Source of the DNA: Acidimicrobiia bacterium | GTDB taxonomy: Bacteria > Actinomycetota > Acidimicrobiia > Spongiisociales > Spongiisociaceae | Assembly (NCBI GenBank): GCA_041576165.1 | Contig: JBFGLM010000003.1 | Span: forward strand, 1-64,000 | Direction of reading: 5' to 3' | Length of the DNA stretch: 64,000 bases | In this document: piece by piece, positions 1 through 64,000 of the stretch | How positions within the stretch are numbered: the first letter of the stretch is position 1 | Layout of the letters: each line of letters opens with the position of its first letter | The notes under the pieces: model-generated | What the model was told of the DNA's origin: nothing | The model's database searches: none | The model's input: the letters and a program-made list of their open reading frames with translations, nothing else | Position numbers and translations under genes: made by a program

Positions 1-27
1 CTCACCTTTGTTTTCTAGGCTTCGCAC

Positions 28-1986
28 ATGCCGACACCGTTGTGGACCCCGACCGCCGAACAGATCGCTGCCACCCGCCTGGATCGATTCCGCCGAGAGG
101 TCGCCGAGCGCACCGGGCTCGATCTCCCCGACACCCGGGCGCTTCATCAATGGTCGGTTGACAACCCCGGCGAGTTCTGGTCGCTGGTGTGGGACGCCAC
201 CGGCGTGGTCGGGGAAAAAGGACAGGTGGCATTCGAACCGGGGGCCGATATGGCATCCGGCCGATTCTTCCCGCAGGCGTCCCTGAACTTCGCCGAGAAC
301 CTGCTCGACGGCAAGGGACGCCTACCCGACGAACCGGCGATCGAGTTCAAGCGCGAAGACGGCCAGCGGCGAACGCTCAGCTGGAGCCAGCTCCGGGACG
401 AAGTAGCCGCCTGGGCCGCCGCGCTCCGGGCGATGGGGGTTGGACGAGGCGACCGGGTGGCGGCCTGGATGCCGCACGTGCCCGAAACGGTGGTGGCGAT
501 GCTGGCGGCTGCCGCTCTCGGGGCCGTCTTTTCCTCGACCTCGGCGGACTTCGGGACGGCTGGGGTGACGGACCGGTTCGGCCAGATCGAACCGAAGGTG
601 CTGATCGCAGCGGACGGGTATCTCTACGGCGGCCGGAGGTTTGATCGGCTGGAGGCGCTTGCCGAGATCCGAGCGCAGCTACCGAGCCTTCGAAGGGTGG
701 TCGTGATGCCCTATCTGGATCCGAACCCCGACCTATCCGGCGTCGGAAACGCGCTGCTGTACGAGGAGTTCGTTGATCCGCACCGCGCCGCGCCGCTCGA
801 ATTCGAGCGGCTGCCATTCGACCATCCGAATTACATCCTCTATTCATCCGGCACGACCGGGAAACCCAAATGCATGGTCCACCGAGCGGGAGGGATCCTG
901 CTCAAACACCTGCAAGAACAGGCCCACCACGTCGATATCCAGGCCGGCGACCGCATGTTCTTCTTCACGACCTGCGGGTGGATGATGTGGAATTGGCTGG
1001 TCTCGGGCCTGGGTCTGGGAGCGACGATCGTGTTGTTTGACGGCAACCCATTCCATCCCGGTCCGGAGGCTCTGTTCGATCTCGTCGACGAGCTGGACCT
1101 GAAATTGCTGGGCGTGTCGGCCAAGTACATCGATGCAGTGCTCAAGTCGGGTTTACGGCCCATCGATAGCCACCGGCTCGATTCCTTGCGGGTAATCGCC
1201 TCCACCGGCTCACCGTTGTCCCCGGACGGGTTCGTCTTCGTCTACGAAGGGATCAAACGTGATGTGCATCTTGCATCGATCTCAGGTGGTACCGACCTGT
1301 GCGGCTGTTTCGTCGGGGGTGACCCCACCCGGCCGGTATACGCGGGCGAGATCCAGGCTCCGATGCTGGGGATGGACGTGGCGGTCCTCGATGAGGAAGG
1401 AAACCGCGTCACCGGCGAGCAGGGCGAACTCGTCTGCGCCGGTCCGTTCCCTTCGATGCCGATCACCTTCTGGGGGCCCGACGGGGACAAGCGCTACCGC
1501 GAGGCTTACTTCGATCGGTTCCCTGGAGTCTGGACGCACGGAGACTTCGCCATGTGGACCGGCCGCGGCGGCATGGTGATACTCGGCCGGTCGGACGCCA
1601 CCCTCAATTCGGCGGGGGTGCGGATCGGAACCGCAGAGATCTACCGGGTCGTCGAACAGTTTTCCGAGGTGGCCGAAGCGGTCGCCGTCGGCCAGCAGTG
1701 GGACAACGACACCCGCATAGTGCTTTTCGTCCGGCTGGCGGATGGCGCTGAACTCACCAGAGAGCTGGAACAACAGATCCGGCAAAGGCTGCGGACAGAG
1801 GAATCCCCTCGCCACGTGCCCGCGGTGATCACCGCGGTTACCGACATTCCCCGGACTCGCAGCGGGAAGATCAGTGAGCTGGCGGTCACCGCGGTCGTGA
1901 ACGGCCGGGACGTCAAGAACACCGAGGCGCTGGCCAATCCGGAGGCGCTCGAGCTGTTCCGCGACCGCGCCGAACTGGCCGGCTGA
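28..1986 (+). CDS. Acetoacetate--CoA ligase
   Basis: 652 aa; AMP-binding YSSGTTGKPK plus FFFTTCGWMMWNWL, SISGGTD and GRSDATLN motifs. TAGGCT lies 6 nt before the ATG (leaderless). Confidence 0.92.
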   Translation: MPTPLWTPTAEQIAATRLDRFRREVAERTGLDLPDTRALHQWSVDNPGEFWSLVWDATGVVGEKGQVAFEPGADMASGRFFPQASLNFAENLLDGKGRLPDEPAIEFKREDGQRRTLSWSQLRDEVAAWAAALRAMGVGRGDRVAAWMPHVPETVVAMLAAAALGAVFSSTSADFGTAGVTDRFGQIEPKVLIAADGYLYGGRRFDRLEALAEIRAQLPSLRRVVVMPYLDPNPDLSGVGNALLYEEFVDPHRAAPLEFERLPFDHPNYILYSSGTTGKPKCMVHRAGGILLKHLQEQAHHVDIQAGDRMFFFTTCGWMMWNWLVSGLGLGATIVLFDGNPFHPGPEALFDLVDELDLKLLGVSAKYIDAVLKSGLRPIDSHRLDSLRVIASTGSPLSPDGFVFVYEGIKRDVHLASISGGTDLCGCFVGGDPTRPVYAGEIQAPMLGMDVAVLDEEGNRVTGEQGELVCAGPFPSMPITFWGPDGDKRYREAYFDRFPGVWTHGDFAMWTGRGGMVILGRSDATLNSAGVRIGTAEIYRVVEQFSEVAEAVAVGQQWDNDTRIVLFVRLADGAELTRELEQQIRQRLRTEESPRHVPAVITAVTDIPRTRSGKISELAVTAVVNGRDVKNTEALANPEALELFRDRAELAG

Positions 1987-2109
1987 CCCTGTTTCCCTGC
2001 CGGTCTGGTAAAAGGACCGCATGGCAGACGCAACGCCGCTCCGGTGAGTGCACGACCACCTCGGCTCCGGCGGAGCGGCCGCGGGTCGCCCGTCGGAGAT
2101 TCGGAGCCG

Positions 2110-3882
2110 ATGCGGGCCGCCGATCTTCGCCAACTCACGCGCCTCGTTGCGTTCCTACGTCCGTACCGCGCCCGCCTGGCGGCGGCGATCGGCTCAGTGG
2201 TTGTGGCCTCGGCCATGGGGCTGGTTTTCCCGCTGGTCATCGGGCGGCTGGTGGATTCCGCGCTCGCCGGAACTGCCGGGGGAGATCCAGCAACCCTCAA
2301 CCGGATCGCTCTGCTCTTGCTCGCCGTGTTCGCGGTCCAGGGGGTGTTCAACTACGTACAGCATTATCAACTGGCGGCCGTCGGCGAGGGCGTCGTCGCC
2401 GACTTGCGAGTGCGCCTGTACTCACACCTGATGTTGCTCTCGATCAAGTTCTTCGAATCGCGCAAGACCGGTGAGATCACCTCCCGCCTCACTTCAGATG
2501 TCGCCGTGATTCAGCTGACCGTGTCTCATTCCATCGCTCAACTGGCCAGCCAGTCTCTGACGCTGGCGGGCGGCGTCGTGATGCTGTTCGTCATCAGCGT
2601 CAAACTGTCGGTCACGGTCCTGGTCGTCGTACCGCTGCTGATTGGAGCAGCCCGCTTCTTCGGTGCCCGCCTCGAGCGTTTGTCGACTGCATTCCAGGAC
2701 AAGGTGGCAGAGGCGAATGCGGTTGCCGAGGAGGCAATATCCGGCATCCGGGTGGTGCAGTGGTTCGGAGCCCAAGGCACCCTGGTCGGCCGGTACTCTG
2801 GTTCGATTGCTGCCTCGTACCGCGTAGCCCTGCGCCGGGCACGGCTTCGCGCACTGTTCGTGCCGGCGGTGCAGTTCGCCGTGTTCTCCACCATTGCTTT
2901 GGTGTTGTGGTTCGGGGGGCGACTGGTGCTGACGGGCGAGCTGACCGGGGGCGATCTCGTGACCTTTCTGCTGTATACGTTCACGGTGGCGGGGGCGATT
3001 GGCACCTTCACCGGCCTGTTCAGTCAGCTGAAGGAGGCGCTGGGCTCGACCCGGCGCATATTCGAGATGCTGGATGAGGTCAGCGAGATCGTGGATCCCG
3101 AGCGCCCGGTCCCGCTAGAGGCCGTGGCCGGTGCCGTGACATTCGATCACGTTTCTTTTGCGTACTCTGACCGTGCGGGGGACGTTCTGACCGGCGTCAG
3201 CCTGCAGGCGTCGCCGGGCGAGGTCATCGCACTGGTTGGACCCAGCGGGGCTGGAAAGTCCACGCTGGTTCAGTTGATCGCTCGTTTTTTCGACCCGACC
3301 GGCGGTGGAATCTGCATCGACGGCATCGATGTCCGTGACGTGAAGCTGGAGGACTTGCGGAGCCACATGGCGGCCGTGCCGCAAGACACCCACCTGTTCT
3401 CGGGTTCGATTGCCGACAACATCCGCATTGGCAAGGTGGACGCTTCCGAGGGCGAGGTACGGACGGTGGCGGCGGCCGCCAATGCCGCGGAGTTCATCGA
3501 GAGCTTTCCCGACGGGTACGACACGCTGGTCGGTGAGCGAGGTGTGAAGCTCTCGGGCGGTCAGCGGCAGCGGGTGGCGATAGCTCGGGCGCTGCTCAAG
3601 GACCCGCGCATTCTGATCCTGGACGAGGCCACTAGCGCGCTCGATTCGGAGTCCGAGGCGGTCGTCCAGGACGCCTTGCGCCTGCTGATGGAGGGTCGGA
3701 CGACGTTTGTCATCGCCCACCGTCTGAGCACCGTGCGCGATGCCGACCGCATCGTGGTCCTCGATGCCGGCCGCATCGTGGAGGAGGGAACGCACGACAC
3801 TCTCACGGCGCGGGGAGGCCTCTACGCCGAGCTGTCACAGCGCCAATTTCGCGCCGACCCGGAAGCGCCCGCCGAGAGGTGA
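2110..3882 (+). CDS. ABC exporter, fused permease/ATPase (MsbA-like)
   Basis: N-terminal TM domain, Walker A GPSGAGKS, LSGGQRQR, ILILDEATSALD. ATG 2110 preferred over GTG 2044. Confidence 0.88.
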   Translation: MRAADLRQLTRLVAFLRPYRARLAAAIGSVVVASAMGLVFPLVIGRLVDSALAGTAGGDPATLNRIALLLLAVFAVQGVFNYVQHYQLAAVGEGVVADLRVRLYSHLMLLSIKFFESRKTGEITSRLTSDVAVIQLTVSHSIAQLASQSLTLAGGVVMLFVISVKLSVTVLVVVPLLIGAARFFGARLERLSTAFQDKVAEANAVAEEAISGIRVVQWFGAQGTLVGRYSGSIAASYRVALRRARLRALFVPAVQFAVFSTIALVLWFGGRLVLTGELTGGDLVTFLLYTFTVAGAIGTFTGLFSQLKEALGSTRRIFEMLDEVSEIVDPERPVPLEAVAGAVTFDHVSFAYSDRAGDVLTGVSLQASPGEVIALVGPSGAGKSTLVQLIARFFDPTGGGICIDGIDVRDVKLEDLRSHMAAVPQDTHLFSGSIADNIRIGKVDASEGEVRTVAAAANAAEFIESFPDGYDTLVGERGVKLSGGQRQRVAIARALLKDPRILILDEATSALDSESEAVVQDALRLLMEGRTTFVIAHRLSTVRDADRIVVLDAGRIVEEGTHDTLTARGGLYAELSQRQFRADPEAPAER

Positions 3883-3956
3883 GCCCGTCCGAGGGGGTGG
3901 GGTCCGACCCGGAGCCGAATCCCCGGCCGTCGACTGTGCAGGGCATACTTGTTGCT

Positions 3957-4490
3957 ATGCATCGCAATATCACGGAACTCGAGGCTCAGCTCGATCATCT
4001 GGTGGCGGCTCCGGCCGACGACGGCCTGATCGAGATGATTGTGCGAAGACCACAGGATGGTGAGCGGGAAGTGGTGGAGACCGCCGACCTGGATCCCGAC
4101 CTGGGCCTGATCGGAGACAATTGGCAGGAACGCGGCGGCGACGACCCGGTGAACCCGCTCACGCAGGTGACACTGATGAATTCCCGGGTGGCGCAGGCAG
4201 TAGCCGGCAGCCGGGAGCGATGGCCGCTGGCCGGAGATCAGATCTACGTCGATATGGACCTCGGGGAGGAGAACCTCCCGCCCGGCACCAGGCTGCACGT
4301 TGGGACCGCGACGGTCGAGATCACCTCGCAGCCGCACACCGGTTGCGCCAAGTTCTCTGACCGCTTCGGGGCTCAGGCGCTGCGCTTTGTCAACATCGGG
4401 CCGGCCAAGGCGCACCGGTTGCGGGGCGTGTACGCCCAGGTGATCGAAGGCGGCCGGCTCGAGGTCGGGCAGCGGGTCCGCAAGGCCTGA
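3957..4490 (+). CDS. MOSC domain protein
   Basis: GLIGDNW, AGDQIYVDMDL, PHTGCAKF and LRGVYAQV motifs. ATG 3957 chosen because CATACT lies 7 nt upstream. Confidence 0.8.
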   Translation: MHRNITELEAQLDHLVAAPADDGLIEMIVRRPQDGEREVVETADLDPDLGLIGDNWQERGGDDPVNPLTQVTLMNSRVAQAVAGSRERWPLAGDQIYVDMDLGEENLPPGTRLHVGTATVEITSQPHTGCAKFSDRFGAQALRFVNIGPAKAHRLRGVYAQVIEGGRLEVGQRVRKA

Positions 4491-4495
4491 GCGCC

Positions 4496-5722
4496 TCAGC
4501 CCAATTGCGACCTGATCCAGGTGGCGAGCACCTCGGCGCACTCGGCTACCTGGGCGATCGGCACGTATTCGTCAGCGGCATGGGCCAGGCGAACGTGCCC
4601 GGGCCCGTACATGACGGTGGGGGTGTTTCCGTGGTTGATGCACAGCCGCATGTCCGCCCCGTACGGGACACCGATCAACGCGGGCGCATCTCCGGTTGCA
4701 CGGCTGGCGCTGGCCCGCAGACTCGTCGGGAGCGGATGGTCGGTGGGCAGGGCCGCCGAGTCGAAGCGGCCTCCCCACACGGATACTCGAGGGGGATTGG
4801 CCGCGAGAAACGAGTGACCGGCGGCGGCAGCTGCCACCACCCGCCGCAGCTCCGCCTCGGCCTCATCGCAGTTTTGGCCCAGCCGGACTCCGTATCGCCC
4901 ATCCGCCAGGACCCGGTCCATCACGCTCGAAGCCCAGGTCCCGCCGGCAACGCGGCCGATGATCGTCGGGTAGGGCAGGCCCAGTGCGGTCATCAGCGGG
5001 TCGGCTTCCTCGGCGTTTCGCTGCGCCTCGTCTTCGGCCAGCGAGCCCACCAGATAGGAGAGGTTGTCGAGCGCGGAGACTCCCTCCGTTCGTACCGACG
5101 CATGCGCGGCTTTGCCGGGAACGTCGAGGGTGAACGTGATCGCACCGGCGTGCGCGACCACTACGTCGAGATCGGTCGGCTCCGTGATCACGCACGCGTC
5201 GGCCGTGAGACCTCTGGCCAGCGCCGCAAACGTGCCCGCCCCGCCGTCTTCCTCGGAAGGAACGGCGACTGCCACGATCTCACCCGCCAGGTCATCCGGC
5301 GCCACCAGGCGGACCGCCTCCAGGATCGCAACCACACCTCCCTTCATGTCACAGGCCCCCCGGCCGTACATGTTTCCTCCGACGAGACGCGGTTCGAAGG
5401 CGGGTGAGGTCCAGCTGTTGGCCTCGCCCGGTGGTACGACGTCGACGTGCCCGAGCAGCATCAGCCTCGGCCCCGGTCGGCTGCCGCGGCGGTGGGCGGC
5501 CACGATCGGCAGTGTGGCCCTATCGATCTCGACGCCCGGAAACCCAGGCAGCTCGGCAACCTCGTCCAGCTCGACATCGTGGCGAACCACCTCCATCCCC
5601 GATTCGGCAAAAAGCTCTGCCATGGTCTCCTGCACGGCAGCCTCATCGCCAGTGACCGACGGGATAGCGATCAGGCGGGCCAGCTGATCGGAGATCCGGT
5701 CGAGCTGGGCGGCGGCGGTCAT
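4496..5722 (-). CDS. ArgE/DapE family M20 deacylase
   Basis: GHVDVVP, GRGACDMKGG, EEDGG, EPT and AHAADE metal-binding motifs. Confidence 0.88.
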   Translation of the reverse strand: MTAAAQLDRISDQLARLIAIPSVTGDEAAVQETMAELFAESGMEVVRHDVELDEVAELPGFPGVEIDRATLPIVAAHRRGSRPGPRLMLLGHVDVVPPGEANSWTSPAFEPRLVGGNMYGRGACDMKGGVVAILEAVRLVAPDDLAGEIVAVAVPSEEDGGAGTFAALARGLTADACVITEPTDLDVVVAHAGAITFTLDVPGKAAHASVRTEGVSALDNLSYLVGSLAEDEAQRNAEEADPLMTALGLPYPTIIGRVAGGTWASSVMDRVLADGRYGVRLGQNCDEAEAELRRVVAAAAAGHSFLAANPPRVSVWGGRFDSAALPTDHPLPTSLRASASRATGDAPALIGVPYGADMRLCINHGNTPTVMYGPGHVRLAHAADEYVPIAQVAECAEVLATWIRSQLG

Positions 5723-6576
5723 GTGCGGAGGATCGGCCGGGTCAGGCAGGTGGGTCCGCCGCTGCCGTTGATACAGATCTCCTGGCCCGCAGTGGGGTGA
5801 ACCTCAACTCCCAGCCGCTCCAGCAGGCGCCGGGTTCGTGGATTACCGTCGACGGCGACAACCACGCCGGGTCGCACGGCCAGGACATTGGCAGCGAGTG
5901 AGGCCGACTCCTCAGCCGGGATTTCGACGAGCTTGTATCCGAGTTCATGCAGCAGTGAGTACAGACCCGAAGGGAGGAGCGGAACGTCGATCACCGCCAA
6001 ATTCTCGGCAATCATCGAGATGGCGCTCATCAGGTGCAGGCATTGGGCCGGCCCGCCCGCCACCGGCACGTCGAAAACGGCTGTGCGCTCCGGCACCAGG
6101 CCTCGCAGTTGATCGATTCCGGCCTGATTGGTACGCAGCGAACGTCCGACGCAGATGAGATCCTCCTGCAGCCAGAAGACGTCGCCGCCGTCGACCGTGC
6201 CCGGCGCTTCGACCCGTCCGCGGATCGGTATCCCCGCGTCGTCGAACCAGTCTTGGTGGACGGCGACCTCTTGGCGGCGACTCGCCTTGCCCGGCCGGAG
6301 CAGCACCACTCCTTCGCCGGTGACCAGGGTCGGATCGTATGTGTAGATCAGGTCCGGGCCGGTGCCGTTTCCGTCCAGATGGTGAACGGTGACGCCGAGA
6401 CTGCACAGCGTCTCCACGAAGGCGTCGTGTTCACGCCACGCTCGGTCGAAATCAACCGGGCGCACGAACCCGAAGGCGGGATTCTCGAAGGCCCGGGCAA
6501 AGTCCCCATCGGGCGCGTGTACCAGCGCGCTTGCCAGCGGCGCCACCATTGAGCCGACGCCGAACGGGACCGTCAT
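5719..6576 (-). CDS. Amidinotransferase / dimethylarginine dimethylaminohydrolase family protein
   Basis: DGGD, GRSLRTN, LHL and C-terminal GGPTCLT (catalytic Cys). ATGA overlaps with both neighbours. Confidence 0.82.
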   Translation of the reverse strand: MTVPFGVGSMVAPLASALVHAPDGDFARAFENPAFGFVRPVDFDRAWREHDAFVETLCSLGVTVHHLDGNGTGPDLIYTYDPTLVTGEGVVLLRPGKASRRQEVAVHQDWFDDAGIPIRGRVEAPGTVDGGDVFWLQEDLICVGRSLRTNQAGIDQLRGLVPERTAVFDVPVAGGPAQCLHLMSAISMIAENLAVIDVPLLPSGLYSLLHELGYKLVEIPAEESASLAANVLAVRPGVVVAVDGNPRTRRLLERLGVEVHPTAGQEICINGSGGPTCLTRPILRT

Positions 6577-7835
6577 CTGGGGGCGGCGATGTCGCGGCGG
6601 AACTGCTTGCCCTTGAAGTTGATCCCGGCGACGGCCGCATAAGCTGCCGTTCGGGCATCCTCGACCGTGGCACCCCGACCGACCACGTTGAGGACCCGCC
6701 CCCCGTTGGTGACGAGGTCGTGGCCCGAGCGGGCAGTGCCGGCATGAAAGATGAGGACGTCCGGGTCCTGCTCTGCCTTGCCGAGCCCGGTGATGACATC
6801 GCCCCGGCGGGGATCAGTCGGGTATCCCTGCGCTGCCAGTACGACATCAACTGCGGCGCCTGGACTCCATGCGACGGCATGGCCTCCGCCCGATCCTTGC
6901 GTCGCCGCCTGCAACAGTTCGACTAGGTCCCCCTCGAGCCGTGGCAGCACGACCTGGGTCTCGGGGTCACCGAGGCGGCAGTTGAATTCGAGCACCTTGG
7001 GTCCATCAGACGTCAGCACCAGTCCCGTGTAGAGAAACCCGACGTATGGGATGCCGCGGGCCGCCATCACCGCCAGCACCGGCCGGACGACCTCATCAAT
7101 CGTCGAGTCCACCAGACCACCGGGCAGGTCCGCCACCGGGCTGAAACATCCCATTCCACCGGTGTTCGGGCCGTTGTCGCCATCACCAAGCCGCTTGTAG
7201 TCACGGGCCGGTTCGAGCCCGAGCGCATCCGAGCCATCGCACACTGCAAAGACCGAAACCTCCGGCCCGGCGAGATGATCTTCGATGACGACGCGGGACC
7301 CGGCGTCGCCGAAGCCCCCTGCGAGACAATGGTGTACCCATGCTTCGGCCTCAGCGAGTTCCTCGGTGACCAACACTCCCTTGCCGGCCGCGAGTCCGTC
7401 GGCCTTCACCACGAATGGTCCCGAGCTGGCTTTGAGGTAGTCGATGGCGGGACCTGTGTCGGTGAACACTTCGGCGCGAGCCGTCGGAACCCCGGCTTCG
7501 GCCATTATCTCCTTGGCATACGCCTTCGATGATTCGAGCCGGGCCGCCGCCCGGTCCGGGCCGAACACTGCGATGCCGGCGGCTCGGAGTGCGTCGCCCA
7601 CTCCCGCCGCCAGTGGAGCCTCCGGACCGACCACCACCAGATCCACGTCTTGCTGCCGGGCGAGCGCCGCCACCGCGCCGGCGTCCGTAGCAGAAACGCC
7701 CTCGATCATTGTCCCGAGCGCAGCCAGTCCCGGGTTGCCGGGCACCAGCATCAGCTCTTGCACCGCCGGGCTCTGACGCAGCTTCCAGCCAATGGCATGC
7801 TCCCGGCCGCCGCCACCTAGCAGGAGAACCCGCAT
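6573..7835 (-). CDS. purD: Phosphoribosylamine--glycine ligase
   Basis: LLGGGGREHA, VVKADGLAAGKGV, GPNTGGMG, LEFNCRLGDPETQ. Start ATG overlaps the purA stop. Confidence 0.96.
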   Translation of the reverse strand: MRVLLLGGGGREHAIGWKLRQSPAVQELMLVPGNPGLAALGTMIEGVSATDAGAVAALARQQDVDLVVVGPEAPLAAGVGDALRAAGIAVFGPDRAAARLESSKAYAKEIMAEAGVPTARAEVFTDTGPAIDYLKASSGPFVVKADGLAAGKGVLVTEELAEAEAWVHHCLAGGFGDAGSRVVIEDHLAGPEVSVFAVCDGSDALGLEPARDYKRLGDGDNGPNTGGMGCFSPVADLPGGLVDSTIDEVVRPVLAVMAARGIPYVGFLYTGLVLTSDGPKVLEFNCRLGDPETQVVLPRLEGDLVELLQAATQGSGGGHAVAWSPGAAVDVVLAAQGYPTDPRRGDVITGLGKAEQDPDVLIFHAGTARSGHDLVTNGGRVLNVVGRGATVEDARTAAYAAVAGINFKGKQFRRDIAAPR

Positions 7836-9109
7836 CAATCTCGGTTGATCAACTGGCTGCGTTCCGGACCGACCGACACCCACCGGATCGGCACTCCGAC
7901 CCGCTCCTCGATGAGCTCCACGTACTGGCGGGCCTCTTTGGGGAGTGAGTGATAGTCGGTGATGCCGGAAATGTCGGTGCGCCAGCCGGGTACCTCTTCG
8001 TAGACCGGCGTGCAGTTGTACAGCACCCGCTGCTGGCGGGGGAACTCCGAGTAGCTCTCCCCCAGGGAGGTGTAGCCGTCGGCGATCCGGATGGTCTCGA
8101 ACTCAGACAGGACATCGAGTTTGGTGAGGAAGAGTTTCGTGAGGCTGTTCACCCGGGCGGCGTAGCGCAGTGCCACCAGGTCCAACCAGCCGCAGCGACG
8201 GCGGCGCCCGGTGACGACGCCATATTCTCCGCCAACGGTCACCATTCGCTCACCGACCTCGTCGAACAGTTCGGTGGGGAAGGGGCCAGTACCGACCCGG
8301 GAGATGTACGCCTTCGCAACACCGACAACGTCGTCAACCATCCTCGGTCCGATACCGGATCCGGTCAGGGCGCCGCCGGCAGTCGGGTTGGATGACGTCA
8401 CGAATGGATACGTTCCATGGTCGATGTCGAGCAGCGTCCCTTGCGCGCCCTCGAACAGAACTGATTTGCCGTCGCGCAGCGCCTCGTACAGCAACAAGGA
8501 CGTGTCGGCGGCGTATTTGATCAGCCGCTGCGCATAGGAGAGGTACTCCTCGATGATCGGCTCGGGATCCATCGGCAGCTGGTTGTACACGCGGGTCAGG
8601 ATTTTGTTCTTGTCGGCCAGGTTCACTTCTACCTTGTCGCGGAAGATCTTGGGGTCGAACAGGTCCTGGACCCTGATGCCGGTACGGGAGTACTTGTCCG
8701 TGTAGGCCGGTCCGATACCGCGCTTGGTCGTGCCGATCTTGTGACGTCCCAGATACCGTTCCATCACCGCGTCGAGCTTGCGGTGATACGGCATGATGAG
8801 GTGGGCGTTGCCCGAGATGCGTAGGCCCCCGGCGTCGATGCCGCGCTCGGTCAACATGTCGACCTCGGCCAGCAGCACCTCCGGATCGATGACGACGCCA
8901 GACGCGATGACGGGAGTCACGGTGGGATACATGACGCCCGAAGGCACGAGCGAGAGGGCGTACGACTCCTCGCCGATCACGATCGTGTGTCCAGCGTTGT
9001 TGCCGCCCTGATAACGCACGACGTAATCGGCGTTGCGGGCGAACAGGTCGGTGACCCGGCCCTTTCCTTCATCTCCCCATTGGGCTCCCAACACGATCGT
9101 TGCCGGCAT
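7835..9109 (-). CDS. purA: Adenylosuccinate synthetase
   Basis: GAQWGDEGKG, GGNNAGHT, GTTKRGIGPAY, EGAQG, TGRRRRCGW. GGAGG RBS. Confidence 0.97.
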   Translation of the reverse strand: MPATIVLGAQWGDEGKGRVTDLFARNADYVVRYQGGNNAGHTIVIGEESYALSLVPSGVMYPTVTPVIASGVVIDPEVLLAEVDMLTERGIDAGGLRISGNAHLIMPYHRKLDAVMERYLGRHKIGTTKRGIGPAYTDKYSRTGIRVQDLFDPKIFRDKVEVNLADKNKILTRVYNQLPMDPEPIIEEYLSYAQRLIKYAADTSLLLYEALRDGKSVLFEGAQGTLLDIDHGTYPFVTSSNPTAGGALTGSGIGPRMVDDVVGVAKAYISRVGTGPFPTELFDEVGERMVTVGGEYGVVTGRRRRCGWLDLVALRYAARVNSLTKLFLTKLDVLSEFETIRIADGYTSLGESYSEFPRQQRVLYNCTPVYEEVPGWRTDISGITDYHSLPKEARQYVELIEERVGVPIRWVSVGPERSQLINRD

Positions 9110-9309
9110 AGATCAGGCCTCCATGGACATGCGGCGATGGTAGGCGAACGATGGGCGGTGAGTCTTGGGTCTTCGGTCCTCATTGGTCGGAGCGCGGTTA
9201 CGTCTGCGGACGGGTCGGTCTGCCCCGCCGAGGTGGGTCGCCTCTCGTCGGCCACCGACCGACACGTCGTCGGAAACTGGCCCCGGCCCGCGGGGTACCC
9301 TCTTCAGTG

Positions 9310-9942
9310 ATGCCACGTATTCGCGCCGAGTCCATCGCAGAGCATCGCGCCCTCACCCGCAGCGAGATCCTCCAGGCGGCACAGGATCTCTTCGCCGAGT
9401 TTGGGTACGAGGACACGTCGTTCGGGGACATCGCCGCAGCGGTCGGTATCGGGCGGACCACGTTGTACGACTACTTCACCGACAAGGACGATCTGCTGGC
9501 CTCACTGGTCGAAGACACACTGCCATCCACGATCATGGGAATGGTGTCGGAGATCCCGGGCGACCTCGGGCCGAGCGAGCGCCTGCGGTTGCTGACCGTG
9601 AAGATGATCGAGTTCGTCGCGGTGGACGAAACGCTTGGCCTGCTCCTCCACCGGGAGGTCCCGAAACTCTCGCCTCACGCCCAGGAACGAGTGGCGGTTG
9701 CACACGCCGATCTGTCGAAGGAGTTTGCAGAGGTCTATCGGGGAGCGGTCGCGGCGGGCGAGCTGAAGATGCTGCCCCGGGGGTTGGCCGGGCGGTTCCT
9801 CAATGATCTGATCATGTCGGCCGCCAAGGCTTTGATCGACTCCAAGGACCCCCAGGCGAAGCTGGCGGAGATCACCAACGCCGCCGTCGACCTTCTCTTC
9901 CATGGCTTGGCGGCCGGCCCAGACAGCGCGATCGCGCAATGA
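9310..9942 (+). CDS. TetR/AcrR family regulator
   Basis: N-terminal HTH (DIAAAVGIGRTTLYDYFTDKDDL). Start trimmed to ATG 9310, downstream of TACCCT. Confidence 0.88.
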   Translation: MPRIRAESIAEHRALTRSEILQAAQDLFAEFGYEDTSFGDIAAAVGIGRTTLYDYFTDKDDLLASLVEDTLPSTIMGMVSEIPGDLGPSERLRLLTVKMIEFVAVDETLGLLLHREVPKLSPHAQERVAVAHADLSKEFAEVYRGAVAAGELKMLPRGLAGRFLNDLIMSAAKALIDSKDPQAKLAEITNAAVDLLFHGLAAGPDSAIAQ

Positions 9943-10097
9943 GACAGGTCCGGAACAGCCCGCCTGGCGTGCTGTGGACATCAGCGGCTCTACGGCTGCC
10001 ATGACGGCATGGACAACCACCAAGCGTCATTTCAGGTCCGGGCCTCGCCCCTAGTTCACGGTCCTTGCGCCCATCCAGCTGACAGAGGACCAGACCT

Positions 10098-12191
10098 GTG
10101 GAAAACTTGTCCGACATCGACCAGATTGGGCACATGGTTCTGAACGACAAATACATAAACCGCGAGCTGTCGTGGTTGGAGTTCGATCGGCGGGTGCTGG
10201 CGCTGGCGCAGAGCGAAAAAACCCCGCTGCTCGACCGAACGAAGTTCGTCGCGATCGTCAACGACAACCTCGACGAGTTCTTCATGGTTCGGGTCGCCGG
10301 ACTCAAGGAGCAGTTGGCTGCGGGCGTACTCACCTCGCCGGACGGGCTGACCCCTACCGAGCAGCTGGTGGAGATCCGCCGGGTAGTCGACCAGCTGTAT
10401 GACGAACAGACTCGGTTGTGGCGCAAAGAGCTCAGTCCGGCTCTCGAGGACGCCGGCATCCGGATCGTTCTCTGGAAGCACCTGGACGAGGCGGATCGTG
10501 ACCACCTGTACGGCGTGTTCCGCGAGCGATTGTTCCCGGTGCTGACACCGCTGGCGGTAGATCCCGCCCACCCGTTCCCATACATCTCCAACCTCTCGCT
10601 GAACCTGGCAGTCATGGTTCGCGATCCGGAGACCGAGCAGAACAAGTTTGCGCGCATAAAGGTCCCTCCAATCCTCCCGCGGTTTGTCGCCCTGCCCGAC
10701 GGAGAGCGGTTCGTCCCGCTCGAACAGGTGATGGCCGCCAACCTCGAGGAGCTGTTCCCGGGCATGACCATCGTTGAACACCATCCGTTCCGGGTCACCC
10801 GCAATGCCGACTTCGAGGTCGAGGAGGAGGAGGCGGGTGACCTTTTGGAGATGATCCAGTCCGAACTGGTCAATCGCCGGTTCGGTCGAGTGGTGCGGCT
10901 CGAGGTTGAGCGCAACATCGATGCCGATGTTCTCGACCTGCTGAAACGGGAGCTGGAGGTCGGCGACGACGAGGTGTACCGGGTGAAGGGCCTCCTGGGC
11001 CTCGGCGGATTGTGGGCCCTCCAGTCGGTTGAGCGGCCGGAACTCCGCTACCCGCCTTTCGTGCCCGTGCTGCCGCCCCGCCTCAGTGATCCAGAAAAGA
11101 GCATCTTCGAAACGATCACCGAAGGCGACGTCATCGTGCATCACCCCTACGACTCTTTCATGGCGTCGACCATGGAGTTCATCGATCAGGCGGCTGCCGA
11201 CCCCAACGTGCTGGCCATCAAGATGACGATGTACCGAACGTCGAGTGAGAGCCCGATCGCCCGAGCCCTGATCAAGGCTGCCCAGTCGGGCAAGCAGGTG
11301 CTGGCGCTCATCGAGCTGAAGGCGCGTTTCGATGAGGAACGCAACATCGAATGGGCCACCACTCTGGAAGAAGCGGGCGTGCATCTGGTCTACGGCTTCA
11401 TCGGGTGGAAGACACACGCCAAGACGGCACTCGTGGTCCGCGACGAAGGGGACCGGATCGTCCGATACGTCCACATCGGCACGGGGAACTACAACGATCG
11501 AACGGCGACGCTCTACGAGGATGTCAGCATGCTCACCCGGGATGAAGAGCTGGGTCTCGATGTCGGCGATCTCTTCAACTTCCTGACCGGGTACAGCCGC
11601 CAGAAGTCCTATCGCAAACTGGTGGTGGCGCCGGTGGAGCTGCGGGATCGGATGACCGAGCTCATCCGGCGAGAGAGTGAGCACTCCGACGGCCACATCG
11701 TCATGAAGATGAATGCCCTGGTTGATCAAGGAATCATCGAAGCACTGTACGACGCGTCCCGGGCGGGAACTCGGATCGACCTCATGGTGCGGGGCATCTG
11801 CTGCCTCCGTCCCGGCGTTGCGGACATGTCCGACAACATCACGGTTCGCTCGATCCTGGGCCGCTACCTGGAGCACTCGCGCATCTACCGGTTCGGCCGC
11901 CCGGAACGTGGATTCGAGTACTACATCGGTTCGGCCGACATGATGCCCCGCAACCTCAACCGGCGAGTGGAAGCAGTGGCACCGGTGGAAGATCCGCGCT
12001 TGCAAGAACGGCTCGAGGAGATCCTCGATCTCTGCCGGGCCGACGACCACCTGGCGTGGGAGCTGCTACCCGACGGTACGTGGTCGCGGCGTGGACTCAA
12101 GAACGACGTGGACGTGCACGAAAGCCTCCAGAAGCTGGCTCTTGAGCGGGCAAAGGCAGAACAACCGGCCGGGCCACTCGGCGTATGGTGA
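10098..12191 (+). CDS. ppk1: Polyphosphate kinase 1
   Basis: NRELSWLEF, NLDEFFMVRV, HHPYDSF, ELKARFDEE, KTHAK, LEHSRI, SADMMPRN. Confidence 0.97.
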   Translation: MENLSDIDQIGHMVLNDKYINRELSWLEFDRRVLALAQSEKTPLLDRTKFVAIVNDNLDEFFMVRVAGLKEQLAAGVLTSPDGLTPTEQLVEIRRVVDQLYDEQTRLWRKELSPALEDAGIRIVLWKHLDEADRDHLYGVFRERLFPVLTPLAVDPAHPFPYISNLSLNLAVMVRDPETEQNKFARIKVPPILPRFVALPDGERFVPLEQVMAANLEELFPGMTIVEHHPFRVTRNADFEVEEEEAGDLLEMIQSELVNRRFGRVVRLEVERNIDADVLDLLKRELEVGDDEVYRVKGLLGLGGLWALQSVERPELRYPPFVPVLPPRLSDPEKSIFETITEGDVIVHHPYDSFMASTMEFIDQAAADPNVLAIKMTMYRTSSESPIARALIKAAQSGKQVLALIELKARFDEERNIEWATTLEEAGVHLVYGFIGWKTHAKTALVVRDEGDRIVRYVHIGTGNYNDRTATLYEDVSMLTRDEELGLDVGDLFNFLTGYSRQKSYRKLVVAPVELRDRMTELIRRESEHSDGHIVMKMNALVDQGIIEALYDASRAGTRIDLMVRGICCLRPGVADMSDNITVRSILGRYLEHSRIYRFGRPERGFEYYIGSADMMPRNLNRRVEAVAPVEDPRLQERLEEILDLCRADDHLAWELLPDGTWSRRGLKNDVDVHESLQKLALERAKAEQPAGPLGVW

Positions 12192-12195
12192 ACGC

Positions 12196-12702
12196 ATGGT
12201 GAATTCAGTGAGCCGACTGCTGCTGATGCGCCACGCGAAGTCAGATCGGGCGAATTGGGTCGGACCAGACCACGAGCGGCCTCTCAACGACCGAGGTGTT
12301 CGTTCGGCTCAAGCGGTCGGCCGCCATCTGGCCGCCGGCGGCATGGTGCCGGACCGGATCATCTCCTCGACCGCAGTCAGGGCCCGAACAACGGCCGATC
12401 TCGTGGTGACGAGCGCCGGCTGGGACTTGTCGCTCGAGCTCGATGAGCGCCTGTACGGCGCGGGACCCATGGAGCTCATAGGCGTGATTCGCGAGGTGGA
12501 CGACGGTGTCGACAGCCTCCTGGTCGTGGGTCACGAGCCGACCTGGTCGATGGCTGCCTCCGGTCTCACCGGAGGACAGTACGTCGAGATGCCTACTGCA
12601 GCGGTTGCAGTCATCGAATTCGATGCGGCATGGCCGTCGGTTGGATGGAACCGCGGCCGGCTGGTTGATCACGTCCTGGCTCGGAGCCTCCTCGACGCCT
12701 GA
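12196..12702 (+). CDS. sixA: SixA-like histidine phosphatase
   Basis: LLLMRHAKS, DHERPL, SSTAVRA, LVVGHEP, MPTA. Confidence 0.82.
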   Translation: MVNSVSRLLLMRHAKSDRANWVGPDHERPLNDRGVRSAQAVGRHLAAGGMVPDRIISSTAVRARTTADLVVTSAGWDLSLELDERLYGAGPMELIGVIREVDDGVDSLLVVGHEPTWSMAASGLTGGQYVEMPTAAVAVIEFDAAWPSVGWNRGRLVDHVLARSLLDA

Positions 12703-12800
12703 CCACTTCATACGTGGATCAACTGAGTCATTCGCCGGGTTCCGAATGCGGTGTGCAACCTGGAAACGAGTACCCTGCGAAATGACAGTCCTTCGACGAA

Positions 12801-14651
12801 TTGGCGACACCCGTGTCCGACCCCGCCACCCCGCATCTCGATGCGATTCACCAGCCCAGCGACCTGCGACTTCTCGACTACGAACAGCTCGCAGTACTTG
12901 CGGAAGAGATACGCACCCGGGTCATCACAGCGGTCGAACGCAACGGCGGACACCTCGGATCGAATCTGGGAATCGTAGAACTGACGCTGGCGGTCCACCG
13001 CGTGTTCGAATCGCCCAGGGACGTGATTTTGTGGGACACCGGCCATCAGGCCTACGTGCACAAGCTGCTGACAGGACGATCTCCCAACTTTGATCAGCTG
13101 CGGAAACCTGGCGGGCTCTCCGGTTACCCCTCCCGGGAAGAATCGGCGCACGACTGGATCGAGAACAGCCATGCCTCGACGGCGCTCAGCTACGCCCATG
13201 GGCTGGCGACCGCATTCGAGGAGCGGGGCGAGGACCGGCGCGTTGTGGCGGTGGTCGGGGATGGGTCGCTCACCGGCGGTATGGCCTTCGAAGGGCTCAA
13301 CAACCTGGGACACAGTGGCCGCACCGTCACGATCGTCCTGAACGACAATGGGCGCAGCTATGCGCCCACGGTCTCCAAGCTGACCGAGAGCCTGGTCCGC
13401 ATCCGTAACAACCCCGTCTACATGCGCCGCCAGGAGCGCCTCGAACGACTCGCTGAGCGGCTGCCGTGGCTGGGAGACATGGCCAAACGGTCGATCGACG
13501 CCACCAAGGCCGCCATCCGCACGATGTGGGAGCCGCCCGCGTTCTTCGAGGACCTGGGCGTCCGCTACATCGGTCCCTTCGACGGCCACGATGTCGAAGA
13601 GCTGGAAGCGGTCCTGCGCAATGTCCAGGAGTTCACGGGCCCGACTGTGGTCCACGTGCTGACCCAGAAGGGACGCGGGTACGGGCCTGCCGAGAACGAT
13701 CCGATCAAGAACCTGCACGACCTGTCGATGATGAAGCCCGGCAGCTACACCCAGGCATTCTCGGAGGCGATCGTCAAGGTCGCGGATGAGCATCCCGACG
13801 TGGTGGCAGTCACTGCAGCCATGCCCGACTCGACCGGCCTACTCCCGTTCCGGGAGCGTTTCCCGGATCGGTGCTACGACGTCGGCATCGCCGAGCAACA
13901 CGCGGTCACGATGGCGACCGGCCTGGCGATGGGCGGCCTGCGCCCCATCGTGGCGGTGTACGCAACCTTCCTCAGCCGAGCGTTCGATCAGGTGAATCTG
14001 GATACGGGTCTGCACCGCCAGCCGGTGGTCTTCTGCCTCGATCGCGCCGGTATCACCGGCGACGACGGGCCGTCCCATCACGGCATCCTCGACATGGTGC
14101 TGCTGTCAAAGGTGCCGGGCATCACCATGTTTGCACCCTCGTCCTATCAGGAGCTGCAGGTGATGCTGGCCGATGCGATCGGGATCACCCATGGCCCTGT
14201 GTCGATCCGATGGTCGAAGACGGCGGCGCCCTCCGTGACGGAGAGCGAGGTCGGTTCCGGCCTCCAGGCTCGCAAGGTCCGGGATGGTTCGAGCGTATGC
14301 ATCATCGGCATCGGGAAGATGCTGTCGGTGGCAACCGAGGTTGCTGGTCTGCTCGAGGCGGATGGGATCTCGGCGACAGTCTGGGATCCGCGGGTGGTCC
14401 GGCCGCTCGATCCGGTGATGATTGCCGATGCTTCCCGCCACGACCTCGTCGTGACGATCGAGGACGGTCTACGAGAAGGCGGGATCGGAATGTCGATCCG
14501 CGACGACGTCGAGGCCCACGGGACCGGGACAAAGGTCGAGGTGCTGGGCGTACCCACCACGTACATCCCCCACGGCAAGCCCGACGAGATTCTCGCCTCG
14601 CTCGGGCTGAATGCTGCCGGCGTGGCAAACACCATCCGCCGCGCTCGCTGA
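12801..14651 (+). CDS. dxs: 1-deoxy-D-xylulose-5-phosphate synthase
   Basis: GGHLGSNLG, WDTGHQAYVHK, GDGSLTGGMAFEGLNN, DVGIAEQHA, DGPSHHG. Start may be GTG 12813. Confidence 0.95.
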   Translation: MATPVSDPATPHLDAIHQPSDLRLLDYEQLAVLAEEIRTRVITAVERNGGHLGSNLGIVELTLAVHRVFESPRDVILWDTGHQAYVHKLLTGRSPNFDQLRKPGGLSGYPSREESAHDWIENSHASTALSYAHGLATAFEERGEDRRVVAVVGDGSLTGGMAFEGLNNLGHSGRTVTIVLNDNGRSYAPTVSKLTESLVRIRNNPVYMRRQERLERLAERLPWLGDMAKRSIDATKAAIRTMWEPPAFFEDLGVRYIGPFDGHDVEELEAVLRNVQEFTGPTVVHVLTQKGRGYGPAENDPIKNLHDLSMMKPGSYTQAFSEAIVKVADEHPDVVAVTAAMPDSTGLLPFRERFPDRCYDVGIAEQHAVTMATGLAMGGLRPIVAVYATFLSRAFDQVNLDTGLHRQPVVFCLDRAGITGDDGPSHHGILDMVLLSKVPGITMFAPSSYQELQVMLADAIGITHGPVSIRWSKTAAPSVTESEVGSGLQARKVRDGSSVCIIGIGKMLSVATEVAGLLEADGISATVWDPRVVRPLDPVMIADASRHDLVVTIEDGLREGGIGMSIRDDVEAHGTGTKVEVLGVPTTYIPHGKPDEILASLGLNAAGVANTIRRAR

Positions 14652-14750
14652 GCGCGGCCGCCGACCCGAATCCCGTACTTCGACGCCTTCATCGCAATCG
14701 TTTCCGAAACGCCAAGGGCGATTTTCGCGCTCTTTTCGATCCGCTGTCAG

Positions 14751-14780
14751 TTGAAAGAATCGCGAATCAAGGTCTACCGT
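14751..14780 (+). promoter_or_regulatory. Putative sigma70-type promoter of the amino-acid ABC operon
   Basis: TTGAAA-18 nt-TACCGT upstream of GAGGAG RBS and ATG 14835. Confidence 0.45.
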
Positions 14781-14834
14781 ACGGCGCGACTTCGGCGAGG
14801 ACTCTCGTCGAGTGCTTGAGAGGAGAACAGTCCG

Positions 14835-15962
14835 ATGAAAAAAATTCTAGGGCTTTTGCTAGTCCTGGCGATGGTCGCCGTCGCTTGCGGTGGGGACGAG
14901 GCCGATACGCCGGAAACGACCGAGGCGCCGGCTGAAGAAGGCGGTGGCGAGGAAGAGACCGCTGCGCAGCAGCCTGCGGCCGGCGGCACGCTGGCCGAGG
15001 TCCAGGCCCGCGGCAGCTTGCGGTGCGGTGTTTCCACCTCCGCGGTCGGTTTTGCTGAGCCGCAGGATGACGGATCGTTTACGGGCTTCGACGCGGATTA
15101 TTGCCGTGCGGTGGCCGCGGCGATCTTTGGTGACGCCAACGCAGTCGAGTTCGTGGGAACGACCGCCGCCGAGCGTTTTACCGCGCTGGCGAACGGCGAG
15201 GTCGACGTGCTTTTCCGGAACACAACGTGGACCCAGAGCCGTGACACCGAGATCGGTGGCGACTTCGGCCCGACGACGTTCTACGACGGACAGCAGGTCA
15301 TGGGTAAAGCTGAGTTTGGCTTTGGTGATGACTCGACCCTGGCCGACATCGACGGCGCCCGCTTGTGCACCAACGCCGGTACGACGACCGAGAAGAACAT
15401 CACCGAGGGTGCGGCTGTGGTCGGCGCCACGATCGAGCTGGTGACGGTGGAGGAATTCCCCCAAGCCATGGAGCTCTTCCGTGAGGGCTCCTGCGACATC
15501 GTGACGACGGACGGTTCCGGCCTGTTCGGTGAGCGTTTCTCGGCCATCCAGAACGGCGAGATCGCTGAGGGTGACTGGATCATCTTCCCGGCCTCCCCGA
15601 TCTCCAAGGAGCCGCTCGGACCGATGTACCGCCAGAACGACAGCCAGTGGGCAGACGTGATCAACTGGACCGTCTACGCGACCTTCATCGCAGACGAAAA
15701 AGGCATCACCCAGGACAACGTCGACGCGGCGATCTCGAGCCCGCCGGACCCTGAGGCCGGCCGTTTGCTGGGCGTCGGAGACGACGAGCTCCAGACCAAG
15801 ATGGGTCTGTCGGCGGATGCGTTCGCCAATGTGATCAGCCAGGTCGGCAACTACAACGACATCTACGTGCGCAGCCTGGAGCCGCTCGGTTTCGACCGCA
15901 CCGGTACTCCGAATGCGCAGTGGACGCAGGGCGGACTGATCTACGCCCCGCCGGCTCGGTAA
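14835..15962 (+). CDS. aapJ: General L-amino-acid ABC transporter substrate-binding lipoprotein (AapJ/BztA-like)
   Basis: Lipobox AVAC; GFDADYCRAVAAAIFGD, RNTTWT, FYDGQ, ISKEPLGP, VGNY, GGLIYAPP. Confidence 0.88.
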   Translation: MKKILGLLLVLAMVAVACGGDEADTPETTEAPAEEGGGEEETAAQQPAAGGTLAEVQARGSLRCGVSTSAVGFAEPQDDGSFTGFDADYCRAVAAAIFGDANAVEFVGTTAAERFTALANGEVDVLFRNTTWTQSRDTEIGGDFGPTTFYDGQQVMGKAEFGFGDDSTLADIDGARLCTNAGTTTEKNITEGAAVVGATIELVTVEEFPQAMELFREGSCDIVTTDGSGLFGERFSAIQNGEIAEGDWIIFPASPISKEPLGPMYRQNDSQWADVINWTVYATFIADEKGITQDNVDAAISSPPDPEAGRLLGVGDDELQTKMGLSADAFANVISQVGNYNDIYVRSLEPLGFDRTGTPNAQWTQGGLIYAPPAR

Positions 15963-15991
15963 CGGGAACCAACAAAACAATGTGAGAAAGT

Positions 15992-16024
15992 CGCAAGGGG
16001 GCGCCGACATGGCGCCCCCTTGCG
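15992..16024 (+). terminator. Intercistronic 14-bp stem-loop after the binding-protein gene
   Basis: CGCAAGGGGGCGCC-gacat-GGCGCCCCCTTGCG; partial terminator or mRNA stabiliser. Confidence 0.6.
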
Positions 16025-16147
16025 CGACTACGATCAATGCAGGTGAGCCAGGCATCCGGCATGCCGTGGACAGGAGACGGCGACCGTCTCCGCCGGCGGT
16101 AGGAGGGACCGGGTGCCGGGGCACCTCCCGGAGGAGAGGCGGACAAC

Positions 16148-17710
16148 TTGGCAGCACCGGTCGCGGACCGTCCGGCATCGTCCGAGCAGGCGAAACCGCC
16201 GTTCTGGCGAAACATCACGATCGTCAAATGGGCCGCGCAACTCGGGTTCCTTGCCTTTTTCTTGTGGTTGGCGTGGCTGCTGATCACCCAGGCCACCTCC
16301 AACCTGGCGGCCCGGGGCATCCCGTTCTCCTGGGATTTCCTAGGCGAGCCGCTCGGGGTTCAGCTCGGTGAGGGATTCAACACCAGTCCCGCGTCTGGGC
16401 TGGAAGCGCTGGCGGTGGGGATGGTCAACATGCTGCGCATCACTGTCAGCGGCATTCTTGCGGCAACCCTCCTCGGCACGATCATCGGCATATCTCGGTT
16501 GTCGAGCAACTGGATTGTCAGCAAGGTCGCCAACGCATTCATTGAGTTCTTCCGCAACATCCCCCTGCTGGTGCAGATCTACTTCTGGCTGGCGATCGTC
16601 CTTGCCCTGCCCCAGTTGGCTGTCGAAGACGAAGGGACCGGCTTCATCCTCGCCAGCTCCAAAGGGATCGCCCTGCCCTGGTTCACCCCGCAAGCCGGCC
16701 GCTGGCAGTACACGGCCCTGGTGGTGCTCGGGTTGTTCGTGACGATCTGGGTGTATCGCTGGCGGGTCAGCATCCTCGAGCGAGAAGGTCGCGAAACACA
16801 TTCGATGGCCTGGGCCCTGACCACTTTCGCGACGTTCCTGATCGCCGGATGGGTGCTCCATCCCATAATGGGTGTGTTGGGTTGGGTTTTTGCCGCGATG
16901 GCCTGGCTGTTCGGAAACATCCCGGTGATCGTCTTCCAACTCATCATGGCGGCGCTCGCCGCGTATCTGGCCTGGAGGTTCATTCAGGGGTACCTGAACG
17001 AGCGCCGGACGCCGGCCGGGCTCGCCAAGCTGACCGATGACGACTACTTCCGCCTGATCCTGGCCGGGCTGCTCGGTCTGGCGGGCGTGCTCTTCTTCCT
17101 GACCGGCCCCGGTGAGGCGACGATTGCCCGGCTGCTGGGCCGGTCGCTGACGTTCCGCATGAACTGGGGACTCGAGCCGACCTTTGATTTCCTGGCCTCC
17201 CGATTCGATTTCTCCGGCGGCATGCCCCTTCGCTTCACACTGCCGGAAGTCGTCGTGCCGACTCGCTTTCCGCAATATTCGGCAAGCGTCGGCCGAGCAT
17301 TGACGCCGGCCTACGTGGCGGTGTGGGTCGGTGTAACGCTCTACACCGCGGCCTTCATCGGCGAGATCGTCCGGGCCGGGATCATGGCAGTGCCAAAGGG
17401 TCAGAACGAGGCGGCGGCGGCGGTGGGCCTGCGCCACGGACAGCTGTTGCGCCTGGTAGTGCTGCCGCAGGCCTTCCGGATCATCCTCCCGCCGCTGGGT
17501 TCTCAGTATCTGAATCTGGCAAAGAACACCTCCTTGGGGATTGCGGTGGCCTATGCCGACATCGTGCAGGTGGGTCAGACCATCTACAACCAGGAGGGCC
17601 AGACCTTGGCAGTGTTCCTGATCTGGATGGCGTTCTACTCGTTCGTCAGTCTGGTGATTTCGGCGATAGTGAACTACTACAACCGCAAGATGCAGCTGGT
17701 GGAGCGTTGA
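16148..17710 (+). CDS. aapQ: Amino-acid ABC permease (AapQ/BztB-like)
   Basis: ISRLSSNW, FRNIPLLVQ, YTAAFIGEIVRAG, EAA loop, SQYLNLAKNTSL. Confidence 0.85.
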   Translation: MAAPVADRPASSEQAKPPFWRNITIVKWAAQLGFLAFFLWLAWLLITQATSNLAARGIPFSWDFLGEPLGVQLGEGFNTSPASGLEALAVGMVNMLRITVSGILAATLLGTIIGISRLSSNWIVSKVANAFIEFFRNIPLLVQIYFWLAIVLALPQLAVEDEGTGFILASSKGIALPWFTPQAGRWQYTALVVLGLFVTIWVYRWRVSILEREGRETHSMAWALTTFATFLIAGWVLHPIMGVLGWVFAAMAWLFGNIPVIVFQLIMAALAAYLAWRFIQGYLNERRTPAGLAKLTDDDYFRLILAGLLGLAGVLFFLTGPGEATIARLLGRSLTFRMNWGLEPTFDFLASRFDFSGGMPLRFTLPEVVVPTRFPQYSASVGRALTPAYVAVWVGVTLYTAAFIGEIVRAGIMAVPKGQNEAAAAVGLRHGQLLRLVVLPQAFRIILPPLGSQYLNLAKNTSLGIAVAYADIVQVGQTIYNQEGQTLAVFLIWMAFYSFVSLVISAIVNYYNRKMQLVER

Positions 17711-17711
17711 A

Positions 17712-19589
17712 ATGACCGACCAACAACGGCCCGATCCCGTCGTCGAAGGCAGGGTGCGCGAGGTACCCGCTGTCGCAGAGCGGCCGCCCGAGCCGCCCCC
17801 GTCCGGTCCGCTGCTGTGGATGCGGGAGAACCTGTTCGCCGGAGACCGGCCGATCGTCATTCTCTTCAACGCACTGCTGACGATCGTGTTCACGCTGATC
17901 ACGTTGGTTGGCCTGCGAGGTCTCACCGGGTTCCTGTCCAGCCCCGAGCGGCGATGGGGGGCAGTCACGGCCAACATGAAACTGCTGATGGTCCAAGCGT
18001 TCCCTCAGAACGACCTCGGGCGCATATGGCTCTCCCTGGGTATCTTCTTCGTTCTCACCGCCTGGTCGCTCGGCGCTTGGGGCGTGGGCGGCCGCATCAC
18101 CATCGAGAAAGTGGCGAAAGGTCTGCGAGCCGCCGGGCTGTTCGTGTTGCTGCTGGTGATCATCCATCCGGCCAACCCGCCAAGCGGCATCCGAATCCTG
18201 GTCGGCGTCGTAGCGATCGTGGCCGCGCTCGTGGGCCACGGCGCCCTGCGCTTTTTCGGGCCCCGAGCCAAGGAGACCACCATCCCCTTCCTCAGCCTGC
18301 TGGTTGCGGCGATGGCGGCCATCCTGGTCATCATCTGGACGGTCGAACTGCCGTTCCCAACCGGTGCGTTTGAGGATGCGGACGCACCGATCGCCCGCAC
18401 CACCACCGTCCCATGGACGATTCTCTTTGCGGTCACCGTCGCCGCATACTTCCTCGCTCCTGTCCTCGCGAGGGTGCTGGGCGAAGAGCGTTTCCGCCGG
18501 TTGCTCGTCATCGCGTGGATTGCCTCCTACCCGGTGATCATCATGGTCATCCAGCGCAACCCGATTCTCGATTGGGCGGACATACTCGGCTTCGGCGAAA
18601 CCCCCTTCCTCGAGTCGGACCTCGGCACGCTGCTGCTATTCGCAATCATCGGTGGCGCCCTTGTGTGGTGGCTGGCATCCCCTGGCGTCGGCGAGGCCGC
18701 CCGGATCGTCGGGTCCGTCAGTGCGATCGTGGCCTTGGCCGTTTGGTTCTTCCCGATGCCGTTCGTGTATCGCCTGCTCATCATGGCTTTTGCGCTTGTG
18801 GCGGTAGCCGCTCCGACATTCGGCGGCACCGATGTCGGCAGGAAGCGCATGACGTCGGCGTGGCTGGTCACCGTTGCGCTCGTGATCGTTACGTTCCGCC
18901 TCGGCGAGGCTGAGACCGCGCTCAGTTTCCAGGGCACGACCTTCCTGGGCGGGTTCAACCTGACGATATTGCTGGCCCTCACTGGCGTGGTGCTGTCGTT
19001 CCCCCTCGGGGTGGTGCTGGCCCTGGCCCGTACCTCGACCATGCCGATCTTCCGGCTCCTGGCGACCGGCTACATCGAATTGGTTCGCAGTGTGCCGCTG
19101 ATCACGTGGCTGTTCTTCGGGTCGGTGATGCTGGCGCTGTTCTTGCCGGGCGGCGTGGAGTTCGACGAAATCGTACGGGTGGTCGGCGCCGTCACGATTT
19201 TCTCAGCAGCCTATGTGGCCGAAAACGTCCGGGGCGGACTGCAGTCCATCCCCAAGGGCCAGTACGAGGCCTCGCGAGCGATGGGGCTGAGCACGGTCCA
19301 GTCGACCACTTTGATCGTTCTGCCCCAGGCGATCCGGGCCGTGATCCCGGCGCTGGTTGGATCTATCATCGTGTCGTTCAAGGACACATCCCTCGTGGCC
19401 ATCATCGGCCTCGCAGACATCCTCTGGATCGCCCGCACGGCCGTCCCCGCGCAGACGAACCCGTTCAACTTTCTCGGCACGCAGCCCCAGATGCTGTTCT
19501 TCATCGCCATCTTCTATTGGGTCTTCACCTTCACGTTCTCCCGCATGAGCCTGCGCTACGAGAAGCGGATCGGGTTGGGCGAGCGATGA
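17712..19589 (+). CDS. aapM: Amino-acid ABC permease (AapM/BztC-like), extended TM region
   Basis: WMRENLF, YIELVRSVPLITWLF, SAAYVAENVRGGLQSIPKGQYEA, FKDTSLV. Confidence 0.85.
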   Translation: MTDQQRPDPVVEGRVREVPAVAERPPEPPPSGPLLWMRENLFAGDRPIVILFNALLTIVFTLITLVGLRGLTGFLSSPERRWGAVTANMKLLMVQAFPQNDLGRIWLSLGIFFVLTAWSLGAWGVGGRITIEKVAKGLRAAGLFVLLLVIIHPANPPSGIRILVGVVAIVAALVGHGALRFFGPRAKETTIPFLSLLVAAMAAILVIIWTVELPFPTGAFEDADAPIARTTTVPWTILFAVTVAAYFLAPVLARVLGEERFRRLLVIAWIASYPVIIMVIQRNPILDWADILGFGETPFLESDLGTLLLFAIIGGALVWWLASPGVGEAARIVGSVSAIVALAVWFFPMPFVYRLLIMAFALVAVAAPTFGGTDVGRKRMTSAWLVTVALVIVTFRLGEAETALSFQGTTFLGGFNLTILLALTGVVLSFPLGVVLALARTSTMPIFRLLATGYIELVRSVPLITWLFFGSVMLALFLPGGVEFDEIVRVVGAVTIFSAAYVAENVRGGLQSIPKGQYEASRAMGLSTVQSTTLIVLPQAIRAVIPALVGSIIVSFKDTSLVAIIGLADILWIARTAVPAQTNPFNFLGTQPQMLFFIAIFYWVFTFTFSRMSLRYEKRIGLGER

Positions 19590-19629
19590 TTACTTCGACA
19601 GGAGCGGCCGCCAGATCGGGAGTTGAGAC

Positions 19630-20385
19630 ATGACGGACACCAAGAGCAGCAACGGCCAGCCGGCCATCGTCTGCGAAGACGTGAAGAAATGGTTTGGCGA
19701 CTTTCAAGCGTTGACCGGGGTCACGACCACGATCGGTCAGGGCGAAGTGGTCGTGGTGATTGGGCCATCCGGCTCGGGCAAGTCCACTTTCATCCGTTGT
19801 ATCAACCGGCTCGAGCACCATCAGGAAGGCCGGATCGTCGTGGACGGGATCGAACTCACGAACGATTTGCGCAACATCGACGCCATCCGGCGCGAGGTCG
19901 GCATGGTGTTCCAGAGCTTCAACCTGTTCCCGCATCTGACGGTCCTGCAGAACGTCACCCTTGCTCCGATTTGGGTGAGAAAGCAGACCCGGACCGAATC
20001 CGAGTCGCAGGCCATGGCGCTGCTGGAACGGGTCGGCATCCCCGAACAAGCCGAGAAGTATCCGGGGCAGCTGTCGGGCGGCCAGCAGCAGCGCGTGGCG
20101 ATCGCCCGATCGCTGGCGATGAATCCCAAGATCATGCTGTTCGACGAGCCCACATCGGCGCTCGACCCAGAGATGATCAAGGAAGTGCTCGACGTGATGA
20201 AAGAACTCGCTCGCTCCGGAATGACCATGATCGTGGTGACTCACGAGATGGGCTTCGCCAAGGAGGTGGCCGATCGGGTGCTCTTCTTCGATTTCGGCAA
20301 CATCGTCGAAGAAGGGACGCCGGAGCACTTCTTCACGTCACCCGAACACGACAGAACGAAACTGTTCTTGAGTCAGATCTTGTAG
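19630..20385 (+). CDS. aapP: Amino-acid ABC ATP-binding protein (AapP/BztD/GlnQ-like)
   Basis: [39 protein letters not shown]. Confidence 0.92.
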
Positions 20386-20468
20386 AGGGCCGGTGCCGGG
20401 CTCGAGGTCGCCGGCGCAGATCGATCTGATTGGCGCCGGGCGGGCCGGTGCGGACCAGTGCTCGCGAC

Positions 20469-21257
20469 ATGAGTGATTTGGTCTGGGACGACCATGGCGG
20501 AGCGGGACCGCCGCTGGTTCTCGTGCATGGTTTCACCGGCTCCCGGCGCGAGTTCGCCCACGTCGCCGGGTATTTGCGGGATCTCCGCCGCATCCTTGCG
20601 GTGGATCAGCTGGGCCACGGAGACTCGCCGCATCGGGAGCGTTATTCGCTACGGGTGCTGACGAATGCGTTGATCGAATTCATCCGTGACGAGATTGGCG
20701 AACCGGTCGACCTCTTGGGCCATTCGATGGGCGGTCGCACGGTGCTGCCCATCCCGATCGAACGGCCGGAGCTGGTCCGATCGCTCATCCTCATGGACAC
20801 CTGGGCGGACGCGGTGGATCGCGATCACCGGACGAGCGAACTGCACGAGATCCTGGATCAGCCCGATGATCTCGCGTTGCAGGCCCTCGCGACCTACGCA
20901 GCGCCCCGATCACCGGAGACGGATCTGGTAGAAGAGCGATGGGGCTCAGAGTGGGTCGCCACGCTCGATGCGCATTGTCGGCGGGTCGATCCGCTCGCAG
21001 TAGTTCATCTGGGCCGTGAGGTATTCGGGGAGTCCGCCTCCCTGCTGGAAGACGCGGCGAGGGTGGACTGCCCCACCACGATCCTGGTCGGAGAGTGGGA
21101 TCATCCGTTCCTTGGGCCATGCGAGCGCCTGGCGGCTCAGATTCCGCACGCGAATGTGGTGGTGTTCGAAGGGGCGTACCACTCGCCGCAGCTCACTCAC
21201 CCCGAAGATTGGGTGGCAGCAGTCCGACGACATCTTGAAGCCGTTACCTACGGGTGA
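20469..21257 (+). CDS. Alpha/beta hydrolase
   Basis: LVHGFTG, GHG, GHSMGG nucleophile elbow, GEWD, AYHSP. Confidence 0.85.
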   Translation: MSDLVWDDHGGAGPPLVLVHGFTGSRREFAHVAGYLRDLRRILAVDQLGHGDSPHRERYSLRVLTNALIEFIRDEIGEPVDLLGHSMGGRTVLPIPIERPELVRSLILMDTWADAVDRDHRTSELHEILDQPDDLALQALATYAAPRSPETDLVEERWGSEWVATLDAHCRRVDPLAVVHLGREVFGESASLLEDAARVDCPTTILVGEWDHPFLGPCERLAAQIPHANVVVFEGAYHSPQLTHPEDWVAAVRRHLEAVTYG

Positions 21258-21281
21258 GAGGCAACGCTCTAGTCTGCGGCG

Positions 21282-22766
21282 GTGACCGACGAGCCTCCTC
21301 GGGACCAACCCACCCACGTTCTCGCCAAGGAACTGCTGCCGGCGTCGACCGCCATTTTCACGACCATCGCGCTGGCTTCTTTCGAAGGTCTGGCAGTTGC
21401 GGCCGCCTTGCCGGAGATCGCCGGCGCGCTCGGCGGGGTGGAGCTGCTGCCGTGGGTGATAACCGCGTTCCTGCTGACATCCGGAGTTGCGACGGTCGTA
21501 TCGGGCCCGCTGGTCGACGCCGTGGGCGTCTCCCGTATGTTCCGCTATGCGGTTTCGATCTTCGCCAGCGCCGGTTTCCTGGCGGCGTTCGCCCCCAACA
21601 TGGGAGCTTTGGTGGCGCTGCGGACGATCCAGGGTGTGGGAGCCGGGTTTCTGCTCTCGACCGGGATCGCGGCGGTGGCACTGGTGTTTCCCGACCATCT
21701 CGTCGGCCGGGCGTATGCGGCCAACGCCACGATCTGGGGGATCATGGGTGTGGCCGGTCCCGGAATTGCGGCGGCGATGCTGACCTTCTTGTCGTGGCGC
21801 TGGATATTCCTCGTCAACCTTCCGCTCGGAACCCTCTCCCTGCTGGCCGGATGGCGCGTGTTGCCGGGTCCTGTGGGTGAGGATGCCGCCCACATCGACA
21901 TCCGGGGTACCTTGCTGGTGACGGCTGCCAGTGTGGCCACCCTGTTTGCGGTGGACGCGCTCGGCGTGGCCTCTCTCCTGTGGCTGCTGGTTGTCGGTGT
22001 GGCGGTGTGGATGTATGTGATCCACGCCCGATCGGTGGCGCGGCCGGTCGTCCGGCTCGAGCATCTATTCGTGCAGCCCTACAGTGGCTTGGCGGCCGGT
22101 ACCGGCTTGATGCTGGCCGGAGCGATTGCGGTCAACGCCTATCTGCCGCTGTACGTGCAGGCCGGCCGGGGGGCGTCGCCAGGCCTGACCGCCTGGTCGG
22201 TCCTGTTCTTCACCCTTGGCTGGACCCTGGGGGCGAACATCGGGAGCCGGTTGCTGGATCGGCACTCCGAGTCGTGGATCACGTTGGTCGGGTTCTTCTT
22301 CACGGTTCCGGCTCTGGCGGTCATCTGGTTCACGGTGAGCGCTGACGCCGGCCTCCCCTGGATATTCGCAGCGTTCCTGGTGGCGGGAATCGGGGTGGGC
22401 TTCACCACCAATGCGGGCCTCACACTGGTGCGGGCGGTGACGCTGCCGGCGCAGATCGGGAGGGTGTCGGCCGCCTATCAGTTCGCCCGCAATCAGGGGT
22501 TCACGTATGGCGCTGCCATCGGCGGTGCGGTGTTGCTCGTGGTTGTTGCCGGCCGCGTGGGCGACGTGGAGGCCGTGCGAGCGCTCCTGGCCGGGGACAC
22601 CGACTCGGTGAGCGGATCTGTCGCAGAGGCGGTCCGCGCCGGCTTCGCAGCGGCAGCGGTCGGTGGCACCGCGATGGCGGCGTTGGGGGTGGTTTTCATC
22701 GTGGCGATGCGGCGTAGCCTGGCCGAGGCGCGCGCCGCGAAACGGGGAACGCCCCGACGGGATTGA
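21282..22766 (+). CDS. MFS transporter (14-TMS efflux type)
   Basis: Many hydrophobic segments, WRWIFLVNLP. TAGTCT lies 6 nt before the GTG. Confidence 0.88.
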   Translation: MTDEPPRDQPTHVLAKELLPASTAIFTTIALASFEGLAVAAALPEIAGALGGVELLPWVITAFLLTSGVATVVSGPLVDAVGVSRMFRYAVSIFASAGFLAAFAPNMGALVALRTIQGVGAGFLLSTGIAAVALVFPDHLVGRAYAANATIWGIMGVAGPGIAAAMLTFLSWRWIFLVNLPLGTLSLLAGWRVLPGPVGEDAAHIDIRGTLLVTAASVATLFAVDALGVASLLWLLVVGVAVWMYVIHARSVARPVVRLEHLFVQPYSGLAAGTGLMLAGAIAVNAYLPLYVQAGRGASPGLTAWSVLFFTLGWTLGANIGSRLLDRHSESWITLVGFFFTVPALAVIWFTVSADAGLPWIFAAFLVAGIGVGFTTNAGLTLVRAVTLPAQIGRVSAAYQFARNQGFTYGAAIGGAVLLVVVAGRVGDVEAVRALLAGDTDSVSGSVAEAVRAGFAAAAVGGTAMAALGVVFIVAMRRSLAEARAAKRGTPRRD

Positions 22767-22796
22767 TTGGTTGACCGAGCCGTTAGCCTGCCCGCC

Positions 22797-23327
22797 GTGC
22801 GAACCACGATTCTCCTGACGTGTGTCTTGGTGACGTTGGGAGCATGTACGCGCGGTGTCGACGCCGACGCCGTCTCCACCACTGCAGCAGCACCCGCAAC
22901 GACGGCCACGACCCAGCCTGCTATCACCCAGGACACCGACACGGAGAATGGGTTCTCGTGCGACGCCTCTCCCTACTTCCCTGCCGCAATCCCAGAGCGC
23001 GCACAGGTCGCCCAGCCGGATCCCAGCGAAGCTCCGTTCGATCCGTTCCCTTCGATCGCAGGGACATCGATCCGCTTTCTGGTGGACGCGGGGGGCAATC
23101 CGGTGCTGGCGGTGATCCGGGGATCGTTGCCCCCCGAGCCGTGGGCGGAGGATCCGGAAGTGATTGACATCCTCGATGGTGTGCCGGCGGCGCTGGGACC
23201 GCTCAGCGACGGCGTGTGGGCCGTCGGGTGGGTGTTGTCGGAAACCGACCCGTGCGATCGCTACACGCTGATGCTCTACCCGCCGACGGGACCCGACGAG
23301 GCGCGCCAGGTGGCCGAAAGCCTGTGA
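22797..23327 (+). CDS. Hypothetical lipoprotein
   Basis: Signal peptide with lipobox LGAC and Thr/Ala linker. TAGCCT lies 7 nt before GTG 22797. Confidence 0.65.
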   Translation: MRTTILLTCVLVTLGACTRGVDADAVSTTAAAPATTATTQPAITQDTDTENGFSCDASPYFPAAIPERAQVAQPDPSEAPFDPFPSIAGTSIRFLVDAGGNPVLAVIRGSLPPEPWAEDPEVIDILDGVPAALGPLSDGVWAVGWVLSETDPCDRYTLMLYPPTGPDEARQVAESL

Positions 23328-23329
23328 TC

Positions 23330-23468
23330 CGTCGCTGCGTTCCTAAGGCTACAGGGTGCCCTCAGGGCACCCTGTAGCCGAAAGTTCGCTAGACCGCTGT
23401 CGACCGGGCCGAACGCTCGGCTGTAGCTGCCCCTGAGGGTACCCTCGAGCCTAAGGTTCCCGGCGACG
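23330..23468. repeat. 139-bp imperfect inverted repeat with nested perfect palindrome (REPIN/MITE-like or structured RNA)
   Basis: 23330-23388 matches the reverse complement of 23410-23468 at 43/59 positions without gaps. The left arm contains GGCTACAGGGTGCCC-tca-GGGCACCCTGTAGCC. Confidence 0.75.
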
Positions 23469-23600
23469 ACGCGGCGACGGCGGACCAAAGGTCCGCCGTT
23501 CCCCCCAAAGGTGCCGCCCCCCTGTCGGGGGTGTAGCCAGCATAGACGCCTGCGCGTCGCCCCAGTGACCCGGCGCTTTGCTCGCTCTTGCGCCGTCTTC

Positions 23601-24587
23601 TCAGCCCTCGTCGGGCGGCACCGGTGTGGGTGAGGGTCGGCTCATCGCCGGTTGGGCCCGCTCGCCGTTGCCGGATGCTCCGTCCAGCTGGTTGAACAGC
23701 TCCTTGATGGTGCCGAGGGATCCGAGGATGCCGCTCGTTTCCATCGGCAGGAAGAGCTTGGTTGCCTTACCGTCGGCCACCTTCTCCAGCGCCTCCAGGT
23801 ATTTGATGGCGATCAGATCGGGTGTCGGATCGCCGTCGTGGATGGCGCGATACACGTTGAGGATGGCGGCCGACTCACCCTTTGCCACCTCCTCCAGGCG
23901 ATACTTCTCAGCATCGGCGACCTTCTCGATCGCGGTCGCTTCTCCTTCGGCTTTGAGAATTGCAGACTCCTTGATGCCCTCCGACTTCAAGATCGCAGCG
24001 CGCTTCTCACCCTCGGCCTCGGTGACGATTGCCCGGCGGTCGCGCTCGGCCTTCATCTGCCGGTGCATGGCTTCGGTGACATCCGGTGGTGGCTCGATTC
24101 GTTGGATTTCGACCCGCACGACCCTGGTGCCCCACTTGTCGGTGGCGTCGTCCAGGATCTCGCGCAGCTTCGTGTTGATGATCTCGCGAGATGTCAGCGC
24201 CGAATCGAGGTCCAGGTCACCGACCACGTTCCTCAAGTTGGTCTGCGCCAGCTTGGTGACAGCCAAGATGAAGTTACCGATGTTGTACTTGAGGCTGCGT
24301 GGATCGGTCGGCTCGTAGTAGATGACCGCGTCCACCGTGACGGCCACGTTGTCCTGGGTGATCACCTCCTGGGGAGGCACGTCCACTACTTGTTCGCGCA
24401 TGTCGACCTTCGACAGCGTCTGGACAAACGGGATTATGAAGTTCAGCCCCGGATTGACCGTCTTGCTGTACTTACCCAGCGTTTCGACCAGGCCCCGCTC
24501 ATATGGGCGCAAGATCCGGATGCCGGTGGCGGCAAACAAGATCAACGCCAGTACCAGGATGGCGAACAGGATTGCTCCTGCAGTCAT
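23601..24587 (-). CDS. SPFH/Band 7 (stomatin/QmcA-like) membrane protein
   Basis: [38 protein letters not shown]. Confidence 0.92.
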
Positions 24588-24617
24588 TGCCCCTGTCCTT
24601 TCCTCTCGACGATTCTG

Positions 24618-25385
24618 TTACTCGACAACCTCTCGGACCACGAGCCGCGTGCCGCGGATTTCGATTACCTCGACGACGGCGTTCTTCTCGATTGTTTCTC
24701 CCAGGCTGGTCGCTCGCCATTGCTCGGTCTCCACCCGCACCATGCCTGCGGCCCGGCGCGGGTCGATGGTCTCGAGCACGACCGCGGTTTGCCCGATCAA
24801 GCGGTCCACACCGACCGGGTCATGCGGGCCCTCGTCCGAGCGGCGGGCGAAGCGCTGGAAGTAGACGAGGGTTGCGGCCGAAACGCCAAACATGGCGATC
24901 CACTGGACCACCAGGGGCGACCCTATCCATGCCAGGGCAGCAGCCGCGGCGGCGCCGACGCCGAAGGGCAGTAGGAAAAAGCCGGCCGTGAAGATCTCGG
25001 CGATCCCAAGTGCGAGAGCCCCAATGGTCCACACCCAACGCCAAACCGCGTTCTCGGCGGCGTCTCCGTTCCCCGCGGTAGCCACAGCCAGCACGGCCAC
25101 CACGAGTACCACGCCGGCCAGCAGCGCGTACGTCCACAGGCGGGGGTTGGGTGCCGGGGCCGGAGGCTTGGCAAAGTCCGCCACCCGAGTCTCGCGAGCC
25201 CACTCCTCCGCAAACGCCGGGACATTGGGCCCGACGACGGATTCGGGGGACCGGCCTTCTGCCTGAGCGTCACGCAGGTGAGCTTCCAACTCGATCTGCA
25301 TCTCGTCGGCCACGCCGCGAGGGACGTTCGTATCAAGCCAGTATCTGCGGCAGTCGCTAACGATCGAACCGATCAGGTCAGGCAT
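24618..25385 (-). CDS. NfeD family protein with N-terminal helical (HAAS/DUF1048-like) domain
   Basis: C-terminal AEIFTAGFFLLPFG TM bundle and OB-fold (GMVRV..EQWRA..GTRLVV). N-terminal ELEAHLRDAQAEGRSPESVVG. GGAGG RBS before ATG 25385. Confidence 0.78.
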   Translation of the reverse strand: MPDLIGSIVSDCRRYWLDTNVPRGVADEMQIELEAHLRDAQAEGRSPESVVGPNVPAFAEEWARETRVADFAKPPAPAPNPRLWTYALLAGVVLVVAVLAVATAGNGDAAENAVWRWVWTIGALALGIAEIFTAGFFLLPFGVGAAAAAALAWIGSPLVVQWIAMFGVSAATLVYFQRFARRSDEGPHDPVGVDRLIGQTAVVLETIDPRRAAGMVRVETEQWRATSLGETIEKNAVVEVIEIRGTRLVVREVVE

Positions 25386-25710
25386 GTTCACCTCCGTTCA
25401 ACACACGTTCCACCCCGGTAGCGAGCACGTTCCAGTCCCGCCTCCATTCGTCCAGCCGGGCCTCGCCCGCCTCGCAGATGCGGTAGTACTTGCGTTGCGG
25501 CCCACCCGAAGATCCTTCGAAATACCCCTCCACCAGGCCCTTTTTCTGTAGCCGGCTGAGGAGGGGGTAGATCGTCCCGTCACTCACCAATGTCAGCCCC
25601 CGCTTTTGTAATTTCCTCACCATCTCGTACCCGTAACTGGGCTCCTCGGCGATCAGCGCCAGCAGGCACATGTCCAAGACGCCCTTGAGCAGCTGCGATC
25701 GATGTTCCAC
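25378..25710 (-). CDS. PadR family transcriptional regulator
   Basis: QLLKGVLDMCLL, YGYEM, GTIYPLLSRL, RKYY. Start trimmed to GTG 25710. Confidence 0.88.
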   Translation of the reverse strand: MEHRSQLLKGVLDMCLLALIAEEPSYGYEMVRKLQKRGLTLVSDGTIYPLLSRLQKKGLVEGYFEGSSGGPQRKYYRICEAGEARLDEWRRDWNVLATGVERVLNGGEHA

Positions 25711-26012
25711 GTCGGTCCGTTTCGGTCTGTCGGTCGTGCGTGTTTGTTTCGCCGTCGGGCGACCTCGGCCCGTACGGTTTCTTCGCCCCCGCTCTTGGGT
25801 GCGCTGTGGCGGTACCTCGGACGGCCTTTCGAGGACCCGAATGCCGCCAAGGTCTCGGTCCGGTTGAGGAAGGTTGCCTTCCGAGGTACCTTGCGTACCA
25901 ATATACTCCTCACTGCCTTGCTTCACAAGGTGTTTTGCATGGCAAGGGTTGGAGTTCGGCCCCAAGTGACGTGCTCGGCAGCGGTTGGAAGTTCGCTAGG
26001 TTGTGAAGAGCC

Positions 26013-27662
26013 GTGAGGCTGCAAGCCGCACTTGTGATCGCCGCTCTGGTGGTATCCGGTGGGTCCGGATTGCCAGAGATGGATCCCCGCGGCTACGACG
26101 CCGATCAGCCGAATCAGCAGCGCCTGCTGGTGAGCGAGGATGCCGTCGTCTGGCTGGTGTCCTGCGGTTCCAAAGGCGCCGAACTGTGCGGATACGGCCC
26201 GCTCGATCGGGATCACCTCCTGAGCGATCTCGAGGTGGGCCCGCCGGCCGCCTCGCTGGCGTTTTCCGTTCCGGCCGCCCTGGGGGTGACGCTCGGGCAC
26301 CCCACCTTGCGCGCAGACGGTTCGGTGCTCCTTCAGATGGGCGAAGCAGCTCTGCTCGGTATAGGGCCGGCCGGAGACCTCGTAGGCCCGATCCCGGTCG
26401 CCGTACCGGTCGAGGAGGCCTGCTGGGTGACCTTCCTCGCCGCCGACCCCATCGACCTCAACCGGACATGGGTGGGCTGCGAGCAGGCGATCCTGGCGGT
26501 TGATTCCGCCGGGACCGTCCTGGTCCGGCACGACCTTGCGCAGAGCGAGATCCAGTTGCTCGGCGCAAGGCCGCAAGGCGGTGTGATCGCTGCGTACGGC
26601 GATCAGATCGTCGTGATTGATGGGGACCAGGTGGTTGAGACGGACGTGCTGCCCGGGATTCCGTCCGCCGTCAGTTCACATCCAGTTGCCGGCCTCGTGG
26701 TGGTAACCGGCGCGGATTGCGATCCGTCATGCGCGCCCTCGCCGCCCGATCCGGTCGATGCCAACGCACCACACTCCCACGAATTCACAGTGAGCCGCCT
26801 CGATTGGGACGGCAGGCCGACCGGGTTCGGTGCGGCCGTGATCGGGACCGGTGATCACGCGTCCGTGCATGTGACTCTGCTGGCCGACGGACGGGTGATC
26901 GCCTCCTTGCCATGGCGCCAGATAGTGCCGGGGAACGGCGACGCAGTGGAGTCGCCGATCGTGATGGTCGACACCGACGGCACCCTGGTCGACTGGGACG
27001 TCACCCCGGCCGGCCGGGTGTGCTGTACAGATGACCTGGTCTCGGGCTGGGACGGCGTGCTCGAACTCACGTCGATCGACCAGCTCGCCCGCTTGCGCCG
27101 CTGGGCAGTCGACCCCTTTGGCACCTTCATGGACGACGACCGCAGTCCGTTCGAGAATGAAATCGAGGAAATCTTCGCAGCGGGCGTGACCCAGGGCTGC
27201 CATCCGACTGGGCTTCTCTTCTGTCCCGACCGCCGGCTGACCCGCGCCCAACTCGCCTCGCTCCTCGCCCGGTGGTTGGGCCTGGGCCTCGACGCCCCCG
27301 ACCGATTCGCAGACGACGCCGGGTCGGTACATGAGCAGGCCATCAACGCGCTGGCGCGGGCCGGTATAACGCTCGGTTGCGAAACCGCAGATGTGACGCT
27401 GTTCTGTCCCCAAAACCCGGTCAGCCGCGGCCAGATCGCCTCCTTTCTGGCCCGCGCCGCCAAACTGAGCCTTGCTGCGCCGGATAGATTTGCCGACGAT
27501 GACGGTTCGGTGCACGAACCGGCCATCAACGCCCTGGCGGCGGCTGGGATCACCCAGGGCTGCGATGCGGCAGACCCGTCCCGCTACTGCCCGTCACAAC
27601 CAGTGCCGCGGGATCAGACCGCCGCGCTTCTCTCCCGGGCCGGCCCGCCCCCCACCGGGTAG
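26013..27662 (+). CDS. Secreted protein with three C-terminal S-layer-homology-like repeats
   Basis: Signal peptide; three repeats such as FADDAGSVHEQAINALARAGITLGC..FCP...VSRGQIASFLAR. Confidence 0.8.
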   Translation: MRLQAALVIAALVVSGGSGLPEMDPRGYDADQPNQQRLLVSEDAVVWLVSCGSKGAELCGYGPLDRDHLLSDLEVGPPAASLAFSVPAALGVTLGHPTLRADGSVLLQMGEAALLGIGPAGDLVGPIPVAVPVEEACWVTFLAADPIDLNRTWVGCEQAILAVDSAGTVLVRHDLAQSEIQLLGARPQGGVIAAYGDQIVVIDGDQVVETDVLPGIPSAVSSHPVAGLVVVTGADCDPSCAPSPPDPVDANAPHSHEFTVSRLDWDGRPTGFGAAVIGTGDHASVHVTLLADGRVIASLPWRQIVPGNGDAVESPIVMVDTDGTLVDWDVTPAGRVCCTDDLVSGWDGVLELTSIDQLARLRRWAVDPFGTFMDDDRSPFENEIEEIFAAGVTQGCHPTGLLFCPDRRLTRAQLASLLARWLGLGLDAPDRFADDAGSVHEQAINALARAGITLGCETADVTLFCPQNPVSRGQIASFLARAAKLSLAAPDRFADDDGSVHEPAINALAAAGITQGCDAADPSRYCPSQPVPRDQTAALLSRAGPPPTG

Positions 27663-27771
27663 ACCCGGCAGCCATCTCGCTCGTCACATCATGGCAACCA
27701 CGGCCCTTGCGGCCGATCCGTGCCGGCGGCGTTTGGTACCCTGGGCCCGTCGTCGGTGGCGCTGCCGGCGA

Positions 27772-27967
27772 CCGGACGAAACAACGCCTACGGCGGGAGA
27801 AGCGGCCGGTGGAAGCCGGGCCGCTGCCGAAGGAGCAACCGCCCCGGAATCTCTCAGGCACCCGAACCGCCGCGGGAAGGCGCATCTGGAGAGCAGCTCG
27901 GCAAAGGGCTCACCGAAGGGGTAACCCGCCTGGCGGGGAAACTCTCAGGTCCAGGCGACAGATGGGG
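27772..27967 (+). ncRNA. Tandem glycine riboswitch
   Basis: Two aptamers, each with GGAGA...CCGAAGG..(C/T)AA...CTCTCAGG, directly upstream of gcvP. Confidence 0.93.
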
Positions 27968-27993
27968 CATCGACTTCCAGATGGGAGAAAGCG

Positions 27994-30831
27994 ATGTCAA
28001 TCGAGTTCGCCGACCGCCACATAGGCCCCTCCGCCGACGGGATTGCGGCCATGCTCGAATACCTGGGTTTGTCCAGCCTGGCCGAGTTGATCGAGACCGC
28101 CGTACCCGCCGACATCCTCGACGACGGGGAGCTCCCGCTGGCGTCGCCATTGTCGGAGGTTGAGGCATTGGCAGAGATGCGGCGCCTGGCCGGCAAGAAC
28201 GTTGTCACGACCTCGATGATCGGGATGGGCTACTACGGCACCCACACTCCCACGGTGATCCTGCGCAACCTCATCGAAAACCCGGCCTGGTACACCGCTT
28301 ACACGCCCTACCAGCCCGAGATCTCTCAGGGCCGGCTGGAGATGTTGCTCAATTTTCAGACGATGGTCGCTGACCTCACCGGCATGGACATCGCCAACGC
28401 TTCACTACTGGATGAGGCAACTGCCGCCGCTGAGGCGATGGCGATGGCCCGACGCCTGAGCCGGGCCACTTCGGACACGTTCGTCGTCGATGCGGATACG
28501 CACCCCCAGACCATCGCGGTGCTCGAAACCCGGGCCACCCCTCTGGGCGTGAAGCTCGTGATCTCCGACTTGCGCACCGAGCCAGTGGAGGATTGTTTCG
28601 GCGCCCTCATCTCGTATCCGACCAGCTCGGGTGCACTCCACGACGACGCAGCCCTGATCGAAGAAGTCCACCAGCGAGGCGGGATGGCAGTGGTCGCAAC
28701 CGACCTGCTCGCTCTCACCCGGCTGCGGTCGCCCGGCGAAATCGGCGCCGACGTGGTAGTTGGCTCGGCTCAGCGGTTCGGGGTTCCCATGGGATTTGGC
28801 GGACCGCATGCCGGCTTCATGGCGATCAGGGAAGATGCCAAGCGTTCGCTACCCGGCCGCTTGGTTGGCGTGTCCAAGGACGCGCATGGTCGACCTGCCT
28901 ACCGGCTGGCGCTGCAGACTCGCGAACAGCACATCCGGCGCGAGAAGGCGACCTCGAACATCTGCACTGCCCAGGTGTTGCTGGCGAACGTGGCCGCGGC
29001 CTATGCGGTCTATCACGGGCCCGAGGGACTGATCGATATTGCTGAACGGGTTCACCGCCTGACCGGCGCGCTGGCAGGCGCGGTGAAGAGCGCCGGCCTC
29101 GAATCGAACGAGACGTTCTTCGACACGCTCACCATTCGGGCGCCCGGGCGGGCAGAGGAGATAGTTGACGACGCCTGCCGGCAGGGGATCAACCTGCGGC
29201 GGATCGATCAGCACCGGATCGGCGTCTCCTTTGATGAGACATCGACGATCGACGAGCTCGAGACCCTCGTCGGTGTGTTCGGTGCCCAGCTCGAACCCCA
29301 GGTGGCGCTGGACCGGGCCGAGGCTGGAATCCCTGCTGCGCTCCGCCGCTCGGGCGACTTTCTGACGCACCCGGTCTTCCACCAGTACCGCTCGGAGACG
29401 GAGATGCTGCGATATCTGCGGTGGCTGGCGGACCGGGACATCGCACTCGACCGGGCCATGATCCCGCTCGGGTCGTGCACGATGAAACTGAACGCCACCA
29501 CGGAGATGATTCCCATTTCCTGGCCTGAGTTCGCCAACCTCCATCCCTTTGTTCCGCTCGATCAGGCTCAGGGTTACCTCGAGCTGTTCCAGGGGCTGGA
29601 GCACGATCTGGCGGTCATGACCGGCTACGACGCAGTATCGCTCCAGCCGAACGCCGGCTCGCAGGGCGAGTACGCCGGACTGCTGGCCATCCGCGGCTTC
29701 CACGCCAGCCGGGGCGAGGCGTACCGGGATGTTTGTCTGATCCCGGCGTCGGCCCATGGCACAAACCCGGCGTCCGCGTCGATGGCGGGCCTGCGGGTGG
29801 TGTTGGTTGCCACTGACGATGAGGGCAACATCGATGTCGAGGACCTGCGGGCCAGGGCGGCCGAGAACGCCGACCACCTCGCCGCGATCATGATCACCTA
29901 TCCCTCCACCCATGGGGTGTTCGAGGCAGCGATCAGAGAAGTGTGCGACATCGTGCACGAGCACGGCGGCCAGGTGTATCTCGACGGCGCCAATCTCAAC
30001 GCCATGCTGGGAGTGGCCCGTCCGGGAGCCTTCGGGGCGGACGTCTCCCACGTCAACCTGCACAAGACGTTCACGATCCCCCACGGCGGGGGTGGGCCGG
30101 GCGTCGGCCCGATCGGGGTGCGCGCCCACCTCGCCCCGTTCCTGCCCAACCATCCGCTGGCCGATGAAGCCGGTCCCGCGACCGGCGTGGGAGCGGTGTC
30201 GGCGGCTCCGTGGGGATCGGCCAGCATCCTGCCCATCTCGTGGGCCTACAACCGAATGATGGGCGCGCCGGGGCTGCGGCGCGCGACGGAGGTGGCGATC
30301 CTCAGCGCCAACTACATCGCCGCCCGGCTGGCCGAGCACTACCCGGTCCTGTATCGAGGCCCGGGCGGGCTCGTGGCCCACGAGGCCATCATCGATCTGC
30401 GGGGGATCACCGAACGCACCCATGTCAGCGTCGACGATGTGGCCAAGCGGTTGATCGACTACGGGTTCCACGCGCCGACGATGTCCTTCCCGGTCGCCGG
30501 CACCCTCATGATCGAGCCGACCGAGTCTGAACCGCTGGCCGAGCTGGACCGGTTCTGCGATGCGATGATCGCCATCCGGGCTGAGATCGCCGAGATCGAG
30601 CAGGGCGTCGTAGCTCACGAGGAATCGGCACTGGCGCATGCCCCGCATACCGCCGAGGACCTGCTGGCCGACGACTGGGATCGACCATATACCCGGGCTC
30701 AGGCCGCTTTCCCCGCCGAGCAGCTGCGACGTGACAAATACTGGCCGCCGGTGTCTCGCATCGACAACGTGTACGGCGACCGCCACATCGTCTGCTCGTG
30801 TCCGCCCATAGAAGCCTGGGCCGAGGACTGA
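27994..30831 (+). CDS. gcvP: Glycine dehydrogenase (decarboxylating), single-chain P protein
   Basis: [50 protein letters not shown] (PLP Lys). Confidence 0.97.
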
Positions 30832-30925
30832 CAGCCACGGTCGTGGCCACCGCCACCGCGGTCGCGACCGACCGATCCGCCCCCTACGGTTGCGGGGAGC
30901 CGTTCCTGGATCGGCCCCCCTCCGG

Positions 30926-33430
30926 TTAGACGACGGGGTCGAGCATCCGCCGAGTCGACGGCTCCCGGGATCCGAGGGCCGACCCCACGCCGGCAATCAC
31001 CGGCACGAGGACCGCAACCGCCAGCACCGTCAACCACGGCACCACGACCGGGAGCGGATTGGGCTGTGAAGCCTGGATGATCGCGACCGGAACGAATCCG
31101 GCCGGGACTGCCAGCACCCCGGCCAGGCCGGCAAGGAGGAACCCTCCTGTGCCTGCCACCTTGCGGCGCATTGCGGGGCCGGCGCCGACCGAGGCCAGGA
31201 TCGCCTGGTCCCGCCGTGACTCCGACGCCACCAGGGCGATGGCCACCGTGAGGATGGCGAGGGCAACGCCGGCGCCTACGGCAAAGGTGACGGCCTTGAA
31301 AGCCGCGTTGCTCGGCTGGGTGTCGAAGAGCGAGTAGACCGCCGCTCCTTCGTAGGCAGTCGCGAGCAGCCGCGCCTCGGCCAGCTTGGGTTTGGAAAGA
31401 TCCGACGGGAGGCGTATCAGCGTGCCGGATGAGTAGGAGGCATCAGTGATGCCCAGCTCCGCCGCCCGTTCTTCCGAGATGACGAAGGCCGGCAGCCAAC
31501 CGTCGTCGAAGCGGGTCGCGGGACCATCGGAGGTAGCGGCTGTGATCTGCGTCCATTCCTCGGAGGCCGATTTCGGAGGCACCTGGAGGTCGGCAGGCGT
31601 TCCTTCCGGGCGCATGGCGCCCAGGGCCACGATCTGTCCTGTTTCCAGTTCGTTGATCGCGTCCTCGGCATGGAGGGCGGTGAGAAGGCCGGCGTCGGCA
31701 ATCATGAGGGGCCCACCCTGCTCGTCGCTGAAGTCGTCTGCTATCCCGGGGATCATCGCCCACACCCCCCAATCGGCTGCCGCCTCTCCGCCCGCCATTT
31801 CCTGCAGCACCGGATAAGCAGCTGGATCCCACGAGGCTTGGCGCAGATCGGCTGCGATCGCGCCGGGGAAAGCGGACAGCAGGTCGTCGACCAGCGTCGA
31901 CTCGCTGCCGTCAGCGGACAGCCCGGGCTGGACGATCACGTGATCCTCGGCCAGCGCGGGAATGGCCGACTCGGAACGCTCCTGTCCAGCCAGCCAGCCG
32001 GCAACTGCCACCGGCATCGCCAGCGCAACCGTGGCAGCGGCAACGGCGGCGCCGGTGCGGCGGGCGTGGCGGGCGGTATCCCGCGCGGCCAGCCGTCCGG
32101 CGGTGGGGAGCCGGTGGGCGCTGTCTCCCAACACCTTGACCATGGTCGGGATCAGAACCAGGAATCCGCCCATGAGAATGACGAGGCCGATGGCCTGAAC
32201 CACACTCTCGAACTTGACGGTGCCCCAGCCGGTGATCACGCCACCGATGATCAACGCCGCCAGACCCCAGCGAGCCAGCCTGGCCGGGGGAGGGGGCGGA
32301 GCGGTGCGTCCCGCCAGTGCGTCGGTCGGGTCGAGGCGGGCTGCCGCTTTCGCCGGGGTGAGCGCGGCCAGCGTGGCCGCCGTGGTGCCCAGCACGACCG
32401 CGCCCAGCAGGAAGAGCGGGGATGGGTCGAGCGGGCCGGTCACGCGGCCGGCGATCGTGTCGAGGTGCGGCTGGACCAGCAATGCACCCACCACCCCGAT
32501 CGCAACACCTGTCAAGGATCCGACCAGACCGAGCACCAATCCGCCCGCAAGGACGGTCAGCCGGGTGTGGCGGGCCTCCCCGCCGGCGGCGGCCAGCAGG
32601 CCCAGTGCCCGAAGCTGGCGCCGGGCCCCGACAGTGAAGGCGGCCGCAGCGATGAGACCTGTCTCGACCAGCGCCAGCGCCGCAATGGCGAAGCTGGCGC
32701 CCATGGCTTCGGTTGCACCGCTCAGCTCCACGATCGATCGCCGGTCGACGGTCGAGACCGGTTGCGCCGCCTGGATCTTGGCGACCGCATCCTGGATCGA
32801 CGTTTCGTCCGGGAGGTCGATGAAGAGGTTGACGGCGGTGTCCTCGTAGCCGGCGAGCGAACCCGGAGCCAGCAGCCCTATCGGGTCCCAGACTGCCTCC
32901 GGCGCAACGGCCACACCGACGACGGTGAGCTCCAGCAGCGGCTCGTCCACGACGAACGTGTCACCGATCTCCAGGCCACGCCGCTCCAGCAGGCGTGGAT
33001 GGACCGCAACCTCGTTCTTGGCATTCGGCGCGCGGCCTTCCAGCACCTGGTACATGCCGACCGTGGCGCCAATGGTGGGCCCGTCGGTCAGATTCACATA
33101 GTCGTAGGCACCCCCCAGCGTGGACTCGCCCGCCAGGTTCCGCTGCACCGCGAATTGTGTCCCCGCGGGCAGCACCTTTTGATACGAGGCCGGATCCGTG
33201 AGCGCCGGATCGTCGCTGCTGAATCCCATGATCGCCAGCTCAGCCCGGCCCATCAGGCCGGTCGCTCGCTCCTCGAACGAGGGTGAGGCGGTTCGAATCG
33301 AGATGGCAGCAGTGGTCAATCCGGCGACGGGCAGGGCGATCATGGCCACCACCAGCAGGCTGCGCCAGCGATTGCGTTTTGCCTCCCGCCACGCCATACG
33401 GGTGGCGGCCTTGAATTCGGCCGCCTTCAT
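30926..33430 (-). CDS. FtsX-like ABC permease (MacB-type, two permease units)
   Basis: GARRQLRALGLLAAAGG and ESRRDQAILASVGA motifs. ATG 33430 overlaps the ATPase stop. Confidence 0.85.
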   Translation of the reverse strand: MKAAEFKAATRMAWREAKRNRWRSLLVVAMIALPVAGLTTAAISIRTASPSFEERATGLMGRAELAIMGFSSDDPALTDPASYQKVLPAGTQFAVQRNLAGESTLGGAYDYVNLTDGPTIGATVGMYQVLEGRAPNAKNEVAVHPRLLERRGLEIGDTFVVDEPLLELTVVGVAVAPEAVWDPIGLLAPGSLAGYEDTAVNLFIDLPDETSIQDAVAKIQAAQPVSTVDRRSIVELSGATEAMGASFAIAALALVETGLIAAAAFTVGARRQLRALGLLAAAGGEARHTRLTVLAGGLVLGLVGSLTGVAIGVVGALLVQPHLDTIAGRVTGPLDPSPLFLLGAVVLGTTAATLAALTPAKAAARLDPTDALAGRTAPPPPPARLARWGLAALIIGGVITGWGTVKFESVVQAIGLVILMGGFLVLIPTMVKVLGDSAHRLPTAGRLAARDTARHARRTGAAVAAATVALAMPVAVAGWLAGQERSESAIPALAEDHVIVQPGLSADGSESTLVDDLLSAFPGAIAADLRQASWDPAAYPVLQEMAGGEAAADWGVWAMIPGIADDFSDEQGGPLMIADAGLLTALHAEDAINELETGQIVALGAMRPEGTPADLQVPPKSASEEWTQITAATSDGPATRFDDGWLPAFVISEERAAELGITDASYSSGTLIRLPSDLSKPKLAEARLLATAYEGAAVYSLFDTQPSNAAFKAVTFAVGAGVALAILTVAIALVASESRRDQAILASVGAGPAMRRKVAGTGGFLLAGLAGVLAVPAGFVPVAIIQASQPNPLPVVVPWLTVLAVAVLVPVIAGVGSALGSREPSTRRMLDPVV

Positions 33431-34140
33431 TGCACGGTTGCCAGCAGCGTGGCGGGTGAATCCCACTCGTTGGCCTCGTCGACGATGCGGCCGTCCCGCA
33501 GGAACACGATGCGGTCGGCCCAGGCGGCGAGCCGGCTGTCGTGGGTGACCAGGATGCCGCAGCCTCCCATCTCGCAGTGCCGGCGCATGACCTGGAGCAC
33601 GGTCTCGCCGGTCGTTGTGTCGAGCGCGCCGGTGGGCTCGTCGGCCAGCAACAGCGTGCGTGTACCAACGATGGCCCGGGCGATCGCCACCCGTTGTTGC
33701 TCGCCGCCCGACAGTTCTTCCGGGAATCGATCCGCCAGCTCACGAATCTCGACCCGGTCCAGGGCTTGAAGTGCTTGTTGCGTGGCGATCCGGTGGCTGA
33801 TGCCATCCAGTTCCAGCGGCAGTGACACGTTCTCGGCCGCAGTCAGGCCTTCGATCAGGTTGTACTGCTGGAACACGTAGCCGATCCGCCGGCGGCGCAG
33901 CGCGGCGCGCGCCGCGACCGACAGCGTGGCTAGGTCGACGTCGTCGACGAACACCTTGCCCGCCGTGGGTTGATCGAGACCGCCGGCCAGCGCCAGCAGT
34001 GTCGACTTGCCTGAGCCGGACGGGCCCATGACGGCCACCAGCTCCCCGCGGTCGAGAGACAACTTGGCATTCACGAGGGCGGCCACCCGTGTGTGGCCTT
34101 CCCCGTGGATGCGGGTGACGTTGTGCAGTTTCAGGATCAT
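33427..34140 (-). CDS. ABC ATP-binding protein (LolD/MacB-like)
   Basis: [32 protein letters not shown]. Confidence 0.92.
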   Translation of the reverse strand: MILKLHNVTRIHGEGHTRVAALVNAKLSLDRGELVAVMGPSGSGKSTLLALAGGLDQPTAGKVFVDDVDLATLSVAARAALRRRRIGYVFQQYNLIEGLTAAENVSLPLELDGISHRIATQQALQALDRVEIRELADRFPEELSGGEQQRVAIARAIVGTRTLLLADEPTGALDTTTGETVLQVMRRHCEMGGCGILVTHDSRLAAWADRIVFLRDGRIVDEANEWDSPATLLATVQ

Positions 34141-34724
34141 TGAGATGCCTCGGGAATGACGGACTGCTGCTCAATGGCCGCAGTCGGTTGGATGGGACTG
34201 CGAGTGATCCGGCCGGCGCGAGCGATTCGTTCTTCACACGCGTCCAGCCAGCGCACCCGCGATTCGGTCTTGAAGATCAGCGAGTCGACGGCCATGAGCC
34301 AGCCCAGATCGGCCTGGTCGCCGGCGTCGGTTTTGAGTTTCGTGTACTCCTGGAGGCGCCGTAGTGCTGCCCGTCGTTCGGTCTGGAGGATCGCAGTGAT
34401 TTCGGCATCCGGATTGGCGGCAGCCAGCACCAGCTTGAGCACGATCTCGTCCCGGGCGGGGATCACGTGCCGGGTGGGCCGGCTGAACCAGCTGTTGAGG
34501 CTGGCCCGACCCGACTCGGTGATCTCATAGACCTTGTGGGTGTCGTCGTGCTCGACCTGCATCAGCACCAGGCCGTCCCGCTCGAGCCGGTTGAGGGTGG
34601 TGTACACCTGGCCGACGTTCAGCGGCCACACGCCGCCGGTGCGGACCTCGAACTCCTCTTTGAGTTGCAGCCCATACATGGGTCGCTCGTCGAGCAGGGC
34701 GAGGATGCTCATCGGGACAGACAC
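34137..34724 (-). CDS. PadR family regulator with C-terminal dimerisation domain
   Basis: YGLQLK.EFE.RTGGVWPLNVGQVYTTLNRLERDGLV, RDEIVLKL. Confidence 0.9.
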   Translation of the reverse strand: MSVPMSILALLDERPMYGLQLKEEFEVRTGGVWPLNVGQVYTTLNRLERDGLVLMQVEHDDTHKVYEITESGRASLNSWFSRPTRHVIPARDEIVLKLVLAAANPDAEITAILQTERRAALRRLQEYTKLKTDAGDQADLGWLMAVDSLIFKTESRVRWLDACEERIARAGRITRSPIQPTAAIEQQSVIPEASQ

Positions 34725-34743
34725 TGAGGATCTCCTCCCAGAT

Positions 34744-34780
34744 CTACTGGGTATAATACTCAGTATAATACCCAGTAGAA
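34744..34780. promoter_or_regulatory. Putative PadR operator: three 12-bp TAC-N3-GTA units
   Basis: TACTGGGTATAA / TACTCAGTATAA / TACCCAGTAGAA; the outer arms form an 11-bp perfect inverted repeat 20 nt upstream of padR. Confidence 0.7.
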
Positions 34781-34816
34781 TGGTCCGTCAAGTGGAGAGC
34801 CCACACATTGCGACGG

Positions 34817-35404
34817 TCAGGGGAGCGGCGGCAGATCGTCGAGATCCGCCGGTCCGATCGGTCCGATTTGCCAGGTGACCGCAACCGTCTCGGGGTTGGT
34901 GCCAAGAGACCACCGGACCACCCGACCCTCAGAGGACAGCCAATACGTGAGGAACAGGTCGGTTCCCAGGCCGAACTCGGGGAGATTCACCCCTGAGGCG
35001 GTGAACCGGTACCGCCCATCCTCTTCCCCCTGCGGCTGGGCCGCGGCCGCGGCCACCAGCACGTCGGCAAAGGAGGGAACCAGCAACGCAGTTGGCCAGG
35101 TAGGGGCGGCGGCGTCGACCGGGGTCCACGGGCGATCGCCAATCCGTTGAAAGCCGCGACTCCCGGCCGTTGTCTCGATGTGAACGAGCGTGGTATCGCC
35201 TTCCGTCGATCGCAGAACGGTTTGGTCGCCGGTAGCGGTTAGTTTGACGCGTGCATCACCAAGCTCCAGGCTCGCGCTGTAACCATTCCCATCGAGCACA
35301 TCGGCCGGCGCCACCGACGCCCCCCATGGCTCGTGAGTCGGTGGTGGGCTACCGCAGGACACCAGCACCGCCAATGCCAGAACGGACGTCAGTACGAGCC
35401 ACAA
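34817..35404 (-). CDS. Hypothetical lipoprotein
   Basis: WLVLTSVLALAVLVSC-GS lipobox; start uncertain (TTG 35404 assumed). Confidence 0.5.
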   Translation of the reverse strand: MWLVLTSVLALAVLVSCGSPPPTHEPWGASVAPADVLDGNGYSASLELGDARVKLTATGDQTVLRSTEGDTTLVHIETTAGSRGFQRIGDRPWTPVDAAAPTWPTALLVPSFADVLVAAAAAQPQGEEDGRYRFTASGVNLPEFGLGTDLFLTYWLSSEGRVVRWSLGTNPETVAVTWQIGPIGPADLDDLPPLP

Positions 35405-35470
35405 GCGGTCCCCGCCGGCGGGGGCGTCGGTCCCGTTGTGGCAGACCCCGGGGTCGCCTACATTGGAGTC

Positions 35471-35653
35471 ATGTTTGGACCGCTCAATGGCGTACGGGTG
35501 GCGCTGGTCGTGTGCGCAGCGGTCGCCGCCGTCTTGGCCGCGTTCCTTGGTCAGTGGGCGGTCACGGTCGTATTGGGGGCGGGAGTGGCCCTGCATGGTG
35601 CCGGCTGGTGGTACCTCTACCGGCAAGCTCAACGGGAATCGATCGACTCCTGA
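35471..35653 (+). CDS. Small two-TM membrane protein (60 aa)
   Basis: TACATT-6 nt-ATG; two hydrophobic helices. Confidence 0.6.
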   Translation: MFGPLNGVRVALVVCAAVAAVLAAFLGQWAVTVVLGAGVALHGAGWWYLYRQAQRESIDS

Positions 35654-35721
35654 GGGGACGGCGGCTGTCATCGCCGGCGCCGGCCTGACGCACCCGCCCT
35701 CAGAACGCCCGCGTCGCCCAT

Positions 35722-36621
35722 TCAGAAATGCCAGGGGAACTCGCTGTAGTCCTGGGGCCGCTTCTCGAGAAAGGCATCGCGACCCTCCTGGGCCTCATCG
35801 CTTGCGTAGGCGAGCCGGGTTGCCTCGCCGGCGAAAACTTGCTGGCCGACCAACCCGTCGTCGATGAGGTTGAAAGCGAACTTCAGCATCCGTTGCGCGG
35901 TTGGGCTCTTGCGGTTGATGATGTCGGCCCATTCGAGGGCGGTTGTTTCCAACTCGGCGTGGGGGACGGCCCGGTTCGCCATCCCCATCGCCACCGCCTC
36001 CTCAGCCGAGTAGTCGAATCCGAGGAAGAACAGCTCCCGGGCGCGCTTTTGACCCATCTGGCGAGCTAGATACGCACTACCGAAACCACCGTCGAAGCTG
36101 GCCACGTCAGCGTCGGTCTGTTTGAAGACTGCGTGTTCCCGGGAGGCAAGCGTGAGATCGCACACGACGTGGAGGCTATGTCCGCCGCCCACTGCCCAGC
36201 CCGGCACAACCGCGATGACGATCTTGGGCATGAAACGTATCAGCCGCTGGACCTCCAGGATGTGGAGCCGCCCCACCCGGGCCGGATCGATCGCCTCCGC
36301 ACTATCCCCTTCCGCATATTTGTATCCGTCCCTGCCGCGGATGCGCTGGTCGCCGCCGGAACAGAACGCCCAAATCCCGTCTTTGGGTGAGGGCCCGTTA
36401 CCGGTCAGCAGGACCGTTCCCACGTCGGTCCACTGGCGGGCGTGATCGAGTGCCCGGTACAGCTCGTCGACAGTGTGGGGCCGGAACGCGTTGCGAACCT
36501 CTGGCCGGTTGAAAGCAATCCGCGCCGTGCCTTGGTCGACTGCACGGTGATAGGTGATATCGGTGAAATCGAAGCCGTCGACTGCGCTCCACCGGTCCGG
36601 GTCGAAGAGTTCAGACACCAT
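35722..36621 (-). CDS. menB: 1,4-dihydroxy-2-naphthoyl-CoA synthase
   Basis: RPEVRNAFRP, AFCSGGDQRIRG, LHILEVQRLIR, GGGHSLHVVCD, SFDGGFGS. Confidence 0.96.
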   Translation of the reverse strand: MVSELFDPDRWSAVDGFDFTDITYHRAVDQGTARIAFNRPEVRNAFRPHTVDELYRALDHARQWTDVGTVLLTGNGPSPKDGIWAFCSGGDQRIRGRDGYKYAEGDSAEAIDPARVGRLHILEVQRLIRFMPKIVIAVVPGWAVGGGHSLHVVCDLTLASREHAVFKQTDADVASFDGGFGSAYLARQMGQKRARELFFLGFDYSAEEAVAMGMANRAVPHAELETTALEWADIINRKSPTAQRMLKFAFNLIDDGLVGQQVFAGEATRLAYASDEAQEGRDAFLEKRPQDYSEFPWHF

Positions 36622-36722
36622 CAGCGCCGACCTTCCATCTACGTCGGCGCAGAACGATACCGCCGTGACCGGCCAGCGATGAAGACGGGAAACGCCTGGC
36701 CAATTGGGGACGTCTAAGGAGC

Positions 36723-36851
36723 ATGAAACGATTGATGGCCGCAGCCCTGACCGTCGCCGTCATCTGGGCTGCCTGCGGACAGAATCCAACGGCGTTGGGC
36801 GAGTACGAGATAGAACCGGCCGACGCCGCGCATGTGATCGAACTGACGTGA
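36723..36851 (+). CDS. Putative 42-aa lipoprotein (absent from the ORF track)
   Basis: AAGGAG directly before ATG; MKRLMAAALTVAVIWAAC-GQNPTALGEYEIEPADAAHVIELT. Confidence 0.5.
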   Translation: MKRLMAAALTVAVIWAACGQNPTALGEYEIEPADAAHVIELT

Positions 36852-36861
36852 TGCTGCGCAG

Positions 36862-37794
36862 TCAGTGAGTGGGTACTGCTTCCGGTTCACACACGCCACA
36901 GGCGACCGAATCGCCGTGGGCAACCACCGCCGCCAGACGGTCCTGCTCCGTTTGGTACTGGGGGGTGTCGTGCCGCGGGGTGCGGTGGTCGATGAGCTCC
37001 CGCGCCTGGTCCTTCCACGGCGTTCCCCAGGAATAGGTCAGTGGCAGGATCGTGCCCGGCTCAGAGATCGATGCGAAAGCGGCGAGCGCGTCGCGCATGA
37101 TCGACACCTGCTCCGCGGGCCGGCCCGGCCGCCCGGTCGTGTGGCCGAGCGGGAAGTCGAGGAAGACGGCGCGGGGAGGGTGCGCGGCTGCCGTGATCGA
37201 CCACGCGCTCGTCATACAGAGAGTGGGGATACCGGCGGCCTCGATCTCGCGTGCGATCAGCCCAACTGACTGATGGCAAACCGGTCAGACCGGCACCAGC
37301 AGCACCACATCGGCGGCCATTTGTTGGACCTCGCCGACGAGGCGGGGGATCAGCTCCGACCGAAGCCGTCGCTGCGAGTAGATCCCGCCCATGAAGGTCA
37401 GCGCGTGCGGAGTGAGGCTGCCCAGCTCTCCCGACTCAACCATGAAACGGAGCGGCTCGATCGGGAAGACGACGTTGGGGTCGCGGCGGGCGTCGGTCTG
37501 GTCGTAGGCGAAGTGGGTGACTCTCAGATCGGTCACCGCGATGGATGTCTCCACCCTTCGGTAGCTCACGTCGTCTTTGTGAGTGAATGCAACCTGGCCG
37601 GATCGGTAGATCCCGCCTGAGGCGATCAGGGCCAGGCGCGCCTGGGCCATCGGAAACGCCATGGGCACGAGCGCCGGCGGGTCGGGGTTGGCGGCCCAGC
37701 GGTATTCGCCATAACCGAGACTGTTGTACGTGGCTCGGGTTTGGGCGATGTAGTCGACCACATCAAGTTCAGCAGGTGCCGGGCGCGGGAACAT
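36862..37794 (-). CDS. PrdB/GrdB-like selenoprotein (glycine/betaine/proline reductase selenoprotein B family); TGA 37285-37287 read as Sec
   Basis: The frame reads ...DVVLLVPV-TGA-PVCHQSVGLIAREIEAAGIPT...PPRAVFLDFPLG and joins ORFs 37285-37797 and 36862-37215 in frame (310 aa). N-half has LALIASGG and DPNVVFPI. Confidence 0.88.
37252..37278 (-). promoter_or_regulatory. Candidate bacterial SECIS hairpin
   Basis: UGC-c-AUCAGUC-[AGUUG]-GGCUGAU-c-GCA; loop starts 17 nt after the UGA with G at loop position 2. Confidence 0.65.
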
Positions 37795-38240
37795 CACGCG
37801 TCCTCAGGCGGTGGCCAGGCCGGGTCGAGCTGGCGCAAGAATTGTTCCACCCGTTCGTGCTCGTTGTGTTCCCCGATGCGCTGCGCGAGGCGGCCCAGTC
37901 CGGCGAGGCACGACAGGAAGCCCCGGTTGGCCTCATGGTCCCACCGAACGTAGCCACTCCCGCGCCAGCCGTTCTTACGCAGAGCGTCCAGCCCCCGGTG
38001 GTACCCGACCCGGAACGCGCTGTAGGCGTGAACCACGTCCACAGCGGAGGTCGCAGCTGCTTCGGTTGCCCGTCCCAACGCCGCCCAGGCGGCGAGGCTG
38101 GCGGGATGTTCGGCGATCACGCCGGCTAGACCCTCGGGGTCGGATCCGGCTGCAGCCAGCCGGGCGTGGAGATCGGCGTCCTCAGCCGGGAGGACGGTAT
38201 CGGGTGGCCCCTCGGCGGAGAGGTCGACTGGCTGGCTCAT
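37794..38240 (-). CDS. DUF3151 family protein
   Basis: AYSAFRVGYHRGLDALRKNGWRGSG.V.W.HEANRGFL. TAGGCT-6 nt-ATG 38240; stop overlaps the selenoprotein start (TGATG). Confidence 0.85.
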   Translation of the reverse strand: MSQPVDLSAEGPPDTVLPAEDADLHARLAAAGSDPEGLAGVIAEHPASLAAWAALGRATEAAATSAVDVVHAYSAFRVGYHRGLDALRKNGWRGSGYVRWDHEANRGFLSCLAGLGRLAQRIGEHNEHERVEQFLRQLDPAWPPPEDA

Positions 38241-38273
38241 CACCCCAGCCTAAACGCCTGCCGGGCGGCGCTG

Positions 38274-39240
38274 TCATCCGGCGATCATCCCGGCATGAAC
38301 GTGGAGCACCGGGCGTCCGGCCTGTACCTCGAGCTGCGTAGCCCAGCCCGAGAACGCCACAGGGGCGCCGAACCAGATCGTCAGGTTGACGCCCAGCGGC
38401 CCCCGGGTGGGCCACCGGCTCTCCGCACGACCCATATCCCTGCGAAGGTCCATAGGGAAAGGCAAGATCGGCGATTACCGCGGGCGATGAGTGATTCCAT
38501 GTCGTCACTCGCCAGCTCGGGCTCGATCCGGCGGTCCCATGCAAACTGCATGTCGGCCGGCCATTGCCGCCGCGTCGCGCCTGACCCTTCGATGCCGGGC
38601 GGCGGTTGCGGATCGAGCTCCGGCATCGGCGCGATCCCGCGGATCCTGATGGTGAGGTCGGAATCGAGCGGGATTCGGATGACGTGCTGGTCGTGCCAGT
38701 CGACGCCCAGTTCATCCCCGCCGAAATCCGGGACGCAGAGATCCGGACGATCTGCGGTGAAACGACTGACCGAAATTAAGAGACCCCAGCCTGGGCGCCC
38801 GTGGTCAGGTCGGCGAAGTAAACGCCGTCGGCCGGAAGCCGGTGGTCGGAAAGGGAGCGCCGGGCGACTCCGGCCCGACATAGTTGGTGCCGCAGCCCCG
38901 CCGGCAACGGGCAGGTCGACATCGGCAGGTGCCAACCCGTATCCATGTGGATGGTGGGATACGCGGTTCGGTGACGTAGCCGTGATTGATGTAGATCCAA
39001 ACCGGGTCAGCCATGCTCGGTGTCCATTCGTCCCGAGCCAGACGGGAACCGTCGGCCAAATGGACGACCCAGGGGGGCCAGTGCGAGCGTTCGCAGCTGC
39101 GGATTCGCGTTGACTGAGCCGGGGCCGGCAACGTTTCGGTTTCCGGTGGTCGTGTATCTGGCGACCCGCAACTCGCCACCAGGGCAGTTACCAGAAGCAA
39201 CGAAAGTCAGCGCGCCAGCGGGGAGCCGGCCAGTTGCTGC
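38274..39240 (-). pseudogene. Probable fragmented lipoprotein gene
   Basis: Lipobox LVASC is preceded by an in-frame TGA (39207-39209). Protein-like pieces are spread over several minus frames. Confidence 0.4.
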
Positions 39241-39357
39241 AACACAGCGACTCCGTTTTCGGCGTGACCGCTCCCCTGTCAGCGTTGCGCCGGCGGGGGA
39301 CGTTGCCTCGAGAGCCCAACGTCACCGTGTGTCAGGTTTTACGCGCTGTGCGTTCGA

Positions 39358-41931
39358 TCAGACGAAGCGAATCTCGCCGTCACCGGCATCTACCGTCACG
39401 GTGTCACCGTCGGTGAAGTTGCCGGCCAGCAGTTCGACCGCCAGCCGGTCCGCGACCTCCTTTTGCAACACTCGCTTGAGCGGCCGGGCCCCGTAGCTGG
39501 GGTCGTACCCCTGCTCCGCCAACCATTCTTTCGCGACGTCGGTGAACTCCAGCTCGATGTTCCGCTGCCGCAACCGGCCCGCCAGCATCGCAGCCTGGAT
39601 GCCGACGATTTGGCGCAAGTCGTCTTTCGACAGCCGGTGGAACACGATCAGCTCGTCGACCCGGTTGAGGAACTCGGGGCGAAAATGCGACTGGGCTGCG
39701 TTCAGCACGCGTTCATTGACCACCTCGTCGGGCAGATCAGGCTGGATGAACTCCGAGCCCAGGTTGGAGGTCATGATCACCACTGCGTTGGTGAAGTCGA
39801 CCGTCCGGCCCTGACCGTCGGTCAAGCGCCCGTCGTCCATGAGTTGCAGCAGCACATTGAACACATCCGGATGCGCCTTCTCGATCTCATCGAGCAGGAT
39901 CACTGCATAGGGACGGCGCCGGACGGCCTCGGTCAGCTGGCCGCCCTCGTCGTACCCCACATATCCGGGCGGCGCTCCGATGAGACGGCTGACCGAGTGC
40001 TTCTCCATATATTCCGACATGTCGATTCGAACCATCGCCCGTTCGTCGTCGAAGAGGAACGCAGCCAGCGCCCGTGCCAGCTCGGTCTTGCCGACGCCCG
40101 TCGGCCCGAGAAACAGGAACGTCCCGATCGGTCGATTCGGATCGGAGAGGCCCGACCGGCTGCGCCGCACGGCATTGGCTACTGCCTCGACAGCGGCCTC
40201 CTGCCCGACGACCCGGGTATGGAGGTGATCTTCGAGCTTGATCAGTTTTTCGATCTCGCCCTCCATGAGACGCGAGACCGGGACTCCGGTCCAGCGGCTG
40301 ACAACCTCTGCCACATCCTCCTCATCCACCTCTTCGGTGAGCATCCGGGTGGTGGCTTGTAGCTTCTCGAGCGCCTCTTGATGTTCGGCAAGCTCCTTCT
40401 CGAATTCCCGGGTCCGCCCATAGCGAAGCTCGGCCGCCCGCTCGAGGTCACCTTCTCGTTCGGCTCGCTCGGCTCCGGTGCGCGCCTCCTCCAGCTGGAG
40501 CTTCACGTCCCGGATGTCGGCTATGGCAGACTTCTCCAGCTGCCAGTGAGCTTGCAGCCCTTCGGCGTCCTCGCGGAGGTTGGCCAGCTCCTCATCGAGG
40601 GCCGCCAGTCGCTGCTTGGAAGCTTCGTCCGTCTCTTTGGCGAGCGCGGTCCGTTCGATCTCCAGCTGCTGGATGCGCCGTTCGAGTTCGTCGATCTCCT
40701 CGGGCATCGAGTCGATTTCGATACGAAGCCGGCTGGCGGCTTCGTCGATCAGGTCGATCGCCTTGTCCGGCAGGAAGCGGGCGGTGATGTAACGGTCGGA
40801 CAAAACGGCCGCCGCCACCAGCGCCGAGTCGGTGATGCGCACACCGTGGTGGATCTCGTAGCGTTCTTTCAGCCCGCGCAGGATGCCGACCGTGTCCTCC
40901 ACCGACGGTGGTTCAACCAGCACTGGAGCGAACCTGCGCTCGAGCGCCGGATCCTTCTCAACGTGCTTGCGGAACTCGTCCAGGGTGGTAGCGCCGATCA
41001 TGCGCAGCTCGCCGCGAGCGAGCATCGGCTTGAGCATGTTGGATGCGTCCATCGAGCCTTCGGCCGCCCCGGCCCCGACGATCGTGTGCATCTCGTCGAT
41101 GAAGGTGATGATCTGACCTTCAGATGCTTTGATCTCGTTGAGGACGGCTTTGAGGCGCTCCTCGAATTCGCCCCGGTATTTGGCGCCGGCCACCATGGCC
41201 GATAAGTCAAGGGCCACTATCCGCTTGTTCTTCAGTCCTTCCGGCACGTCGCCATCTGCGATCCGGCGGGCGAGACCTTCTACGATGGCGGTCTTACCGA
41301 CTCCGGGCTCGCCGATCAGCACCGGGTTGTTCTTGGTGCGACGCGACAGCACCTGGATCACCCGACGGATCTCCTCGTCGCGCCCGATGACCGGATCGAG
41401 CTTCTGCTGGCGGGCGGCCTCGGTCAGATCGCGGCCGTACTGTTCGAGTGCATCGAACGTGGCCTCCGGGTCCTGACTGGTAACCCGTTGGTTCCCGCGC
41501 AGCTCGCTCAGAGCACCCAGAACGGCGTCTCGCGTCACGCCCAAATCGCGGAAGGCATCGCCAGCTTCGCCGGCGCTCTCGGCCAGGGCCAGGACGAGGT
41601 GCTCGACCGAGAGGTAATCGTCCTTGAAGTCGGCTCGGGCGTTGTCGGCTGCCTCCAGCATCTTGAATGCCTCGGAGGAGAAAGCTGGCTCTTCGCCCCC
41701 ATAGACCTTGGGCTTGCGGTCGAGGATTTGTTCGATCCGGCGCTTGAGCTCCGGCGGTTGGACCCCGAGCGCAGACAGCAGCGGATACACGATGCCCTCC
41801 GTCTGGGAGAGCAACGCCACCGCCACGTGCGCCGGGTCGACCTGAGTGTGGTGACGGACTTCGGCGACCTCCCGGGCCGTCACGAGCGCCGATTGCGATT
41901 TGTGTGTCAGTTTGTTGAAGTCGAAAGCCAT
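39358..41931 (-). CDS. clpB: Disaggregase ClpB
   Basis: Two AAA modules ([16 protein letters not shown]), coiled-coil M domain, GAPPGYVGY. Confidence 0.97.
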
Positions 41932-42061
41932 CTGGTCGAAATCTCCCCTGATCCTCTGCTCACGGGGCCGTGCCTAACGCCGGCGATGTTTGCGCGCCTG
42001 TATGGCGTCAGCCAGTACAACCTACCCACCTCCGATATTGTTCCAAACATACCAGATAATA

Positions 42062-42078
42062 TGAGTACATATATATCA
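42062..42078 (-). promoter_or_regulatory. HAIR-like HspR operator upstream of clpB
   Basis: TGAGT-acatata-TATCA (plus strand) in an AT-rich island; same core as upstream of dnaK. Confidence 0.6.
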
Positions 42079-42154
42079 GATTTTGCGCGGGCGAGTGGGA
42101 GTGAACGGGACCGGGTCGATGGCTCCAGGGACTCGGTTGAAGGTCGGCCCGGGC

Positions 42155-42556
42155 TCAGGCCTCTGTGGGCCCAGACAGCACGATCTCCAGTTTGCGGTTG
42201 ACGGCGTCGAGTACCGCTCGGGCGGTGGCTTTGGCCGGGTCATTCTCGCGAATCATGGCGGAACCGACCAGGCGGTCGGCTGCGGTGCCGGTCTGCACCT
42301 GGGCCATGGCGATCCGGGTGTCGCCCAAGTCGGTGGTGGCCACTGCGGTGAGGTCGAGCAATAGGCGTCCGGCGGCGACTCGCTCCACTGCGCGCAATGT
42401 TGCTTCGCCGACGAGGCGCGGACGCAGCGTGTCATCCGAACCTCCGAGCGCCTCACCTTCGAAGGCTCGGTCCTGCCAGCCGAGCACGACGGTCACACGA
42501 ACTTCGTCGTCCTCCATCTCCTCATCGATCATGGCAAGCAGCGGTCGATTACGCAC
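42155..42556 (-). CDS. Hypothetical protein resembling a stand-alone LeuA allosteric domain
   Basis: AAGGAGG RBS; two internal units ending EATLRAVER and ATARAVLDAVNR. Confidence 0.65.
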   Translation of the reverse strand: MRNRPLLAMIDEEMEDDEVRVTVVLGWQDRAFEGEALGGSDDTLRPRLVGEATLRAVERVAAGRLLLDLTAVATTDLGDTRIAMAQVQTGTAADRLVGSAMIRENDPAKATARAVLDAVNRKLEIVLSGPTEA

Positions 42557-42694
42557 GTTGACGCCTCCTTGGCGGCCAAGGGAACGAGATAAGTATCGGC
42601 TGGCGTCGGGGGCGCTTGAGTTGTTGCGGCCGTCGTCGCCCGGTGACGCAGCCTGACCTTAGAGGGTCACCGGTCAGGAGGCGCGCCAAGGTGG

Positions 42695-44161
42695 TCAGGC
42701 GGCGCGGGTCCGCTCCCGCGCCCAGGCACGCAACGCTGAGATCTCCTCGGCCCGGGACTCGGTCAGGGGCACGGTGTTGCGGATTTCGTCGAGCAATCCG
42801 CTCGTGGTCAGGTCAGCGTCTTCCGCGAAGGCTTTGTAGAGGGCACCGACGACGACCGTCTCCAGTTCGGCTCCCGAGAACCCCTCGGTGGCCTTGGCCA
42901 GGGCGGCGGTGTCGATCCCGGCCGGCTCCTGGTCCCGGACCCTCAGGTGGTATTCGAGGATGCGCCGGCGATCTAACACATCTGGCACATCGACAAAGAA
43001 CACGTCGTCGAACCGGCCGCGGCGCAAGAACTCCGGTGGCAGCGACCGGACGTCATTGGAGGTTGCGACCAGAAAGACTCGAGCGGTGCGCTCCTGTAGC
43101 CATCGCAGAAAGGTACCGAGAACTCGGGCGCTCACCCCGCCATCGCCGTCGCCTCCCGACGCGAAACCCTTCTCAATCTCGTCCACCCACAGCACAGCCG
43201 GGCTCAGCGCTTCCACCACCCGTAGCGTTTGGGCAAGGCGCTGCTCCGACTCGCCGACGTATTTGCCATAGAGGCGGCCGGGGTCCAGCAGGACCAGTGG
43301 CAGTGCCCAGGTATGCGCGATCGCTTTCGCGACCAGCGACTTTCCACACCCGGGTATGCCGGTCAGGAGAATCCCGCGAGGCGAATCCAAGTGGACGGCC
43401 GAGGCCGGGTCGCGAAACACTGCCCTCCGGATCTGCAGCCACTGTTTCAGATCCTGCAGGCCTCCCACGTCCTCGATCCCGACGCCGGGTGACTCGATCA
43501 ACTCCAGGATCCCGTCCTGGTTGAGAATCTCTGCCCGGGCGTGACGCATACGAGGCAGGTCACCAGCGTCAATCCGACCGTCCTCCATGGCCGCTCGTTG
43601 CAGTGTTCGCTCTGCTTCGTTCATCGTCAGGCCCACGAGGTCGCCGACCATCCGGCGGAAGTCATCGGGGCCGATGGCCACGGTCAACCCGCGGGCGGAG
43701 AGATCCTCCAGCGTTCTGCGGGCCATCCGCTCCAGTTCGACCTCCGACGGCGGCGTGAGGTGCCACTCGTGTGCAACGTCGAGCAGGTCCTGTGATATCT
43801 GGATGCTGGGACCGGTGATGACGATTGACTGGCCGGCCGGCGCGCGTTGCACGGCTTCGCGCAGGCGGCGGCGAGCCGCGAGATCCTCCAGCATGGGGTT
43901 GGCGTCCCGGAAGACGAACACGCCCTGGGCGCGTCGATCCTGGATGAAATCGATCGCGGCGTGGATCGACTCGGTCCCGTATTGGCTTTCTCCGCCGGCA
44001 AGGTGTAGTCCCTCGGTGACCGACCACAACCAGACCGGCACATCCAGGGCAGCGGCCGCGTCTTGGATGAGGCCGATCGCACGTGTCTCTTCTCTGGTCT
44101 CGACGAAGATCAAGGGATGGTTGGATCCGAGAAGGAGCCGCAGGTCACGGGTATTGTCCAC
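42695..44161 (-). CDS. AAA+ ATPase (Ycf46-like)
   Basis: Degenerate N-terminal domain (ETREETR); VGGLQDLK.WL, GIPGCGKS, WVDEIEK, PPEFLRRGRFD. Confidence 0.88.
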   Translation of the reverse strand: MDNTRDLRLLLGSNHPLIFVETREETRAIGLIQDAAAALDVPVWLWSVTEGLHLAGGESQYGTESIHAAIDFIQDRRAQGVFVFRDANPMLEDLAARRRLREAVQRAPAGQSIVITGPSIQISQDLLDVAHEWHLTPPSEVELERMARRTLEDLSARGLTVAIGPDDFRRMVGDLVGLTMNEAERTLQRAAMEDGRIDAGDLPRMRHARAEILNQDGILELIESPGVGIEDVGGLQDLKQWLQIRRAVFRDPASAVHLDSPRGILLTGIPGCGKSLVAKAIAHTWALPLVLLDPGRLYGKYVGESEQRLAQTLRVVEALSPAVLWVDEIEKGFASGGDGDGGVSARVLGTFLRWLQERTARVFLVATSNDVRSLPPEFLRRGRFDDVFFVDVPDVLDRRRILEYHLRVRDQEPAGIDTAALAKATEGFSGAELETVVVGALYKAFAEDADLTTSGLLDEIRNTVPLTESRAEEISALRAWARERTRAA

Positions 44162-44235
44162 TCCAGCCGTATCGGCATGTCATCCACCCGCCCAAAGCGA
44201 CAATGCCGCCCGTACGGCCCGGCCAGAATGGCATC

Positions 44236-44646
44236 ATGACCTACCGTATCCTCGAGGACGGTCCGCGGGTTGTCGCCGTCGTGCACGGTGCGACGCTGCC
44301 CGAGTTGTTCGAGCATGCAGTCATTGCGGTGTTCGACATCGCCTACGACGTCGGCCGGGTTCGGGTTGAACGCGATGTGCCGGTCATGGCCGTGGGCGAC
44401 ACGCCCGAGGCACTGCTGAGCGACTGGCTGATCCAGACCATTGCTGCTGCCGCCACCACCCACCGCCTGGTCGTGACGACCGCGGCGGTGGATCGGTTGG
44501 AGATGGGCGGAGCCCAGGGCGCGGTCGGCGGCTATCGCTGTTCCGAGGCGACGCTGCGTCGCTTCGTGCCGGGTACGGCTGGTCTGAGCGGGGACATCGT
44601 CGACGTGCCGGGTGGTTTCTGGGTGCGGCTGGTGATCGATCCCTGA
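44236..44646 (+). CDS. Archease-like protein (divergent)
   Basis: GATLPELFEHA..AVFD, GDTPEALLSDWL, C-terminal WVRLVIDP. Confidence 0.7.
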   Translation: MTYRILEDGPRVVAVVHGATLPELFEHAVIAVFDIAYDVGRVRVERDVPVMAVGDTPEALLSDWLIQTIAAAATTHRLVVTTAAVDRLEMGGAQGAVGGYRCSEATLRRFVPGTAGLSGDIVDVPGGFWVRLVIDP

Positions 44647-44741
44647 GATGTCAGAGTCCGTGGTTGCAGGCCTCGAATCATCTATGCTGCCCGTCTTGCA
44701 GGGGGGGCGGAAGCATCCTGTAACGGGAAGGGAGTCCCCCC

Positions 44742-45122
44742 ATGCTGAAGGGGTTCAAAGAGTTTGCCTTCAAAGGCAACTTGATCGAAACGGGTATTGC
44801 CCTAGTAATGGCCCTGGCCGTCGCGGCCCTGATCACGGCGCTGGTCGAGAACGTGTTGATGCCGCTCATCGGCGCGCTCACCGGGGGTGCCGGTGACGGC
44901 ATCGCCGAGCTGTGGGCGGCCGAGGTCAACGGGTCGACCATCATGTTCGGTGCATTTGTGTCAGCCCTCATCACCTTTGTGGCCATCGCGGCTGCTGTGT
45001 ATTTCTTCATCGTGAAGCCGTACGAGGCATACAAGGCGCGCACCGAGGGTCCGGCGGAAGAGGAAGGTCCGTCCGAAGTGGAGCTGCTCGCCCAGATCCG
45101 GGACGCGTTGGTCCGCGCATAG
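44742..45122 (+). CDS. mscL: Large-conductance mechanosensitive channel
   Basis: MLKGFKEFAFKGNLI, FGAFVSALITF, YFFIVKP, LLAQIRDAL. Confidence 0.92.
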   Translation: MLKGFKEFAFKGNLIETGIALVMALAVAALITALVENVLMPLIGALTGGAGDGIAELWAAEVNGSTIMFGAFVSALITFVAIAAAVYFFIVKPYEAYKARTEGPAEEEGPSEVELLAQIRDALVRA

Positions 45123-45138
45123 CAAGTGTCCTATTTCG

Positions 45139-45172
45139 TGCAATGGGGCCGGTCGGGACCGGCCCCATCGCA
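45139..45172 (+). terminator. Stem-loop after mscL
   Basis: ATGGGGCCGGT-cggg-ACCGGCCCCAT; no U tract. Confidence 0.6.
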
Positions 45173-45360
45173 TTAGTGCGGCGTTATGCCAGCATCCTGG
45201 ACCTTTCCGTGGCTATGCTCCTGGACCATTCGTTGAGATACGCAACGAGGGAGCGGAGAGAAGGGGCATAGGTCGGGTTCCGGTCGCCCGAGACGGCGCA
45301 CGTGCTGGCGCGCCTGCTCCTCTTGATCCGCCCGTGTGGGCGCTCGAAAGGGGAAGCACC

Positions 45361-48300
45361 ATGAAGCGATGGCAGCCGAGGCTGGCGCTCGTGGTCGCGT
45401 TGGCGATGATGACGAGCTTGCTGGGAGCCTCGAGTGCGCTGGCGGATGACATCGCCATCGACGGACCGTTCATCGAAAGGGCCAGTTTCACTGGCAACGT
45501 CGATGTGGTGTACGCACAGATGGGCCTTTACCGGGATGTCCAAGACGGTCAGCTGACCGTCACAGTTCCCGGAACGGCCACCGGCGTGGTGGCGGCTTAC
45601 CTGTGGTGGAGTGGCCGGATAGGCGATTCGTTCGGGCCACCTCCGGACTCGGGGGACGACACCGTCGACATCACCATCAACGGCGGCACCACCCAGACCA
45701 TCACCGCCACCGACACGTTCTACTCAGACGCGGCCAACCCGTTCATTCACTACAACTATTGGTACGACCTGACGGGCCAGGTCGGGCTCGGCTCGACCAC
45801 GATCCTGCTGGAGGGTTTCGACCTCCAGGTTCCGGCCAACGTCAACAACCGCCACAACGGGTTCGGCGTCGCCGTCGTCTATGAGGACCCAACCGTTCCC
45901 GAAACGACATTGATCATCAAAGACGGCAACGACCGGGGCTACTGGGCATGGCCGTCGCCGGCCGGCCCGGATTCGGCCGTCCAGTGTTTCGACGTGGTGC
46001 CGTCTCCGGTGGCCCAGCAGTTCGAGATCACCGTCAACATCACGGCCGTCGACTCCAATGACTCGTTTGTGCGGCCCCAGACTCTGTGGTGGCTGACCGG
46101 CACCGGCGCACAACCCTCCGGTGACAACGCCGACACCTCTGGGATGAAGGCATTGGGGACTCCGAGAGTGAACCCGGTGTTCCCGGGGACCGGCAACACC
46201 GACCCGTACGGTTTCGAGTGGGTGAGTTTTGACGTCACCGTCCCGGCCGGCGACGAATGGGTGTGCATGCAGCTGGAGTCGGTGACCGAGAATCCGGGCC
46301 AGATCGGCGCCACCACCGGCTGGAGCGCCCTCGGTTTTGGAGCGCCCACCCTGCACCGGCTCGGCAACCTGGTGTGGTTCGACACCGACGACAACGGGCT
46401 GGCCGACGCAGGAGAGCCCGGCATCGCCGGTGTCACGGTCGAACTGTACGACGCCGGGGGTGCACTCGTTGCCACCACGGTCACCGACGCCGACGGCAAA
46501 TACGAGTTCCCCGGCTTGCCGGCCGGTGACTACAGGGTCCTGATCCCCGCCGGACAGGTGGTTCTGGACGGTCTGTTCTCGTCCTCGATCGAGGTTTCGG
46601 ATCCCAATACGGACCTCGACAACGACGACAACGGCCTGGCCGACCCGGCCGGCATCCGTTCGGGAGTTGTCACGGTCGGCGACGCGGTTGGCCCCGACTT
46701 CTCCGACGACGCCTCGAACGAGCCAACCGACGAGATACTGCGGTCGAACGATGCCACCGACGACGATCCAATCGATCCGCCGTATGAGGACGTCCGCTCG
46801 AACTACTCGGTCGATTTCGGCTTCTCGGGCGAGATCCTGCAGACATTCTCGATCGGCAACCAGGTTTGGTTCGACGACGACGGTGACGGGCTCCGCGACC
46901 CCACTGAGGGCGGCGTACCCGGCGCGGTGGTCCTGTTGATCGACGCCGGCGGCACCACGGTGCAGACCACCACGACCGACGCCGACGGCCTCTATCTGTT
47001 CACCGAGGTACCGGCCGGCAACTACGCGGTCAAGATCGCCGACGAGAACTTCGTGGCCGGAGCCGTGCTGGACGGCTACAACCCGACTCCCTTCATGGAA
47101 GCCGACCCGAACACCGACGTGGACAACGACTCGAACGCGATCGTCGTCGACGGCATGGTGGTGTCGGGCACGGTGACGGTGGGCGACGGCGAGCCGACCG
47201 GGGAGGATCCCAACAACGATCCCGCGACACCTGATGTCGACTCCAACCTGACGGTCGACTTCGGCTTCGTCCTCGGCGGGGAAAACCTGGTTTCGATCGG
47301 GAATCTCGTCTGGGAGGACGTGAACGACAACGGTCTCGTCGACACGGGCGAGCCGGTCTTCGCTGGCGTTGATGTCAACTTGTGGTCGGCGGCCGGCGAC
47401 GGCACCCCGCTCGCGTTGGTCGCAACAACTGCGACGGACGCCGATGGGCACTACGCCTTCCTGGTCGACGAAGGCACGTATATCGTCCAGATCCCACCCG
47501 AGGAATTCGCCCCCGGCGGACCGCTCGAGGGCTATGTGTCCTCGACCCCGACCTTCGACCCGACCAACGGCGTCGACAACGATGACAACGGCGACGACGA
47601 CCCAACGCTCGGGATCATCACCGCCTCCATCACTGCGGCGGTCGGAACCGCACCGACGGGTGAGGCCGATCCTGATCCGTTCGGTGTACCCGACGCCGAC
47701 AGCGACCTGACGATCGACCTCGGACTGGTGGACACCTTCGCCGGGATCGGCGACTTTGTATGGTTCGACGAGAAGACACCCGAAGGCGGCCCAGGCAACA
47801 ACGTCCAGGATCCGGGTGAGCCCGGCATCCCGGGCGTCACGGTCCGGCTGTACGACATGGACGGCGTGGTGGTCGGCACCACGGTGACCGACGCCACCGG
47901 GTTCTATGAGTTCCGGGTGCCACCCGGCGATTACTGGCTCGAGTTCGAGTGGGATCCCACCACGCAGGTCCCGGTGTCGAACCCGTCGCTGTACAACCCC
48001 GGTGATGCGCTGATATTGGTGAACCCTGATGTGGGAACCGACGACACGATCGACTCGGACGGGTCAAAGACGAAGACGGCGGACAACATCGCTCGAACTG
48101 AAGCCACGACGCTGGACCCCGGGGAGTTCGATCCGACCTGGGACCTCGGTCTCAGCCGGTCTCTCGAAGTCCAGGACGAAAGGATCGCCATCGGCAATCT
48201 GGTTTGGTGGGACTTCGATTTCGACGGCATTGCCGATCCCGGTGAGCCGCGACTGGACGGGGTGACCATCGAGGTGTGGCTGTCGGACGCGGTCGGCAAC

Positions 48301-48840
48301 ATCGTGGGAACTGCTCCGGAGGCCACCACAATCACCGACGCCAACGGTCATTACTACGTGTCGTTCGATCAGGACGTGCTCAATGTCCGGGTGAGGGTGG
48401 CGCCCTCCAACTTCGCGAACGGCGGCCCGCTGCGGGACGCATCCGGTCAGATCATGTTCTCAACTACCGGCACGTTCGGCTCGGACGACGGGGTGGACAA
48501 CGACGACAACGGTCGGGACGTGGCGACGCCACAAAATGGCGGCGTCTGGTCGGACGTGATTCAACTGCAATTCGACACCGAACCGGTCGGAGAGGCCGAC
48601 CCGATCCCGCCAGGGGTCGACTTCGACGAACTCGACGACAACGACGCCGACTTCACCGTCGACTTCGGGTTCATCGGCTGTGACGGTGTCTCCCAGACCC
48701 ACCCGGTGACCGGTGCTCTATGTGTGGTGACCGGCCATGAGAGCAGCGAACAAGCCGGATTCGGTCTGATGCTGCTGGGCTTTGGGATGCTGATGGTGCT
48801 GTCGGCCAATGACTGGGACCGCCGGCGGTCGAGCGAATAG
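45361..48840 (+). CDS. Large acidic surface protein with five SdrD B-like domains
   Basis: Signal peptide; five repeats of (I/L)G(N/D)xVWxD...GE...GVxVxL...TDAxGxY; C-terminal TM helix and RRR tail. Confidence 0.88.
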   Translation: MKRWQPRLALVVALAMMTSLLGASSALADDIAIDGPFIERASFTGNVDVVYAQMGLYRDVQDGQLTVTVPGTATGVVAAYLWWSGRIGDSFGPPPDSGDDTVDITINGGTTQTITATDTFYSDAANPFIHYNYWYDLTGQVGLGSTTILLEGFDLQVPANVNNRHNGFGVAVVYEDPTVPETTLIIKDGNDRGYWAWPSPAGPDSAVQCFDVVPSPVAQQFEITVNITAVDSNDSFVRPQTLWWLTGTGAQPSGDNADTSGMKALGTPRVNPVFPGTGNTDPYGFEWVSFDVTVPAGDEWVCMQLESVTENPGQIGATTGWSALGFGAPTLHRLGNLVWFDTDDNGLADAGEPGIAGVTVELYDAGGALVATTVTDADGKYEFPGLPAGDYRVLIPAGQVVLDGLFSSSIEVSDPNTDLDNDDNGLADPAGIRSGVVTVGDAVGPDFSDDASNEPTDEILRSNDATDDDPIDPPYEDVRSNYSVDFGFSGEILQTFSIGNQVWFDDDGDGLRDPTEGGVPGAVVLLIDAGGTTVQTTTTDADGLYLFTEVPAGNYAVKIADENFVAGAVLDGYNPTPFMEADPNTDVDNDSNAIVVDGMVVSGTVTVGDGEPTGEDPNNDPATPDVDSNLTVDFGFVLGGENLVSIGNLVWEDVNDNGLVDTGEPVFAGVDVNLWSAAGDGTPLALVATTATDADGHYAFLVDEGTYIVQIPPEEFAPGGPLEGYVSSTPTFDPTNGVDNDDNGDDDPTLGIITASITAAVGTAPTGEADPDPFGVPDADSDLTIDLGLVDTFAGIGDFVWFDEKTPEGGPGNNVQDPGEPGIPGVTVRLYDMDGVVVGTTVTDATGFYEFRVPPGDYWLEFEWDPTTQVPVSNPSLYNPGDALILVNPDVGTDDTIDSDGSKTKTADNIARTEATTLDPGEFDPTWDLGLSRSLEVQDERIAIGNLVWWDFDFDGIADPGEPRLDGVTIEVWLSDAVGNIVGTAPEATTITDANGHYYVSFDQDVLNVRVRVAPSNFANGGPLRDASGQIMFSTTGTFGSDDGVDNDDNGRDVATPQNGGVWSDVIQLQFDTEPVGEADPIPPGVDFDELDDNDADFTVDFGFIGCDGVSQTHPVTGALCVVTGHESSEQAGFGLMLLGFGMLMVLSANDWDRRRSSE

Positions 48841-48861
48841 GCCAGTACGCATTCATACGAA

Positions 48862-48889
48862 AAGGGACCGGCCGTGAGGCCGGTCCCTT
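48862..48889 (+). terminator. Intrinsic terminator-like hairpin
   Basis: AAGGGACCGGCC-gtga-GGCCGGTCCCTT. Confidence 0.65.
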
Positions 48890-48936
48890 GCGTTGGCCGG
48901 TCGCTACGTTGGTGCCAACGCCGAAGAGAGGACGTC

Positions 48937-49518
48937 ATGATCCGGGTGCTGGAATCGAGATGGACAACGCTGGCGCTCGGCTTTCTCACGCTGGCGGCAC
49001 TGGCCGCGGCGCTCGTCGCAGTCAACGCAGCGAGCAACCTCCAGGACGAGTGGTCGGCGTTCCAAGCCGATCTGAACACCGTGACTGGGGAGACGGCCGA
49101 CGCGCTCCGGCTTGCGTCGCTGCAATTGGACGCTCTGGCCTCTAGCACTTTCGTATTCGAAGTCGATGTGGATGAGACCATTCCGGTCGACGCCAGCATT
49201 CCGTTCAGCCGGGAGCTCACCATCCCGGTGAACACGGCTATTCCGATCAATCAAGCCATCGATACCACCATCGAGGTCGATGGGCCGCTCGGCCTGACTG
49301 TGCCGGTTGACGTCCGGGTGCCGATCGACCTGACGGTACCGGTGAACCTCGAGATTCCCTTCACGGTGGACGAAACCATCGACGTGTCGACCACCACCCG
49401 CATCCGATTGGCGGTTCCGATCGAAATCGATGTCTCGCAGACCGACCTGGCGCCGCTCGCCACGTCGTTCAGCGAAGATCTGGCCGATTTGGCGGGAACA
49501 ATCGAAAGCGCCGGATAG
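48937..49518 (+). CDS. Hypothetical membrane-anchored protein with repeated beta-strand motifs
   Basis: GAGAGGA RBS, N-terminal TM helix, repeated (I/V)P(I/V)(D/N) units. Confidence 0.7.
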   Translation: MIRVLESRWTTLALGFLTLAALAAALVAVNAASNLQDEWSAFQADLNTVTGETADALRLASLQLDALASSTFVFEVDVDETIPVDASIPFSRELTIPVNTAIPINQAIDTTIEVDGPLGLTVPVDVRVPIDLTVPVNLEIPFTVDETIDVSTTTRIRLAVPIEIDVSQTDLAPLATSFSEDLADLAGTIESAG

Positions 49519-49519
49519 G

Positions 49520-49951
49520 TCAGGTTTCGAGGAGCTCTTTGAGCCGGTGATAGTCGCCGCGGACCGATCGTTGTGCCACAACGCGTAGCAAAGGGCCGAA
49601 CACACGAAAGAACCCGCCCGGCTCACCCGCCACGTCGGCGGTCACCCGGCAGCGGTCCGGTGAGAGTGGTTCAACGGCCCGGGTGACCCGGATCGGAAAG
49701 CTGGACTGCCTGGATTCGATCGTGACAGATCGTCCGGGATCGAGGGCCACCAGTTCGAACGAGGTAACGACCTCGCGACCTAGAAAACGGGCGACCTGCT
49801 CGTAGGTCGAGCCAATCCGCAGCGGTGGGTCGCTGGTCCAAACGGCGCTCTGCATGCCGCTTTGCCACTCGGGGTTTCGCGAAAAGTCGGAAATGACTGC
49901 GAAGACGTCTGCGGCGGGCCGGTCGATCTCGATCGAGGACTGCATCCGCAC
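49520..49951 (-). CDS. SRPBCC (polyketide cyclase/START) family protein
   Basis: SIEIDRPAADVFAVISDF...PEWQ, RLKELLE. GGAGG before GTG 49951. Confidence 0.82.
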   Translation of the reverse strand: MRMQSSIEIDRPAADVFAVISDFSRNPEWQSGMQSAVWTSDPPLRIGSTYEQVARFLGREVVTSFELVALDPGRSVTIESRQSSFPIRVTRAVEPLSPDRCRVTADVAGEPGGFFRVFGPLLRVVAQRSVRGDYHRLKELLET

Positions 49952-50028
49952 GATTCCTCCACTATTTGGTACCGTCATGATGCCAGTTGGAACCGCGTGC
50001 CTCTAACCCCGGCCGGCGCCCGCTCGAC

Positions 50029-50676
50029 TCACGCTGGTGTGAGATCGACGATCAGCGCCTTGTGGTCCGATCCCCGAACCTTGACGACGTCGGCCCCCGT
50101 TGCTCGATAGCCATGGGCGAAGACGTGATCGATCCGTAACATGGCCGGCCAGCCCGGTCGCCATCCCCAGGTAGCCCGCGGTCTCCAGCCCTCGGCAGCG
50201 GCGAGATCCGCAACCGTATCATCGACGTGGCGCACGATGCGCCGGTACGCCAGCCAGGCGGGGGTCGAGTTGAAGTCACCGCCCACAATGCGGCGCCGAG
50301 GGTCAGAAATGAGGCCCTCGAGCACCCTGACCTGCGCGCGCCTCTCTGGCAGCCGTCCACGCCAGCCGTCAATCGGGTTGGCCAGGTGCACGGCGAGCAC
50401 CTCTAGATCGAGATCGCTCGAGTGGCCGCGCAGGATCGAACGGTAAGGAAAATCGAGCTCTTCGACTGCGATGGGGAAACTGGCCGCAATGGCCTTGCCC
50501 CGATAGTCCAGCGTCGGTTTCACCACGCCGTGAGAGAAGTGGCGCTCGATCACTTCGCCGGAGTTCGGAGCAAGCTCTTGGGCCAGCAGCAGGTCGGGCT
50601 CATACCGAGCGAGCGACCGCTCGAAGTCGCTGGGCGACGCGTCGCCGTTGAGAAGGTTGATGGTCATTACCCGCAT
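50029..50676 (-). CDS. Endonuclease/exonuclease/phosphatase family protein
   Basis: MTIN, LAQE, VHL, GGDFN, RIDHV, GSDH. Confidence 0.87.
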   Translation of the reverse strand: MRVMTINLLNGDASPSDFERSLARYEPDLLLAQELAPNSGEVIERHFSHGVVKPTLDYRGKAIAASFPIAVEELDFPYRSILRGHSSDLDLEVLAVHLANPIDGWRGRLPERRAQVRVLEGLISDPRRRIVGGDFNSTPAWLAYRRIVRHVDDTVADLAAAEGWRPRATWGWRPGWPAMLRIDHVFAHGYRATGADVVKVRGSDHKALIVDLTPA

Positions 50677-50817
50677 TCGTCTACCCCTGGCGGCGTCAAT
50701 CGCTCGTCACGCCGTGAAGCCGGAATTCTTTGCCTCGGCCCGGGTCTGGGCCGAGGTCAAATCCACACCCGTGGGGCCGGAGCCGCTGTGCCCGATATCC
50801 AAGCACACTCATAGTTC

Positions 50818-51243
50818 TTAGTCTGAGAAGAGGTCGCGTCGAACGTCGGGCAGTGCGCGGCTACGGAGCACGATGTCGCGACGATACGACTGGTGGATCC
50901 GTCGGATTTCCTCGTCGGCTTCTTGGGCGGTGAGCGCTACCTTGGCCCTGAGCCGTTTCACCTCGGCGCGGAGTCGATCGACCTCGTTCTGGAGCTCCAT
51001 GATCCGCTTGACACCCTCCAGATTGATACCCTGGTCGGTCAGATCTTGGATCAGCCCCAGGCGCTCGAGGTCGTCATCGGAATAGCGGCGAGTACCTCCC
51101 GGGGTGCGGTAAGGATCGATCAGCCCCCGTCGCTCGTAGATGCGGAGCGTCTGAGGGTGCATGCCGGCCAGCGAGGCGGCCACTGAGATGACGTATACCG
51201 CTTTCGTTTCTTGCTCTTGGGACTTCTTCGCCATTTCGATCAC
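50818..51243 (-). CDS. hspR: Heat-shock repressor HspR (MerR family)
   Basis: YVISVAA.LAGMHPQTLR.YERRGL, RTPGGTRRYS, GINLEGVKRI; last gene of the dnaK operon. Confidence 0.92.
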   Translation of the reverse strand: MIEMAKKSQEQETKAVYVISVAASLAGMHPQTLRIYERRGLIDPYRTPGGTRRYSDDDLERLGLIQDLTDQGINLEGVKRIMELQNEVDRLRAEVKRLRAKVALTAQEADEEIRRIHQSYRRDIVLRSRALPDVRRDLFSD

Positions 51244-52373
51244 ACCTTGAGATGAGCTCGCGGATCTTCAGTTTCGTATTGTTCTTTGAATTCTTCGAGC
51301 ATTCGCTTGGCCTCGCGCGACAGCCGGGACGGCACCGCTACCTCGACCGTGACCAGCAGGTTCCCCGGTCGCCCTTTCTCCTTCTGGACTCCTCGCTTGG
51401 GAATCCGGAACGTCTTGCCCGAGTTGGTGCCTGCCGGGATCTTCAACGTCACCGGCTCGTCGAGAGTCGGCACTGGAACCTTCGCCCCGAGCGTCGCCTC
51501 GGTGAACGTAATGGGCAGTCGCAGGGTCAGATCGTCACCCTTGCGCCCAAACAACGGGTGACGCCCGACCTTCACCTTCACGATCAGATCGCCCGCCGGT
51601 CCGCCGTCGCTGCCCGGGGCCCCCTTTCCCCGCAGCCGGATGTTGTCTCCGTCTTTCACACCCGCGGGAATCTTCACCTTGATGTTGCGGACGCGCCGTT
51701 CCCGACCGGTTCCACGGCAGCGGTCGCACGGATGCGGGATCAACCGGCCGTTGCCCCGACACTGGGGGCAGGGCTCCGAGAACGAAAAGACACCCTGATT
51801 GCTGGCAATGGTTCCGGCGCCGGCACAGGTCGGACAGACATCGACCGATGTACCCGGCTGAGCCCCTGACCCGCGGCACAGGCGGCAGCGAGCCTCGCCG
51901 TCGACGGCCACGGTCGTCGTTGCCCCCTTGACCGCGTCCTCGAAAGATATGTTGAGTGTTGAAGTGAGATCTGCACCCCGCCTCGGACCACGGCTACGCG
52001 TGCGCGCCGTCCGGCCAAATCCTCCGAAGAGGTCGCCGAGGCCCCCTTCTCCAAAGAGATCGGACAAGTCCTCGACCCGCACGCGCCGGCCATTGCCGAA
52101 TCCCCCGAACCCTCCCGGTCCTCCCGTGAAGTCTCCCGAGTCGACCATCTGCCGCACCTGGTCGTATTCCTTGCGCCTCTCCGGGTTGGAGAGGGTGGCG
52201 TAGGCCTCCGAGACCTCTTTGAAGCGCGCCTCGGCGGCTGGATCGTCCGGTTTGGTGTCCGGGTGATTCTCCTGGGCGAGCTTGCGATACGCCTTCTTTA
52301 TCTCGGCTTCGCTCGCCGTAGGCGATACCCCGAGTGTCTTGTAGAAGTTCTTCTCGACCCATTCGCGGTTCAT
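51240..52373 (-). CDS. dnaJ: Chaperone DnaJ (class A)
   Basis: J domain HPD, G/F region, four CxxCxGxG repeats, C-terminal domain. Confidence 0.96.
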   Translation of the reverse strand: MNREWVEKNFYKTLGVSPTASEAEIKKAYRKLAQENHPDTKPDDPAAEARFKEVSEAYATLSNPERRKEYDQVRQMVDSGDFTGGPGGFGGFGNGRRVRVEDLSDLFGEGGLGDLFGGFGRTARTRSRGPRRGADLTSTLNISFEDAVKGATTTVAVDGEARCRLCRGSGAQPGTSVDVCPTCAGAGTIASNQGVFSFSEPCPQCRGNGRLIPHPCDRCRGTGRERRVRNIKVKIPAGVKDGDNIRLRGKGAPGSDGGPAGDLIVKVKVGRHPLFGRKGDDLTLRLPITFTEATLGAKVPVPTLDEPVTLKIPAGTNSGKTFRIPKRGVQKEKGRPGNLLVTVEVAVPSRLSREAKRMLEEFKEQYETEDPRAHLKV

Positions 52374-53404
52374 AGCGGGTCCCCCTCATCGATCGGGGAT
52401 TCGAGTGACGGTCCGACCTGGCTGTACGCCACCGTTACCAAGGCCGGGCGAATCACCTGGCCCCGGATTCGGTAGCCGCGACGTACCTCGCCGGTCACGA
52501 CCAGCGAACCATGGCCCCCCGGGGCGACCCGGACGGCTTCGTGGACGGCCGGGTCATAGGGGTGCCCGACCGTCGGGATGATCTCCATCTGGCCCTCGAG
52601 TGCTTCAACCAGGCCAGCGAACGAGCCGCGGGTGGCGTCGGGCCGCATCGTGTCGTTGGAATGCGGCTCCAGGATGACGAACAAGTCGCCAGCCCGGCCG
52701 TCCGGCGTGATGATCCCGCGTCCTTCGATCTTGAATCTGGAGCCGATCGTCGTTCCAGGCGGGATGGTGATCGTCACTGGACCGGTGAGAGTGGGAACGA
52801 GTACGTCGGCTCCCATGGCTGCGTCGGACAGCGCAACCGGGACGCGGGTCGTGAGGTGATGGCCGTCCCGCTCGAACGTTTCGTGCCGGGGCACGTGGAT
52901 GATGACGATGAGGTCGCCGGGCGCGCCCCGATCTTCCGGCCGGCGTCCCTGTCCCTCGATCCTGACGATGTCGCCGTCGTCGACGCCGGCAGGCAGTTTC
53001 ACGGTGATGCGGCTGCCGTCGTCGAGCGTGACAACCACGCTTGCCCCCCGGGCGGCCTGTTCGAGCGGGAGAGTGGCACTGGTGATGATGTGCCGGCCGA
53101 GCACAGCTCCGGCAACCGACGCGCTGAATCGCTCCTCGTCCTCGACCCCGTCAGCGCCGGCTTTCGGGGCCGTCTTGTCGATCTGCATCCGGTCGTACAG
53201 ATCGCGCTGGATCGGATCCGACAAGACCCCGTACGCGACGGCGATCGCTTTGAAGCGTTCCTCCGCCAAAGGGTCGTCGGGGTTGGCGTCGGGATGATGC
53301 TGCTGAGCCAGGCGGCGATAGGCGTGTTTGATCTCGGCGGCGTCGACGTCAGGCGCCACCTCCAAGATCCCGTAGAAGTCGTGAGCGGCCCATCCCCGGC
53401 TCAT
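52370..53404 (-). CDS. J-domain/DnaJ-C protein fused to a GrpE C-terminal beta-domain
   Basis: HPD at aa 37-39; DnaJ-C at about aa 103-246, no zinc finger; aa about 273-327 GHPYDPAVHEAV...VVTGEVRRGY...VIRPALVTV. Confidence 0.88.
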   Translation of the reverse strand: MSRGWAAHDFYGILEVAPDVDAAEIKHAYRRLAQQHHPDANPDDPLAEERFKAIAVAYGVLSDPIQRDLYDRMQIDKTAPKAGADGVEDEERFSASVAGAVLGRHIITSATLPLEQAARGASVVVTLDDGSRITVKLPAGVDDGDIVRIEGQGRRPEDRGAPGDLIVIIHVPRHETFERDGHHLTTRVPVALSDAAMGADVLVPTLTGPVTITIPPGTTIGSRFKIEGRGIITPDGRAGDLFVILEPHSNDTMRPDATRGSFAGLVEALEGQMEIIPTVGHPYDPAVHEAVRVAPGGHGSLVVTGEVRRGYRIRGQVIRPALVTVAYSQVGPSLESPIDEGDPL

Positions 53405-53997
53405 TCTGGCTGATCCGCCTCCTCGTATCCCACTGACACCAGCGCTGCGCGCAGAACCCGGTCCTGGAACTGGTATCCCCGGCGCAGTTCGGCTGTTACC
53501 ACCATGGTGCCTGATCCTTCATCGATTTGTATGGCCTCATGCATAGCCGGATCAAACGGCAGCCCGATGGACTCGATGGGCGTCAGGCCCTCTTGGGCCA
53601 GAACCCCGAGCAACTGGTCTCGGGTGCCGCGCATGCCCTCGAGTAGCTTCTCTGAGGCCTCACCGTCCGGTTCTACCGCCATTGCTGCGTCCAGGCTGTC
53701 CAATACAGGCAGCAGGCTCATAACCACTCGTTCCGAGGCGCGAGCGACGAGCTCGGCCTGGTCGCGCTGGGATCGCTTGCGGAAGTTGTCGAACTCGGCG
53801 GCCATGCGCCGGTAATCGTCGAGATATCGCGTGGCATCAGCACGCGCGGCCGCCAGTGCCTCCTGCAGCACAGCGATCGCCTCCTGCGGATCGTCGGGCA
53901 GGACGATCGGCTCGGTGAATTCGGCGTTGCCCGTGATCACCTCAGTCGAGGCGACCACGTCTTCCGACAGATGTTCGTTCGGTGCGTCGTTAGCCAT
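53401..53997 (-). CDS. grpE: Nucleotide exchange factor GrpE
   Basis: AEFDNFRKR, LLPVLDSL, FDPAMHEA, RRGY, VLRAALV. Start may be 54027. Confidence 0.95.
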   Translation of the reverse strand: MANDAPNEHLSEDVVASTEVITGNAEFTEPIVLPDDPQEAIAVLQEALAAARADATRYLDDYRRMAAEFDNFRKRSQRDQAELVARASERVVMSLLPVLDSLDAAMAVEPDGEASEKLLEGMRGTRDQLLGVLAQEGLTPIESIGLPFDPAMHEAIQIDEGSGTMVVTAELRRGYQFQDRVLRAALVSVGYEEADQPE

Positions 53998-54023
53998 GCT
54001 GGATCCGCCTTGATGACGACGCA

Positions 54024-55859
<1,836 letters not shown>

Positions 55860-55982
55860 GTGGTCTGCTCCTTGTTCCCGTTCGTTGGTTCCCCATCTGC
55901 CGGGGCCGGCAGGTGCAGGCGCGCACCATGCTCATAGCCACCCTCTGCGGCCCCTCTCCGGCGCAGGTTACACAACTTTCAT

Positions 55983-56018
55983 TGACTTAATAGCTATAAC
56001 CTGAGTCAACCCATATCA
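55983..56018 (-). promoter_or_regulatory. Tandem HAIR-like HspR operators upstream of dnaK
   Basis: TGACT-N7-TATAA (55983-55999) and TGAGT-N7-TATCA (56002-56018). Confidence 0.65.
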
Positions 56019-56289
56019 TATTTCCACAATCTCAGGATAATTCAAGAGGGTTTGTCGATCGACGCCAAAACGGCTGCACCGCCGGCGTCTCGGCCCCGGC
56101 AACAGCTACGGCCACGGCTGCCACGGCCGGTGCAGAACCGGAGCAAGCCGAGCCAACGGGCGTGTGCGAGGGGATAGCGGATGCGCCGTCCCCCCTCGTG
56201 GTGGACGGCAGCGACCCGTGCGGTGCGATCCAGCGAGTGACAGGCCAGGGCCTCAGATGGTGCTCGGCGGCGGCATGCCGCCGGCGCTA

Positions 56290-57438
56290 TCACCCGTAGC
56301 TGCGCTTGGCCACCTCTTCCAGCATCACTTCGGTGGCGCCGCCGCCGATGGAGAGGATGCGCGCGTCGCGGGACATCCGCTCCACCGCAGTCTCCGTCAT
56401 GTAGCCCATGCCGCCGTGGAACTGAACGCATTCATACATGATCTGATTGATCGCTTCAGCCCCCCAGGCCTTGACACCGGAGATCTCTTTGGTGGCATCA
56501 ACACCCTGCTCCATCAGCCAGGCCGCGTGGTACAGCGCCGCCCGGACTGCGTCGAGCTTGGCCTGAGCCATGGCGAGGCGCTGCCGGATCGCACCCAGGT
56601 CGAAGAGGGTTGCTCCAAATGCTCGACGATTCCGTGCGTGTTCGAGGGTGAGGTTGATGGCGACCTGCGCGGCCCCCACTCCCATTCCCACGAGGACCAT
56701 CCGCTCGTTCTGGAAGTTCCGCATGATCTCGGTGAAACCCTGATGCTCCATGCCGAGCAGATTCTCGTTCGGAACCCACACGCCGTCGAGGGCTAACTCG
56801 GCGGTGTCGGAGCTCCGCCACCCGGTCTTCTCGAGTTTCTTCGAGACTGTGAACCCCTCCCGGTCCTTCTCGACTATGAACATCGACAGGCCGTAGCGGT
56901 CTTCCGTGTTGGTCCGGGCGGCGACGATGACGAGGTCGCCGTACACCGCATTGGTGATGAACAGCTTGTTGCCGGTGATCCGCCATCCGTCGCCGTCTCG
57001 AACTGCCCGGGTACGCATCCCGGCTACATCCGAGCCGGCGTCGGGCTCGGTCACGCCGATAGCCGTGATGGTATCGCCGCTGAGGATGCCCGGCAGCAGT
57101 CGCTGCAGCTGGTCCTTGGTGCCCGAGTGGATGAGATGCGGCGTCGCCATGTCGGTATGTACGAGGACGGTCACGTCGAAACCGCCGAAAGTGGACGACC
57201 CGAGGGCCTCAGAGAAGGTCGCCGAAGCCAGCGGACCGAGACCCAGGCCCCCGTGTTCTTCCGGCACCCGTGGGCCGAACATCCCCAGCGCACCCATCTT
57301 CTGCAAGACGTCGCGGGGGACAAATCCTGCTTCCTCCCACTGGTGAGCGTGGGGCGTCACTTCCTTGGCGACGAACTCGACGGTTTGGTCGTAGATCGCC
57401 TGCAGTTCGTCGGTCATATAGATGTTGCGAAGAGTCAT
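56290..57438 (-). CDS. Acyl-CoA dehydrogenase
   Basis: VTEPDAGSDV, GNKLFITN, QFHGGMGY, IGGGATEVM. ATG 57438 overlaps the tetR stop. Confidence 0.92.
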   Translation of the reverse strand: MTLRNIYMTDELQAIYDQTVEFVAKEVTPHAHQWEEAGFVPRDVLQKMGALGMFGPRVPEEHGGLGLGPLASATFSEALGSSTFGGFDVTVLVHTDMATPHLIHSGTKDQLQRLLPGILSGDTITAIGVTEPDAGSDVAGMRTRAVRDGDGWRITGNKLFITNAVYGDLVIVAARTNTEDRYGLSMFIVEKDREGFTVSKKLEKTGWRSSDTAELALDGVWVPNENLLGMEHQGFTEIMRNFQNERMVLVGMGVGAAQVAINLTLEHARNRRAFGATLFDLGAIRQRLAMAQAKLDAVRAALYHAAWLMEQGVDATKEISGVKAWGAEAINQIMYECVQFHGGMGYMTETAVERMSRDARILSIGGGATEVMLEEVAKRSYG

Positions 57439-58043
57439 CGAGCGTCCTCCTGGTCTGAAGTCCGAATGCCGTGCCACGTGGTCTGTGCGAAGTGATCGAT
57501 GAGAGCCTCGAGCGGGCGTTGCCTCCCCGGCACAAACCACTCGAGCGAGCTGTTCATCGATCCCAGCAAGGTGAGGCGCGTCAAGTGCAGGTCGACCCCC
57601 GGGCGGATGGAGCCGGTTGCGCCGAGCGATCGAAATAGGTCGGCCCATCGACCCTCGTATTCGTCCCGGATCGGGACAATCGTGTCACGGACCGCAGCCG
57701 GGGCCCGGCTGAACACCGTCACGTGGGCGGCGGTGAACGGGCCGTATGCGAACAACGCCCGCAGGTGCGCGGCGATGGCGGCACGCAGACGAACCTCCGG
57801 CGGCGCTTCGCTGGTCTCGGCTACCGCGTCCTCGTGCGCTGCGGTGATCCGTTCCATTCCCAGACGGAGGATGTCGGCCAGCAAGACGTCCTTCGAGTTG
57901 AAGTGGTAGTAGATGGAGGCTGCCTTCAATCCCGCCCGATCTGCAATCGTCCGCAGGCTGGTTTCGGTATAACCGAGCTCGATGAACAGGTCGGCTCCGA
58001 TCTGCAACAGGCGGTCGCGGGTGTCGACCTGAGTGTCGGTCAT
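57435..58043 (-). CDS. TetR/AcrR family regulator
   Basis: SLRTIADRAGLKAASIYYHFNSKD. TAAACT-7 nt-ATG (leaderless). Confidence 0.9.
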   Translation of the reverse strand: MTDTQVDTRDRLLQIGADLFIELGYTETSLRTIADRAGLKAASIYYHFNSKDVLLADILRLGMERITAAHEDAVAETSEAPPEVRLRAAIAAHLRALFAYGPFTAAHVTVFSRAPAAVRDTIVPIRDEYEGRWADLFRSLGATGSIRPGVDLHLTRLTLLGSMNSSLEWFVPGRQRPLEALIDHFAQTTWHGIRTSDQEDAR

Positions 58044-58054
58044 GCTCCGCAGTT

Positions 58055-58074
58055 TACCTAACTAACGTTAGGTA
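58055..58074. promoter_or_regulatory. Palindromic operator overlapping the tetR -10 box
   Basis: TACCTAAC-taac-GTTAGGTA, perfect 8-bp arms. Confidence 0.7.
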
Positions 58075-58535
58075 GAACACTCCCGCCCGACCATGTCCGG
58101 AGCGCGATCGCGTCTGCACTACCTGAAAAGGCGCGACGCCCCTCGCATCAGATCGGCCAGGAGCCCGCACCCGTATGTCTTCCTGATGGTTCGGTCGTCG
58201 TTCCATCGAGCGATGAGCGCCAGCATGCCAACCTGAGCGCGGTGGGGCAGGCGTGATACCGGCGATATGTCCAGTGGGACCAACGCCGCGCCCGGTGCCG
58301 TCAGCAGCGACGCTCGCGAGATCACAGATGTGCAGTGCCCACTGGGCGGTACCGACCGAGTGCCGAGTCGCCGGTTGGCAGGATGGTCGCAGTAGCTGAG
58401 GTGGCGTGGCGGGGTTCGGGGATAGCGCAGAGATCCCTCGATCTAGGCCGTACCCTCTGGGCGGGTTTGGGCGTTTACCCCTTTGTGAAAGACTCCGAGG
58501 TCGCATGGCGGCTCCGCTACCCGGGGAGGATCAAG

Positions 58536-58796
58536 ATGGCGATGACGGCTCAAGCCTGGCAGGACCGACGACTGGCGGTCAGCGGGCGTGATCAGGAGGG
58601 AGCCGTCCGGTGTGGCGGCGACGAGTACCCACACGATTTCGTGACCGAACAGGCCGGCGCCGCGCTGTCCCGCATCGTCTGCACGATGTGTGGCACCGTG
58701 CGCATCGAGCAACAAATGGACCGAAACCTGGTCATGTCCTGGTCGCGGACCGACTACGAGATCGCCGACCGTTTCTACCGGGAGCTGGTCAGCTGA
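58536..58796 (+). CDS. Small hypothetical protein, possible Zn ribbon (86 aa)
   Basis: GGAGG RBS; C...HDF...CTMC; followed by a terminator. Confidence 0.6.
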   Translation: MAMTAQAWQDRRLAVSGRDQEGAVRCGGDEYPHDFVTEQAGAALSRIVCTMCGTVRIEQQMDRNLVMSWSRTDYEIADRFYRELVS

Positions 58797-58819
58797 AGAG
58801 ATTCCCCGTTGCAGAATGC

Positions 58820-58847
58820 AAAAGGCGGCCCTCGCAGGGCCGCTTTT
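58820..58847. terminator. Bidirectional intrinsic terminator
   Basis: AAAAGGCGGCCC-tcgca-GGGCCGCTTTT between convergent genes. Confidence 0.7.
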
Positions 58848-58865
58848 CTGCGGACAACCGGTCGC

Positions 58866-59102
58866 TCACACCTTGATTCCACGCTTGCGCATGTCGGCCA
58901 GCACGGCATCGATCCCTTTGCTGTCGATCGTCTTCATGCCTTTGGTGGAGACACGCAGCGTCACATAGCGCTTCTCGGACTCGACCCAGTACCGCTTCTT
59001 CTGGACGTTCGGTGTCCAGCGTTTGCTCGAACGCTTGTGGGAGAACGAGACCTTCTTGCCGAATGAGGGTTTCTTACCCGTGACCTGACAGATGTTGGAC
59101 AT
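58866..59102 (-). CDS. rpmB: 50S ribosomal protein L28 (78-aa form)
   Basis: [39 protein letters not shown]...STKGMKTID; GGAG RBS, TACAAT upstream. Confidence 0.96.
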
Positions 59103-59201
59103 GCGTGACTCCGCAGAGGTGTGGCTGGAATGGCCGGGATTGTACCCGACCTGCCTCGGTACGGCAATGTCACCGCACCCGGCGGCCGCTACCATCGCAG
59201 G

Positions 59202-59960
59202 GTGGAATACGCGCCGTTCTCGCCAGACGATACTGAGGTTTGCCTCGACGATCCCGGGGAGGAACGAGAGCGGCGGCGCCGCCAGCTGGCGATGGGTTAC
59301 CGTCTCTTTGGAGCGCTGCGCTACGGCGACCTCGGCGACGGACATATCTCGGTGCGTGATCCCGAACGGACGGAGTGCTTCTGGATGCTTCGATTCGGCG
59401 TGTCGTTCCATGCGGCGTCGGTAGCCGACACGGTACTGGTGGGTCCCGACGGCAATGTGATCGACGACCCGGGCATCGGGGCGGCCGTGGCGCCCATCAA
59501 CGTCACCGCCTACTACATCCATCATCCGATCCACGCTGCCCGTCCCGACGTCACAGCCGCCGCCCACGTCCACACACCTTGGGGCACGGCGTTCTCGACC
59601 CAGCGATGCCTCCTCCAGCCGATCAATCAGGAAGCGACTCAGTTCTTCGAGACCCACGCCCTGTTTGATGACGAAGAGGTCCAGGTGCTCTCGACCGAGG
59701 GCGGCAAACGGATCGCGGCCGCGCTGGGTGACCTGCGCTCGGTCATTCTGGCAAACCATGGGTTGCTGACGACAGGAGTCAGCGTGGCCGACGCAGTCGG
59801 CTGGCTGGTCACTATGGAGCGTGTGAGCGAAGTGCAGCTGAAGGCCCGTGACCCGGTTGCGTTGTCGGCCGAAGCGGCACGGATCGCTCGCGACGATCTG
59901 GTCCGGCCCAACCTGGGGTGGCAGACCTTCCAGTATTTGATCCGCCGCCACCTCGTCTGA
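59202..59960 (+). CDS. Class II aldolase/adducin family protein
   Basis: [37 protein letters not shown]-6 nt-GTG. Confidence 0.88.
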
Positions 59961-59983
59961 CCCCATCCGGCAGGTCCCGCCGC

Positions 59984-60337
59984 TCAGGCGTCCTTCCAGT
60001 CGCACCACGCCCGGATCGCGGCGGCGAGCGAATCGCCGTTGGCCTCGACGTCTGCCACGTCCTGAAAGCGCATGGTGCGCGCCAGTTTCCCATCTCCCTC
60101 CAGCCTGGGGTGGTTGCCCGGGATTTCAGCCCCTCGGTGGAAGAGCAGACTGACCAACTTCTTGGCAGGGTTGAAGGAAAAGATGTTGCCGCAGTAGGAG
60201 TACGTGGGCGTTTGCCATTTGATGGTCTCCTCGACACGTGGATCGGAGAGCGCAATATGCCGAACGGCTTGCATGGCCTCTTCCATCGGGTGGTTCTTGG
60301 CCGCGAACCAGTCATCGACCTCCGGATTACGTGACAT
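59984..60337 (-). CDS. DUF1801 (YdhG-like) protein
   Basis: [31 protein letters not shown]; GGAGG RBS. Confidence 0.8.
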
Positions 60338-60505
60338 GGCCCTCCGTTCTGTCCACGCCGGCAGCTTCGTCGAGCGGGCCGCGGGGTGCATACGTCGCTA
60401 GCCGGTTCCCCACGCAACCCACCTCAAATCCTCACGTCATCGGCGACACGTCGATTCTCGACTTTATAGGATCGGCTCCGAAGACCCGGGAGAGGAGCCC
60501 CGACC

Positions 60506-61795
60506 GTGGAATACATCAAAGCTCCCGTCCGCCCGCCGGATCAGGTCACCGACGAGGTGCGGTCGACGGTGTCGCAGATAATCAGTGAGGTCGAACGGGA
60601 CGGCGACAAGGCGGTTCGGCGCTACTCCGAGCGGTTCGACAACTGGAGTCCAGAGTCTTTCCGAGTGCAGCAGCCGACGATCGATCGGGCCTACGAGGAC
60701 ATGCACGCCGACGATGAGGTGCACAACGCGTCCCGTTTCCTGATCGAACAGGTGCGCAACTTCGCCCAGTTGCAGCGCGACACCTTGGTCGACTTCGAAA
60801 CCGAAACCCTGCCCGGCGTCTTCCTCGGGCAGAAACACATACCCATCAACAACGTCGGTGCCTACTCGCCCGGCGGCCTCTACCCGCTCATTGCCTCGGC
60901 GGTCATGACGGTCGCCACCGGTAAGGTCGCCGGAGTGCCGCGGGTGGTGGCAGCTGCGCCGCCCAAGGACGCCAAGGGCATCCATCCGCCGCAGCTATGG
61001 GCGATGGCCGAGTCCGGCGCCGATGAGATCTTTTGTGTAGGCGGTGTACAAGCACTGGCCGGCATGGCTTTCGGCCTCGAGGACAGTGAACCGGTCGACA
61101 TGATCGTGGGTCCGGGCAACGCCTACGTCGCTGAAGCGAAACGCCAGCTTTTCGGTCTAGTTGGGATCGACCTCCTCGCCGGACCCACCGAAATCATGAT
61201 CATCGCCGACGAAACCGGCGACCCCGGGATCCTGGCGTGTGATTTGCTGGGCCAGGCAGAGCACGGTCCCACCTCACCCGCCATCCTCGCTACCACCAGC
61301 GAAGAGGTCGGCCGGGAGACCATCAAAGAGGTCGAGAGGTGGCTCGAGTCGTGGCCGACGGCCGACGTCTCCCGCCGGGCCTGGGAGGACTACGGCACCG
61401 TCATCCTCGTCAACGACCACAGTGAGCTGGCCCGGGTTGCCGATGACATTGCGCCCGAGCACCTGGAGGTCCATACGTCGAATGATCAGTGGTTTGTCGA
61501 CAACCTCAAGAACTACGGGTCGCTGTTCATCGGTACTCAGGCGACTGTTGCGTTCTCGGACAAGGGCATCGGGACGAATCACACCCTGCCGACGATGCGG
61601 GCCGCCAGATATACCGGTGGACTATGGGTCGGCAAATTCCTGAAGACCGTGACGACCCAGCGGTGTACGCCGCAGGGTTCCAGCATCGTGGCGGAGCCCA
61701 CCGCGGTAGTGGCCGATGCAGAGCTGATGTTCGGACACGCGGTCAGCTCCCGTCTTCGCCTCAATCCGGAGTATTTCCCGGACGCCGTGCGATGA
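60506..61795 (+). CDS. hisD: Histidinol dehydrogenase family protein, probably an HpsN-like paralogue
   Basis: YSPGG, GGVQA, GPGNAYVAEAK, AGPTE, QAEH, APEHLE, GTNHTLPT. The symbol is family-level only. Confidence 0.8.
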   Translation: MEYIKAPVRPPDQVTDEVRSTVSQIISEVERDGDKAVRRYSERFDNWSPESFRVQQPTIDRAYEDMHADDEVHNASRFLIEQVRNFAQLQRDTLVDFETETLPGVFLGQKHIPINNVGAYSPGGLYPLIASAVMTVATGKVAGVPRVVAAAPPKDAKGIHPPQLWAMAESGADEIFCVGGVQALAGMAFGLEDSEPVDMIVGPGNAYVAEAKRQLFGLVGIDLLAGPTEIMIIADETGDPGILACDLLGQAEHGPTSPAILATTSEEVGRETIKEVERWLESWPTADVSRRAWEDYGTVILVNDHSELARVADDIAPEHLEVHTSNDQWFVDNLKNYGSLFIGTQATVAFSDKGIGTNHTLPTMRAARYTGGLWVGKFLKTVTTQRCTPQGSSIVAEPTAVVADAELMFGHAVSSRLRLNPEYFPDAVR

Positions 61796-62562
61796 GCGGA
61801 GTAACGATCGTCACGGGTGCCAGTCAGGGGATCGGTCGGGCCATTGCTCTCGGGTTTGCCCGCCAAGGCGGTGCGGTGGTGCTGGCTGCGCGCAACCGCG
61901 ACAACCTGCACACTGTGTCGCGAGAAGTTGTTGAGGCGGGTGGCACACCGATGGTCGTGCCGACCGACGTCTCGGATCGGGACAGCGTGGAGCACATGGT
62001 CGCTACGGTGATCGAGGAACACGGACGCGTTGACACGATGGTCAACAACAGCGGGATCGGTGGCCCGTCGGCCTGCCTGTGGGAGATAGACGAGTCCGAT
62101 TGGGACCGGACGATGGATGTGAACGTGAAGGGCGTGTTCCTGGGCTGCCGGGCGGTGATCCCGCACATGATCCGTCAGAGCAGCGGTTCCATCATTGTGA
62201 TCGGATCAATCAGCGGGAAGCGGCCTCTGTACGGGCGTACCCCCTACACGACTTCCAAGATGGCGCTGGTGGGACTGGTCCGGACTCTCGCAATGGAGGT
62301 TGGCGAGTATGGGATTCGGGCGAACCTGATCTCGCCCGGGTTCGTGTCCGGACCCCGCATCGATTGGGTCATCGGCGCTCAGGCGGAGGCACGCGGCATC
62401 ACCGAGGCGGAGGTGCGGGCGGAGTTCGAGAATCAAAGCCCGCTGCAACAGTTGACCGAGGCCGGCGACATCGCGGACATGTGCGTGTTCCTGGCCTCCG
62501 ATCGGGCCAAAGCGATCACCGGAACGGACATGAACGTGAATGCCGGTGTGGTGATGTATTGA
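61792..62562 (+). CDS. SDR family oxidoreductase
   Basis: TGASQGIG, NNSG, YTTSK catalytic motif; ATGA overlap with the hisD-like gene. Confidence 0.9.
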   Translation: MSGVTIVTGASQGIGRAIALGFARQGGAVVLAARNRDNLHTVSREVVEAGGTPMVVPTDVSDRDSVEHMVATVIEEHGRVDTMVNNSGIGGPSACLWEIDESDWDRTMDVNVKGVFLGCRAVIPHMIRQSSGSIIVIGSISGKRPLYGRTPYTTSKMALVGLVRTLAMEVGEYGIRANLISPGFVSGPRIDWVIGAQAEARGITEAEVRAEFENQSPLQQLTEAGDIADMCVFLASDRAKAITGTDMNVNAGVVMY

Positions 62563-62587
62563 TCGAAGCGGACGGAGGAGGCACAAC

Positions 62588-63274
62588 ATGTCGCGACTCG
62601 TAGATCTTTCCCAGCCCATATACGAAGGGATGATGGTTTATCCGGGACACCTCAAGACGGTGACGTTCCAGCACGCGACCCATGAAGAGACCGCCCCCCG
62701 GTTCGAAAGCGACTTCAGCTTCCAGACCTGGGGTTTCATTCTCAACGACAACGGACCGACGCACGTGGATGCTTGGTCGCATCTCGATCCGGATCCCAAC
62801 GCCGACTCGATCGAGAAGATGCCACTGGAGTTGTTCTACGGCCCGGCGCTGTGCCTCGACGTGTCCCAAGCTGCCCCGCGCACCGACATCACCGCCGAAC
62901 ACTTGGATGAGGCCCTCGACAAGTCCGGTCTGGCGCTGAACGAGGGCGACATGTGCTTCTTCTACACGGGGACGTACGACCGCTACGCCGGAAAACCCGA
63001 GTATCTGACGGATTTCGCCGGGATCGGTGAAACGGGTGCCCGCTGGATCGTAGACAAGGGCATCAAGACTTTCGGGGTGGATTCACCCACGCCGGACAAT
63101 CCGGCGTCAACGACCTATCCGGTGCATCTGATGAGCCGGGATGAGCGCATCACGCACTATGAGAATCTGGTGCTCACCGAGGTGGTGGGGACCCGTTTCA
63201 CGTTCGTGGGCTTTCCCCTGAAGGTGGTCGGAGCGCATGGCGGCCCCACTCGGGCGGTAGCGATCATCGACTGA
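62588..63274 (+). CDS. Cyclase (kynurenine formamidase-like) family protein
   Basis: VDLSQPI, GPTHVDAWSH, GVDSPTPD, HYENL, GGPTRAVA; GGAGG RBS. Confidence 0.87.
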   Translation: MSRLVDLSQPIYEGMMVYPGHLKTVTFQHATHEETAPRFESDFSFQTWGFILNDNGPTHVDAWSHLDPDPNADSIEKMPLELFYGPALCLDVSQAAPRTDITAEHLDEALDKSGLALNEGDMCFFYTGTYDRYAGKPEYLTDFAGIGETGARWIVDKGIKTFGVDSPTPDNPASTTYPVHLMSRDERITHYENLVLTEVVGTRFTFVGFPLKVVGAHGGPTRAVAIID

Positions 63275-63335
63275 GTCGCCGCGAGGACGGTGGTGGCCCC
63301 GGACCGTTCGAGAGCGACTCCACCTCCGCCGGGCC

Positions 63336-64000
63336 TCAGGGCGACCAGGTTGCGTTGATCCCGTCGGCGATCAGTATGGGTGATCCTGAGTCAATTGGTT
63401 GGACCCAGATGCCGGCCGCTCCGCCGTGGGTGCCTCCGGCGTAGACGAAGGCAGACGAGTCGGGCGACCAGAGAGAAACGCTGCGCTCGTACTGGTCGAA
63501 GAAGCTGAGGTAGCCGTTGCCGAACCGCGACGTCGGTGTGAACGCTTCGTAAGTGGTGGCGCCCGATCCATTCCACTCGTGCCATTGAATCTTCTGTATC
63601 CCGTCCATGAATGCGATGGTGCTGAACAGCAAGTGCTCGCCGTCGGGGCTCCAGGCCCATGAGACCGCCCGACCTTCGGCCACCGGAGTGACCGCGCCGT
63701 CCTCGAGGTCGATCACCACCAGATTCTCCGGCACCAGGATGGGGAGATCGGACAGGGTGGATTCGCTGATTTCGACGCCTTCGGGGGTCCAGGTGCTCAT
63801 CACTGCCAGCCGGTCAGTGTGTTCGTGGGTGACGACCGCCGCCGGGGCACTGAATCGGATCAGAGGGAGAGGATTGACCCCATTGGGACTGGCCACGGTG
63901 AGTATCTCTCCTACCTCACCGCCGTCGACCGAGTAGATGATGCGTTCGCCGGTGTGAGTTCCCACCCGGAACTGTCCATCCGTGGGGATGGTGGTCAGCG
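63336..64000 (-). CDS. TolB-like beta-propeller protein (5' end outside window)
   Basis: Repeated WSPDG/WSPDS/WSP motifs; frame open to the window edge. Confidence 0.65.
   Translation of the reverse strand, partial: LTTIPTDGQFRVGTHTGERIIYSVDGGEVGEILTVASPNGVNPLPLIRFSAPAAVVTHEHTDRLAVMSTWTPEGVEISESTLSDLPILVPENLVVIDLEDGAVTPVAEGRAVSWAWSPDGEHLLFSTIAFMDGIQKIQWHEWNGSGATTYEAFTPTSRFGNGYLSFFDQYERSVSLWSPDSSAFVYAGGTHGGAAGIWVQPIDSGSPILIADGINATWSP

What the first reader, a model, noticed from the sequence alone, without database searches (positions are those of the whole stretch)
36862..37794. Hidden selenoprotein: in-frame UGA in a PrdB-like UxxC motif with a SECIS hairpin
Seen: two ORF-track fragments are one frame, LLVPV-TGA-PVCHQSVGLIAREIEAAGIPT. 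A stem-loop (37252-37278) has its loop 17 nt after the UGA with G at position 2. Established: D-proline reductase PrdB and glycine reductase GrdB carry Sec in UxxC, and bacterial SECIS elements lie just 3' of the UGA. Inference: a 310-aa selenoprotein with Sec170. No prdA/grdE partner is nearby, so its substrate and partners are unknown, and it implies Sec machinery in this lineage.
Basis: partly seen in the sequence, partly recalled or inferred. Interest (0 to 1): 0.82.

Follow-up and report, generated by a model that had tools for sequence, protein, structure and literature searches.

The report
Unannotated stand-alone PrdB-like selenoprotein gene
One gene in this Acidimicrobiia genome reads an internal UGA "stop" as selenocysteine to make a single 310-residue enzyme; it is real, but it belongs to a selenoprotein family already known from ocean metagenomes since 2005, so it is an ordinary annotation miss rather than a discovery.

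Summary
On the minus strand, ATG 37794 to stop 36862 is one frame with a single in-frame TGA (37287-37285) in VPV-U-PVC-HQSVGL. The same TGA column is present in all 107 of 107 orthologous loci examined. 35 of 38 full-length database homologues have Cys there and 3 have Thr. A 7-bp hairpin with an NGUNG loop starts 10 nt after the UGA. It is 97.7% paired across 80 distinct sequences, with one compensatory pair and suppressed synonymous variation. The genome holds selA, selB, selD and tRNA-Sec, as do 5 of 5 closed relatives for selA and tRNA-Sec.

The protein is PrdB/GrdB-like: TIGR04483 scores 140 bits, below its 300-bit equivalog cut-off, and PF07355 just passes. No PrdA/GrdE or GrdA was found, and gene neighbours differ between clades. 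So it is a stand-alone UxxC selenoenzyme, probably not a D-proline reductase.

"PrdB" (pfam07355, UxxC) is already listed among the most abundant marine selenoprotein families (PMC1088965, PMC2398784). Verdict: a real selenoprotein and a new member of a known kind. Substrate unknown. Low to moderate interest.

The parts
36862..37794 (-). Coding sequence of the PrdB/GrdB-like selenoprotein: 310 aa from ATG 37794-37792, terminal stop TGA 36864-36862.
   Evidence: Translation. TIGR04483 6.3e-41 over residues 40-256, and PF07355 26.8 bits. Orthologues at 58-67% identity in 26 of 28 same-family genomes. The N-terminal MFPRPAPAEL resembles full-length homologues.
37285..37287 (-). In-frame UGA read as selenocysteine (Sec170 from the ATG), first residue of the UPVC (UxxC) motif.
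   Evidence: TGA in 107 of 107 orthologous loci. Cys in 35 of 38 and Thr in 3 of 38 full-length homologues.
37256..37274 (-). Core SECIS-like hairpin: 7-bp stem (37274-37268 with 37262-37256) and 5-nt loop AGUUG (37267-37263), with G 37266 and U 37265 conserved.
   Evidence: MFE folds. RNAalifold consensus on 80 distinct sequences gives the same 7 pairs. 97.7% of cells paired; pair 21-37 is UA 54, CG 13, UG 4, other 9. Reduced codon entropy at these codons.
37252..37278 (-).
   Evidence: Present in the window's MFE fold. The three extra pairs form in only 31, 57 and 52 of 80 sequences and show no covariation, so this part is window- or clade-specific.
37801..37805 (-). Shine-Dalgarno-like GAGGA, 6 nt upstream of ATG 37794.
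   Evidence: Read directly from the sequence.
37794..38243 (-). Upstream DUF3151 gene. Its stop TGA (37796-37794) overlaps the ATG of the selenoprotein gene (TGATG), which suggests one operon.
   Evidence: PF11349 3.2e-38; sequence. A homologue lies upstream in 13 of 26 same-family loci.
35722..36621 (-). Downstream enoyl-CoA hydratase/isomerase gene on the same strand, syntenic within the family.
   Evidence: PF00378 1.5e-47. A homologue at 77-83% identity lies directly downstream in 23 of 26 same-family loci. It was found beside no orthologue locus that is not the same genome as one of those family loci.

Best explanation
The minus-strand gene 37794..36862 encodes one 310-residue selenoprotein of the GrdB/PrdB superfamily. 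The internal UGA (37287-37285) is decoded as selenocysteine by SelB and tRNA-Sec, recruited by a short hairpin inside the coding sequence: a 7-bp stem and an NGUNG loop, with the loop 17 nt after the UGA. Shown here: the conserved TGA, the Sec/Cys pairing with homologues, the conserved hairpin with constrained synonymous sites, and the presence of the Sec machinery. Inferred: Sec170 sits with Cys173 (UPVC) at the N-terminal cap of a helix that follows a beta-strand in a Rossmann-like alpha/beta domain. As in PrdB and GrdB, it would act as the nucleophile that attacks a substrate carbon or chalcogen and is then resolved by Cys173 into a selenenyl-sulfide, which a dithiol donor such as thioredoxin reduces. 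The protein scores below the PrdB equivalog threshold, no pyruvoyl PrdA/GrdE partner or GrdA was found, and neighbouring genes differ between clades. It is therefore most likely a stand-alone reductase with a different, still unknown small-molecule substrate, not the B subunit of D-proline reductase. It belongs to the family that marine selenoproteome surveys already list as 'PrdB'.
For: Single frame with one TGA in UPVC. TIGR04483 PrdB 6.3e-41, 140.4 bits, covering 17-233 of 238 profile positions; PF07355 26.8 bits against a cut-off of 22. 26 of 28 same-family genomes hold an orthologue at 58-67% identity, each with 1 TGA inside. TGA falls in the same column in 107 of 107 loci: the window, 26 family loci and 80 of 80 genome-contig loci; 85 of these CDS are distinct. 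Cys aligns with the Sec in 35 of 38 full-length homologues and Thr in 3, and 14 invariant residues lie downstream of the UGA. Hairpin: 97.7% of 560 cells paired, against at most 43.9% for slid controls, and 0 of 500 shuffles reach the observed values for percentage of cells paired, cells with a change on both sides and the covariation score. One pair shows a compensatory U-A to C-G change in 13 sequences, and RNAalifold finds the same 7 pairs. Synonymous sites: normalised codon entropy is 0.52 for the 9 codons after the UGA against 0.80 for 114 other conserved codons (one-sided Mann-Whitney p = 0.006). Gln is CAG in 85 of 85, Leu is CTG in 85 of 85, and Gly is never GGC. Sec machinery in the genome: selA twice, selB twice, selD, and tRNA-Sec twice with anticodon TCA. 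5 of 5 closed relatives have tRNA-Sec (74-78 bits) and selA. AlphaFold2 model: pLDDT 93.8, pTM 0.93, strand 164-168 followed by helix 172-187. [quoted passage not shown]
Against: No experiment shows selenium incorporation or read-through. The hairpin's folding energy is not exceptional for this G+C-rich sequence (z +0.17 and -1.46). Four of the seven stem pairs never vary, so most of the structural support comes from conservation, which partly overlaps the protein constraint on HQSVGL. Sequences in the comparison are related, so the shuffle counts and the p value overstate independence. The absence of PrdA/GrdE and GrdA rests on Pfam searches whose controls rang in none of 14 control genomes, in a genome that is 96.5% complete with 7.5% contamination. 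The catalytic mechanism is by analogy only. No solved structure or fold match supports it: the best VIA Z is 8.0, a generic Rossmann-like match. I could not check that the 'PrdB' sequences of the marine surveys are this same stand-alone clade, because their supplements are closed.
Confidence: 0.88

Rival explanations
1. It is a genuine D-proline reductase B subunit (PrdB) that works with a PrdA pyruvoyl subunit encoded elsewhere in the genome.
For: The best NCBIfam hit is TIGR04483 PrdB (6.3e-41), covering nearly the whole profile with the same UxxC motif. The PF09338 search has no working positive control, and the genome is incomplete.
Against: The 140.4-bit score is far below the 300-bit equivalog cut-off. 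PF09338 (PrdA/GrdE) and PF04723 (GrdA) found nothing in the genome. No such gene lies within 1.5-4 kb in the 106 related loci, where the conserved neighbours are enoyl-CoA hydratase, DUF3151, NuoF/NuoG-like proteins, SDR, a methyltransferase and PEP carboxylase. The protein carries about 40 N-terminal and 55 C-terminal residues beyond the PrdB profile, with their own invariant residues.
Confidence: 0.05
2. The UGA terminates translation. The locus is a pseudogene, or encodes two separate polypeptides: a 170-aa N-terminal half and a C-terminal half restarting at ATG 37215.
For: Table 11 gives two ORFs. Public gene calls for relatives are 171-178-aa fragments ending at ...LLVPV. The hairpin's energy is unremarkable.
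Against: TGA, and no other stop, is kept at exactly this codon in 107 of 107 loci spanning several phyla-level labels. The 24 codons between the UGA and the next ATG include invariant P172, C174, H175, Q176, A182, R183 and G189, which in Cys homologues are part of one chain. The frame stays open for 121-141 codons after the TGA in every locus.
Confidence: 0.04
3. UGA is read here as a standard amino acid, either through a reassigned genetic code or through near-cognate read-through inserting Cys or Trp, rather than as selenocysteine.
For: Cys homologues show that a thiol at this site is viable.
Against: The same gene, and the DUF3151 gene upstream, both end with TGA, so TGA is a normal stop in this organism. 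A dedicated tRNA-Sec with anticodon TCA, selA, selB and selD are present. A conserved hairpin immediately 3' of the UGA is the signature of SelB-dependent recoding.
Confidence: 0.02

Closest known systems
'Proline reductase PrdB' selenoprotein family of marine metagenomes (pfam07355, UxxC; Zhang, Fomenko & Gladyshev 2005, PMC1088965; Zhang & Gladyshev 2008, PMC2398784)
   Same: Same Pfam family and same UxxC Sec motif, found in aerobic aquatic and marine bacteria. Sec forms outnumber Cys forms (235 against 110 in GOS), as seen here, where all 107 closest loci carry TGA.
   Different: I could not confirm sequence-level identity with those survey sequences, because their supplementary lists are closed. 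The surveys describe the family by the clostridial enzyme's function, which the evidence here does not support for this clade.
PrdB, the 26-kDa selenocysteine subunit of D-proline reductase of Clostridium sticklandii and C. difficile (Kabisch et al. 1999, seen only as a citation in PMC1088965 and PMC13188914; NCBIfam TIGR04483)
   Same: Homologous over about 217 residues (6.3e-41), with Sec in UxxC at the equivalent position and a SECIS hairpin directly after the UGA.
   Different: The score is below the equivalog cut-off (140 against 300 bits). It is about 70 residues longer, with conserved N- and C-terminal extensions. No PrdA partner was found in the genome (PrdC and PrdD/E were not searched for), no prd operon is nearby, and the hosts are Acidimicrobiia and Binatia rather than amino-acid-fermenting Clostridia.
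GrdB / GrdF / GrdH, the substrate-specific selenoprotein B of glycine, sarcosine and betaine reductases (PF07355, TIGR01917, TIGR01918)
   Same: Weak but significant homology to the C-terminal half (E 5e-11 to 4e-10), and a Sec-containing UxxC motif.
   Different: GrdB-type proteins are about 430 aa with an extra N-terminal half. The scores here (38.8-42.2 bits) are below all curated cut-offs, including the subfamily model TIGR01918 (65.45). No GrdA or GrdE was found.

Membership tests
Bacterial selenoprotein gene (SelB-dependent UGA recoding) | In-frame UGA conserved among orthologues, with the reading frame conserved on both sides | tested here: met
   TGA in the same column in 107 of 107 loci, with an open frame of 121-141 codons after it. 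Each of 26 family orthologues has 1 TGA inside.
Bacterial selenoprotein gene (SelB-dependent UGA recoding) | Homologues with Cys at the Sec position | tested here: met
   35 of 38 full-length homologues have Cys and 3 have Thr.
Bacterial selenoprotein gene (SelB-dependent UGA recoding) | SECIS stem-loop just 3' of the UGA with a small apical loop containing G. The numeric criteria (16-37 nt from UGA to loop, G among the first two loop bases) are recalled. [quoted passage not shown] | tested here: met
   7-bp stem and 5-nt loop NGUNG, 17 nt after the UGA. 97.7% of cells paired in 80 distinct sequences, with one compensatory pair. Constrained synonymous sites. Energy alone is not significant. 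No Rfam family matches.
Bacterial selenoprotein gene (SelB-dependent UGA recoding) | selA, selB, selC (tRNA-Sec) and selD in the genome | tested here: met
   All are over the curated cut-offs, and ARAGORN gives anticodon TCA. tRNA-Sec and selA are also in 5 of 5 closed relatives.
Bacterial selenoprotein gene (SelB-dependent UGA recoding) | Selenium actually incorporated into a full-length product | not testable with these tools
   Needs 75Se labelling or mass spectrometry.
Pfam PF07355 GRDB (glycine/sarcosine/betaine reductase selenoprotein B family) | Score at or above the gathering threshold (22 bits) | tested here: met
   26.8 bits, E 3.9e-6. The match covers only residues 49-140, upstream of the Sec.
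NCBIfam TIGR04483, D-proline reductase PrdB (equivalog) | Score at or above the curated cut-off (300 bits) | tested here: not met
   140.4 bits.
NCBIfam TIGR04483, D-proline reductase PrdB (equivalog) | Sec (or Cys) in a UxxC motif at the active site | tested here: met
   U-P-V-C at residues 170-173 counted from the ATG.
NCBIfam TIGR04483, D-proline reductase PrdB (equivalog) | Pyruvoyl-forming PrdA proprotein (PF09338) encoded in the genome, normally in a prd operon | tested here: inconclusive
   No PF09338 match in the own genome, but the control rang in none of 14 control genomes. No such gene appears in the flanks of 106 related loci.
NCBIfam TIGR01918, glycine/betaine/sarcosine/D-proline reductase selenoprotein B (subfamily) | Score at or above the curated cut-off (65.45 bits) | tested here: not met
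   40.1 bits.
Glycine reductase complex | GrdA (PF04723) present | tested here: inconclusive
   No match in the own genome, and the control rang nowhere.

The most novel reading that the evidence does not exclude
The clade to which this gene belongs uses Sec in all 107 loci seen. It is spread across Acidimicrobiia (including sponge-associated Spongiisociaceae), Binatia and others, always without a PrdA/GrdE partner and with different neighbours in each lineage. It may be a self-sufficient selenoenzyme with a chemistry not yet described for the GrdB/PrdB superfamily: a reductive C-X cleavage or a selenol-based redox reaction that needs no pyruvoyl subunit. Marine selenoproteome surveys would then have mislabelled it 'proline reductase' for two decades. 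The many invariant polar residues (Y24, Y32, Y64, Q68, D76, R80, H95, Y140, S141, H175, Q176, R183, R209, W257, W261, R275) suggest a defined small-molecule active site rather than a generic thiol oxidoreductase.
Probability: 0.5. Interest if true: 0.55.

Novelty: new member of a known kind. Interest (0 to 1): 0.25.

Why it matters
For annotation: the gene, its orthologues in at least 26 related genomes and many database entries are truncated at the Sec codon. Proteomes of these sponge-associated and marine Acidimicrobiia therefore miss a conserved enzyme, along with three further GRDB-family selenoproteins in this genome alone. For biology: it confirms active selenocysteine use in this lineage. 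It also points to an abundant, aerobic, stand-alone branch of the PrdB/GrdB superfamily whose substrate has never been determined. The finding does not reveal a new recoding mechanism or a new protein family.

Tried and rejected
- Rfam scan of 37150-37350 on both strands at E up to 10: only chance miRNA and snoRNA hits, no SECIS family.
- PDB sequence search: 0 hits at E up to 0.01.
- Foldseek against PDB: no hit at E up to 0.001.
- VIA-align wide search: the best Z is 8.0 (MlrC N-terminal domain), tied with LacI/periplasmic-binding-protein and SDR Rossmann-like folds. I read this as a generic alpha/beta arrangement, not as homology.
- PF09338 and PF04723 searches in the own genome found nothing, but their controls rang in none of the 14 control genomes, so absence is not shown.
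- MFE z-scores do not support the hairpin on their own.
- My first synteny clustering used greedy longest ORFs. It was contaminated by antisense ORFs typical of high-G+C DNA, for example a cluster of ORFs antisense to the gene itself. I replaced it with tblastn using the window's neighbour proteins, plus Pfam on cluster representatives.
- Neighbours of the paralogues gave no common partner.
- Literature: 'PrdB-like' returned 0 papers. 'selenoprotein' plus 'Acidimicrobiia' returned 2. One is a 2026 preprint on Actinomarina that reports Sec machinery and predicted selenoproteins, with 0 occurrences of PrdB or GrdB.
- Not done: expression data (look-up of sequencing runs, read laying), since RNA cannot decide read-through; complex prediction, since no binding claim is made.

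Full report
**1. The observation**

On the minus strand the window reads ...GCC GCC GAT GTG GTG CTG CTG GTG CCG GTC TGA CCG GTT TGC CAT CAG TCA GTT GGG CTG ATC.... With TGA read as U, the frame from 37797 to 36862 is open except for the terminal TGA. It gives ...AADVVLLVPV-U-PVCHQSVGLIAREIEAAGIPT.... Under table 11 the same stretch appears as two ORFs, 37285..37797 and 36862..37215.

The likely start is ATG 37794. It is preceded by GAGGA at a 6-nt spacing, and it overlaps the stop codon of the upstream DUF3151 gene as TGATG. The N-terminal MFPRPAPAEL... also resembles the N-termini of full-length homologues.

It has a 7-bp core (37274-37268 with 37262-37256), the loop AGUUG, and a 3-bp lower stem across a C-C mismatch. 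The loop begins 17 nt after the UGA, and its second base is G.

**2. Is it more than chance?**

Thermodynamics alone says little. The 66-nt fold has z = +0.17. The 41 nt from the UGA fold at -13.9 kcal/mol with z = -1.46, and 16 of 200 shuffles fold as well. The comparative evidence is strong.

- **Orthologues in relatives.** A six-frame search of 60 relatives found an orthologue at 58-67% identity in 26 of 28 genomes of the same family, each with exactly one TGA inside the match. The two genomes without a match are 72% and 78% complete.
- **Wider collection.** A scan of the species-representative genome collection returned 234 relatives. All 80 of the 80 loci kept carry TGA at the same column. 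With the window and the 26 family loci that makes 107 of 107. The two sets overlap, so these are 85 distinct coding sequences.
- **Sec/Cys pairing.** The full-length proteins in the large protein database, at 38-55% identity, have Cys at that column in 35 of 38 cases and Thr in 3 (P0007, P0014, P0015). P172, C174, H175, Q176, A182, R183 and G189, which follow the UGA, are invariant.
- **Truncated database entries.** Many other database hits are 171-217-aa fragments covering about 50% of the query. The five I inspected all end at ...LLVPV, so they were cut at the TGA by gene callers.

**3. The RNA element**

I aligned the 60 nt around the UGA from 80 distinct sequences. RNAalifold predicts the same 7-bp hairpin as the consensus. 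Of the 560 stem cells, 97.7% form standard pairs, against 2.7-43.9% when the 3' arm is slid by 1-3 columns.

The individual pairs behave as follows:

- Pair 21-37 is U-A in 54 sequences, C-G in 13 (compensatory), U-G in 4 and unpaired in 9.
- Pair 25-33 alternates between U-A (39) and U-G (38).
- Four pairs never vary, so they say nothing either way.

The stem lies in the codons for HQSVGL(I/V), so I tested synonymous sites. Among conserved degenerate codon columns, the 9 just after the UGA have a mean normalised codon entropy of 0.52. The 114 other columns average 0.80 (one-sided Mann-Whitney p = 0.006; the sequences are related, so this is approximate). Gln is CAG in 85 of 85, Leu is CTG in 85 of 85, and Gly is GGG or GGA in 82 of 85 and never GGC. 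Each of these is the lowest entropy value for its amino acid anywhere in the gene.

Loop bases G22 and U23, counted from the U of the UGA, are almost invariant: G in 79 of 81 and U in 81 of 81. From memory, not from a call, this resembles the G23/U24 loop bases of the E. coli fdhF SECIS. The 3-bp lower stem forms in only 31, 57 and 52 of 80 sequences and does not covary. Rfam has no matching family.

**4. The Sec machinery**

The window's genome has 161 contigs and 5.1 Mb, and is 96.5% complete with 7.5% contamination. It holds:

- selA on C24 and C100, at 423 and 422 bits;
- selB adjacent to each selA copy, at 287 and 302 bits;
- selD on C1, at 397 bits, itself with one in-frame TGA;
- tRNA-Sec on C1 and C145, at 79.9 and 72.9 bits, both with anticodon TCA by ARAGORN.

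The bin is somewhat contaminated, so I also checked five closed, single-contig relatives that carry the orthologue. All five have a tRNA-Sec at 74-78 bits and a selA over the cut-off. TGA is otherwise a normal stop in this organism: both this gene and the DUF3151 gene end with it.

**5. What the protein is**

The best family match is NCBIfam TIGR04483, D-proline reductase PrdB. It scores E 6.3e-41 and 140.4 bits over profile positions 17-233 of 238, well below the 300-bit equivalog cut-off. The GrdB, GrdF and GrdH models and the subfamily model TIGR01918 score 38.8-42.2 bits, all below their cut-offs. Pfam GRDB just passes, at 26.8 bits against 22.

The AlphaFold2 model built on the 39-sequence alignment is confident (pLDDT 93.8, pTM 0.93). 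It places the Sec between strand 164-168 and helix 172-187 of an alpha/beta domain. No solved structure is related by sequence or clearly by fold. Foldseek gives nothing at E up to 0.001. The VIA-align wide search tops out at Z 8.0 with generic Rossmann-like and periplasmic-binding-protein-like hits.

**6. Partners and context**

PF09338 (PrdA/GrdE) and PF04723 (GrdA) find nothing in the genome. Their controls rang in none of the 14 control genomes, so absence is not proven.

Within the family, an enoyl-CoA hydratase at 77-83% identity follows the gene directly in 23 of 26 loci, and DUF3151 lies upstream in 13 of 26. Eleven of those loci had only 1.5-kb flanks. In the window itself a 240-nt gap separates the gene from the hydratase.

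Outside the family the neighbours are different:

- Binatia-labelled loci: NuoF-like and NuoG-like proteins, an exo/endonuclease-phosphatase, an SDR and a glyoxalase.
- Other Acidimicrobiales: a methyltransferase, an AAA ATPase and PEP carboxylase.

No partner is conserved across clades.

The genome also has three more GRDB-family paralogues with in-frame TGA, at 30-34% identity to this protein: two with the motif G-U-PMCH and one with V-U-PLCT. Their neighbours are again varied.

**7. Mechanism**

Shown: the recoding signals and the machinery. Inferred by analogy with PrdB and GrdB, from established knowledge of those enzymes and not tested here: Sec170 acts as the nucleophile and Cys173 as the resolving thiol. 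Together they form a selenenyl-sulfide that a dithiol system reduces again.

The pyruvoyl or carbonyl subunit that activates the substrate amine in the clostridial enzymes was not found. The protein also has its own conserved N- and C-terminal extensions and many invariant polar residues. I therefore think it acts alone on a different small substrate. A role as D-proline reductase is unlikely, at about 5%.

**8. Comparison with what is known, and novelty**

Passages read in the Sargasso Sea selenoproteome paper list 'Proline reductase (PrdB)', UxxC, with 42 genes as the third most abundant selenoprotein family (PMC1088965). Passages read in the GOS paper list 'Proline reductase PrdB, pfam07355, UxxC' with 235 selenoproteins in 38 samples and 110 Cys homologues (PMC2398784).

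Passages read in two reviews (PMC9312934; PMC13188914) list D-proline reductase PrdB (TIGR04483, UxxC) among known selenoprotein families. The first also names it among the five most widespread bacterial families.

So the family, its motif and its occurrence in aerobic aquatic bacteria are already in print. I could not see the supplementary sequence lists, so I infer, and have not shown, that the marine 'PrdB' sequences are this stand-alone clade.

Searches for 'PrdB-like' returned 0 papers. 'selenoprotein' plus 'Acidimicrobiia' returned 2 papers, and the one I read, the Actinomarina preprint, does not mention PrdB or GrdB. These searches found no study of the function of the stand-alone form.

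**9. Verdict**

It is a real, unannotated selenoprotein gene and a new member of a known kind. Interest is low to moderate (0.25).

Noticed in passing
G000:C1:171385-172317 (- strand; locus L011): The genome's selD (397 bits) has one in-frame TGA inside the match, so selenophosphate synthetase is probably itself a selenoprotein here.
   Followed up: no
G000:C24:55512-58621 and G000:C100:605-3619; tRNA-Sec at G000:C1:33376-33466 and G000:C145:1292-1382: The bin holds two selA-selB gene pairs and two tRNA-Sec genes. With 7.5% contamination this may be two strains or organisms in one bin rather than a true duplication. In the selA search of 5 closed relatives, each has a single selA over the cut-off.
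   Followed up: partly
G000:C78:3769-4452, G000:C15:13830-14498, G000:C7:43835-44557 (loci L049, L050, L051): Three more GRDB-family paralogues, each with one in-frame TGA, at 30-34% identity to the window's protein. Their motifs are APG-U-PMCHRSVGL (two copies) and TPV-U-PLCTRTVG. Their neighbours include an amidohydrolase, an alpha/beta hydrolase, an aldo/keto reductase and a flavin amine oxidoreductase.
   Followed up: partly
window 36704-36868 (+ strand): A 54-codon ORF whose N-terminus looks like a lipoprotein signal peptide (my reading of the sequence). It sits in the 240-nt gap between the selenoprotein gene and the enoyl-CoA hydratase gene. It has no Pfam hit. In most relatives the hydratase follows the selenoprotein gene immediately, so this may be an insertion or a chance ORF.
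   Followed up: no
proteins P0007, P0014, P0015 (alignment A1): Three full-length homologues have Thr instead of Cys or Sec at the active-site column (VTPVCH) while keeping the second Cys. That is unexpected if the first position is the essential nucleophile.
   Followed up: no
loci L058, L060, L069, L088, L108, L110, L127, L128: Orthologues at 54-62% identity sit on MAG records titled Anaerolineales, Chthoniobacterales, Verrucomicrobiales or 'uncultured Enterobacteriaceae'. These labels look doubtful for such close relatives of Acidimicrobiia and Binatia genes. They may reflect mis-binning or mislabelling, or possibly horizontal transfer.
   Followed up: no
window 39358-41931 (- strand) and 33427-34724 (- strand): The wider neighbourhood holds a ClpB-type chaperone (857 aa), a PadR-family regulator and an ABC-transporter ATPase. 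None of those tested (ClpB, PadR) is syntenic with the selenoprotein gene in relatives.
   Followed up: partly

What the first reader, a model, noticed from the sequence alone, without database searches (positions are those of the whole stretch)
52370..53404. J-domain co-chaperone fused to a GrpE beta-domain inside the dnaK operon
Seen: a 344-aa ORF between grpE and dnaJ, ATGA-coupled on both sides. It has an intact HPD J domain and DnaJ C-terminal domains, no G/F region or zinc finger, then GHPYDPAVHEAV..GSLVVTGEVRRGY.....VIRPALVTVAY (about 52424-52590). That segment aligns with the neighbouring GrpE tail GLPFDPAMHEAI..GTMVVTAELRRGY.....VLRAALVSVGY. Established: J domains stimulate DnaK ATP hydrolysis, the GrpE beta-domain contacts the DnaK nucleotide-binding domain for ADP release, and the actinobacterial operon is normally dnaK-grpE-dnaJ-hspR. 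Inference: one polypeptide may couple both steps of the Hsp70 cycle, or act as a GrpE competitor, since it lacks the GrpE coiled coil. I know of no described bacterial JDP-GrpE fusion but could not search.
Basis: partly seen in the sequence, partly recalled or inferred. Interest (0 to 1): 0.9.

Follow-up and report, generated by a model that had tools for sequence, protein, structure and literature searches.

The report
J-domain co-chaperone with GrpE tail
A small group of uncultured actinobacteria carries, inside the heat-shock dnaK operon, a well-conserved extra gene that joins a DnaJ-type helper protein to the DnaK-contacting end of GrpE; this architecture was not found described in the literature searched, and its function is untested.

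Summary
ORF 52370-53404 (-) encodes 344 aa: a J domain with HPD, DnaJ CTD1/2 and, after a disordered linker, the C-terminal beta-domain of GrpE (Pfam 36.3 bits, cut-off 25.8; Foldseek ranks 1-13 listed are all GrpE). It has no G/F region, no cysteine and no GrpE helices.

It is not a chimera. 26 database clusters (48-86% identity) share the architecture. 4 of 29 genomes of the family have it in the same dnaK-grpE-X-dnaJ-hspR slot. Contigs from two other studies bridge the junction.

The tail is the best-conserved part (71% mean identity). In the least saturated pair its dN/dS is 0.055, below GrpE's own beta-domain. It keeps the GrpE core signature and the Arg that salt-bridges DnaK lobe IIB in the Mtb structure, but carries its own fixed substitutions.

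GrpE, DnaJ and the single DnaK are intact, so it is an add-on.

The most likely reading is a bivalent DnaK co-chaperone whose tail docks at the GrpE site. Whether it exchanges nucleotide or blocks GrpE is open, because published work says GrpE needs its helical dimer.

No description was found in the literature searched. Verdict: new variant of a known kind; interest 0.7.

The parts
52370..53404 (-). Whole fusion gene, 344 codons plus stop (protein P0001)
   Evidence: Three Pfam domains on one chain. 26 clusters share the architecture.
53192..53380 (-). J domain, residues 9-71; HPD at residues 37-39 (53288-53296)
   Evidence: Pfam PF00226, 81.4 bits; same coordinates. HPD present in 26 of 26 family members. 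pLDDT about 90.
53093..53191 (-). Short variable linker, residues 72-104, in place of a G/F region; disordered at 78-94
   Evidence: 4 Gly and 1 Phe in 33 residues; 41% mean identity. pLDDT below 50 at 78-94.
52670..53080 (-). DnaJ C-terminal client-binding domains CTD1 and CTD2, residues 109-245, with no zinc-finger insert
   Evidence: Pfam PF01556, 116.7 bits in one stretch. 0 Cys. Best structural match is Thermus thermophilus DnaJ 4j80, E 1.3e-22.
52634..52669 (-). Junction linker, residues 246-257, at the place where DnaJ has its dimerisation helix
   Evidence: pLDDT below 50 at 251-262. 0 invariant columns. Bridged by contigs from two other studies.
52589..52633 (-). Amphipathic helix, residues 258-272 (G-S-F-x-G-L motif), homologous to the C-terminal half of GrpE's last short helix
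   Evidence: The BLASTP alignment to the neighbouring GrpE runs through it. Helix at residues 256-270 in the tail model. F262 and G264 invariant.
52424..52588 (-). GrpE beta-domain ('wing'), residues 273-327
   Evidence: Pfam PF01025, 36.3 bits, above the cut-off. PDB sequence hits 4ani, 8gb3, 3a6m, 1dkg. Foldseek ranks 1-13 listed are all GrpE/GrpEL1. 36% invariant columns and 71% mean identity.
52373..52423 (-). Variable acidic C-terminal end, residues 328-344
   Evidence: 0 invariant columns, 22% mean identity. pLDDT below 50 at 331-344.
53401..54027 (-). Intact full-length grpE, immediately upstream, 4-nt overlap
   Evidence: Pfam GrpE 129.9 bits, profile positions 9-163 of 165. It is the only other GrpE match in the genome.
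54024..55859 (-). dnaK, the only true Hsp70 of the genome
   Evidence: About 1e-178 to Mtb DnaK over the NBD.
51240..52373 (-). Intact class A dnaJ (J, G/F, zinc finger, CTD), immediately downstream, 4-nt overlap
   Evidence: Pfam DnaJ, DnaJ_CXXCXGXG and DnaJ_C.
50818..51243 (-). MerR-family regulator in the hspR position, last gene of the operon
   Evidence: Pfam MerR_1, 72.1 bits. Same position in relatives.

Best explanation
It is a real, selected gene for an accessory co-chaperone of the cell's single DnaK, made together with GrpE and DnaJ from the same translationally coupled operon. Shown: the protein has an HPD J domain, the two client-binding CTDs of a zinc-finger-less DnaJ, and, where DnaJ has its dimerisation helix, half of GrpE's last short helix plus the whole GrpE beta-wing on a flexible linker. 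Inferred: the J domain triggers ATP hydrolysis on DnaK while the CTDs hand over a client. The beta-wing then docks on the same DnaK nucleotide-binding domain at the lobe IB/IIB site that GrpE uses, so one protein touches DnaK at two sites. The wing lacks GrpE's long helix, four-helix bundle and dimer. I therefore think it acts mainly as a second anchor and as a competitor for the GrpE site. In that role it would prolong or localise the ADP-state DnaK-client complex delivered by this particular J-protein. I think this more likely than a full exchange factor, although some cis-acting ADP release cannot be excluded. Its origin is most simply a local duplication of grpE-dnaJ followed by a deletion joining the first dnaJ copy to the 3' end of the second grpE copy. 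That gives exactly the order grpE, fusion, dnaJ.
For: Domain content.
Real gene:
- 26 of the 120 listed hits carry PF00226+PF01556+PF01025, at 48-86% identity.
- The same operon slot is used in all 5 DNA copies: window, L027, L028, L029, L031.
- Contigs from two other studies bridge the junction.
Selection on the tail:
- Tail beta-domain: 36% invariant columns and 71% mean identity. J domain: 28% and 62%. CTD: 13% and 53%.
- dN/dS 0.055 in the least saturated pair L028-L029, against 0.129 for GrpE's own beta-domain. In L027-L031 the figures are 0.131 and 0.117.
The GrpE surface is kept:
- All near-universal GrpE beta-domain residues are shared: G280, F283, H288, E289, R308, G310, Y311, R319, A321, V323, V325.
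- R308 (26 of 26) aligns with Mtb GrpE Arg169. Passages of PMC10803776 say Arg169 salt-bridges DnaK Glu236 of lobe IIB. The window's DnaK has Glu at that place, E235.
- The review PMC4753570 (passages) says the beta-domain mediates most of the contacts with DnaK.
Add-on, not a replacement: intact GrpE and DnaJ, one DnaK.
Against full NEF activity, and so for the anchor/competitor version: PMC10825016 (passages) says full cleft opening needs the four helices of the GrpE dimer and that GrpE is active only as a dimer. [quoted passage not shown]
Origin: each half is one clade (SH-aLRT 98 and 100). Placing each half with its own family's GrpE or DnaJ1 is not rejected (p-AU 0.49 and 0.67).
Against: - No binding data of any kind exist.
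- 22 of 26 tails have Gln at position 316, where 45 of 49 GrpEs have Arg or Lys. This is the position of E. coli R183. I recall R183 as a DnaK-binding hot spot but could not verify that (one search found nothing relevant).
- Of the four beta-domain contact positions named for Mtb GrpE, only Arg169 is invariant here. Pro144 is P in 18 and S in 8 of 26. Ser160 is variable. His152 falls at a gap. The last contacts and the Pro144 contact are main-chain contacts in that paper.
- Seven tail-specific fixed substitutions (G260, G264, T278, G305, V313, I318, T324) could equally mean a changed partner.
- The gene was not found in 25 of 29 genomes of the family, nor in any of the 19 high-quality ones. 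It is therefore dispensable, or its distribution is partly an assembly matter.
- The trees leave the origin unresolved: the J+CTD half sits on a long stem of 0.83.
Confidence: 0.4

Rival explanations
1. True dual-function co-chaperone. The tethered beta-wing is a working nucleotide-exchange module. After J-stimulated hydrolysis the same polypeptide wedges open the DnaK cleft and releases ADP in cis, so DnaK plus this one protein runs a full cycle without GrpE.
For: - The review PMC4753570 (passages) describes the beta-domain inserting into the cleft and forcing it open by rotating lobe IIB. Binding in that pose and nucleotide affinity should therefore be linked.
- Tethering through the J domain and the client would raise the local concentration and could make up for the lost helical contacts.
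- The tail is as constrained as a working GrpE wing and keeps R308.
- The J-domain site and the GrpE site on DnaK are different surfaces. Two flexible linkers (78-94 and 251-262) would allow both to be reached.
Against: - PMC10825016 (passages): full opening needs the four-helix bundle of the dimer. The G122D mutant, whose wing is intact, is inactive as a NEF and binds weakly.
- PMC10803776: the long helix is essential for refolding.
- Arg/Lys is replaced by Gln at position 316.
- A full GrpE is kept next door in every genome that has the fusion.
Confidence: 0.25
2. Repurposed tail. The GrpE fragment no longer touches DnaK. It replaces the lost DnaJ dimerisation domain (self-association through the amphipathic helix 258-272 and/or the wing), or it binds another partner.
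For: - The fragment sits exactly where class A and B J-proteins have their dimerisation domain (definitions in PMC12799103, passages), and no such domain is left.
- The helix has a conserved hydrophobic stripe and the family-specific G260/G264.
- There are seven tail-specific fixed substitutions plus Q316.
Against: - In GrpE the wings protrude and do not pair (PMC4753570).
- The residues shared with GrpE include surface Arg308, not only core positions.
- No other partner of a GrpE wing is known to me (recalled).
Confidence: 0.2
3. Artefact or decaying remnant: an assembly chimera, a frameshifted gene call or a pseudogene.
For: - Frameshifted calls that join GrpE and J pieces do exist in the databases (P0135).
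- All four genomes with the gene are of medium quality.
Against: - The reading frame is intact in 26 clusters and 5 DNA copies.
- The operon slot is conserved.
- Independent contigs run across the junction.
- dN/dS is far below 1.
Confidence: 0.01

Closest known systems
GrpE (Pfam PF01025; solved examples 1dkg E. coli, 4ani Geobacillus, 3a6m Thermus, 8gb3 M. tuberculosis)
   Same: Residues 273-327 are homologous to the GrpE C-terminal beta-domain in sequence and in predicted fold. Residues 258-272 match the end of GrpE's last short helix. The core signature and the Arg aligned to Mtb Arg169 are kept.
   Different: It has no disordered N-terminus, no long helix, no four-helix bundle and hence no GrpE-type dimer. 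Only 54 of the 165 Pfam profile positions are matched. No NCBIfam GrpE equivalog model comes near its cut-off (best 41.6 against 137). Q316 stands where GrpEs have Arg or Lys, and there are seven further fixed differences.
Canonical class B J-domain proteins (CbpA; zinc-finger-less Thermus thermophilus DnaJ, 4j80; actinobacterial 'DnaJ 2B' of PMC12799103)
   Same: N-terminal J domain followed by CTD1 and CTD2 without a zinc finger. The best structural match is 4j80 at 34% identity. The nearest large Atlas clusters are CbpA-like, at score 0.80, which is a lead only.
   Different: It lacks the G/F region that defines classes A and B, and the C-terminal dimerisation domain (definitions from passages read). 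It carries a GrpE wing instead. The NCBIfam CbpA model scores 154.9 against a cut-off of 403. By the usual definitions it falls into the catch-all class C.
Class A DnaJ of the same operon (window 51240-52373)
   Same: About 50% identity in the J domain and in CTD2. Same operon, same DnaK. A sister relation to the family's DnaJ1 is not rejected (p-AU 0.67).
   Different: The neighbour has a G/F region, four CXXCXGXG zinc-finger motifs and a C-terminal helix. The fusion has none of these, and it sits on a long branch of 0.83.
Anabaena All4144, a GrpE with an added helix-turn-helix domain (bioRxiv 10.1101/2025.04.14.648684; only the start of the abstract was seen, in the listing)
   Same: It is an example of GrpE sequence combined with a foreign domain in bacteria.
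   Different: There the complete GrpE is kept and gains a DNA-binding domain. Here only the wing is kept, and it is attached to a J-protein.

Membership tests
J-domain proteins (JDP) | J domain (Pfam PF00226) above the gathering score | tested here: met
   81.4 bits against a cut-off of 27.8, residues 9-71.
J-domain proteins (JDP) | Invariant His-Pro-Asp motif between helices II and III | tested here: met
   HPD at residues 37-39; present in 26 of 26 family members.
J-domain proteins (JDP) | Stimulates the ATPase of its Hsp70 | not testable with these tools
   Needs a biochemical assay.
Class A JDP (DnaJ proper) | Zinc-finger domain (four CXXCXGXG) inserted in CTD1 | tested here: not met
   No PF00684 match. 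0 Cys in 25 of 26 members and 1 Cys in the other.
Class A JDP (DnaJ proper) | Gly/Phe-rich region after the J domain | tested here: not met
   Linker 72-104 has 4 Gly and 1 Phe.
Class A JDP (DnaJ proper) | NCBIfam equivalog DnaJ_bact (TIGR02349) above its cut-off | tested here: not met
   183.1 bits against 377.2.
Canonical class B JDP (CbpA type) | J domain + G/F region + CTD1/2 + dimerisation domain, no zinc finger (definition from PMC12799103, passages) | tested here: not met
   J, CTD1/2 and the absence of a zinc finger are met. The G/F region is absent. The dimerisation helix is replaced by GrpE sequence. The CbpA model scores 154.9 against 403.
GrpE | Pfam PF01025 above the gathering score | tested here: met
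   36.3 bits against 25.8, but only profile positions 111-164 of 165. 37.3 bits in the genome scan.
GrpE | C-terminal beta-domain fold | tested here: met
   The tail model has mean pLDDT 85. Foldseek ranks 1-13 listed are all GrpE/GrpEL1 chains, E 1e-5 to 0.36, and the first other protein has E 0.53. Caveat: the alignment used for this model contained GrpE sequences. The family-only model shows the same strands.
GrpE | Long N-terminal helix and four-helix bundle forming the homodimer | tested here: not met
   Nothing N-terminal to residue 256 resembles GrpE. Only one short helix precedes the wing.
GrpE | Accelerates ADP release from DnaK | not testable with these tools
   Needs a biochemical assay.
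GrpE | NCBIfam GrpE equivalog above its cut-off | tested here: not met
   The best model is NF010738, 41.6 bits against 137.

The most novel reading that the evidence does not exclude
A natural single-chain 'J plus NEF' co-chaperone. The tethered GrpE wing alone, without any of GrpE's helices or its dimer, is enough to release ADP from DnaK in cis. DnaK and this one protein would then form a complete two-component Hsp70 machine, and GrpE's helical parts would be shown to serve affinity and regulation, not catalysis.
Probability: 0.25. Interest if true: 0.9.

Novelty: new variant of a known kind. Interest (0 to 1): 0.7.

Why it matters
The reviews I read state that GrpE is the only known Hsp70 nucleotide-exchange factor type in bacteria (PMC4753570). 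J-proteins and exchange factors are treated as separate players that drive opposite halves of the DnaK cycle.

Here both modules sit on one chain, conserved and under selection. That makes a natural experiment on two open points:
- What the GrpE wing can do without the helical dimer, a question raised by the recent E. coli and Mtb structures.
- What happens to client fate when hydrolysis and occupancy of the exchange site are physically coupled.

It also adds a J-protein architecture that fits neither class A nor class B, and a worked example of how operon-internal duplication and deletion can create a new co-chaperone. If the tail only blocks GrpE, it would be a built-in 'holdase switch' specific to clients brought by this J-protein. 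Either outcome is directly testable with four recombinant proteins.

Tried and rejected
- **Complex prediction** of DnaK residues 1-375 with the tail 250-344. The answer was 'no answer' (scores 0.06 and 0.04, mark 0.32). It is neither support nor evidence against.
- **Expression.** The run search listed no RNA holder, so nothing can be said about expression.
- **Genome-contig scan with the single protein**. All 26 loci were ordinary DnaJ/CbpA genes of distant organisms.
- **Metagenome scan with alignment A1**.
  - Of the 80 loci kept, 1 (L031) holds a true fusion.
  - 11 loci whose matches seemed to reach residue 320 or beyond within about 1 kb were examined. 0 of 11 have a GrpE-like tail. The apparent match was the end of grpE followed by dnaJ or a class B J-protein.
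- **Odd hits of the exhaustive tail search**. I scanned 9 of the 150 listed hits, chosen for odd length or match position, plus P0027.
  - P0135 is a frameshifted call running from grpE into dnaJ.
  - P0181, P0203, P0133 and P0201 are full GrpEs with long N-termini.
  - P0180 has no GrpE domain by Pfam.
  - P0125 and P0127 are fragments of the fusion (DnaJ_C + GrpE). P0126 has a GrpE match only.
  - The other 141 hits were not scanned.
- **HspR operator.** The sigma-70 scan found 0 sites in 50600-56300.
- **Whole-model Foldseek search**. It saw only DnaJ-type hits, so the tail had to be folded alone.
- **ESM Atlas**. Only CbpA-like clusters at score 0.80, which is a lead and not evidence.
- **Taxonomy by tblastn against named loci**. 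Not informative. The names come instead.
- **Literature on E. coli GrpE R183**. 3 papers hold the terms and none is relevant, so the importance of that residue is recalled, not verified.
- **GrpE dissection papers** PMC2323885 and PMC3081660 are not held. Whether an isolated or monomeric GrpE wing binds DnaK in vitro could not be read.
- **Supplements are closed.** The supplementary domain tables of the J-protein census PMC10410713 and Data S1 of PMC13580251 might list a J+GrpE architecture, and I could not see them.
- **X7 joint** 'skips 1037' (52235 to 53273). It has a 21-letter side and links the two J domains. I take it as a cross-match from another organism, not a deletion form.
Full report
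**What is there.**
On the minus strand the window carries five genes, each overlapping the next by four bases:
- dnaK, 54024-55859
- grpE, 53401-54027
- a 344-codon ORF, 52370-53404
- dnaJ, 51240-52373
- a MerR-family regulator in the hspR position, 50818-51243

The two junctions of the ORF read ...GAATGAGCC... and ...CTATGAACC.... The start codon of each downstream gene therefore overlaps the stop codon of the upstream one, and a purine-rich run lies a few bases upstream.

Pfam puts three domains on the one chain:
- DnaJ at residues 9-71 (81.4 bits)
- DnaJ_C at 109-245 (116.7 bits, one uninterrupted stretch)
- GrpE at 274-326 (36.3 bits against a gathering score of 25.8, matching only the last 54 of 165 profile positions)

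The neighbouring genes are a complete GrpE (profile positions 9-163) and a complete class A DnaJ with its zinc finger. The ORF's protein has no cysteine, and its 33-residue linker after the J domain has 4 Gly and 1 Phe. It therefore has neither a zinc finger nor a G/F region. The tail aligns with the neighbouring GrpE at 39% identity over 98 columns (E 2e-16), so this is an old relationship and not a recent copy.

**Structure.**
An AlphaFold2 model built from the family alignment alone has mean pLDDT 78.7. The J domain (about 90), the two beta-sandwich CTDs and a six-stranded C-terminal domain are confident. Residues 78-94, 251-262 and 331-344 are disordered. The whole model matches zinc-finger-less Thermus thermophilus DnaJ best (4j80, E 1.3e-22, 34% identity).

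The tail was also folded alone, with an alignment of 5 fusion tails and 40 GrpE C-termini (A2). That model has pLDDT 85, with one helix (protein residues 256-270) and six strands. In Foldseek against the PDB, ranks 1 to 13 as listed are all GrpE or human GrpEL1 chains (E 1e-5 to 0.36), and the first other protein has E 0.53. Alignment A2 contained GrpE sequences, so that model leans towards the GrpE fold, but the family-only model shows the same strands.

By sequence, the tail hits 7 distinct PDB sequences at E up to 1. All are GrpE or GrpEL1, and the match is always in the C-terminal domain.

**Not an artefact.**
- In the 5.8-billion-protein collection, 26 of the 120 listed hits (the window's own protein included) carry all three Pfam domains. 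They are 329-344 aa long and 48-86% identical to the query. One more, P0027, has DnaJ_C plus GrpE without the J domain. The remaining 93 are ordinary DnaJ/CbpA proteins without GrpE.
- A search with the tail alone gave 22 fusion proteins and 4 GrpEs among 260 candidates.
- An exhaustive phmmer search over 1.84 billion representatives gave 1130 hits at E up to 0.001. A fusion member and fusion fragments came first, followed by GrpE-length proteins. Of the 9 odd-looking hits I scanned, none is a second kind of fusion.
- Contigs from two studies other than the likely source bridge the CTD-to-tail junction with 0 or 1 differing letters. X5 record 10 covers 52428-52687 and X7 record 29 covers 52608-52758. 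A 1183-base contig from the likely source study covers the whole gene.

**Distribution and context.**
- With the family profile, 4 of 41 relatives, 1 of 401 genomes sampled across the class (only the window's own) and 4 of 29 genomes of the family have the gene.
- Within the family it is found in all searched genomes of three genera (1 of 1, 1 of 1, 2 of 2) and in none of the other four genera (0 of 8, 0 of 2, 0 of 3, 0 of 12).
- Caveat: none of the 19 high-quality genomes of the family has it. The four carriers are 72-96.5% complete, and the window's genome shows 7.5% contamination.
- In all five DNA copies (window, L027, L028, L029, L031) the gene sits between grpE and dnaJ, with dnaK upstream and hspR downstream.
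- In 4 of 4 same-family genomes without it, grpE is followed directly by dnaJ. hspR was seen in 3 of those 4 loci.
- A genome of a neighbouring family has a 312-aa class B J-protein in the dnaJ position.
- The window's genome has one full GrpE plus this tail, three J-domain genes and one true DnaK.
- The closest named DnaK relatives, at 79-82% identity, are labelled Acidimicrobiia bacterium (3 rows) and Actinobacteria bacterium (1 row). Two further named rows read 'bacterium' and 'Acidobacteria bacterium'.
- Ten of the top DnaK hits have exactly the contig length recorded for a fusion member. That suggests shared contigs but does not prove it.
- The runs that hold the gene are marine, soil and mangrove metagenomes from 4 studies.

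**Selection.**
Conservation across the 26 proteins:

| Region | Invariant columns | Mean pairwise identity |
|---|---|---|
| Tail beta-domain | 36% | 71% |
| J domain | 28% | 62% |
| CTDs | 13% | 53% |
| The two linkers | 0-7% | 34-41% |

Nei-Gojobori dN/dS in the two least saturated pairs:

| Pair | dS (tail) | Tail (65 codons) | J domain | CTDs | GrpE's own beta-domain |
|---|---|---|---|---|---|
| L028-L029 | 0.65 | 0.055 | 0.039 | 0.090 | 0.129 |
| L027-L031 | 1.54 | 0.131 | 0.105 | 0.285 | 0.117 |

The other eight pairs have dS near or above 1 and are unreliable. The tail is thus at least as constrained as a working GrpE wing.

**What the tail keeps and what it changes.**
Compared column by column with 49 GrpE C-termini, the 26 tails share the near-universal GrpE residues: G280, F283, H288, E289, V303, R308, G310, Y311, V317, R319, A321, V323 and V325.

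They also have their own fixed residues where GrpEs differ: G260, G264, T278, G305, V313, I318 and T324. At position 316 they have Gln in 22 of 26, where GrpEs have Arg (30) or Lys (15) of 49.

From the HMMER alignments:
- R308 corresponds to Mtb GrpE Arg169.
- P285 corresponds to Pro144.
- S300 corresponds to Ser160.
- Q316 corresponds to E. coli Arg183.

Passages of PMC10803776 name Arg169 (salt bridge to DnaK Glu236 in lobe IIB), Ser160, Pro144 and His152 as the contacts of the beta-sheet domain. The window's DnaK has E235 at the Glu236 position, T59 for Thr60, K43 for Arg44, R55 for Asn56 and F256 for Tyr257. So one key ionic contact can be made. The rest is partly conserved and partly changed.

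**What the literature allows.**
[quoted passage not shown] It says the beta-domain mediates most of the contacts with DnaK and inserts into the cleft.
[quoted passage not shown] It also says that G122D GrpE, whose wing is intact, is inactive and binds weakly.
- The fusion has none of these helical parts.
- PMC12799103 (passages) gives the class definitions: A and canonical B both have a G/F region and a dimerisation domain. It reports that class B proteins arose repeatedly from class A by loss of the zinc finger, including once in Actinobacteria.

**Mechanism.**
Shown: a J-protein body with an HPD motif and client-binding CTDs. A GrpE wing on a flexible linker stands in place of the dimerisation domain. 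The gene is co-encoded with, and translationally coupled to, the intact GrpE and DnaJ, and the genome has a single DnaK.

Inferred: the wing still binds its only known partner surface, the IB/IIB cleft of the DnaK NBD. The protein would then touch DnaK at two sites.

Because the helical dimer is missing, I favour (0.40) an anchor and competitor role. In that role the wing would hold the ADP-state DnaK-client complex made by this J-protein and keep GrpE off it, giving at most weak exchange.

The bolder version, a working exchange module in cis, gets 0.25. A tail that has changed partner or serves self-association gets 0.20. An artefact gets 0.01.

**Origin.**
- Both halves are single clades: tails SH-aLRT 98 (75 rows, 74 columns), and J+CTD SH-aLRT 100 on a stem of 0.83 (109 rows, 276 columns).
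- In the free trees, neither half is sister to the GrpE or DnaJ1 of its own genomes.
- AU tests do not reject holding each half together with the GrpEs or DnaJ1s of its own family. For the tails p-AU is 0.49. For the J+CTD half p-AU is 0.67, and the constrained tree had the higher likelihood.
- I had written down the duplication idea before building the trees.
- A tandem duplication of grpE-dnaJ, followed by a deletion from the end of CTD2 of the first dnaJ copy into the last helix of the second grpE copy, would give exactly grpE, fusion, dnaJ. Loss of the zinc finger and the G/F region would have followed. This is compatible with the data but not shown.

**Novelty.**
- Four literature searches aimed at a J-GrpE or J-NEF fusion found no description of one.
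- The words 'fusion' and 'fused' do not occur in the main text of the bacterial Hsp70 review PMC8215388, the 2025 GrpE-like NEF review PMC12987570 or the 2026 Hsp70 diversification review PMC13580251.
- 'GrpE' does not occur in the main text of the census of about 280,000 J-proteins, PMC10410713 (term count in the listing). Its supplementary tables, which I could not open, might list the architecture.
- Database annotators call the members 'molecular chaperone DnaJ'. No NCBIfam model passes its cut-off.

I therefore rate it a new variant of a known kind: two well-known co-chaperone modules in a combination not described so far. It is conserved and selected but confined to a small uncultured lineage, and it has no functional data.

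Noticed in passing
window 55985-56040 (upstream of dnaK, minus strand): An AT-rich island in otherwise 60-66% GC DNA. It contains TTGACT ... AGTCAA, an inverted hexamer pair about 16 nt apart, roughly 120-150 nt upstream of the dnaK start. No canonical HspR operator lies near dnaK within 3 mismatches.
   Followed up: partly
protein P0027 (database; 239 aa): A fusion-family member with DnaJ_C plus GrpE but no J domain. It starts at an internal Met just before CTD1 and is recorded on a 43.7-kb contig. It may be a J-less natural variant or a mis-called start after a frameshift.
   Followed up: partly
protein P0135 (database; 530 aa): A gene call with a GrpE wing followed by a J domain and long Arg/Pro-rich stretches. 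It is a frameshifted read-through of grpE into dnaJ. This shows that spurious GrpE-J joins of the opposite order exist in public protein sets.
   Followed up: yes
locus L119 (genome G025, neighbouring family), 2069-3007: The dnaJ slot of the dnaK-grpE-X-hspR operon is occupied by a 312-aa zinc-finger-less (class B type) J-protein instead of a class A DnaJ.
   Followed up: no
window 45334-48840 (+): A 1168-aa protein with five SdrD B-like repeats, carboxypeptidase-regulatory-like domains and an N-terminal DUF3344. It has a signal-like N-terminus and a hydrophobic C-terminal segment, so it is probably a large surface protein.
   Followed up: partly
window 49520-50676 (-): Two genes lie downstream of hspR on the same strand: an endonuclease/exonuclease/phosphatase family protein (50029-50676) and a polyketide-cyclase/SRPBCC-type protein (49520-49978).
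   Followed up: partly
DnaJ1 tree: The DnaJ1 proteins of two fusion-bearing lineages (L027, L031) group with those of the fusion-less genera (SH-aLRT 94), not with the window and L028/L029. If that reflects the species tree, the fusion was present early in the family and was later lost.
   Followed up: no
(database records): Ten of the closest DnaK hits have exactly the same 'longest contig' length as fusion-family members, for example 1005904, 56897, 55741, 22439 and 18339. That suggests dnaK and the fusion share contigs in at least ten further assemblies.
   Followed up: no
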